A stretch of DNA of 64,000 nt. Source: Catajapyx aquilonaris (taxonomy: Eukaryota). Positions within the stretch are counted from its first letter, which is position 1. Each line of letters opens with the position of its first letter. Positions 1-64,000 of the stretch are shown here, piece by piece. The stretch lies in assembly GCA_000934665.2 (NCBI GenBank), contig JYFJ02001697.1, positions 1 to 64,000 on the forward strand. Reading direction: 5' to 3'. The notes beneath the pieces were generated by a model. That model saw only the letters and a list, made by a program, of their open reading frames with translations, was not told the DNA's origin and did no database searches. The position numbers were made by a program, and so were the translations under genes.

Positions 1-12965: not shown

Positions 12966-13140
12966 TAGTTGAATCCGGATATAACAGCCTCGGCTATAAG
13001 AGACTTTCGGTTATAACATATCGAAAGGCCGGCCCCGGAAAACTTCGATATATGGTTTGTGTATTTGGCTATAACAGACCTTGGTTATAACAGACTGATT
13101 TCCGCGGTACCTTGAAGTCTGTTACATGCGGATTAAACTG
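12966..13140 (+). mobile_element. Tc1/mariner-pogo-type MITE, copy 2
   Basis: TA|TAGTTGAATCCGGATATAACAG ... GTTACATGCGGATTAAACTG|TA; homologous to 12593-12747. Confidence 0.8.
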
Positions 13141-13156
13141 TAATAATAATAATAAC

Positions 13157-13193
<37 letters not shown>

Positions 13194-13278
13194 GCACAAT
13201 TAGTTTTAAAATCCGGGCTTTAGAAAAGACGGGCATAAATGAATGTTTGTGCTCCCTGGGCGGCCACGGGGCGAAGAT

Positions 13279-14076
13279 GGATCCCTTTGTGTTGGTGTCT
13301 GTATAGCTTTTGGGTGACCGCACCAGTATACTACTTTCCGTCTTGTGGCCATGCAAGGCACGGTACGTCGCATTTGACCAATAATTTTATCGTGGGTTTG
13401 TACACCCCGAAATGCTGTCCGAGGCTGTCCGTCTTGGATGCCGCAAGCCAACGAGCGTTATTGTGGCTTAGCCAATCCTTCTTGAGTCAGGTATCCCAAC
13501 TTGTGGTCCAACTAGGAAGTGCATTGCATAGAAATAATTCCTGACGCCCTAATTGCGGCTCCATGGCGTGCTGATGATGGGTGTCGAAAAATCAGAGCTC
13601 ATGGGCTCCGGATTTACTATGCATGGCTTGCAACCCTCCCGACGCCGTACACCATGACAGGTCTTAGATAAATCACTAAGGGGCGGGGCCAAACAAAAAC
13701 CTACCTGGCAACAACTCGCATACGAGAGAGAGCCAGGGTTCTCTTTTTGTGCCGTGTGTTGCCCTCCCTGGAAGCCTCTGGTTGGGCCATTAGCATGCAG
13801 GAGAGGTACAGGACCTTAATCAGTGATTACAGACTTAACCTTGACGCCAGCTTGGAACCAAGCCAACTTATTTTCCCGCCAATACGTTCAACTCTTTTTG
13901 CGCCAATTGTGAAAGTGCGGCAACCTTATGTCCCAATCATTAATTACAAAATATAAATACATTTCGCAGTCAAATAATTATAATCATCACGCAATACGAC
14001 ATCCCCTGCCTGGCATGGCCCACGTACTGGTGCGGTCACCCAAATGCCATACAGGTGACACTACCTCTTAGGGTCC
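13279..14076. mobile_element. Probable ~0.8-kb non-autonomous TIR element
   Basis: ctgtatagcttttgggtgaccgcaccagta (~13299-13328) is the near-perfect reverse complement of tactggtgcggtcacccaaatgccatacag (~14025-14054). Weaker inverted similarity extends to ggatccct / agggtcc. Confidence 0.5.
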
Positions 14077-14083
14077 AGTAGAT

Positions 14084-14156
<73 letters not shown>

Positions 14157-14157
14157 C

Positions 14158-14216
<59 letters not shown>

Positions 14217-14217
14217 C

Positions 14218-14246
<29 letters not shown>
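14084..14246. repeat. (TAC)n/(TGC)n microsatellite with a duplicated 60-bp higher-order unit
   Basis: 14101-14160 is identical to 14161-14220. More (TAC)/(CTC) at 14570-14706 and (TTA)n at 14877-14971. Confidence 0.9.
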
Positions 14247-14247
<1 letters not shown>

Positions 14248-14248
<1 letters not shown>

Positions 14249-14567
14249 ACTCTAAGAAATGTCCGGGTTAAATGTATTTATCCCGGGAAAAAAATCACTT
14301 TTGTCATGGTTATTTAACCCGGACATTTGTTAGAGTGTATACACTCTAAGAAATGTCCGGGTTAAATGACCATGACAAAAGTGATATTTTTTCCGGGATA
14401 AATATAAATGTATTTATCCCGGGAAAAAAATCACTTTTGTCATGGTTATTTAACCCGGACATTTGTTAGAGTGTATACACTCTAAGAAATGTCCGGGTTA
14501 AATGACCATGACAAAAGTGATATTTTTTCCGGGATAAATACATTTAACCCGGACATTTCTTAGAGTG
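14248..14567. mobile_element. Three abutting copies of a CACT..AGTG TIR MITE with TA flanks, forming a ~320-bp palindrome
   Basis: TA|CACTCTAAGAAATGTCCGGGTTAAAT ... ATTTAACCCGGACATTT(G/C)TTAGAGTG|TA at 14248-14337, 14342-14473 and 14478-14567. Confidence 0.75.
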
Positions 14568-14639
14568 TACTGCTCCTACTCCTACTACTGCTCTTACTAT
14601 TACTGCTCCTACATACTCCTCCTCCTCCTCCTCCTCCTC

Positions 14640-14688
<49 letters not shown>

Positions 14689-14708
14689 AACTACTGCTGC
14701 TGCTTCTA

Positions 14709-14853
14709 CAGTTGAATCCTGATATAACAGACTTCAAGGGAGAGCGGAAATCAGTCTGTTATAGCCGAATACACAAACCATACCGTATATGGAAGTAGGC
14801 CTATTGCCTTTCGAGTCTGTTATAACCGAGGCTGTTATATCCTGATTCAACTG
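14709..14853 (-). mobile_element. Tc1/mariner-pogo-type MITE, copy 3 (inverted)
   Basis: TA|CAGTTGAATCCTGATATAACAG ... CTGTTATATCCTGATTCAACTG|TA. The interior is the reverse complement of copies 1 and 2. Confidence 0.8.
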
Positions 14854-14877
14854 TACTGCTGCTACTACTACTACTTC

Positions 14878-14971
<94 letters not shown>

Positions 14972-15676
14972 GTCGTTTTTTTACTTCAAGTTGTTTTTTT
15001 TTTGGTGTGACCGTCACGCTGTATAGTCACTGGGGTTCAATAGCTATTGTCATCCTTCAAGGCTACCTGCGAGGGACCAGCTGGGTCCCCCTTTTCTTAC
15101 CTGCCTCTTATCCACCCCACCTGAAGATAAAGTAGGACCTCCAAACACCCTCTCAAAAGCCCCTCCCTTACAACCCCCAGCCCCCAGGCCAGGTGCTAGG
15201 TCCTGGTTTGGTAAAATCCACACACCGTTTTCCAAGCCATGTCTTGAGAATAGCGGTTATCAGCACCGGGTCTATCTTTAGAATCGGCTTGAGAAAGGAT
15301 GACCTCTTATAAAAGCAGTAGGGCAGACACCTCTGTGTACCTTTGGACCTATAAAAAATTTTTTGAGCTAGATTGTGGGAATTTCCGTTTTTAAAGGCAG
15401 GCGTGAGAACATGTTTATTAAATTCGGAACTCCTGTTAAAACACTGGCACCGTAATTGGGAAGCCGGCCATTTTTGCGCAGGAATCGCTTCAAGTTGTGC
15501 GAGAACAAGCGGTGTAGGTTTCTGATGGGAACCGCCAAGTCAGGTGCAAATTAGCAGGAGGGTACAATCACCTGAAATAGTGTAGCACATCTTATATATA
15601 GAATTGGACTCTGTCCGGAGTCATCTATGTGATGGATATGGTGCTACGTTCACACTGTACGATTTGCATATTGCCA

Positions 15677-15827
15677 AACCCCAAGTGGTCCCCGCAACCG
15701 GCCCTAAACTAACATACAGCGGATACAGCCATATCTGCAGCGGATACAGTCCCATCTTCAGCGGATACAGCCCCATCTTCAGCGGATACACAAACCTGTG
15801 GGCCGGTTGCGGGGACCACTTGGGGTT
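15677..15827. mobile_element. MITE with 28-bp TIRs and an internal 21-bp tandem repeat
   Basis: AACCCCAAGTGGTCCCCGCAACCGGCCC / GGGCCGGTTGCGGGGACCACTTGGGGTT flank four copies of CAGCGGATACA(GYCCCATCTT). Confidence 0.75.
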
Positions 15828-16204
15828 GGAGCAGTGTTGTCAAATTTAGTTGACAGACAGGGCATAAAACCGACCGTAAAGGATCTCCAAAAACCAGCAT
15901 AACCACCCCAAAAACACAAGGCGCCTTGTTACGACCACATAAATCTTTAAGTGGAAAACCTTTTGCCACCCAATCAGGTTTCGCTTTTAAACCAACCCCC
16001 CTTCTATCCTTTAAAAAAAAAAAAATTACGTTTACGTTTTGAGTCCCCCCCCCNTCGCTTGGCCAGACCTTGATTACAACCAGGTGGGGGTACTCAGCAG
16101 ACGGGGTTGGAGTACACAGCTAGACGCATTGGTGTGACTGGGGTGGGGACGAAGGTCGTTTAGTGTGAAGTGCACGTGTGTCGCTGGATTTTTTGGGGAC
16201 TTTG

Positions 16205-17035
16205 ACATATTGTAAGTATACGACATTAACTGGGGGGGGGGGGGGGGGTTTAACCGACTGTTAAGTTTGTTGCACCAATTTTCCGGATGGATATTTGCAG
16301 GAAAAGCTGGCTGTTAGAACACGACATTAACTGGGGGGTTTAAACCGACCGTTGAATATGTTGCAGCAAATCATGGATACATTTTCCGGCTGGAAATGTG
16401 CAGGAAAAGTTGACTGTGAGCTCATATTTTAACCGACCGTTAAGTTTGTTGCACCAATTGAGAAACATTTTCAGGCTGGAAATGTGCAGGAAAAGTTGGA
16501 TGTGAGCACATATTTTAAACGGAGGGTTTAACCGACCGTTAAGTTTGTTGCACCGAATGCGAAACATTTTCAGGCCGGAAATGTGCAGGAAAAGTTGGCT
16601 GTTGGTACACGATACGTTAACCGGCCGTTAAATATGTTGCACCAAGTACTGGATACATTTTCTGGCTGGAAATGTGCAGGAAAAGTTGGCTGTGAGACCG
16701 TTAAGTTTGTTGCACCAAATGCGAAACATTTTCAGGCTGGAAATGTGAAGGAAACGTTGACTGTCCAATACACGGTAGTTTTAACCGGGGTTTATAAGAG
16801 CTATTGCATCAAATTGTGGAAACATTTTCGGGCTGGAAATGTGCAGTGCAACGACATTTTTTAACCGGGGGTTTAACTGAACGCTTAATGTGAGGGTGTT
16901 GCACCAATTCTTGGAAACATTTTCTTGCTGAAAACGTGCTTTGCGTTACACGATTTAAATCAGGGGGTTTAACCGACTGTTAAGTGTCGCAACGAATTCG
17001 AAACATTTCGGCTGGAAATGTACAGGTAAAGTTGT
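16205..17035. repeat. Diverged tandem (mini)satellite, unit ~90-100 bp, about 8-9 copies
   Basis: Recurring TTAACCGACCGTTAAGTTTGTTGCACCAA..GAAACATTTTCAGGCTGGAAATGTGCAGGAAAAGTTG. Confidence 0.85.
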
Positions 17036-17847
17036 TAACATGACAAGAGAAGTGGATCACTGCTACTTTTAAATCAAATGTGAAGGTCAAGTTGGGTCGA
17101 TTTATTGGCCGTGTAACGGGTCAGTTTTTCTTGTAGATGGGGGACGAGACTCATTACAAGTTGGGAGGTTTAATTACGGTCTGATTAAGATCGCCTTGAT
17201 AAGAGCGGTGTAATTACACGTTGAGGCTTACCAAATTGTTGGCCTACTTGTGCTGCAATGCGATACAATTTGGCAGCAGTGTGACCGTTACGCGCAATTC
17301 CTAACAATTTGCATTTTTAACCATTTGATCTATGACTATTTTCTGCCTGAAGCCAGGTGGCGTATATGCGCAATTTCTGATTACAATAATGAAATGCGCA
17401 AGTGTACGTACACAATGCACAGGTGGCCATATGACTCAGACATTCCGATGCAAATACTTCCTATTGTTAAATCTGGATCAAGCATTTTTTTTTTGCATTG
17501 TATGAGCTTTTTTTGCAAGTTGCTGGGGTGAACGATTGGGTCTGTAAATCAAACGTAACTGGAGGTCAATTCAGACAACAATGCAGTACCATAAATAATG
17601 CATTGTATTGTCACTTTCCAAACCGCAGGGTATTGTGGACTGGCGCCAACTTTGAGGCCAAATTGTGGCCAAAAAGAGCTTCAAATCACACTAAGCACAC
17701 TTCCAAATATGATAGATGTTCAAGCTCATGGTCATATTTTTTTTAAATCTATTTTTTCGTAGGGGGGTGCAAGAAGCGTGGAGTGGGCAGGGTTTTGATT
17801 GGAGCTACCACCTGTCCAACTACTTTTTTTGCTTTGCTTGCTTTTTT

Positions 17848-18285
17848 TGGGACCTGTTTTTTTTTTGTGAACCATGCTGCCTTTGCACCTTGCAGGTCAG
17901 GCAGGTAGCAGCCTCACTTCCAATTACCAGAATTAGTTACCCCCCGCCTATGAAATGGCGTCTTTTTTTTTCTTAGGGTGTTGCTCGAGAGACTTTTTAT
18001 TGTTCGTGACACAATAGAAAGGCCGATGCAATATAGTGCGCAATCACAGTTGTCAAGCTATGGAAANTGGGACCTGTTTTTTTTTGTGAACCATGCTGCC
18101 TTTGCACCTTGCAGGTCAGGCAGGTAGCAGCCTCACTTCCAATTACCAGAATTAGTTACCCCCCGCCTATGAAATGGCGTCTTTTTTTTTCTTAGGGTGT
18201 TGCTCGAGAGACTTTTTATTGTTCGTGACACAATAGAAAGGCCGATGCAATATAGTGCGCAATCACAGTTGTCAAGCTATGGAAA
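17848..18285. repeat. ~219-bp direct duplication across an N gap (likely assembly overlap artefact)
   Basis: 17848-18066 and 18068-18285 are identical apart from homopolymer length and are separated by one N. Confidence 0.85.
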
Positions 18286-19382
18286 AACGTGGCAGAAAGT
18301 GACGTTGAATGTAAGGACCAATCGGGGTAGTTATGAGCAAGCAAATAAATGAACAACAAGCTGATTTTACAGCGTAAGTGACAATAGCGTGGCATTGACT
18401 TGTAACTGTACGTGGCATGTACTCCGAGATGTACTCTATATTTACCGCACCTTTTTTTTATATGTGCGATGGGAATGTACGCAGGTTTAACATCAAGATA
18501 AGAAAGTCGATGATGGCGTCCAAGTCTTTTTTTTGTGCTGGAGCTTTTTTCTTTTTATACGTTAGCCTTGAGGCCACACACAGTCCGTGTCTTAAGAAGT
18601 TGACCCCCCTTGTGTAAGAGCCATAATAGCGAAATAAGTGCACCTCGGGTGGGTAGGACGATAATAGGACCATTAAAGTCGGGTTTTATCGTGTGGACTG
18701 TGCATTGCGAAAGAGGCTTGATTGAGTCATTCCTCGAGACAAATCGGAGTGTTTTTTTTTAGGGCAATGCAGATGAAGCGGTGATGAATAAGCAATCGGT
18801 ACCTACCGTTGTCTTGATGACAGTATCGCATTGATTGCGGGGTTCGCCTTGAACATGTGTATAAGGTCATAGTCTGCAGGCAACACCCTGCGTGGGTATA
18901 TCCGATTGTTTTTAGAATCATACATGGTAGCTAGTAGATACATGGTACATTTGTAAGCATCTTGATGAGTGGCGTTAAATTTAATTAGGAGCCTGGTGTG
19001 GACTGGTGTGTTACTATGTTATTTGGTCGGGAGGCTGTTGAGGATCAGATTTGTTATCGTTACGTTGGGTGACAGAGCACGCTCTACCTCTTTGGTCCTT
19101 ATCAAAAAGTTGTGCTCCATCTATGAGCGACCATTCACTCGGCACCTTATCTCGAGGCTGGCTGTAAACCAAGGCAGGTCTCAAGGGTTTGGTGTAGGAA
19201 ACGAGACACCAACTGTTCCTTTTTTTTCCCCCAAGGCACCCCAGGTCAAGTCCTGTGAGATTGACCATGCCTCCTAAAATGGGAGGGACTCCGACAAAAG
19301 GGGGGAACTGGCAAAGCTCATTCTGGTTTCACTTCTTCTGCAGGCAACATGAGTCCCTGGTGATTTTCTGGGAGAACCAAGC

Positions 19383-19523
19383 ATGACACCGACGCCGGTG
19401 ACATCCGAGCCTTGTGCTGAGACCGTCCAGTTGGGGGCCACTTCTAGGGATTCGGTGGCCTTCACCAAAGGACTTCTCAACGGACCTGGCCAAAACAACT
19501 GCTTCCTCAACAGTGCGGTGCAG
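19383..19523 (+). CDS. ec: USP53/54 first coding exon carrying the catalytic Cys box
   Basis: [19 protein letters not shown] with donor CAG|GTCAGT. Acceptor at 19343 and an in-frame TGA upstream fix ATG 19383 as the start. Confidence 0.9.
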
Positions 19524-22500
19524 GTCAGTCCAATTGTTGTTTCCATTTCTAAATCACGTTCGACCAGTAGTATAGAACCCTATTGTTTTTATAAGTAAGA
19601 CCAGTAGTGAAATATCAATGGAATAATTAAAATATTGCGCCCAGTAATTATTCCGGTGTTTGTCGTCGCCACATTGTTAATCTTCTTTCTAATTGATCCG
19701 ACTTTCACCGTGCAGTTCCTTGTGGGTCACATGCCAAGAAACGAGGTCTCACTTTTCGCATCACTTGCCCTAGCTGTTACAGTTTCCGAAATGGGCAAAT
19801 AAGCAACTGTTCATTGTTTGTTGTACTGGAAAAAAATAATACGACTTTGCCATATTTGGCCAGCGTTAAAAATAAAGGTGTACCCGGGTGTACCAAAAAT
19901 GTAATCCCATCAGGCATTGTGTGGAAATGACCATTCGTTATGCATTCTGCGAGAGATACCATCGTAAATAACAAGGAGGCAACAGCAGTGACTTGTGTGT
20001 GTGTGTAGATATGTCATTGCAAGGGGAAGTACAGGGTGCTTCCAAAGTACAGGGCTATTGAAGCACTCGATCAAATATACGCACTGAAACTACTGGATAA
20101 ATATGGGTGGAAAAAAAGTGATAAAATTAAATAAATGTACACACCGGAGCAAGTGCATAATTATTTGAATAATGCAAACACTAAGCAAATTAATTAATTA
20201 AACAGCTGAAATTTAAGCAAATTGTTAATTTCAAACAATACGTAAAATATGCAAAATAATACGCATTAATTTAATAACATAATAAAATCAATACTGTATT
20301 CCTATAAAATAAAATAAATACAAAAAATATTATAAAAATAAAATACAGAAAATAAAAAAATTACATACAAATTTAAATTAAAATAAAATAAATAACTATA
20401 AATGAGAAACGAAGCAAATCAGCAAGAAACTAAACTAGCAAAAGGGAAATAGATATTAATTCAAACAGTTGAATATTAACAGGTGGGTGCTGGAGTGAAC
20501 AATCCTCATCTGCTTTCCTCTCACTCCTTATCTTGAACTAGAAACTTTGGTGACTGTGTACACCACCCTGTAGAATCAAGGGCAGGGCACGCTCGACCCC
20601 TGGGAGGCACGTACGACCTCATTGGCCTTTTCTTTTTGTACTGTACACCTTTGACAACTCCGTGACCGGGAATGAGTCCTGTGAAATTGGTCCCCCCCTT
20701 TTGTATATAGCCTCGCACTTTTTGGGGGTGCGTGTGAAAAGGAAGGTGCTCTTGACGAATATATTTTTTTGGGGAAGTCGTGTGACATAAGGAAACCACC
20801 CAGTGTGAAACTGGTTCTGCCACCTGTGCTGCTTGCAAGAAGCGGATTAGGTAATGCTTAGTTTTGAAGGTTTCGTGTTTTTTAAAACTTGGAATTGTTT
20901 TGGCCACTCCCTTTTGCTGGCTTGTTAACCACGCCTTGAGCATTGGAATGGGACACGTGATCATTTTTTTTGGCCCAATGATGAGAGGTCGCGACCTTTT
21001 GGCCCCTACATGACGCTGGATTTCTGACAGACATAATGCAGTACGGCCTAGTGTTTATGGGAAGATGGAGGTTGTTTAAAAGTCACATAATTCAAGTGCA
21101 GGAATTTTTATTAAAACGCGATGTTTGTATATTCGTGAATTTTTATGGCGTACTGTATAACTATAGGCATTGAATTGGTAATTCAGTAATTAGGGGACGT
21201 AGCCAGACTTTATAATAGGATGTTGCGCTTCATAAATAAGGGAAAAGGATATTAAAATTAATGTCGTTACACGCGTGTGCAGTATGAAAAATATTATCAT
21301 ATGTGTACATTTTCCTTTCAATTATTATCGGTTTAAACAGAAATATTGCAGCACTACTCGACCAAATACGCACTAAAACCACTGGATGTAGTAAACAAAC
21401 TGATAAAATTAAGTAAATCGTACATCAGTGCCTTTTTATGGACATTAACTTTATGACTATGTGCATTTCCCACGGCATCGGACGACCCGAACCAATTATA
21501 GCAATTACTAGCATTGTTGCGCATTTCCCTGCTTTACAAAGAAATGGGGTATGAACATTTCCTTATTATCATAATTAATGGGCGTTGTCACAACCAGTGG
21601 ACAATAGGACAGCAGATCGGATCCCTACAAGCCTCATCCGTCCTTTTCATTAAAAATTTCTAACATTAGGGTGCCTCATTTTTTATCTATAGAAATAGCA
21701 GGTGGCCCAGTTTCCATGTCACAAGTGCTGACCAAACTCTTAGGTAACCAAACTTTATTGTCGATTAATTACTGTTGAGGAGCAGGTGAAAAGTCTTCCA
21801 CGATGAGCAGTTTACCTGGCTTTTTTTCCCATGGGGGTTGAGTAAAATGCAAATAAAACAAACTTCCGGCCAGTTGGGGGGAACCTGCATCATGGGAAGC
21901 TCGATACGCTAGCCTGATTTTCCATGTTGTGTGTGTGTGTATGTGATCCCCGGGCCGTGACATTACCTACGCCCCCGAGACTGCCCGGGGCCGTAGAAGA
22001 AGTGGAGGAGCAAAAAAAAAAATCCTATTTTTCAACGCGGTGAATTCATCACTCGCAGAAACGTTACTTTGAAATTAGTGTGTCACTTTTTTATGAGCGG
22101 TTCTCTTTACTAGGTGAAGTTGCTCCCATGGTTTTGATATAGGGAGAAGATTAGGTCTGTTTCGTTGCCCTATGCTAGTTAAAGTTATTAATTCAGCAAT
22201 CATCATTAGTGAATTATTGATAGATATGATTATTTATTATTGTTATTATTTTGATTGTTTGTTTATTAAGGTAATGACTAGTATCAATTACTTACGGGTT
22301 TATACTCTAGCGGTACTGTACAGTATCTCAAACGTGCTCGTAAGTGTTCCACCCCTTCAGTTCCTAGAAGTTGGAGTGAAAAGTGTGCGTTGAGATTTGG
22401 CAACATTGCTCACCTACAAATCCGTATTTTACATGACAGTTTTCAAGAACTGGAGCCCACCCACTCACGCCCAAAGTTTAATCTTCAGACTGTAAAAAGC

Positions 22501-25500
22501 AGCTTAAAGCTTTAAGTGCTTTTTAACTTAAGCAGCTTATCCGTCCTTAAGGACATATTGTCTCACCCTGTCGCAAAACTCTTCGGAAGCTGTAGGCAGT
22601 GTAGGGGAGTAGCCCCTTCCAATTAACCGAATATCACAACCGGCAGCTCTTACAAAATTTGCAAACAGTGATTGATTAGCGCTTCCATATTCGGCAAGGC
22701 ATAATCAACAGCTACCCGTATTAAGTCACGCCCAGAAATGGCTCGTTGACCTTTACTGACACCATGGGTATATACGTAGTTTGCTAAAAAGTGAGATTGC
22801 TGGGTTTCATCTTTTGGCGTGGGAAACAAGTTTTGGAAAAATAGTGGTAGTGGGGGAGGGCAGGTGTTGGGCAGTTGGGGCTTAGGTCCCAAGATGGATA
22901 CCAAGGTTAAGGTGAGGGTGAGAAGAAGTGTTCGTCACCTTGAAAAAGTCCCATTTTCCCACATATGCAGCAAACCGTGGATGACGCTGAGAGACATCAA
23001 GACGTGACAAGGGTTGGGTCCTGAGAGCATGGTCATCAACTATAAGAAACCCGATTCCTACATAGGGGAGGGTTTGTTTGAGGGTCGCAACCCTTGGCAC
23101 TAACTAAAAGTAACTATGCCGGAACCAGACTCCATAAATCTTGAGGGTCAACTGACACCCTGTCGTACACAACCACCCAGTGAGGACCAATTTTGGCGGG
23201 TACATGTGGAATGTGTCCACTTGCACTCAAGTCTGGAAGAGTATGTCCGGAGGGAGTTGGAGAGGATTTTGGGGAGGTCCAACCCGGATTTTGGGCAAAA
23301 CCCACCGCCAAAAAGCATTCCTTTGTTAGCTGCTCTGAACTGGAGTGAAGCGCACTTCAAATATCACCCGGTACTTTAGGACGAAATTCTGGACTAGAAT
23401 ACCCAATTTTGGAGTCGATAACTCAAATCTTGCTCAAATCTGTAGACCCGATCACTCAATTTTTAAGCGCTATATTAACTGACATAATTATACTCGAATT
23501 ATTTTTTGTTAATTAAAAAAACATTTTTCTGGGCAAATGAAGAACTAACATACGGTCTACTATTAAAACGCTTCCGTCATGTCGTGCCGCTATACTGTAT
23601 ATCCGCAGCACCATTGGAAGATGGATGGTACGGTGTAATTATAATTGAAACCACGCCAAACAACTTGCAGTAGCATTTCAGAATGAAGCAGCATGCGCCA
23701 TCTACTGATATCATGCACATAGAGGCTAGTAATGGCTGAAAATGTAACTGTACAAGTGTCCTATATATAGGACATCACGCTATTTTCCACAATTTGAGTT
23801 CATATACAACCGGTCTTAAATATAGTGTGCGCTATTCGTACATGCTGTGAAAGGCGATTTGCGAACAAGGCGCACATCAAGGAGGTCAGCTCGTGTAATC
23901 ACTTAGTCCTTCAATACCGTTCTCTCCATAACGGATTGTTGCAAGGCTATATTTAAACCTCAAAGGCAACGTTGTGTACATACGATTTGAGTGTCATGTA
24001 GAAGGGGAGCGTGTGCAAAAAAAAAAAAAATCGATCGAAGAGGGTTAATTTGATATGCATATGATCGTACAATCGGAGACATGTCGCCCTTAGTATTGTG
24101 GATCGAAAAATTAATTCCAAGCCCTTAGCCAATTTTTTTTTTACTAATTGACAGCGAAAATGTGGTTGGACTGGATACATACCGTGTGTATTTTTTGTGT
24201 GTTCAATACTCTTCGTGCCTAAATTGCGTGACATGAAGGTGAAATCGGTGAGGATCCATAATTACCAAGTCTGAAGATGAAGTCATAATAAAAAAATCAC
24301 GATTTTTGACACAACATATTACGCGGGTTGCGTACCCACTTCGAGTATTGAAGTCACTCGAAGTTGGGTCTGGAGGGCGTCACGTCTTGTACTTTTCTTG
24401 AGAAGGGTCGTGAACCTCCAGAGGGTTCTGTTTGGGTTACGGGGGGATGCTGAGGCGGGGTGGGTGGAAGAATATGGTGGCGTCCCCTTCGTTTTCAAGA
24501 GAGATGGCAACACTGTAGGTTTTTAAGTTCGTTCCCCCTTGGTAATGGTGGTGGTCGGCCCCTGGGAGGAAGAGGAGGAAGAAGAAGAAGAAAAAGAAAA
24601 TTTGGTTGGCAACAGAAGCGGTTGTTGCGGGAAAATGTATAGTGTTGGTGGAAGTAACGCTTGGGTAGAGATTTTGAAGCGGAGAATTTGGTGGGTAGTG
24701 TTAAAATCAGGCTTTAAAATTTGTTTAAAAAACGAGTTAAAGGTGTCGTAAATTTCGGTGTAATTTTTAACTAATTTTAAATAAAAGCATACATATTGAA
24801 TCGCACAATTTTCTGAGTATCGCTCAAATATCATTTTAATGCAAACAATTTTTGAAAATTGGCTCAATTTCTGAGAAATTTTAAAGGGAAATCTGTCAGG
24901 GAAGCGGTACAATATTAGCTAATTTTAAAGCATTTTTTTCAAGCATCGTACAATTTTCTGCGTATATCGCGAAAAAATCAATTTGATGTAAACTATTTTT
25001 TTGAGCGATACGTAGAAAATTGTCTCAATACTTTCCAGCCATTTTCTAAGTCTGTCACATTGAGTCGAAATTTACGTGAAATATTTTTAAATTGCGATGA
25101 TCATCGTGACCATCGATGCACCGATGCTACAGGGGACAGTCCCGTACATTTGCACTTCCTGGATAGTTTCAAGCCGGAAGCACACACTTGAAGACAATGG
25201 AGTTCCTTGTGATAAAAACCTTAGCAAACCTTTTGGATTTCCCCCATCCAACCCTCACCGATTCCAATCAGTGTTACTGGCCCATTTTTGTGTGCACCTT
25301 AAGTCTCACCTGCCCCCGCCATATAGTCTAGCACCTGCCTCCAAATCTCAGAAACCCGAGTACCACCTGTCCTTTTTTGGTTTCATATATAGGGATGCAC
25401 CTAAAATCTCTGCCTTGAAAAATCTGAGTCACCTGGCTACCGAAGAAAAACCTTGGACCTGAAGAGACCCATCCCCTCCAGGGGTCTTCTTCTTCACGCT

Positions 25501-28500
25501 CAGGTGCCCTCCTTCAGCACTTTGCCCTTCCTCTGTCCCCTACCAGAACTGCAGGGATTGGACCATTAATTATATTTGTTCCATCTGCAGCCTGAATCTG
25601 GGGAAGACGCCATAGGGTGGAAAAAAAGAGATGGTGATTAATTCTGGAGTGTGTTTCACGTCTCAGTGACTGGGAGGTCACATTTGAGCAAGCACAGAGT
25701 TTGTGTAACAAAAGAGCTGACCGTCTGTGTTACAATGGCAAGAATCAAAAGTGAGGAACAGATATTACTGTAATACGACATACCCGGAACTATTCAAAAG
25801 TCAATTATCACCTACTGGTATAATAACAGGAAGAAACTGTATTTCATCATATCCTGTGGCTTAACTTGTGTTTTTTTTGTTCTTTCTTCAAAATACTCAT
25901 TAAAAGATCAAGGCTTGGGAGGAGTAAGACATATCACTTTAAAACAATTCGAGTGTTTTCCCACTCGATCACTTTAGTGGAAAAATTCACCCAAATTGAG
26001 ATTATTTTCAACTCAAACTAATTGGATTTTCAACTCAATTTGAGCGAAATGACCATCAGCACTCAATTCGAGTTAAACCACCACTCTAATGAAGCTAAAA
26101 TGGATTTCACTAAATAAAAGAGTAATCTCCCCTTCGTTTTCACTCTTCTTTCGAGTAATTTTTCACTCGATGGAGTTGAAGTAAATCTTTGCGGAGTGAA
26201 ATTCACTCAAATAAAGCATTTTTGAGTGACATTTTAATCGGAAAATGTTTAGCGAGGACATAGCTAATACTCACACATTTATTGCATATCATATTAATAA
26301 AATATTAAGAGCCTGTGTAGGGGGTAGTAACATCATATTTTAATTACAATATTTTAGTATTGCCAAATTGCAGCTTGAATGTGACACTCTCATGTTATTC
26401 ATAATTTAGCCCAAATGTGACATAATATTAGTTCTGTAACAGATTATTTCAGGGGAAAAAAAGCTTCTGTCCATTCTTGCGCAACATTATCGCCCTATCA
26501 TTCTTATCATGTAGTTGTAATAGATACGCTCGATTGAACATATATCTCCTTCTAAACCGATGGGACGCGAAACGGATGGGACTTGCAATATACGAAAAAA
26601 AAGAAGTTTTCCACCCCCAGGAAATGAGAGGGCAGCAACATCCGTTTGAAAATGGCGTTTTTCACGATGGGGTTAGATTTAGGTTGTATCTTCACCCAAA
26701 TTGGGGTTTTTTGCTTGTGAGTTGTAGGGCAAGCAGTCAGGTATGACAAAGCCGGTGACCAGACAACAGGTTTTGTCTATATTTTTTTTATAAATTTTGT
26801 ACAGTGTACAGATTTTGGCAGATTGATATGAAAAAGAAGGAAGGTCAATGTGCGAAATGTTTCCGGTTAGTGTCCGATCCTCGCATGTGAGTCTCCGCCC
26901 TGTCTTACGTGCCCTGGAGGTGGGGAGAGACGCTTGAGAGATGGGTGGTTTTCTTGTCGCAAAGTCGTGAATATAACGGAGGTTGTAGTGAAGACGTTTT
27001 TTTTTGCTGGTAGTAACGGAATTCTGTGCGTCGCAAATATGTACTACTGTAAGTACATTAAATAAACAAATAAATCGAACACTCCTACCCCAGCCTTATG
27101 GAGCTGTACCCATAGGGAGTGGGGTTTCCGCTTGGGCGCTGTAGTTTCCAAGTGTGTGGCGATCCTGGCGGACGATTTTGCATCCATATTGCCTATCAAA
27201 CACAAAATTATATGCTGGCGCAACAGTCTTCCAGTGATGAGTGCAATGCCTCATAGCATGCTAGTACTGTACGTTAAGTGCAGCCTATCCCAACTGGTTT
27301 TTGGCACATCCAGTACTACAAGGCAACGGTGCGCTACGTACTTGTGAAGTTCTGTTTCCTGTATTTCACACGGGTCCACCGCATTTTATCCTGAAAATAC
27401 CGCACCCTTCTTTGCAATGCAGTGTCAAGTGGTTTGACACACATTTTGCCACCATTTTGTCACACTTTTAGCTACGAATAAGTTCACTGGTACAGAAACC
27501 GGTTGTATCGCATACAGAAAATAGTTTTCACCCCCATTGTTGTCAATGGTTGTCAACAATAAGTATGAAACTTTTCTGGCTTCATGTGCAGAATTGAGCC
27601 ATATTGGTCATGTACTTTCACTGCATGCATGGCCTTCGATGTTTACAATCTTTTTTTTCTTGGAGGTGCCCACAACCTTCCTCCCCTCGTCCCAGGTAAA
27701 GCCAATGGACCCGTCCCTTAAATCCGAGCTTTCCAAAGGGGCAGGTGAGGCCAGGTAATGGTGGTGGTGGTGGGGGTTTACCTTGCAAGAGAAGCAGGCT
27801 CTGATCGCCTCCAGCAGGTTGCTTTTCTTATTCGGAAAAGTTGGCTCGAATTTTAAATTCGCTATATTTGTTGTTCACCATTTTTTTAAAGGGGGTGTAC
27901 AGGTGGGGACAGTTGTTCTGGGGGGAACTGTATGGATAGGGGTGGTCACTCATACGTGTACAGGTGGGTCAGGGGAGGGTTGGTCACGCTTTGGTTGTTG
28001 CTGTGAGGCCAAAGCATAGCCCCTGCCAATTTTTACCTGGCTGGAAGGAAGCAGTGTCCCGGGAGAGTGAGCTCAGTTCAGGTGGTCCTTGGACCTAGTG
28101 GTTGGTTTAGGGACAAAAACCAAGTAGTGGACACTTGGACCATGCGACATAAACTTGGAAGTTCAATGGTGCAGATTGGAAAGGTCAGTTCAATTTTTAT
28201 TTGCCGCGCAAATTTGGTGACGTGTGCACATGGACGCCATTTTGTTCACGAAAATGTCCCGTTGCATTGTACGGCATCAAAGACAAATATCTTCGCTCGG
28301 TTGGTTACAAACTTTGTAAGACAAAAGGACGGTTTTAAAGTATATCCTGGGTGACTCACAACGTTTTCTTGTGTTTGAAAAATGGGTTGGCGTCATCGTG
28401 TATAAATCAGTCTGTAGTTGGAGTGGAACGCACTTTTGGTTCCATTTATATTTTCGACGCTCTTAGGCCCTGGAATGTGTAAGAGGGTGAAAATTGATCC

Positions 28501-31500
28501 GATGTTTTCGTGTCCGTGTCAAGAACAGGGGGGGAGGCCATAAGGGCAGACATGAAAGTGGCCCTTTTTCCTGGAAATCTAGCGATTGAGACCGGTCTTT
28601 GAACCGTGTCTAATGATGTTAATTGCTGGGTATAAGGACCATATTGCATTTTGGTTGTAATATCTTGGATAACCTCATTACGCAAGAGTGGCACGTTCTA
28701 GCGATCGAATGTGTGTACAGTACATATATTTTTAATATTATTGTTTGTTCGTGTAAACGTGACTGATTGCAATAATGTTAATGTGACGCTTACTCACAAC
28801 AATGTGTAACTAGCGAGAATTCAACTGGAAATGTGTACATGTGGCTACATGGGGGGATGAAAATTTATATTATTTTGATAGCTAATTTCTGGTGACCTAG
28901 CAAGATTGTTTGTTGTTAAATTTTCAACATAATTTTCTTCTAACAATTGAGCAAATAAACAACTAAAATAATAACTAAACATCTATCAATTGTACAAGTG
29001 TCCTACATGTAGGACATTAGACAAGTCTGGGTTAATAAGGAAAATAACTGATTGTATAAAATAAAAATTACATAAAATAATTTGATCAATCTTTGCTTGG
29101 TAAAAGAAGGAAGATGCTATAATCTGGGAGTATATACTACATAAGAGGCGCAAACATTCGATTTCCGCGTCTCTCTGTTTGGGGCGTTGCCAAGGCTGGC
29201 GGCCATCTTGAAGTGTGTGGAACGCCAACGAGGTATAAATAGGGTACATGCAAAAATAGGGTCCCCATCTTAGATTCGCGCGTGTTCTTGCCGTGTAGTT
29301 GCCATGGCCGCCAAAACCATCAAAGATGGCGGACCCTATTTTTGCCTGTACCCTATTTATACCTCGTTGGCGTTCCACACACTTCAAGATGGCCGCCAGC
29401 CTTGGCAACGGCCCCAAACAGAGATACGCGACGAACATCAAAGGGCCGACAGAAGTTTGCGTCTCTTATGTAGTATATTATGCTCCCTGCTATGTCCATT
29501 GAATTAATTCATATGACCTCAGATTGGATGGCATTTGATTACACATGCTTCAACAATTATTATTAGAACTTTTTTAAATACTTAGCACCACCCTGTCCAG
29601 TTATGCCTTGGGTGTATTTTTACCCACGATTGAGAGAATTAATGACAGGCTTCTAAAAACCGGTTAATTTACATTTTTCAACACCTTGGGTCCTCCCTCC
29701 GCCCAAAAAAATCTAATTTCCAAATTTTGGACATTTTCAGGTACTGTGGCACCTGGACATATTCCGTCGCAGCTTCCGAGAGTTGTCCGGTCACACCTGC
29801 CTGTCCGATTCCTGCATCTTCTGCGCACTCAAGGTACGTTTGAAATACTCCAAGTACTACATAATGATAAGGGATGGGGTCATGTGGTCACGACCCGCCC
29901 AAGGGTTCATTATTCCTCCCAGTTGATGGGGGTCCTCCAGCACAAGATTTTCCAGCATTTCACATGCTGGTAAAAAGTCGCGTGCAGGAAGAAGAGTTTT
30001 TTTGAAACCTCGTAGGGGGGGTGTTTTTCCCACGGGGTTTTTGGAACCATGTCTGCCACGCTGCTTTGCTTTTGAGCTTCCGGTAAACAAGCGCTTCACC
30101 AGCTGGGAATTGGTCAGGTGGGGGTGAACTTTTTTTTATAGGCGTCCAATTTTCGAGTGGACAGGTGAGCAGGACTGGCCACCAGGTGATATGCGTCATG
30201 CGATGTGTGTCACCTGTTGTGGGGCATTAGGTAAAATGTTACATGTGCAGAGGGGGGGATTACACACAAAAAAAATTAAATGGGAGGTTACGGCACGTGT
30301 ACTCTAGCTCTGGACATTAATTTTTTGTTTTAAAGTTTTTAGGCACGTGGACCTTATGTAAGTGGGTGCCATGTGTTGGATTATTTTGACGAAATATCAA
30401 AAGTACCTGAAATATTAGCACCCCCCGATTGACTCATTTCATGAATTGTTTACTCTTATTGGCTTGTTTGTCTAACCAGTGACATTTCAAGCGGAAAGGC
30501 CTTCAACTAATACGTCTTGAGACAATTTTACGCTCAGTCTGCGTCAACCTATGCTGCTAAAGAGGTCGTACACAAAAGTAGTCACGCTGTTGCTGTGTTG
30601 ACTGCAGCGTGACAGTGCGTGACGTTGGAGGCATTCGCTGAGCATGTGCCCAACATTTCCGCAAAAAAAAAGAAAAATACGATATTTGCGTATAGGGGAA
30701 TTCACTTATCGTACCTATGCCTCAAAAAATCCAAAATGTCGATAGAGTCGACGATAGGCTGATTTGCAAATTTTGATCCACATTTCCATAAGAAATGCAA
30801 AAAAATATATATCCATTTTTAAATAACCCCCCAAATTTTGAGAGGGCTGATTTGCAAATCATAGATCGTACCATAGGAGTATATATAAATTTCAGGTGTT
30901 GCCAACTTGATCCGAATTAATCATATGGCGAAACTTTCTCATGATTACACCACAATAAAACAACAGTGAGAAGATGTCTCGATGTTGACATTCGTAGTCC
31001 TTTCACCTTGTTCTCAGCTGGAAGCAAAACTTGCTGGCTGGTAGTAAGTTTGGGGAGTCCCACCCCCCTCCCCAGACAGAACGTGCGACATAATAATTTA
31101 CACCCACCCGGCCTTACCAAGCTGGGATCTATACAAGGCGTGCTGTGGCTTCATCTCCCGCCATAATCTGGCGCCAATTCCCTGGAAGGTAAAAGGGGTA
31201 AATGGCCCTGGAGAGACTGAGAAGAGAACGTGTTTGAACCGCCATCTTGATGCGAGGTTGTCAGACTTTGTTTCGCGCCAGTTTTGCCCTTCAGTAGGAC
31301 ATAGAGTACAGTGTCTGAAGGTTTGGGTGGGGCCAGTCAACCCCTTCTAAGATCTATATGGGCGGGGTTGATCTGGAAAAAAAAGGACACGATGGCGCCA
31401 TCGGCAGGTCACAACTAGTTGCAATGTACTAATTGGCCCTATTTGAACTACGAACATAAGAACAACTGGACAATTAATGATGGTCGTTTGACGTATACGA

Positions 31501-34500
31501 AGAGTGATCTTCCAAGTGGGGGCGGTCAGACTGATCCTTAACTCTTCAGTCATCCGTGGGTCACGGGCCGGTTGGTGTGACCCTCGAGATTTCTCATGGG
31601 TTGAGTAAATGCGCTGTTAATCCAACCGGGACCTAAGTTTTTTTCAGTAGTTTTGCAGACGAGACAAGGAGTGAAAGTTTTTGCAATTCTCTATAACATA
31701 TAATGTAACGTTGTCGTTATTTGCAAAGTTGCTGTTCTTGTTCGTGGTAAAGGGCTCCCGGGAAGTCATGCGCGTGAGGTCAGCAGGAGCCGTAGTCGTG
31801 ACCTCTACGCATGTTACTGTGGTGTTGAGATAAGGACAAAAATTGGTCGCGTTCATACTAAGATTCATCAACTCGGGTTGACAGTTTAGGTCCATTTCGT
31901 GCCTTGTTCATTGTCAATGGTGTGTGACATGTGTGGACTCGGCCTGTCAGCAAAGCTCCAGTCATTTCCATATGAAGAAACATGTATAGTCGTGAACAAA
32001 AAAATGCATGTTGACACACTTGGTTATGCAGCCATTTTGGATCCACATTGTTGATGTAATAGGTGGGTCATTTGAGTGTTCCGCCATTTTGGATCCAGAT
32101 TTAGACGCGGAAGGGTGTGTCTCTTTTTGTTGGCGACGGTACGGCTCCTTTAGCATTTGACAACACGGTGTCCGCACGTGACAAAAGGAGAGCAGAGTCG
32201 AGGCCACGATCACGATTCTGTATATAGGGGTGGGAGAGAGGAGAAAACCGTGATGAGATGCGCGGGAGAACGTGAGCCAGGCCCCTACTACATAACAAAA
32301 CAAAACAAAAAAAAAAATAAGAGGACCTTCCAGTTCTTAAAAAGAGACCAATGATGACTCAGAAGATTTGTCGTGATCGGAGGCCACGAGCACTTTGGCT
32401 TCAGAAATTGATTTGCTGGCTGAGACATAAATGGAGCTCGTGTGAAAGCTTGCCTCTATAGTACGCGTCACGATTTATTTGTAGAGTACTGTACAAACCA
32501 GTCAGGGTATCCCCACGAAAAAAAAAAATCATTTACATAAAATTTTTATTGTTACGTAGGATTCAAAGGAACCGTGGCTAATTTAATATATTTTTTTCGG
32601 TTCTAAGGGTACTTAGCACTTTTCCTGCGGTTTTCTCACATAATTGTGTAATCACACTGATCTTAGCTAACCTTCTAGGAATACTGCGGTTTGCCCCCAT
32701 TTTTGGTCGCCAATTTTTTGAGCCACAAAAAAATGGCGTAAAAGTGAAACCGTCGTGGGATCTTTGTCGCGATCCAACCAGGCGTTTCTATAGCTTGCGT
32801 AACTAGATCAAGCACTTTCAAACGTAGCCAAAATAATGCCTTTGTTATCAGGCTCCAAGATAAGGTTTGATTGTGCAAAAAAAAACATAAGATGGACTTT
32901 GGATCCTTTTAGCTGAGGCAAGCTTGGATCAAGGGCACACGTTGTGTTTTTCGAGGAACTGATGCTCAGGTATTTCCGGGATGTACAATGTTGCCGAAAG
33001 TACTTGCGAATTTTTTATAATGTAGAGAGTGCTAAGTGGGTTTGTTGAGGATTAGTGGTGTCAAAAGTGTCCGACACCACACCGGCTGTAGTTTCTGCAA
33101 CTGATTTTTCGGTATTGTTTTATCCTCAGGATTTGTTTGCTCAACTGCAATACAGCCACGAGTCTGCGCTGCCACCGGATACTCTTCGAAGAGCTTTGGC
33201 TGAAACATTTTTCAACCAGCAGCGTTTCCAGCTTGGTTGTATGGACGATGCTGCCGAATGTTTCGTAAGTTCCCTGTTCATTATAATAATAATTATAAAT
33301 TCTGTGGAAACAATGACAATCATTAAGAAGGATATTCCTTCATGTACCTGCCCGTGGGGAACACTTTCCAACATTTTGAAACAAACAAGAAAACACCTCA
33401 GGACACTTGTTTGAAGCGAGATCTCACAGTTCTGTAGATAATAATTACAACAATTTGTCTTGAGTTGGTGTGTCATATTTTGCAACAACAAGTAGGTGCC
33501 TCGGGTCACCCTGAAGCGAGTTTCCAAGACCTTGAGGAATACCAGGAAGAGTGAGGCATTTCGCCTACTATAGCACTCATCCTTTTCTAGTATAGAGACC
33601 TTGCTATTTGAATTATTCATTCAGTGAACTTTGCATGGGTGTACAATTCTATTGATATAAACCAACATTGTTGTTTTTGTCATATTGGACCAAAATGTAA
33701 TGAAAAATGGAGAAATATTTTTGTATTGGCTTTTGTTGCTCATTTTTATTTTTTCCATAGGAGAACATCCTCCTCCGTATCCACTTCCACATTGCGAGTG
33801 GAGAGTCCGAGGACATGTGTAGCAGCCTGGATTGCATTCCGCACCAGAAGTTTGCCATGACACTGGTGGAGCAGAGTGTGTGCGGTGCCTGCGGTGCCAC
33901 CTCGGAGCCGCTGCCGTTCACCCAGATGGTGCACTATGTGTCGGCTTCTGCTCTGACAGCACAAGCACAGCATGCGTCTACCAGAGGTACCTTCAGTCAG
34001 ATGCTGCGGAGGGCTGGAGGAATGGGCGACATCAGAGATTGCCCTGTAAGTTGGGACTGTTGGGAAGCATAATTTGCATTTAGTAACATTTTCTGATCGC
34101 CATAAGCCAAAGTATTCAAAACATTATTTTTCTTGTTGCTTTGAAGATAAGAATTTGAACTTATATTTACTCAATAACGTGGTCAATGTTGGACATCTTT
34201 TTCCATATACAGATGAGATCATGACTTTTGGGACAGTGAATGAAAGTGTTTGGTGTACTGTGAGCAGATTGGTAATTGAACTTTATTTTTACAGAGCGCA
34301 TGTGGTGCCAAGATTCAGATCTGCCGAGCCCTGATGAATCGTCCCGATGTGGTTGCCGTTGGAATCGTGTGGGATTCGGAGCGTCCAACCCTCGAGCAGA
34401 TAATGGGTGTGTACGGTGCAGTGGGCACCTCCTTGCACCTTCGCGATGTCTTCCACAAGGTAGTAGACGAACGCTGGGCAACGCAAACTGCTCACCAGCT

Positions 34501-37500
34501 GGTTGGAGTGGTCACCTACTATGGGAAGCATTACTCCACCTTCTTCTTCCACACCAAGTTGAGGGTTTGGATCTACTTTGATGATGCCAGTGTGCGAGAG
34601 GTTGGTCCCAGATGGGAGCATGTGGTTGACAAATGCCGAAGAGGGAGGTGCCAGCCGCTGCTGCTGTTGTATGCCAACCCACAGTTTGGATCACTACCAC
34701 GAGGAGTGAGCCAAAGAAGGGCAATTACCCCGAATCCGGAGCGACCTGGAATGGAAACCAAGCCGCGTCGGGCCATAACGCCCAATCCTGAACACAACGA
34801 GGATGATCCTGTGTACATATCTCGGAAGAGAGTTGAAGAGGTCTTGAACTACCAGAAGCAGCAGAGTCGAAAGGTGTCACCACCAGATGGTTTGCATGTA
34901 CCGGATGCTGCAAATGTTCCAGGACGACGTGACTCTGGGAACTGGAGCGGTGATCGCAACAGTGCATCATCATCCTCCTCAACTTCTCTGGAGAACCCAT
35001 ACGTATTTTTGGTTGGACGTCAGGCAGCCAAGCCCGCACCAAATCCTCAAGACCAAGGGTACGACTCCTTCTCATTGTCTTCCAATGACAGCTATCACAT
35101 ACAACAAGGGCTGAAGCACAACCTGCAGCTAAGCCAGATTCCGGAGGACCAGGCAACCAACAACCGAGGCATTTACCAGGCGAAGGTGCCAACACCATAT
35201 GTAAGCGACGACTGTGAGAAGCTGTGCTTGGAAGCAGACCACCTGCTGGATAACTCCAGGGCAAACGAGGAGTCCGGCGATCTTCAAGCTGCTCTCCAAC
35301 TCTCAAACATGGCTGCCCAGAAATCACGGGCTGCGATGGATGCCCCATACAACAACCCCCAGATGATGACCTTTGCACGCATGAAGCACAATGCTTGTGT
35401 GGTGAGGTCGAGGTCACTGTACCGTCGTCTGGTGTTGCAGAATGGTGATGGCTCCATTGTGCAACCGGTGGAACAGCCAGAGGGACGTCACAGCAGGCAA
35501 GGGAGCCGTGATTCGGGGAAGCACCGACGTGACTCCAGCAGTTCCAACAAGGACAGGGATATCCAGAAGGCAAAGAGCATTGAGATATATGCTACGTTGC
35601 CGAAGAAAAAGGGGAAGAAGGAGGGCCTGTATGCCGACAAAGCCAAGTTGGCCGAGTATTTTGGGAAGGAGCGGAAAGGGGTGGAACATTCAAATTCCAA
35701 ATTATCTGACCATTCCAAGATGTCCAAACTGACCAGCATGTCCACTTCTAAACTGGAGCATGCCAAGGTGTCCGATCATGCCAAGATGATTGCAAAGGTG
35801 GCCAACCGCTCCTTTGAAGATGACGACCAGACCAAGGTGGGCGGCAAGAAGCAGCACCGGATACGCCGGAAGCTTCTGATGGGTGGTCTCATTCGCCGGA
35901 AGAACCGGTCAATGCCTGACCTACGTGAGGACCAAGATGGTGCCTCGTCAGTAACGAAGAGGTCATATGAGGAGCCAGTCGTTTCATCAACCCCTCGCGA
36001 AGCCAAGTCTGGTTATTTGTCTGAGGGACATATGGAGTACTCCAATCCAAACCTGGAACGCTCCAGGCTGATGCGCAAGAGCTTCCATGGCAGCGTTGGC
36101 AAATGCAATGGTATGGCGCCAAAGGTCCCGCCACCACCTCCACTCCGGACAACCTCACAGCTTTCCCCGCAGCGTTCAATTGAGGACCGTCCGCCCTACC
36201 CTCTTCCAACGGAGGCAATGCTACCGACACCCAGTTATCCGGCAACCATTGGCAGCACGGGGTATCAATCAAATCAGATCGTGGTACGAGCTGATGTCCA
36301 CCGACACAGCCAGTTGTCAGTAGCATCGATGGCACCTGTGTCCGAAGACCCATTTGGACTACCACCATATCCACAAATCCCACCGAATGCATCTCACTCG
36401 AGGCAGAGCAGCGAGGAGTTTCCTCCACCGCCCCCACTGGACCTAATGGAGGAGATGACAAAGCAGCAGGTCATGCAACCGCAACAGCTCCAGCAGCCCC
36501 AGCAGCCGCAGCAATCATCCGAAGCCCCAACCGGTAAGATTAATGAATCCCATTGTACGTCACAAGCTTTTTACTCACCGATCTCTCACCTGTGAGGTCA
36601 CTCTACAATACAAATCCATTAATCATTAACTTGTATTCCAACAGGAGAGACATGGCTGAGAGAGCTCCAGGCTGCCCTGAAGATGCGCAGAATGAACAGC
36701 GACATTGGCCCCACGTCATTTTCTCCACCTGCTGCTGATGACCTGCCAAAACCATCATCAGTCAAGGACCTGGCCTCGCAGTTTGAGAAGATTAAAATGT
36801 CAACTGGCGGAGAGGATGTGGTCGATGGAGCATCCAATCGCAACCTGGCTGACCAATACCGTGCTGCTGTGGGTGGTCCAGACAACAACAAGCGTGGAGA
36901 CACCGTCTTCAATACCGGTGTTGTCACGGTGAAGAAACGAGAGTGCTTGGACCAGACTGCTTCAGCACCTGCGGCAGGAGCGGAGAAGAAGAAGAAGGCG
37001 AAGAAGAGTGTAACTTTCTGTGATCAGGTGGTGTTAGTGGCAACCGCTGAGGACTCTGAAGAAGATGGGTACATTCCAAACCCGATACTTGAGCGCGTGT
37101 TGAGGACAGCCTTCCAGATGCAGCAGCAACCAAATTCCATACCTGCATCATCATCATCTCAGACATCGTCTTCCCATACTTTACTTCCGTCCAAACCTTC
37201 TTCTTCCCAGGCATCTCAATCATTACCTTCTTCCCATGTGTCCCAAGCGTTACCTTCTTCCCAGGTGTCGTCTTCCCAGTTACCGTCACCTCAGGCTGTA
37301 CTGCCAATTCAGACATTACCAACTGCCCAGCCAGCAATGCAACACTCATTACCACAGCAAGCGCAGGGCCCATATGTGCAAATGTCACGACCCTTCCCAC
37401 CGAGGCAGCCTCCACCTTACCAAGCCCACCGTTTTGCCCATCCTCCGCCGCCTCCTCCGTCCCAAAAGTGCCAACCGCATCCAAGTGGGGCAATCAGCAG

Positions 37501-37750
37501 GCCGCAAACATCAATGGCCACTCACCAAACAATGCCTGTGCACCAGGCAGCCATGGCTACTCATCAGGCAGCTATGGCTGCCCATCAATCGGCACTGGCC
37601 AACCACCAGGCAGCTATGGCCTCACACCAGGCAGCTCAACAGCCGACAATGATTCGTTGCCACTTGTGCAGGAAGCGACAGATTGCAGCACCTGCCATGT
37701 ACTGTCCCGATTGCGATTTTTACATGTCGAGGTTCAAGCCCAAGAAGTAA
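19383..37750 (+). CDS. ec: USP53/USP54-family ubiquitin-specific protease (echinus-like), 1332 aa; exons 19383..19523, 29741..29833, 33130..33264, 33761..34045, 34295..36533, 36645..37750
   Basis: Spliced: [184 protein letters not shown]. These are hallmark USP53/54 motifs. All introns are GT-AG with consistent phases (0,0,0,0,1). Confidence 0.93.
23116..23370 (+). CDS. Candidate alternative first coding exon of the USP53/54 gene (85 aa, no Cys box)
   Basis: ATG ORF with protein-like composition ([17 protein letters not shown]) ends at a phase-0 donor CCG|GTACTT, compatible with exon 29741. TATAAGA at 23041. Confidence 0.45.
24760..25090. repeat. Degenerate repeat (probable MITE remnant) with recurring AATTTTCTG(A/C)GTATCGC motifs in both orientations
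   Basis: Motif copies at ~24805, ~24950 and inverted at ~25000. Confidence 0.4.
25936..26257. mobile_element. Degenerate MITE-like element with many ACTC(A/G)A / TTGAGT sub-repeats
   Basis: Dense cactc/gagtg motifs; CACT-type left end, eroded right end. Confidence 0.4.
29126..29487. mobile_element. Fold-back MITE with ~145-bp inverted arms
   Basis: gggagtatatactacataagaggcgcaaac...ggccatcttgaagtgtgtggaacgccaacgaggtataaatagggtaca is mirrored by tgtaccctatttatacctcgttggcgttccacacacttcaagatggcc...gtttgcgtctcttatgtagtatattatgctccc. Confidence 0.85.
29741..29833 (+). CDS. ec: USP53/54 exon 2 (missed by the ORF track)
   Basis: ttttcag|[31 protein letters not shown]|gtacgt; 93 nt, phase 0/0. Confidence 0.92.
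33130..33264 (+). CDS. ec: USP53/54 exon 3
   Basis: cctcag|DLFAQLQY...MDDAAECF|gtaagt. Confidence 0.92.
33761..34045 (+). CDS. ec: USP53/54 exon 4
   Basis: ccatag|[10 protein letters not shown]...IRDCP|gtaagt. Confidence 0.92.
34295..36533 (+). CDS. ec: USP53/54 exon 5 (His box plus long disordered tail)
   Basis: ttacag|SACGAKIQ...YYGKHY...YFDDA...EAPT-G|gtaaga. Confidence 0.92.
36645..37750 (+). CDS. ec: USP53/54 last coding exon (KSVTF motif, C-terminal CxxC..CxxC)
   Basis: caacag|[16 protein letters not shown]...[16 protein letters not shown]...[11 protein letters not shown]...[22 protein letters not shown]. Phase 1 matches the 36533 donor. Confidence 0.88.
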
Positions 37751-39094
37751 TTGTAAATACTGTTGCGTAAACACCGTTGTCCGGTACCTCATTGAACATT
37801 ATAAGTATGCGGATGAATTCTTGCATTTCTTTTTGTCACATTAATGAGACTAACTGACAGTTAATGTTGCAATGTGACACAGTAGTAGTGAAAGGACGGA
37901 CAATGGTTTTTATTATAATCTTACGCTAAAGTGTCTTCAAGTATGTAAACATTATTCTTCTTTAGTGGAAGCCAATGTTTCTAGCTGGAGAGACTTTTGT
38001 GCCACCGTCTAGACTAGCTTTTATTTGTTATGACTTATGTGAACATTTTATTTTATTGACTTGGCCCTATTAATTGGAGCAGTTTTGACAATCGTTGAAA
38101 GAGTATGTTGAAGAATATGCAATAAGGTTGCAGATTTATGGTCACTACGTTTTTTTGGTACAAAACTCAGCTCTCGAAACTGCTGTAGTGACTTTTGTTG
38201 AACATCAAAATGATCTCTTGTTTCCGTACCTTGAGGAATGTTATTTGCGAGTATTATTTTTTACAAATTGTGTACAGTGTTTTTGTAAATAAGTGCCAAA
38301 ACTGACAATCATAAGTAGGTTTTTTTTAAAAATATATATATTATAAAAGTGCTTAAAACCATATTTTTGTATATGAAAAACCAGAGCCAGATAAGTGGCT
38401 ATTAAATTTTTCGCTCTTTTTTTAGTGCAAGTTATTATGATTATTATTTGGTACCTTTAACAATCCTAACCGTTTCAGTTTCATTGCAGCTTGCCGTGTC
38501 ATGTGCTGTTTGTAAATAATTATGAAAATTTTTACATACATGTCCACAGAATGTGTTACCTTACAGAATCATTTTCCAAGTTCAGTTTAATATTGCTGGT
38601 AGTGGTGATGCATAATGTTAATGGCCCTTGACCCATTTCATATTGTTAGGGCAGGTCAGCATTATTCATCGACAGCTCTTACCTACATATTTTGCATCGC
38701 CCAACTTATACGCCAGGCTTTCAAGAAAAAAGGAAAAGGTCACACACGTATGCAATTCACTTTTTTTATTATTATTATTTTACTTCGCGTGAATTCACTT
38801 CCCACAAGCATGAGATGGTCACTCTAATTTAGAGCAGCCTAAAGTTTGTATGAAGTTATGAGAATACTGACACGATGATCACTACGAGGATGATCAAACA
38901 CTATTTACAAACTTGCGCCTAACTGTCAAAAAGCACGACAGTTCAATTATTATTTTTTTGTTAAAATCCCTGAGAGAATCACAGAACCTCCGATGGGGAG
39001 ATTCATTAGTTAATTGCATTGAAAGCACATTCCGTCCTTGGAAAAAAATAAAAATAAAATGGCACTTTTTGACACTTTTTCCAACACTGTTCAA

Positions 39095-39678
39095 TCAGTA
39101 CACATAGATCTGCTTCAGCTGTTCTCTGATCTCAATAGGAATTGTGTAGATCTGAGGATGTGACTTTTTCCTCGACACTTGTCTGAACCACTTTTGAACT
39201 GATTTAGATGGACGACCCTTAGACGTAAGGCTTGTCTGTAAAAAATAATAATTCACATATTAGTTAAATGTGTCCAGATTGTTTCCAACAATTCGTGTCA
39301 AGTGCGTACCTGCGAGTTAGCTTGCGCAATGTAGAGGTCAGATATGTAGCGACTTCTCATCTGCTCTCTTCTTCTCATACTCCTGTGAGCAGAAATGAGT
39401 GTTAACTGGCTTTGTAAAGTGCGCGTAATGTGCGGTACATACCTGACAGCATAGGCGATGATGATGATGAAGATGCCAGCCACGAGCATGGCCACTCCCA
39501 TGCCGACCATACCGTACATGGCCGCTTCCTGAGTGGTCATCTCTGGTGCTTGGGATGAAAGGAGTGCTGTGCTGCTGCCGGCTGACCCGTTCCCGATGAC
39601 CTTTGACTCGGTGACCACAGCATTTTGGAAGAGGACGCTCTCTGTGACGCCGCTGAGGTTGCGAGGACCGTTGGGCAT
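39095..39678 (-). CDS. Small single-pass membrane protein, 149 aa; exons complement(39443..39678, 39310..39382, 39095..39235)
   Basis: MPNGPRNLSG..GNGS..(TM: MYGMVGMGVAMLVAGIFIIIIAYAV)R|SMRRREQMRSRYISDLYIAQANSQ|TSLTSKGRPSKSVQKWFRQVSRKKSHPQIYTIPIEIREQLKQIYVY*. Two short GT-AG introns (60 and 74 nt) have matching phases (2, 0). The true N-terminus is uncertain. Confidence 0.8.
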
Positions 39679-41149
39679 CTCTGCGACAACAATACAACAA
39701 GACGGTGCTGGGTCATCAGGAGTTGCACAGGTACCTTATCACTATAGAGCTCGTTGGAGAATGGCTGTTGTGACATGGGGTGCGAGGGTCTAATATGATG
39801 GAGAGGGGATCAAGGATAGATACAACAAAAAAAGTAGAGAGAGAGATAGTGTATACCGGTGAAAAACAGTGCCTTTACAGGGTACACTACCGTGGTCAAT
39901 ATTTGTGCAAGTGGATGATACCATATCGCATGGCATGACGTCTCATTGTCACTCATTACGCACCTGCTGCGCTGGAATCACCAATGTCGCACTTTCCGGT
40001 GGTGATCATGAACGAAGGATTACTATAGTTATAGTTCCTAGTTTTGGTGGCAAGCCAAGACTTCATTCTGGGAATTTACATGCACAAGTACACGAGTAAT
40101 TATTAGTGAAATTAACACCAATTTTTGTAATGAATTCGGCAATTTGTGCAAGGTAGCTTTTTAATATACTGCCCATTTTTTATTATTTGCAATTTATTTA
40201 ATTTATTTATCTGCAATTTATTTAATTAGCCACTTTTAATTATTTGTAATTTAATTAATTTAGTTATTTGTAATTTAATCAATGGTCACTGTCAATAGTC
40301 AACTGTATTTTTGCATAATGCCCAATTATGTATGGTGAGCTTATCCGATATATCACGGAACTTACGGTACATCAACAGAAATTACCAGAATGAAATAAAT
40401 GCTGAATTTAATAATTTGAATTTTTTTCTGGATTTTTTAAAACCAGAACCATAATATAAAACCGGCAAATTATTATGGAACTCTCCTGCGCCAGACATGT
40501 CCATTCAATATTTACAACCACCGACTGCATGAAAATATTAGGAAGGAAAGTTGGTGCGCTATATATCCTTGAATGGAGTTCACCGAACCATAATTAAGTG
40601 AAGGTTATGCATAGAGAGTTGAGGAAGACAAAAAATGAGAGTTAGATATGTCTAATGGCACTCCTATTGTACATTTTTTTATTCACATATCACCGGTTGT
40701 CCAGCCCGCAATAATACTCATGCAGATCAAGTTGATCCGGAGGTCGCGCCTGGGCCACGCCTCGCAGCATCCAAGGACGAGAACTTCCCAGAGGACCAGA
40801 CAGGGTGTTACACTCTGTGATGTACTTCCGGTTAGGTTCACGGGCATGTTCGCGAGAAAAAAAAATTGTATCGCTATTTTTTTGGCAATTTATGGCGCAA
40901 AAAATAATTTCGTCCACGAATAATTTCTAGTTCCATTTTAACTATGAAATTTTTAATTTGTTTGTAATTTAAAAACAATTTCAAATTATTCGAAGTAATT
41001 GTTTTAAAACTTTACAAAATAAATCAATAATTAAAATGTAAATAAAATCAATAAATCAATAATTAAAATGCAAATAAAACCAATAAACAATAAAATGTTG
41101 ATGAATAAATAATTAAAATAAATATTAATTGAGCTAAATTTCTTTATTA

Positions 41150-41330
41150 TTTAATTAATTATGATTTAATTGTACAAATATTAAATGATTATGATTTAAT
41201 TATACAAATATTAAATAATTGTTTTAATTATACAAATATTAAATATAATTTAATTATACAAACATTAAATATGATTTAATTATGCAAACATTAAATATGA
41301 TTTAATTATACAAATATTAAATATTATTTA
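41150..41330. repeat. AT-rich ~26-30-bp tandem repeat (ATGATTTAATTATACAAATATTAAAT)
   Basis: About six diverged copies. Confidence 0.75.
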
Positions 41331-43637
41331 CTTATTATGTTTAAAGGGAATTATTTTATTATGACAATTATCAATTTCAAATCATTTCAGTAATTTTAAT
41401 AAATAATGATTTAAATACGTAAATATTGAAATACATTAGAACAAGTAAAATAAATTAAACGCAAAAATATCGCAGCCTAATTTTGTCACCAATTGTCGAC
41501 CCTAACAACTATCAGTTTAAATCGAAGTAATATTCACCAACATTGTTGCTTCACTTCAAACTGGTTGGTCGGGGTAAACAAACCGTATAACTTGTCAATC
41601 TCCCAGTATGAACTGTGAACTTGTGGATAGTTCGCCAGTCTGAATAATTGCGAAAGTTTAATGCATCAGTAAGTGCAGGTACTTCCTCGGTGAGTCATGT
41701 AAGCAAAAATATGCGGATCAATGCCAGAAATATGGGTCAGCATTTTGCGGAATTGCAATACACGTAGTACATGGAATGATAAAACATTCCTCGGTCTGAT
41801 TCAGTCGTCGGGAGAAGGACACAGAATTTGCGAGAAAAAAATTCGCATCATACACTTCGGCGGAAAGAGGAAGTCAACGTTTGGTCGTAAAAATTTATTG
41901 TAACGGTATGTACGGCAGATCTGCAAAAACCCCGATCGCGCACTTCCTCGTTGCAAAACCTCCAAACCCAGTCAACCGATATTTGTCCATGGTCAAGGTC
42001 AAAGTTCATTGGTATTCAGAAATGATCTGGATGTATTTCCTAGTAATAAAAAATATACTGTAACATGCAGTTACATCAGTTGGTGATTCACACATATATG
42101 GAAGATTTTGCAATAATGAGCAAGCAGACTTTCCAGCAATTATTTACACCGTAATTCGCACGTCAAATGCAGGAATCAATTGTACCCCACGACCTGCACA
42201 TACAGACATTTGCAAAAAAAAAACTGCACGTTGTCCATTCGTGTTAAACCATAAAAATTGCATGTCTTTACATGGAATTGCTATGACGTCACGTTTTAAC
42301 CCAACATTGTTTTTGTTTATTCGCACAGAAAAAACTCGTAAATATTACGCACGTACAGTACATTTCTTACTAACAAACAACAAGTGGTGGGCCCAAATTT
42401 TCTCTCATACAATTAATTTATGTACAGTATACTTATGTGTATCTGGTTATGTGGACCGGTACTTATTTATCAAGTTATGTGTACTTTATGATTTCTTTAT
42501 ATTTATTTGCATTCATTTACACTACTGCTGCTACTAATTAATTTATTTTTATTTTTATTTATACCACCACTACCACCACTACCACTACTACTGTACTACT
42601 TTTTATTTTATTTTTACCCTGGTGTAAGACAATAGATATTTTTGGAGGATTTTGCGTCAATATTGGCCGTGAATATGTATGATATATTATTTGTTGACCA
42701 CAGCAACCGGTTTTAAGAGAAGCAACTCTTAACCAGTGAATCAGCCACCATGACCTTCCTCAAAGCTAACTTATTATGCAAGACGCGTTGCACAATTCGT
42801 TTTAAAAAAAGAGCGATTTTTTGGTTGTTACATGAGTTGTTTATCTCACTTGCTGCACTTGTTTTCTTCCGAAAAGAAAAGAAATTGGTGTGGCTTCAAA
42901 GTTACGTGATATCTCCGTGTCCAAATCTGATTTTAAGTGGTTGCGCAATGAAAATTTGCTTCACAATCGACGATTCGCACCACTCTCGGAACCAAGTTAT
43001 TATTATTCCTCCATGGTTGTCGCCTCCATTTAGTGAGACTTTGCACTGTTATACTATGTACTGTCCACTTGTGACGGGCACTGGATGATACTCAAGTGTT
43101 GAGGTTACTGCGGATTATAAAAAAAATTGAGCCATGGTTGGAAGGATAGGTTGTTTACAAGATTTTATCGACGATGAGATAATTATGTGGGGAAGTCCAA
43201 TGATGTATGGTGGGAAATTGTTGAGGTTTATCTGATTTCTATATCAATTTTTTTATCCATGTCCACTTGATTTATTTGCCAATAATGACTGATCAGGCAG
43301 CGGTGACCCAAAGAGAAATCCCCTTGAACACGTGCACTGTACTTAGATAGACACGTGAATGCTCGATTGGCAAGGTTTGCGAACCACCTGTTGCGAAAAG
43401 TCATACACACACCGGATTCGCAATGGTTAATATTCATCATGCTGATTCATTACCAACCGTGTGTGAATAGGAATCCCGCAGTCTGCTAACCATTGGCAGG
43501 GTCTCTAGTCAAAAGTGTATCTCAGGGTCTTTGTCACTAAATAATTTATTGCACTCAAGGTTTTTCTTTAATCCAAAATATGTAAAGGAAAAAAAAGTTA
43601 TTATAAAAATGAAATTGCTTCAATATAACTGATGTAA

Positions 43638-44003
43638 TATTATATATTTATAAGTGGGAAGGTTTCTCTGAATAGCTGGACTACCTAACCCACTTTCGGA
43701 CTACTTATATTGCTGAAACTTGGCACACAGATGTCTTATCTTATAAACGTGAAAGTTTGTATATACCGCTGCATGTTTGTCCGGGCTACCTAACTCACTT
43801 TCACACCACTGAGAGTGCTGAAATTTGGCACACCTATGTCTTATGTGCCACCGATCGAGGAAATTTTTGAGTTTAAATACCCAAAAATTAGGATTAAAAA
43901 TGAAGTTTGGTCATTCATCTCCGGAAGTTGTCACGCCACCACAGGTTTTACAAACTATACTCTCATTTATTAATCCCAGTGCGACGAACGGGTTCACTGC
44001 TAG
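43638..44003 (+). mobile_element. Non-autonomous Helitron-like element with a duplicated 5' part
   Basis: Two tandem copies of ctacctaac(c/t)cactttc..gctgaaa(c/t)ttggcacac. The 3' end has a CCC..GGG hairpin followed by CTAG|T. Homologous to 50470-50571. Confidence 0.65.
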
Positions 44004-46049
44004 TGTTACAATAAATATATTAGTTAATTATTAATAATATAAGTGAATCAATTGATCAGACATGTACGTATTAATAATGCGCATATAATACAAATGACAT
44101 AAAATGAATGCAATATGACTTTCTGTTATTTTTAAAAATCGAAAAATGCCCTTCAGGGTCTTTGTCACCACACAATGTAGACAACCCAAGGTTGCCCATT
44201 CACCCTTCGAATATATGAAAAAAAATGTCCCTATAGCAACAACATTTGAAAGTTAACATGCTCCGGATTCCTGTTACTCTACAAATAATAGAAATTTTCC
44301 AAGCTCCGACTCCACCAATCAGACGACCAGATCTCTTTTTGGCTGTTGCATGAGGACAGGAAGAACTCGATTATAGTTTGTCCTTTGCATGCCGCATTTT
44401 TTTTCATTTTTTTAAAAAGTGTCCCTCCACCCTTCTTTTTTTGTGTGTGTCTGTGACCCTCCCACAATTCTGCATGGTAATAGTAATATGTGCGTCACTT
44501 ATTTCGAGTTAGGCGTCAGGTTTTGACGCGTGATCGATTTGGGCGTGAGCTTGGAACTAAACGGTGCACGTGGTGATGCACGTGATGCTCCGATGCACAG
44601 AGAGGCATACATTACTCAGATTTCTGTCCCAGATTATTATGCGGGCTTACACCAATGTACAGCACGTCATACAGGATGAGGCCACACCTCAGAGAGGAAA
44701 CTGTTGACTGATAACTTATATAAGAGAGCAATTTTACTATTGTTCAGATTTTTTCGGTTTGACATAACCCCAAGAAGTACCATATCCGTCACATAGATAG
44801 CCGGACAACCAGAGGCACAGACTTGCCAATTTTAAGATAATCAATGAATTCTAATAGTGTGTGTCGTATACATAAGTACCTGATAGACAGATAGGAAGGA
44901 CAGCCACTGATCCTCTTCCCTCATGTGATCCTGGTACGGCTGCAGCGGTACCGCACACCGTGAGGTCCACTAGAACTCTCCGAAGCCCACTGGCCCAGCC
45001 GAGTGTCTGTCCATAACAATATTACAAATGCGTGCGATGCGCACACATCACATGCGGGGCATAATGTGGCGATGGCCCCGCCACCTGCCTTTTTCAACTT
45101 CCGCGCTCTCTGACTATTCATTGGTGTGTTTCAGACCACGCCCATTTCTCGCGGGGAGTCAGGGATAAGGTCGGGTTGTGTGTACATTTTCTTCCGCAGG
45201 GAATTTTATCAGTGTATGGTAGCGTGACACATTGTATTGTATTGTATGGTCAGGGTTTTTTTTTTGCCTGATCAGGATGGCAATTCGATAGTTACACCTT
45301 GTAAGACGAAATCCGTTACAATTTATTATTGTCAGGGTTCCGGTACGTTCATTACATACATCTGCATGAGTCTCATTGTAAACAGCGGCCTCTTATCATT
45401 ATTGAGGCGGATGTTGCTTACAGAATGACTGGAACAGACCTGAGTTTATGACAAAACGACTCATACATTAAACATAGATTCGGATTAAAAAGACACCGAC
45501 AGCGTATCTATAAGTTGGAGAGAAAAAAACCGGAGATCTAAAATTGGGTGGTGCAGGTGTGGAAATATTTGTTGACCTTTTTGCGGTGATGTATTTTTGG
45601 CCCATGAACCTGCTACCAATGCTCCATAGTGCATAGGAATTGTTGACAGGTTGCATATTCTTGCATAATGTACTGACTTACATTCACAACTGACAAGGTC
45701 TCCAGTTATTATCGAGTATTTTTGGACTTACATCATGTATGTTTCATGTAAGAAATGTTTACATATTTGCATCGACTTATTACTTTCAATAACTACTAAT
45801 AAACAATAAATTAAAAATATATTATATAATTAAACAAACAAATAGTTAATAAATAAATAAATTAAAGAAAAAAATTCCGTAGTTAATAAATAAAAATAAA
45901 CAAATAGTTAATAAATATATAAAATAAACAAATTTCAAATAGTTAATAAGTTAATAAATTATTTAAACAAAAAATTATATATTTGCATGGACGTATTACT
46001 TTCAATAACTAATAAACAATGAATTATTATTGTTATTATTATGTATATA

Positions 46050-46190
46050 CTAATTAAATAAAATATTAAAACAAAAATAATTAAATAAAATATTAAAACA
46101 AAAATAATTAAATAACATTAAAACAAAAATAATTAAATAAAATATTAAAACAAAAATAAATAACATATTAAGACAAAAATAATTAAATTA
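46050..46190. repeat. AT-rich ~27-bp tandem repeat (AATTAAATAAAATATTAAAACAAAAAT)
   Basis: About five copies inside an AT-rich block (45780-46240). Confidence 0.75.
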
Positions 46191-49100
46191 ATAATATTAT
46201 ATAAAATAACTAGTAAACAATATTAATATTATATTCTTGGCAAGTGGCAACATTATGACATTATATTTTATCACTAATATTTTTTTCGAGTTACTGGAGT
46301 CTCACATACTGACGTGACGTACCGTACAAACGTAATAGCCAGTGGTCAAGCGTGTGTTACGTAGTACCGTAATAACACCTGTCAATTTTACACGGTCGTT
46401 GTCCACAGCAAGTTCCTCCCAATGACAAGCCCTATTCTCCACACTATATTTTCCCATAAACAACCATCCAATTTTTTTTTTACTGAACTCGTGACCAGCA
46501 ACCTTGAGCAAAACTATTGTGATGCTGCGCAGTAATGTCATCGGCAAATTGGTAAACTACAAGAACAATCATGTCACTCTTGGAAAATGCCCAGAGAGTT
46601 GGAAAAAAATCGGTTTTTTCCCATAACATTGGTACAGAGTCTGAGTCTGAGCTGGAAAAAAAAAATGCAAAAAAAAAAAACAATCTTGATGAATGGGAAG
46701 TGTTCGCGTGACACGGTTAGATTGAAATCTGGGGAGGAAACCACGCATCCCAAAATGTGCAGAAAAAATCTTTTTGCAGAAAAAAATGTCACGTGAACAG
46801 AATGACGCCATTGGCCTGGAATTCATACGCTATGTGCAACTGGCATTGTTATTATGTTGGGTGTATTATTTAGTCCGCCCTAGAGCAGCATCTATAGTTC
46901 CACCCTTTGAAAATTGCGAAAATTTTTCAAGGATAGAAACATTTTTTTGGCGAATAGCTGAAAAAAATAATGCATTTTGCTAATCTGTCATCTGCGTTTC
47001 CGGGATGGATTGTTAAGGATGTTGTGCAATTGATTGCGCGTATGGGACTTTCCATCCTAATTGCATTAAGCCTGTTAATTATGCTCAATCTGCATGACTG
47101 GTTCGATGATCAGTGTAGATTTTCTTATGTGATAGGACTAAATGGGATAAATTAAATTGTTGCGTAATTGCCATGTGACTAGAGTGCATTATTAAGAATA
47201 TACAGTATAGTGAGTTAGAGATTTTAAGACACCAGAACTGATGCAGAGGGATTTTCATGATTTGGTGCTTCAATTTTATGCGAATATCCGGATGAGTCGA
47301 TTAAGCGGAAGAGCTTATTTATGATATTTGAAAGCAAACAATTTTCTAAGTAATTGCAATGATATCCCGCCAACATTTTCGGTTATAAAAGATGGCCATG
47401 AACGTATATGCGGGTGAGCAATAAATTGTACAAATAATAACAGTACAGTATTGTTGTTTTTGCAGATGATAATATTAATGATATCGAGTTTTTTCTTACA
47501 TGTAGATTATATCCATCTGAATTGGAATTTCCCGAGAAGTTCAATTACACCTTCTAGATCATATAAACCTAAATAGCATGAAAAGTGTAAACAAGACGAA
47601 TGTATTTTTTCCTCGCTTTTTTTTCCATGATATCAGTAGATGAGTCAATGTTATTTTTCCTGAGTAATAACCTACACGCTGTTGTCCACAGAGACGCAAA
47701 TATTTCGTTGCAACATTATAATTATTGACAGATTTAATGATTTTTTTTTCATTATTACACAGAAATAATGCAACTTAAACGTCGCAAACTTCAATTTTAC
47801 CATTGTTTTTGAAACTTCCAGTGGCCCGAATAGCTTGCTGTAACTCTTAAATGCATGTGCAGTACTGTACGCAGGGATACAGTACATGTGTATGCCTGTA
47901 CAGAAGAAAGATGAGCCACTGACGCGACAAACAGACCGTGTCATAAAATGCCATGCAACAAGTGTGGCAGAGTAAATTATTTGACGTTTGCGTCCCTGGA
48001 TAACTAATTAATGCAATCACATCTTCTGGCATTTCCTATACGAAATATTAAGAGTAATCAAACATTCCATGATATTTTACCGATATTTTTGCAAATTCAC
48101 CTTGCATTACACGTGCTAGCAATTTCCTACGACTCGATCAGTGAATTATTTCAGTAATTTTTTTTTATTCGATTCCATTCGAAATATTTGCTCAAAACAG
48201 GAAACAAAAAATCACTATAAGAATTACGTTATTTGACTAAATTGAAAAGGGAAATTAATTCTTAATGTGCTATAACAAGCGAATAGCAAAAAAAAACGCC
48301 ATTATCTGACCGCATCATTCAAACAAAAACATTTCTTTTCAATAAACCCTCTCCCAGGTTTTTGCCATACGATTTTATAACGCATTTCCACTGCATACTA
48401 TTTGCATCATCATTCTGCTGCGAAGGGAGCTAAGTACACACAGAATAATACTGGATAAAAATTTTAACCGCAAGTGTGAGCATTTCAATATTATGCAGAT
48501 TGTGATGAAACTGTACGAAAATTACTTCATTGTGAAGTCAGTCTCATAATTTCAAAATTCACATTGATATTTATTCCCCTTAATTTCACTGTCTCTATAA
48601 TGTGTGTAAGCGAATATTAGCAGAAAATCTGACAACTATTAATCACAGATTTTCTCATTCATGTAATGCTTTTGACGACATGACCTTGCATAATTTCTCA
48701 TACCCTGACCGACAATTAATTGCTATTGCGGTACTTACACCTTCTCCTTATGTACCGATCCGCTCTGGTGGACAGCACTGCACCGACTGGCCAACTCTCC
48801 GGAAACAAACAAAAAAAAAACAAAAGGAGCGGACCACCATTCAAACCATCTCTCTGGGTCGAACGGGGGAGGCTCCAGCAATAATGGACGAAACAATGGG
48901 AAGCGAACTGACGCAGTAATCAGATGCCTTTCTCTGCGGAGGAATAATCATAATAATGCACATCTGTTAGTCGCACGCCAATCAGATTCCCCCGCACGGA
49001 TGTTCTGCCAGCTGCGCGCGCAGGGTTTTTTTTTTCTTCTTTTTACAAACTTGCGAGTATTCTATGTGCACAGGTACTTTACACCGAAGGTTCATGGTGA

Positions 49101-50469
49101 AGGTTAATCATGCGATGCATCATCTTAACGGCGTGAGCCGGAATCTATGCCATTATTATATGGATTATGGAAGGAATTTTTGCGTTGCTAATAATGGCGC
49201 ATTGGCAATAAACTGTCATGAAGCCGTGGCAAAAAAACATTCGTCTTCTAAAGAATGTAAACTGGTGCAATACAAGGTGGTACTGTACGTTGACAGTTCA
49301 AGAGGAGGTCGAACAATCTGTATTCTATTGTAGTACTGTATATAAATATGTTATTTATTATATTATATATTAATTTAATTATGTACTATATAATTTATTA
49401 ATTTCATTATTTATTTACTATTATTTATTAATTTCATTATTCATCTACTATATTATTTGTTAATTTCATTATGCATTTATTATTTATTTATTATATTATA
49501 TCATTTATTATATTATTTATTTATTATATTGTAATATATTATATTATTTATTTATTATATTATTTATTTATTTATCATATTACTTATTATATTGTATTAT
49601 ATTATTTATTAATTATTATATATTACCTTATTTCATTATTTATTCATTTATTATTTTATACTGTATAATTATTTTGCAGTATATATAAAAGGCAAAGTTT
49701 GTGTGCTCAGGTTTCGTTACAACGGTGTAATTAGACATAAACATATTTCATTCCAAAATGATAAATATTGCATGTAGAGGCATATTTTTCTTGCCAAAAA
49801 TGTGCAAAAAAGGCAATCCACGTATAGTAGATCTCACGTATAATGTTGCAGGCGAAGAGTGGCCTGTTGAGTGTCACCTAAAAAAATTGGAGTTGAAGCT
49901 AAATAATATATTTTCCTGTACACATATACGATCGTGGGAAAAGTCCAGAATGGCACAGAATACATTGTACCGTTGCAAAAAGGCGTGACGCCGTTTCATA
50001 CCTTTATGGCACATAATGCCATTATTTGTGGGGTCGCTCGTAAAAAAGTTGGGTCCTTTCACCCTACGGTGGCAGTTCACTCAGTGTGTAAGCCCCTGAC
50101 GTCAAAAGCCGAACCAATTTTAGCAAAAGGCCGCTAACTCACACGTGAAGGTTGTTCCGATGACTGACACTGCATCCGTCTCCGTCACATCACACCCGAT
50201 ATATGACTATCGTACAGGAGCAATTGAAGCCCACACCAACCTAGTTATAATTATATGCATTTTATTTTATGCTACTGTGCACGTAGTACTATTCCTCGCA
50301 CAGATGGCTCACTACTGCCACTCTCAGGGTCGTGCGAGCGGTAGTGCCGTAGTGGTACTATAGGTTCACCTGTCTAATTATTCAACGCGGACAAACAGAG
50401 GCACAAGCCAATTCTATACATGGTTTCATTTCTTGCAATCTACATTATAGTCCACGTTATATTAAATTA

Positions 50470-50571
50470 CTAGCACCCATAGGTGTGCCAAGTTTCGGCA
50501 CTCTCAGTAGTCTGAAAGTGGGTTAGGTAGCCCGGACATACAGACAAACTTTCTTCTTGATATAATATAGA
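50470..50571 (-). mobile_element. 102-bp internally deleted Helitron (same family as 43.7 kb)
   Basis: Minus strand A|TCTATATTATATC..AAAGTTTGTCTGTATGTCCGGGCTACCTAACCCACTTTC..GAAACTTGGCACACCTATGGGTGCTAG|T. It has 5'-TC, 3'-CTAG, an AT target and no TSD. Confidence 0.75.
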
Positions 50572-53500
50572 TATTTTACATTTAATTATTTTAACTGAAC
50601 AGTTCATAGATGCTACTCTCCACAACTTAGCTATAGTGGGGGGGGGGGATGCTGAATTCCAGAGCATGTGTAATGCACTGCAGTTTCAGCATCTGAATGA
50701 ACATGCACATATGAGAGAGAAATTTTTGTATGACCTTCCCATACAATAGAATGTTTCCCATCCTTTTTTTTTTACCTCCTTCCCTCCCTCTCCCGGCCAT
50801 CCTCATCCTCCACCCACGCCACCCCCTGGATAGCAACGCAAGGGCATTTTTCTCGTGCCACATGTGCAGGTGTCGCATGTGTATTGTCGACCTGATCTAG
50901 GCAGTTATTTGAGGTTTCGAATCCGCCTCGAGTTGGTTGTTCCTGCATTGGTATGACGTCCAGGAGTAATTAATAGTCAGGGTTGATTTCAACAATCACT
51001 TTGAAGAAACAATAATAATTGAAATTATTTTTGGAACCAATCGCGGAATATCAGGCTTTGAGCGTGTATTGCTAAAATATGTGCCATGAATCAGTGCCTT
51101 ACATAACAAAGGATTTACTCATATGCGCATATCACGTTGTATTAATAATGTAGCGTGCCAAATCCACCATTATTATGAATTTATTTATGATGCATGCAGG
51201 CTGCTCGAGACTAAAATATTGGTGTTTTATATCAACAGCAAATTATTCTACTGCCGATTTCATTGATTAAAATAGCATACCAATAATAATAATAATAATA
51301 ATTCCTTCTTGTGGTTATTCTCTTTATTTGACTTCAATATTTAATTTTGTGCTTTATAATACGACTTATATTAGACTTTCATTTAATTTTAAATTTTGAG
51401 CAACACATACACGTACACGTATTGTACCGGTATTATAACGCTAAATAATACTTACCATTAAAGAAAACTAAAATAACTTATAGAGTGGCATGTACACTAC
51501 ACATGTATATTGTAATACTCTTCTGCTTATTACATTGCACGTAAAACAATGATTTCGATTGCACATGATATGAAATGAGTTCGTGTTAAAATATGTCATT
51601 GCACTAGGTCAGAACGTGGCCTACGCATTATTAATAAAACATGGCTAACAGTTAAACCAAATGTAATCAAAAATTGGGAGTCACTCTTGAACATTGTGGT
51701 ACTTGGAATATTACGAAATTCCACGAAGGACTTATTACCGAGCTGAATCCGCATATTCATGTAACGTTACATAAACTGGCGTGATTCATCTCGTATTTTC
51801 TAAGAAGACATATTGCATGATGCACTTGTTTACTTTTTTAAAAAATTGCCAATTTGCAATCGTATGCTGAGTCAACGACTTTTCAAACCAGGTCGTAATG
51901 TACACAGGGTTTTTGTGATGGTTGTCAAAACGTGTCATTTCCGACCTATTGTTCACAAATAAGTTGTCACAACTCAAAGGGACGTACCCGCACTTAATAA
52001 ATGTCACCCGATGACAGGTCAACCCCCCGCGCCGACACAAACCGGATGCGAAATACTATGATTTCCTAGAGCTCACTATTCAGATTTTAAAAATATCCTT
52101 ACCTTCCTCTGGGAATCACGATTCGTAGACTGTGGGATGCAACACATGTGTTACGTTATATCCAAGGTGGCACTTATTTTATCAGCACCGCACATGTCGC
52201 GCAATGAACTTGGCGATTAACTACACAGGGTCTATCGAAGGGCAAAANTGAAATCAAAGGATATAGCGAATGCCATTGCTACTTTTTGTTTTGTCAGTAC
52301 GATTAAAGAGGGGGCTTTTTTTATATCTGAACGCGGTTGTTGTGGAGGACGAGTCGAATCAATTGGCAATTTGTGTGATTGCGGAAGAGACCCCCAATTG
52401 TTGAAGGAAGAATAATAACCGATACTGTTATGACCCATGAGAAATTCACAGACTGATAGTGGCTAAAATAATGTTTTTAAAAAATAGCCTCGTCATTTTT
52501 GTAAAGTGTTTAATTTTTTAATGGCAAAATACACTCTACAAAAATTATGGTTGAAAATATATTGTTCCTGGAATTTCAGCATTTTTTTGCCCTCTAGTAC
52601 CTGCGCAGTGCACGATATTGAATAAATAGTACAAACGTGACAAAAACACGCGCTATGTGTATTAATCCCTGCATATAGTTATAGGCATGGCAACTGTGAA
52701 TAAAAGCCAGACAATAACTGACCTTGCCGACCTTGCAACGTCATTTGCGAACTCTCATGGCCGCTATTTTCTCGTCGAAGAAAAAAAAAATTCATTCACG
52801 GCTATTTTTTCGACGCAAAAAAATATTTCTCAGTTACTTCATTCTTAAAAAGAGAGGCTCAGAAAGGCGTGAGAAAAAGTTGGAAATTCATTCAGAGAAT
52901 GATGCGCACAGTACTATGAAGGGAGTACAGTACCTGCATATAATATTACTGATTTTTAACCAGGTCAGAAGAGATCAAGTGACCTTTACTGTCAATGCAC
53001 TTTTGCAAGGTGGAGAACAGGTGAGAGAGAGAGAGAGAGAGAGAAAATAAATTTGCAAGTACCGCCAATCAACTTCGTCTACTTCGTATGTTGGACAAAA
53101 GAACTGAATTCCGCTCATTAATAATATGAAAAGCATCACATGCTCATCACATGCCTGTAATTTCAGGCCCCCATTGTTATATCTATGGAGAGGTCAATCT
53201 ATATACGTTATGTGAAGTGTTGATTGGCATGAGTTGGAGCTACACCTGAAATAGTCATCGTTTAAATTGGACATTATTAAAAGTGAAGGCAATACATTGA
53301 AAATAATTGTGAGATAAAGTACTTAGATGCAAGTGGATATTTTGCAATCGCTAGAGGAATATCGTGTTTACTAATTGTGTGAAAGGTCTCGTAAATTAGT
53401 TATAAAAAAACTTTTAAAAAAATTGCATAAAGAGAGAATATATTCCCATAATATATTCTGCAAAGTTGTAAAACTGCAGGTGTGAGAGTACATTTTTATT

Positions 53501-54270
53501 ATTATCATGAATGGGATTCCCTCAAGTTTTATTACCTTTATCTCAATATATACTTAGCACAATCCATTTCATATCTATCGTTTGCCCAACGCATTATTGA
53601 CATTAAGTCTTTATATGTGACAAAACTTTCAAGATTTTTTTTTTCCCCCTGCGTATTTCCTGTGAGCAAATGACGTAAATTCAAGCCTGAAGTTCAAGGA
53701 TGCGGACACTTTCTCCGAAAGTCACAGGAAGCGCCGTGAAGGTTAAGACAATTTACTGCACTTATTATTCCACACGTGTGTTGATCTCAATATGCAATTG
53801 CTTCATAAAAAATATTATAGGATGTATATACAAACACAAAAAAACGGTAGCAAACAAAACCGGGTTTTGAAACAGTAAAGCAATCACCTTTTAGACTTTG
53901 AGGTCATTAGTCAGATGCCCTTCAATTCCCGTCTTGAAAAGATGAAGTTTAAACGAGCCTTGATTTTGTGATTAGTCAGTGTGACCATGGTAAGGGTCAT
54001 GCATGTTTTGTACCCTGCAGCATCCCAGGTACTACATACACTCTTCTTATTCCTTTACACGAAGAGTCTTCTCCTTCGATTTTTAGAGGCCATCGACACG
54101 GTCACGATCATTGATAGTGAATCAAAACACGTGAAAAGTGTGGGTGTGGTCAATATCAACGTATTTGGACATCATATAGAATTGGCTGGGCATGACTTTG
54201 TCCCTATACGCGCCATCTGGTTGTGGCATACGTCCAAGGCGAGCTGGGCAGTGTTGCCAAATTTTGTTAG

Positions 54271-54410
54271 TAGGTAGCACACTTCGTCGGCCCGACGTCG
54301 GCAAATGACGCCGGGCCAATGTTGGGGAGCGATGTCGGGCCAATGTAAAACGGGTAACTTTTGTCACATCGGGCCGACGTTGGCATCCGATGTTGGGCCG
54401 ATGTTGGCAT
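54271..54410. mobile_element. GC-rich MITE-like remnant with repeated GGGCC(G/A)A(T/C)GT(T/C)GG motifs
   Basis: Five to six copies of the motif in both orientations. Confidence 0.5.
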
Positions 54411-56399
54411 ACAGTGCTGACCCGAACTACACTGTATACTGGCAGTTATTACTTCTTAGTAACAGGCCCTGCTTATTACTGGTCGTGTCTAAGCTAAGAG
54501 GCTTACACAATGCGATATATAAAAATGCAAAGTAATTAGACACCACACCCAGAGCACTTTGAAACGGGCACGTCCTAAAATAGAGTCGGAAATTAGTGTC
54601 GTCATGCACCGTCATTACTCTGTTGCAATAGAATTTTTTGATTGGACCGAATCGAATCGATGTCAATATGGAATTCGGTCAATGCAAAACACACATTGTT
54701 TTGTTGGACTCTGATCAACTGTACCAATGTTTATTGGCTCATCAGGGAACAGGTTAATTTAATATGCATTATTAAATTATGTTGGCGCCATTGAAGACCT
54801 TTTTCTTATTCCCTTGATTACAACTGATACGTGCCATAGAACATGCTTCCACAATGCACTTTATATCTCTGACTGATAAGTCCTCACATTGTACGCCGCA
54901 CCTTAAAACACTGTAAATAAGGAAAAACAAATATTCATTTTAAACATTTATGAGGTCAGCTCTTGCGTCATACACGTTATTATATTTAAATATTGTGCTA
55001 ACTGGACTGCATCACATTATGTGCATCAGGTGCTTGCACTTCTCTTCTTGAACCGTGACTTGTTACCTTTTTTTAAGTAATGGTCTACTTACGTAGTTTG
55101 GTGCGAAGGCTTCATGAGTGTTGCAGCATTTCAGGATGATTCTGATAGCTGACTAATTATTATCGATGATGGGACGTGTTTTGGTCATTAACAAACGATT
55201 GGCCTTCGCGTGAGGAGATTGAGCAATTATTGGAGGGGGTCAATGATACAGAAAATAACAACTACCTGTACTGTTACTTTGTGCAATTTATAATTTTATT
55301 TTTTTGTCAAAAAATGGTAAGCATTGACATAGTAATGAATTTGCCCTCATTACAAGCGCATGTTTGAAGCCAATTACATTTTTTTCTTCTCAAAACCAAG
55401 CATTACGTGTACAACAATCAGAGCCTGAAATGACCAGTAAGTCTAATTGCTTCTAGTCCCATCAAAAAAAAGGGCACGCGATGACACACTTGTCTCCAGA
55501 ACAATAAAACAATTTTGTGTATACATATGCATATTTGTGAAAAATTTTGCGGAATTTTTGCAGCGGAATTTTCATGCTCCAGTAACCAAAACAAGTTCCA
55601 CGCGTTTGGTTTTTATTTTGTCAAAATTGCTATCATTTACAAACATGTACATATAAACCACAGGATTTAACGGCAATTTTTTTTTGGTAAGCTAGGATGT
55701 GCTGACCTCCAGTAAAATGACCTAATTAAAAAAACCGCGATTTATTCGGATGATAACACAAAAAAACATGTCATAATGTTAAAAAATGTAGGGCGGAACG
55801 GGTTTTAACCATTGAGTTAAAAAAATTTTAAAAACGACAATAACAGCTAATAAAAATATCTTCGCAAGATCGTGACTTTTGTAAAGTAGGTGATGCGGCA
55901 AGTTACATTCACTTTTACTGCAAGTGCGATCTGTTAAAACCCCGTTTACTTAACGGTTTTTGTAGTTTTTTTTGCGAAAAGTGAAGGGGGTTGTGTTTCT
56001 CCAAAAAAAGTAACAGATGTCACATACGCATAAACCGTTCTTTTGGGTGTAAAAACTCCGAGTAAATACTGTACTTTCACCAACTTGAGGTTGGTGCACC
56101 AAATTGTTCTTGAATAAATTATTTGCCATTAACTTGGCGAGTTAAAGGCACGCGTTCACACGGACGTTGTTGTCGTTGGTCGTTGGTCGTTGGATCTCAA
56201 ACTTGGCAACGGTGCTTGTGTGAATCTAAGGATCATTCACATATGATTTTTTTTTACGAGCGCAACCGAGTGCGCACCACAGTTCACGCAACGTGCACGG
56301 TTGGAATTATCAGTGATATTTTTATAAGCTCAGTATATTGGATGTGATGTGCTTCACTTATTTCCAACGCTACGTTTGGGTGGGCGAAGTTACGTTACA

Positions 56400-56705
56400 G
56401 AGGCTCTGGAACGAACCTCATTTTTATAAAGAGCATAACAGTGCGCAACACAGTTCGCGCAAACTGTTGAGGGGGTAACAGTATGGCCGACTTTTGCAAT
56501 GTTGCCAAGGCTCTGGAACGAACATTAGAAGCTACCTGAGGAGTAACTTTGGCAACGTTGTCGGAGCAATGGACTTGCGCGAGTGTGGGTGCGCACTCGT
56601 CTGCGTTCGTAAATAAATTCGTTTATACAAAATGTGTATTTGCCCCCCCTGGATAGTAACTCTGGCAACGTTGTGGAGCTGCGCGAATGTGGGTGCGCAC
56701 TAGGT
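56400..56705. repeat. Local dispersed repeats just 3' of the His-rich gene stop
   Basis: ggctctggaacgaac occurs twice; act(t/c)tggcaacgttgt..gcgcga(g/a)tgtgggtgcgcact occurs twice. Confidence 0.55.
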
Positions 56706-56770
56706 TTCGCTAGTAACAAAACTTATCTGTAGACAATGTGAATGGTCCTGTTGGCATTTGTTGAGCAAAA

Positions 56771-59700
56771 TCATTTCTGCGCTCCTATGTTTTCAGAGAA
56801 GCTCTTGAGGTATGCTTCGAATTCTTCCATGACCGCGTCGGCTTGGTCATTTCCTTTGGACGTCGTTTCTTGGTATTCGGCACCGGGTTCGCTCAGGTAC
56901 GTCGCGTCTCCGTACGACTCCTGACTCGTTTCAGGTCCGCTGACGTACACTTTATCATAGTCGGACTTCAGAAGTGCTTCGATGTCCAAGTTGGTCGGAT
57001 CCTCCGTGGTCGTCTGCTTCGTCGGGGTCGTCGGAGTGTACGTCCAGAGTCGGTCGGACGCGGCATGGTTGCTGGTACGTTTGTCCTTGCTGTCGTACAT
57101 GGACGAGTAGGACGGACCGCGGTTTCGGACGATGTTCTTGTACGTTGCGGATGGTGGTACGAACTTGCGGAACTTGTGTCGGTTTCGGAGGAAGTTTGGT
57201 CTGGCTGTGGTTGTGGTGGTCGGTATCGGAGATTCGACGTTTGTGTATTCGGTAGATGTCTCGATGCTGTATGTACCGTCTTGCGTCATGGTTGGGTCCA
57301 TATGGGTCGAGGTCATGATAGGTCCTTCAGTGGATGTAGTGTATATCTCGACTCTTTCAGGTGTTAACGACGTGTACAGTTCCTCAGCTGGGGACGTAGG
57401 CGACGGGAACACGTACGTCGTTGGCGGTGTGTTGGTCGGGCGTGTAGTGTCATACACTTTGATCACATGTAAGTTGTTCGGTCGTCGTCCGATGTTTCGA
57501 GGTAGAGGCTTCGGTGCTGTGTTGTACGTCGTCGGTTGCGTCGGTGCAGGTGCCGGAAGACGTTTCTGTTGTCGACGTATCGGCTTGTTGTAATCGTAGT
57601 TGTCGGTGCTGGACCTGTACGTGTTGCTGTAATACTGTTGGTACGGTTGTGCAGGTGCGTAATGGCTTGACTTCGGAGGGTCGGAGAACACTGTCTTGTG
57701 CGGAGGAGGCTCGGTGTACATGGCCTTTGGATTGCCGCCGAAATGATGTGTGTTCATACCGTCGTTGTAGTGATGCATTGTCTTGCTGTCTGTGTAATGG
57801 TGTACCGTTTTGGCCGAACTTGGTACGCTGTCGGGATAACGGTGCTGCACTGTCTTGGTCGGGCTTGGCATACTGTCGTAGTGATGCACCATCTTGGTCT
57901 GGCTTGGAATACTGTCGTAGTGATGCATTGTCTTGGTCTGACTGGGCATACTGTCGTAGTGATGCATTGTCTTGGTCGGACTGGGCATACTGTCGTAGTG
58001 ATGCACGGTTTTGGTCGTACCGGGTTCGCCGTACGGATGTATCGAGTACTGGGCCATCGGCTTCGGCATGTCGCTGTAGTGGTGCATTGTCTTGATCGGA
58101 TTTTCAGCATACACAGTCGGCGTGGGCCTGTGCAACGCATCGTTGTAATGATGCACCACCTTCGCAGGTACACGCACGCTCTCTGCGAAGTGCGGCATTG
58201 TCTTCGACTGTGTGGCCACCGAGTCCGTGTACGACGACGACATTGCCGAATCGTGCAGCATATCGGCGCTGGGTCTGAAGCTGGTCTTCATCCCGTACAA
58301 GTTCATGTTGGTGGAGTACGGAGATGTGTAGTACGCCGACGATGTTGAGGTCTGTACCGGTGAATGTGTCGGTCCTGGTGGCGGCGGCGGTGGAGGCGGA
58401 GGTGGCGGTAACGACGGAGGACGTCGACCATGCCTGTAGTTCCGATGCTGTCTTGCATACTCAGGGTACGGCCCGTCGTGAAAGTGCTTGTGAGGCGGAA
58501 ACGACCTGTACGGCCTTACGTCATTAGGCGACGCGTACCTGTAATAAAATTATTAAAAAAATTATTTAAAATATTAAACGCAATTAATACGGGGTCGTAT
58601 ACCTGTACGAGGTCTTGTGACTTCTGGAATGCGAGTCGTAGTACCCTCCTGGCTCGTACGGCTGTAGGTCATAATCGTTGTATGACTCTGAATGGTGCGG
58701 ATCACTATTGAACTCCCTGTGGTGATAATGGCCGTGATGGTGACTATGCGGATGGTTGTGGAAGTGACCGTGACCGTGATGGTGATCGTCATAGTGGTGC
58801 ACGTGGTCGTGGTGTCCGTGCGGTTCTTCGTGATAGTAGTGGTGGTAGTGATGGTGCGACTCTTGGATCACCCTCTGGGGCGGTTGAGGCTTGCGTCGTC
58901 GACGTCTCTTCGGACGCCTCACCCTGAATGTCCTCCTGCCCGTGGGCGGCCCTCGAGGTCGACGGCCCCTGGGCCTGCGAGGCCTGATTGGCAGCATACG
59001 TCGAAGCATCACTGTCGAGTCCAACGTGTCGTTGATGGCGGTTGGAGATGGCGTCGTTGTGGCGGGTGACGCTTCGTAGGTGGCGTTGGTGTCGTTGGAC
59101 GGCCATGCTTCGACCTCTGGTGGTTCGGTGGTGGTGAAGAAGATGGTGGGTGGTGTCAGCTCTTCGGTTGCTGACGTGTGCAGTACTTGGAGCGCGAACA
59201 ATACCGCTCCCTGTACAAACAAAAACCGGTTTAATTAATTGACAGCAACAAAGCGTTAATAAGAGAGAAAGTTGGTCTTGAAATGTCGCCCAAATTTTAT
59301 GTACCGTGCTAATCATTAAATCTTGGTGGCGCCATCGGCAAAAAAGCGAATCGAAGTGATGAATTGCAGAGACACAATAACGTTCGTGGCGGCGCAAGCC
59401 AACGAACGTTATTGTGGTTCTGTCAAACCAATACATCGCTTCGATTCGCCCTTTTGCCGCTGTCGGCTTGTGGCGCCACCAGGACGTACGGCACTGTACT
59501 TTACATCTTCAGTACGAGCAGAATTTACTAATATGACCCATTTTTTCTTCTTCATAAAAGTCATTGCAATGTCGCTTCTCTATAAATCCCATATAAATCC
59601 TCCGAAAAGCCTAATTGCACCAGAAAGCTTATAAAATCCGGATGATAGTTACTAGGGAAAATATTGCCCATAAAAGTGCGGTTGTATAGTCTAGATTTGA

Positions 59701-61771
59701 AAATCTGATAGCGCAATAAGTAAGTCGCTATGAAGGATCTTGCTCATTCCCGCAAACCGTGAAGCATATAGCGTTCATCAAAAATCATAGGCGGTAAGCG
59801 TGATGTGTGAACATAGACCAATTTTTTGTTTAAAATTGCGAATTAGGTTTTTTTTGTTGCTACTCATAACAAATCGTTATGTGTACAATATTTAGTTCAT
59901 ACCAAAAATTCTTTAAAAATGTACCTGATGATGTCGGATTAATTAATTTTTTTTGCTACAGAAGTACACCCATCATTGTTCATTTTCGTTTATAGGAGTT
60001 CTAGTCGAAGTTTCCACTTTTACTATCGATTGTAATACCGCATTTGCCCTACTAACAGTACAGTACAAATTACGCTAATTGACCTTCTTAATTCGGAATT
60101 GGTCTAATCGGAGAGAAAAAGTCTTCCTCCTCTCTCCTCTTTGTGTACTAATCAGATGTGCACTTTCGCCATTACGCACATTGTAGAGTTTGACCTTATT
60201 GTTTTGTTCATTACTGACAATCTTGTAAAACTTTGTCACTGCGATACTTGTTCTCCCTGTTGCTAGACACCAGAATAATTTATAAGAAAGTATAGAAAAC
60301 TGAAGGATGGGCATGAAACCATCATATTCGACTTTAAGCTTGAATTATGCTTTTTATTAGTAGTCTATAAGGATATCCAGTACGTCATGAAACATCATCT
60401 ATGAAGTAGTGGGTCATGAATTGTATATGTGACATGAATCAAACATATTTTGCTCAATGTAATTTGGGACATCTTGCAACTTTATTATCACTTAGGGTTG
60501 TTTTTTTGGTCTGTTTAATTGAAAATATGGATACGACGGATTACTGTGACATTACCTGCCTCACAAAATACAGCTGTTGGATCTTTATCAAGTAGACCAT
60601 CGCAGGCTTACAGAACTAAGTACGCAGATGCCCTACAACTGGAAGTTAAACTGTCGGACAACCATTATTATCTGAAAAATGTCAAGTCCTTGAAATTCAC
60701 CGCCGACATCTGTGCAATATTCTAAGTGTAATTTTGCAATAATAATTTTCAGAACTAACTGAACTTCACTTATCCACTATCCTGTATGCTGAAGCAGGAT
60801 CATAAATGGCTAATAATTTGTTTGCATTCTTTCCATGGAACAATTTGTTCGTATCAACACAGGTTCCCACAGAAATCGTGCTGGAGGTTAACTGGCGAAC
60901 GAGGATTTATCCTTGATATTCATTAATGACAGCAATAAACTATGTCGCCAACAGTCATAAATAAATGCCAGTCGTCAATCTACCTTCAATGGTGCACAAT
61001 CATATACGATCAATTGTGGAACATGTGAGCAAAAGACGGGAAATACACCTGATATGAAACTGAGCCAATAATGAAAATGTGATTTCAGAAAAAAAGGTAT
61101 ATCTCCGCCTAAAGAAAGACATTGGGGACACCCCTGACCTAAAGAAAAGCAGAGGGATGTGAAGTTCACATGAAGGATATAATAATGTCCCATATTTAAG
61201 AAATACAGTATTAGTTATAATTATGCACAAATTTACAATAAAAAGCAGTAGCTTCATTTAATTTCGGAATTAATTTGCCCTTATTTGCACGCCTCTTGAC
61301 TATTATCCACGTTGAGATGTGCGACTATATGCAACGCATAACTGAATTGCATATTAATATTTTTGTCACTTTGCTTAGATACTCGACAATTTGCAATTGG
61401 TACAAATGGACCTGCCAAAAGTGAAGTGTGTGTCTATTACCTGGTATTCTAAAGTGTGTTTACTAATAATTCGCACATTTCTAGAGAGACTTCCTGGACA
61501 TTATGGGATCTTTTTTTTTACAGAAATAAAAAAATTCCTCTAGAAATCATTACTTTTAACCATAATCAAATATACGGGCTTTAAAAAAAATAAAATTACA
61601 TTGTTGCAATGTAAAAGTCAGCTTTGATACCATTCAATATGATACCAACTGTACATTTTTTCCCAAGTTAATATCTTGCTACTTAGCCTATACACTAATG
61701 TTAATTAATAAATTAAGTCACTTGAAAATCCTTACCCAGAGGGCTGGGAACAAGAACGAGTCGATCCTCAT
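56771..61771 (-). CDS. Secreted His/Arg/Pro/Thr-rich low-complexity repeat protein, 803 aa; exons complement(61736..61771, 58603..59210, 56771..58538)
   Basis: Exon 1 MRIDSFLFPALW|gtaagg joins tacag|GAVLFALQVLHTSA-TEE to give a signal peptide. A 64-nt phase-2 intron links the 212-aa and 511-aa ORFs in frame (SYR|YASPNDVRPY..PPPPPPPPP..STNMNLYG). The exons are GC-richer than their flanks. Confidence 0.85.
57857..58012 (-). repeat. Coding 39-bp tandem repeat x4 (K[T/M][V/M]HHYDS[M/I]PS[P/Q]T)
   Basis: Four near-identical units with degenerate K-x-x-HHY units on both sides. Confidence 0.9.
59321..59484. mobile_element. Palindromic MITE in intron 1 of the His-rich gene
   Basis: tcttggtggcgcca..ggcaaaaaagcgaatcgaagtgatg..cacaataacgttcgt is mirrored by acgaacgttattgtg..catcgcttcgattcgcccttttgcc..tggcgccaccagga. 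Confidence 0.75.
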
Positions 61772-61927
61772 TCTCCACCTAAAACGTCACATGTGTAGTC
61801 TGCACAACAACTGTCCAACACTGGCCCAAAAATCCGTCCAAAAAACCAAACAAAAAAAAAATGTCACACTACACATCCAACATGTTTGTTTCCCCCCAAT
61901 CTCCTTCCCACAGTGTCCACGAGCAAT

Positions 61928-61966
61928 AAATGAAGGCCTCAGCACACTTGTCACTCGCCTTATATA
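61928..61966 (-). promoter_or_regulatory. Candidate TATA box plus initiator of the His-rich gene
   Basis: Minus-strand TATATAAG (61959-61966) and a TCATTT Inr-like motif (61928-61933), about 160 nt upstream of ATG 61771. Spacing is slightly longer than canonical. Confidence 0.4.
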
Positions 61967-64000
61967 CTGGGCACGTGAGTGGAACTTCTTGCATTTTTGC
62001 TTCCCCAATGGAAAGAAACTCTTTTCTTGACTTCTCCCCGCCCCCGCCTCTCCCCACTTGGTCTCTTCTCTCTCTCTCTCCCCCAATCCCCTCGAGGGGA
62101 ATTGGGCTCTGAAAACAAGAGCACTTTTTACGGCCAGAGGAAACCCACCCATCCCCCCCTTCTCTTACCTTTGCTGACTTCTTCTTCCCCCACCTACCCA
62201 TCCCTCCCAGTCACCCCCGGACATGAGGGTTCTTTTTGGGCACCCATGACGTAAAGGGGGGGTGCAAGGGTCACACTCTGATACACATGATCCGGAAAGG
62301 TTGCAAAGCATAACCAACAATGAGACTTCTTGTCTGCTGCACTAGGGAAAAAGAAGGGGTGTAATTGAGTATGGGTTGTCCAGGAGGAGGGTGTCGATTA
62401 ATCAAAGTTTTTTTTATACAGTGCATCGTACATGATGAAGTCTGGCGACAGTGAATTGGTTCTAATTTTAATAGAAATTATTGTTAAGCACCAAACGTCA
62501 CTGTCAGCATCAAGGTGAAGATAGTAACAAGCAACTGTGGGAAATAACTTGTTCAAAATACATATTGCAATATAATTATTGCTTGTTAGTTTATTTAGTT
62601 ATTTAATTAATAAATAAAAAATTAAGAAAGTTAAATAACTAAACAGAAATTAATAAACAGGAAAATAAATATATAAATAAAACTCATAAACAAGCAATTG
62701 TGACACTTGTTCAATGCTTATGAATGTATTTATTTATTCACTTAAATAAATAACTAAACAGAAATAAATAAATTTACTTAAATAACTAACTAAACAGAAA
62801 TAAATAAATTTACTTAATGAATAAATAAATAAATGAAGAGAACTAAATAACAAGCAATTTTGACAAGTATTTTGAACAAAATATTCGTATTTTGCACTGA
62901 AGCTATGAATTTTAATTACAGCAGCAGAATTATATAGGGTCAGTATAAAATGAATGTACAAACCAAATAATTAAGGAGCGATAAAGGGACGATCATTAGG
63001 CTGCAGATTTGAAATAATTGGCGAGCATTTTAAAGTCCGATAACGGAACTTGCCTTTCGTAATAATATTAATTTTACGTCTAGAAAGCGACAAACGTAAT
63101 TTGTGTAATTGTATCGGAAAGGTGAACGCTTAGCGTATTACAATAACGTACAATTTACTCTCATGTCAATGATAAAAAATTTGACAACATGATTTAACTA
63201 ATAAGCATGGGTATGACTTTAACGGCACATGACATAGAAGAAATTGAGGATAAGAAACGTGTCACTCTTTTATTATTACAAAATTGCTCCTTTTTTCTCT
63301 CTCTCTCTTAATGTGCAAGCGTGCAGATATAATGGGACTCATCAGAAAAAGCAGAAAAAATTCCCCCCAAAATGTGCGTGAATAACAGTTTTATATCTCA
63401 AATCGCATAGAAAGTGTTCCGTTTCATTTCTTATTGTTTTATAGTTTTGCTTTATTCCCACAACATCCGTTTCGTAGTTTTTTTTCCAATTGATGCGTGA
63501 TGGACCGGTTGCGGTTTTTGGCAAGCCAATATAACTGCAAATTGCCGAGAAAACTGATGATAATGGACAGTGGTACACGTGCAGAATTTCTCTTCGCACA
63601 ATCAATACACATCTGGTCGCAAAGTCACGAGGTCTTCCGGAGAGAAATTTGCATGCGAAAGTTTTTATGGATGTCATCTTCTATCTGGGTGGAGAGAGAT
63701 TAAGTCGGTGACAAGATATCAAGGTGAAATTTGATGGACTGGTTGTGGTTTAGCAAAAGAAAAAAAATATATATATGGCCAAAGGTTCTTTCTTGTGTGG
63801 GTGTGTATTATTGCGGTAGGTAATTGCCTTTTCACGGTGGTTTAATTTTTGCATGGTGTTAAGTGTTCGGCACATGTGTCACTTGCAGGAGAAGGAGTCC
63901 AACGTTATGTAGGTCTGCGTGCTTTTTAATATGCAAAACTCTCGCAAAAAAAGCACCTTATACTTTCGTGTCGTAAATGACACCATTCGTCATCGCACAA

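Follow-up and report, generated by a model that had tools for sequence, protein, structure and literature searches.

The window analysed here, a stretch of 64,000 nucleotides from Catajapyx aquilonaris (contig JYFJ02001697.1), contains the arthropod orthologue of echinus, a member of the USP53/USP54 group of ubiquitin-specific proteases (peptidase C19). Both signatures of the USP53/USP54/echinus proteins are present, a Cys box in the context G-Q-N-N/S-C-F-L-N-S and a His box with the rest of the fold. We determined the exon/intron anatomy of the gene (Table 1) and asked which of the open frames in its first intron could serve as alternative first exons.

Table 1. Exons, candidate frames and repeat in the window (a slash marks the splice junction)
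Feature	Positions	Strand	Description
Exon 1A	19344..19523	+	5' UTR part from acceptor cag/G at 19344; CDS 19383-19523
Intron 1	19524..29740	+	10,217 nt, phase 0; contains five candidate frames and repeats
Candidate MDTKVK	22894..22911	+	donor AAG/GTGAGG
Candidate, 85 codons	23116..23370	+	weak donor CCG/GTACTT
Candidate, 66 codons	24545..24742	+	GAA-repeat (poly-E) run; donor AAG/GTGTCG
Candidate, 55 codons	26576..26740	+	donor CAG/GTATGA
Likely alternative first coding exon 1B	28142..28183	+	14 codons, without Cys box
Inverted repeat in intron 1	29178..29417	.	87-nt arms, 97% complementary, 66 nt apart
Exon 2	29741..29833	+	31 codons, ...CIFCALK; common acceptor for first exons
Exon 3	33130..33264	+	45 codons
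Exon 4	33761..34045	+	95 codons; blastp 78-84% identity to orthologues
Exon 5	34295..36533	+	His-box part of USP fold and long low-complexity region; phase 1 end, ACCG/GTAAGA
Last coding exon	36645..37750	+	stop at 37750

The echinus gene and its Cys-box exon

Anatomy and orthology of the gene were established by searches with its separate exons. With exon 3 as query 203 homologues were recovered, the best at 91% identity, and those with names are arthropod echinus or 'inactive USP53/54'; exon 5 and whole-region searches gave E values of 8e-142 and below against proteins named echinus or USP54, and a search with exon 5 for closer relatives found nothing above about 54% identity (best about 50-54%). 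Exon 5 alone remains below threshold against Pfam UCH (E 0.0033, 17.5 bits against a cut-off of 23.9), and its His-box residues (...YFDDA) are invariant in alignment A1.

The Cys box is limited to one first coding exon, exon 1A, which ends in phase 0 directly before VLWHLDIF. Its coding part, from the ATG on, is 47 codons long and contains the Cys box GQNNCFLNS with the nucleophile cysteine, and its donor is CAG/GTCAGT; exon 2 follows an acceptor ...ttttcag and ends at the donor AAG/GTACGT. When N-termini of the stored orthologues were compared with the window by tblastn, exon 1A was matched with 60 bits (E 2.3e-15) and exon 2 with 69.7 bits (E 1.2e-18), and exon 1A is identical to one stored orthologue over 28 residues. 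These results confirm an earlier sequence-only reading of this DNA, according to which the Cys box stands alone in a small first exon (19383-19523) that a 10.2-kb phase-0 intron (19524-29740) separates from the next one (29741-29833). A contig of run X1 (the kind of run is not on record) starts its match exactly at the 19344 acceptor, with 97 unplaced letters ahead, and continues unspliced into intron 1 up to 19578. The X1 contigs contain no joints, and their cover increases toward the 3' end of the gene; they leave 22070-26738 and 27406-28739 uncovered and are uninformative on the use of any candidate exon.

Open frames in intron 1

The same reading had proposed that intron 1 holds a cassette of alternative first exons, and had listed five ATG frames that reach a phase-0 GT within GC-richer islands. 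All five frames exist. Four of them do lie in GC-richer stretches, at 0.48-0.52 where the whole intron averages 0.41 (CpG o/e in these stretches is mostly under 0.6), whereas the region around 26576 has a GC content of 0.36. As a set, the five candidates are not above chance: 148 ATG frames on the plus strand of intron 1 reach a phase-0 GT, against 154.4 ± 15.6 in 300 dinucleotide-preserving shuffles of the intron. The reading itself had cautioned that phase-0 GTs also arise by chance.

Other than 28142-28183, the candidates look like chance open frames. Codon LLR values, which range from 0.20 to 0.38 in the real exons, were 0.018 for 23116-23370, -0.338 for 26576-26740 and -0.448 for 24545-24742, and the three were rejected. 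Among 1.84 billion representatives, the 23116-23370 peptide found no echinus relatives and two weak matches, both to a tandem-repeat protein and over residues 52-85 only; 26576-26740 matches no Pfam family. The frame 22894-22911 ends at a good donor, yet it lacks similarity to any known echinus N-terminus and is unsupported. No site in the introns of the window, apart from exons 1A and 2, was matched by tblastn with all stored orthologue N-termini.

Cys-less N-termini in echinus orthologues

Splice forms without the catalytic Cys are documented in Drosophila, as the sequence-only reading had noted: ec-SF1 has the Cys box, SF2 and SF3 lack it, and each form joins a 5' UTR-plus-coding exon of its own to the shared 3' part (Copeland et al. 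2007, PMC1950886). SF1 and SF2 can be taken to join the same next exon, because their downstream RT-PCR primer is shared (PMC1950886), and our own translation of the SF2-specific primer printed in that paper, NIGAFF, fits the dipteran Cys-less tails ...NIGAFFQTCK. According to the same authors, the fly eye phenotype is rescued by overexpression of Cys-less echinus forms, and shorter USP53/54 forms without key catalytic residues exist in human and mouse (PMC1950886). Copeland et al. was the only study in our literature search to tie echinus to Cys-less forms, and the conservation it describes is within Drosophila only.

Among orthologues it is common for an N-terminus without the Cys box to join at precisely the position where exon 1A does. 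Fifty-three stored N-termini lack the Cys box and are joined directly to VLWH[LV]D.F, and 41 of these (40 distinct) end in a tail of the type ALFQITK, AVFQVSR or AFFQTCK, in most cases 13-25 residues downstream of the Met. They occur in insects (Hemiptera, Blattodea, Orthoptera, Hymenoptera, Coleoptera, Neuroptera, Lepidoptera, Ephemeroptera and Diptera) and in crustaceans (decapods, a stomatopod and Artemia), many of them under the name 'isoform X2', database isoforms being mostly automatic predictions. For the two Daphnia species in the match lists, the cluster representatives (90% clusters) are Cys-box forms. Seven stored fish USP54 'isoform X2' proteins, which start with MRSIQYE..., also lack the Cys box and have the same join before VLWHLDIF; their N-terminal peptide is unlike the arthropod tail in sequence, and the junction alone is shared.

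A third type of N-terminus occurs in insects, MLKWIKVRQ... or MIKFRYKRK..., with its join at exon 3. In contrast to Drosophila, no SF3-like exon was found in the window: tblastn of these type-C N-termini, in search of a first exon upstream of exon 3, gave chance-level matches only (E > 0.07), and the best look-alike, 20329-20352, has no Met.

A candidate Cys-less exon at 28142-28183

The frame at 28142-28183 lies 1.56 kb upstream of exon 2, with the start context gaccATGc and the donor AAG/GTCAGT, whose hexamer is that of exon 1A. Its peptide has a basic start, MRHK, and a tail, SMVQIGK, placed directly before the GT. In these points it resembles the short Met-initiated basic peptides of the Cys-less isoforms of Lycorma, Cimex, Rhodnius, Zootermopsis and Periplaneta among insects and of Procambarus, Panulirus, Oratosquilla and Artemia among crustaceans. 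Arthropod Cys-less isoforms have about 13-25 residues with a small-hydrophobic-aromatic-Q/H-x-x-K/R end, joined exactly before VLWHLDIF; the candidate has 14 residues.

The resemblance of this frame to the conserved Cys-less exon is moderate and depends on the scoring. By mean BLOSUM62 against the known tails it ranked 1 of 1978 ATG frames ending at a GT on both strands of the window, a score attained by 11 of 300 shuffled introns. Under position-specific log-odds matrices with no donor filter its rank was 3-24 of about 1900-2000, which could be chance because the intron holds so many frames. Restriction to 10-30 codons and donors with at least 8 of 9 consensus positions left 8 frames over the whole window, of which 2 lie on the plus strand of the intron, and among these the candidate was well ahead (12.5 against 0.67). 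Tail, strong donor and length were all satisfied in 1 of 1000 shuffles, or in 2-5 of 1000 with the log-odds matrices, by composite criteria set after the candidate had been seen. A HMMER local profile made from 40 aligned known Cys-less exons gave no support (-0.4 bits; of 2296 peptides submitted 1589 were scored, and the candidate ranked 533). No better candidate emerged when both strands were scanned over the full window.

Only four of the seven tail residues (S, Q, I and K) occur at those positions in orthologues; V replaces the F, Y or L of orthologues, and M and G stand at positions where the 40 distinct sequences never show them. No intermediate sequence links SMVQIGK to ALFQITK, because the protein collection contains no close relative of the species. 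The codon-usage score, 0.066, is uninformative at 14 codons. A residue-class pattern matched only 28183 on the plus strand; it had been widened after the candidate was seen and, being circular, was not counted as evidence.

Discussion

We consider it rather probable that this gene has the two-first-exon layout of Drosophila echinus, with 28142-28183 as the most likely second first exon. Exon 1A would supply the Cys loop and the nucleophile cysteine. The frame 28142-28183 would be a very short first coding exon that brings an ATG, presumably lies behind a separate promoter within intron 1, and is likewise joined to the phase-0 acceptor 29741; the protein made from it would have no catalytic cysteine but retain the remainder of the USP fold together with the long C-terminal part. 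From these comparisons we infer that 28142-28183 is the species' copy of the conserved Cys-less exon, transcribed and spliced into a catalytically dead product. The Cys-box first exon is separated from the common part as in Drosophila; the tail of the putative second exon is divergent.

That no intronic frame is an exon, with the likeness of 28142-28183 a coincidence and the gene either making the Cys-box form only or having its alternative exon unrecognised elsewhere, seems to us unlikely, if well short of negligible. Such a coincidence would agree with the chance frequency of the frames, with the HMMER and log-odds ranks of the candidate and with the Cys-box representatives of both Daphnia species, but it would have to produce tail, 8/9 donor, length, strand and intron together, a joint match found in only 1-5 of 1000 shuffles, and leave the whole-window scan with nothing better. 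Moreover, the Cys-less exon is found in almost every arthropod order sampled, so that its loss here would be an exception. A true cassette, in which at least three first exons of intron 1, under separate promoters, would give several Cys-less proteins with different N-termini, is very improbable. The three forms of Drosophila (PMC1950886) and the third insect N-terminus joining at exon 3 would fit it, as would the good donor of 22894-22911 and the GC-richer surroundings of four candidates. These have to be set against the non-coding codon usage of the longer frames, the lack of any echinus relative of the 85-codon frame, the frame number, equal to that of shuffles, and the orthologue N-termini, which match exons 1A and 2 and no other intronic site.

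Of the proposal that promoter choice switches the gene between an active enzyme and several pseudo-enzymes, the swap to a Cys-less form is thus retained, its layout being known in Drosophila and orthologues and 28142-28183 resembling the exon, and the several-exon cassette is abandoned. In the clustered protocadherins and in UGT1A, promoter choice determines which single first exon is joined to the downstream exons common to all transcripts, and the arrays are made up of numerous paralogous first exons, each coding for an entire domain. The cassette analogy overstates the echinus case, in which no more than two or three short, unrelated first exons are involved. The evidence points to one likely alternative first exon in a layout that is itself already known.

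USP53 and USP54, long classed as pseudo-enzymes, are now described as active K63-specific deubiquitinases whose activity requires the catalytic cysteine (PMC12037411). Given this activity, a conserved promoter-driven isoform without the nucleophile would be a natural catalytic-dead control inside the gene. We suggest, tentatively and with somewhat more doubt than confidence, that selection has preserved the Cys-less first exon as an ancient switch, present in insects, decapods, a stomatopod and Artemia, which gives a K63-specific deubiquitinase a built-in non-catalytic form; that its junction is shared with fish USP54; that its tail (hydrophobic-aromatic-Q-x-x-K) replaces the first turns of the catalytic helix and so preserves the fold; and that SMVQIGK is a strongly diverged copy. 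A structure model of one stored Cys-less orthologue (P0022, alignment A1) has a helix over residues 4-29, from the alternative tail into exon 2, at pLDDT 51-56 (mean for the model 47.5), which is too low to count in favour of helix replacement. The window reveals no new mechanism, and its practical value is for annotation, with one extra first exon to seek and four to ignore.

Other features of the window

Rfam and tRNA scans of the whole window found nothing, and Pfam searches of the intronic ORFs on both strands gave nothing relevant; one sub-threshold phage methylase match was seen at 26679-27095 on the minus strand. The inverted repeat in intron 1 matches no Rfam family and is probably a repeated element; in run X1 its word depth is 43, and loose ends occur at 29126 and 29182.

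Structure of the gene and its 5' end

A single gene, the USP53/54-type deubiquitinase gene echinus, spans about 19.3-37.8 kb on the + strand of the window. The exon 3 query gave 203 homologues, the named ones being arthropod echinus or "inactive USP53/54", and the exon 5 query gave scores down to E 8e-142; the top exon 5 identity among all matches in the protein collection is about 54%, so that this collection holds no close relative of the species. Exon 1A encodes 47 residues, among them the Cys box with the catalytic cysteine, ends in the donor CAG/GTCAGT and is followed by a phase 0 intron of 10,217 nt. This confirms at the sequence level the anatomy described in the sequence-only reading, a Cys box in a small first coding exon and then a phase-0 intron of about 10.2 kb.

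Exons of the echinus gene and the candidate alternative first exon
Feature	Positions	Strand	Remarks
Exon 1A	19344-19523	+	ATG at 19383
Candidate exon 1B	28142-28183	+	donor AAG/GTCAGT, 1.56 kb upstream of exon 2
Exon 2	29741-29833	+
Exon 3	33130-33264	+
Exon 4	33761-34045	+
Exon 5	34295-36533	+	ends in phase 1
Last exon	36645-37750	+

A non-coding exon upstream of exon 1A is likely, because the match of one contig of X1, a single public sequencing run of unrecorded kind, begins exactly at the acceptor cag/G at 19344, and 97 further letters align nowhere on the window. The 5'UTR part of exon 1A holds an upstream ORF of four codons (ATG...TGA, 19349-19363) in a different frame from the main ATG (19383). 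Low-depth X1 cover extends over 19344-22069, from exon 1A to 2.5 kb into intron 1; one contig crosses the 19523 donor unspliced, and cover stops with a loose end at 21946. The cover past this donor may stem from pre-mRNA, from a transcript ending within the intron or from carried-over DNA.

Intronic frames as candidate first exons

Five intronic frames had been proposed as a possible cassette of alternative first exons that swap out the Cys box, and all five are present as written. On the + strand of intron 1, 148 ATG-initiated frames reach a phase-0 GT, against 154.4 ± 15.6 in 300 dinucleotide shuffles of the intron, so that such frames carry no signal as a class. The GC-richer stretches of the intron are real (0.48-0.52 against an intron mean of 0.41) but CpG-poor. 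The GC-richer stretch near 29.1-29.5 kb is a repeated element, since it contains an inverted repeat (29178-29417; 87-nt arms, 97% complementary, 66-nt gap) with an X1 word depth of 43; this repeat has a CpG o/e of about 0.9, found no match in Rfam and is probably a hairpin-forming mobile element.

Codon usage was scored as a log-ratio per codon, trained on the exons of this gene versus its introns, and real exons reach 0.20-0.38 (leave-one-out). Three frames were rejected: 23116-23370 (0.018, the 95th percentile of same-length stop-free intronic frames being 0.032), 26576-26740 (-0.338) and 24545-24742 (-0.448, with a GAA repeat inside). The frame 22894-22911, with 6 codons too short for this scoring, has a good donor (AAG/GTGAGG) and nothing else in its favour. 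When the 85 residues of 23116-23370 were searched against 1.84 billion representatives, two proteins matched at E ≤ 0.001; in both cases the match is confined to query residues 52-85 and falls on the repeats of a tandem-repeat protein (Pfam DUF6486). None of these four frames resembles any stored echinus N-terminus. A cassette of several first exons is unsupported; one of the five candidates is probably real.

Cys-less N-termini in orthologues

According to Copeland et al. (PMC1950886), Drosophila echinus has the Cys box in splice form SF1, and SF2 and SF3 have other N-termini without it; the claim that the fly makes forms without the catalytic cysteine is correct. The layout proposed for this gene has thus been in the literature since 2007 and is a common annotation: the concept is correct and not new. 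The RT-PCR gel of that study (Additional file 3) concerns the fly only.

Of the 260 stored orthologue proteins, 53 lack a Cys box, and their N-terminus continues straight into VLWH[LV]D.F. A recognisable tail precedes the join in 41 of them (40 distinct): ALFQITK, ALFQISK, ALFQIAK, ALYQITK, AVFQVSR, ATYQVAK or ALYHSAK, and AFFQTCK in Diptera, usually 13-25 residues from the Met. Most insect orders are represented among these tailed N-termini, together with decapods, a stomatopod and Artemia. In our own translation, the published SF2-specific primer (Copeland et al.) reads NIGAFF; this links fly SF2 to the exon type with these tails. Seven fish USP54 "isoform X2" proteins (P0153, P0166, P0167, P0178, P0191, P0194, P0196) start with MRSIQYE..., lack the Cys box and join before VLWHLDIF; their N-terminal peptide is unrelated to that of the arthropod forms, but the junction residue is identical, and the Cys-less junction is therefore common to arthropods and vertebrates. 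A conserved N-terminus of a third type reads MLKWIKVRQ... in Hymenoptera and MIKFRYKRK... in Diptera and Coleoptera (for example P0077, P0201, P0212, P0224, P0248); it joins at exon 3, skipping exons 1 and 2, and is probably the fly SF3 type; tblastn of such N-termini against the window found no counterpart.

A putative exon 1B and its possible role

The remaining candidate, exon 1B, has an A at -3 of its ATG and shares its donor hexamer, GTCAGT, with exon 1A. By mean BLOSUM62 score against the known tails it ranks first of 1978 frames running from ATG to GT on both strands of the window, a score equalled or exceeded in 11 of 300 shuffled introns. A composite filter, framed after the candidate had been seen, combined a length of 10-30 codons, a donor agreeing with the consensus at 8 or more of 9 positions and the tail score. 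Length and donor together leave eight frames in the window, two of them on the + strand of the intron, and among the eight exon 1B scores 12.5 and the next 0.67; in shuffles the three properties coincide once per 1000, or 2-5 times per 1000 if log-odds matrices are used. Against a real exon count its rank of only 3-24 of about 1900-2000 when log-odds matrices are used without the donor filter, its HMMER local profile score (-0.4 bits, rank 533 of 1589) and three of its seven tail residues, absent at those positions in orthologues. X1 gives no cover over it. On balance, we lean towards 28142-28183 being a real alternative first exon.

In the most likely arrangement, two promoters would each drive one first exon, both spliced to the common acceptor at 29741. 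Exon 1A would give an enzyme with its nucleophile cysteine, and exon 1B a product that lacks the catalytic cysteine but keeps the remaining USP fold and the long tail. USP53/54 are described in PMC12037411 as active K63-specific enzymes that require this cysteine and whose cysteine mutants lose activity; the exon 1B product is consequently predicted to be inactive. It may act through binding, as the rescue reported for fly SF2/SF3 (PMC1950886) suggests. For Catajapyx aquilonaris we infer that exon 1B has a promoter, is transcribed and gives an inactive product. In a structure model of one stored Cys-less orthologue the alternative tail and the start of exon 2 would lie in one helix (pLDDT 51-56), which is only a lead.

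Other features of the window

Upstream of echinus, on the opposite strand, lie exons of an ERCC1/Rad10 DNA-repair gene (1235-2075, minus strand; Pfam Rad10, E 2.1e-30). Two long open frames of 592 and 216 aa (56771-59234, minus strand), rich in His, Pro, Tyr and Thr and with repeated units such as KTMHHYDSMPS, matched no Pfam family and may belong to a gene for a repeat protein, either structural or secreted. Long trinucleotide runs, poly-Asn and poly-Tyr in one frame, occupy 12800-13000 and 14800-15000, and isolated N letters occur at 12564, 16054, 18067 and 52248.
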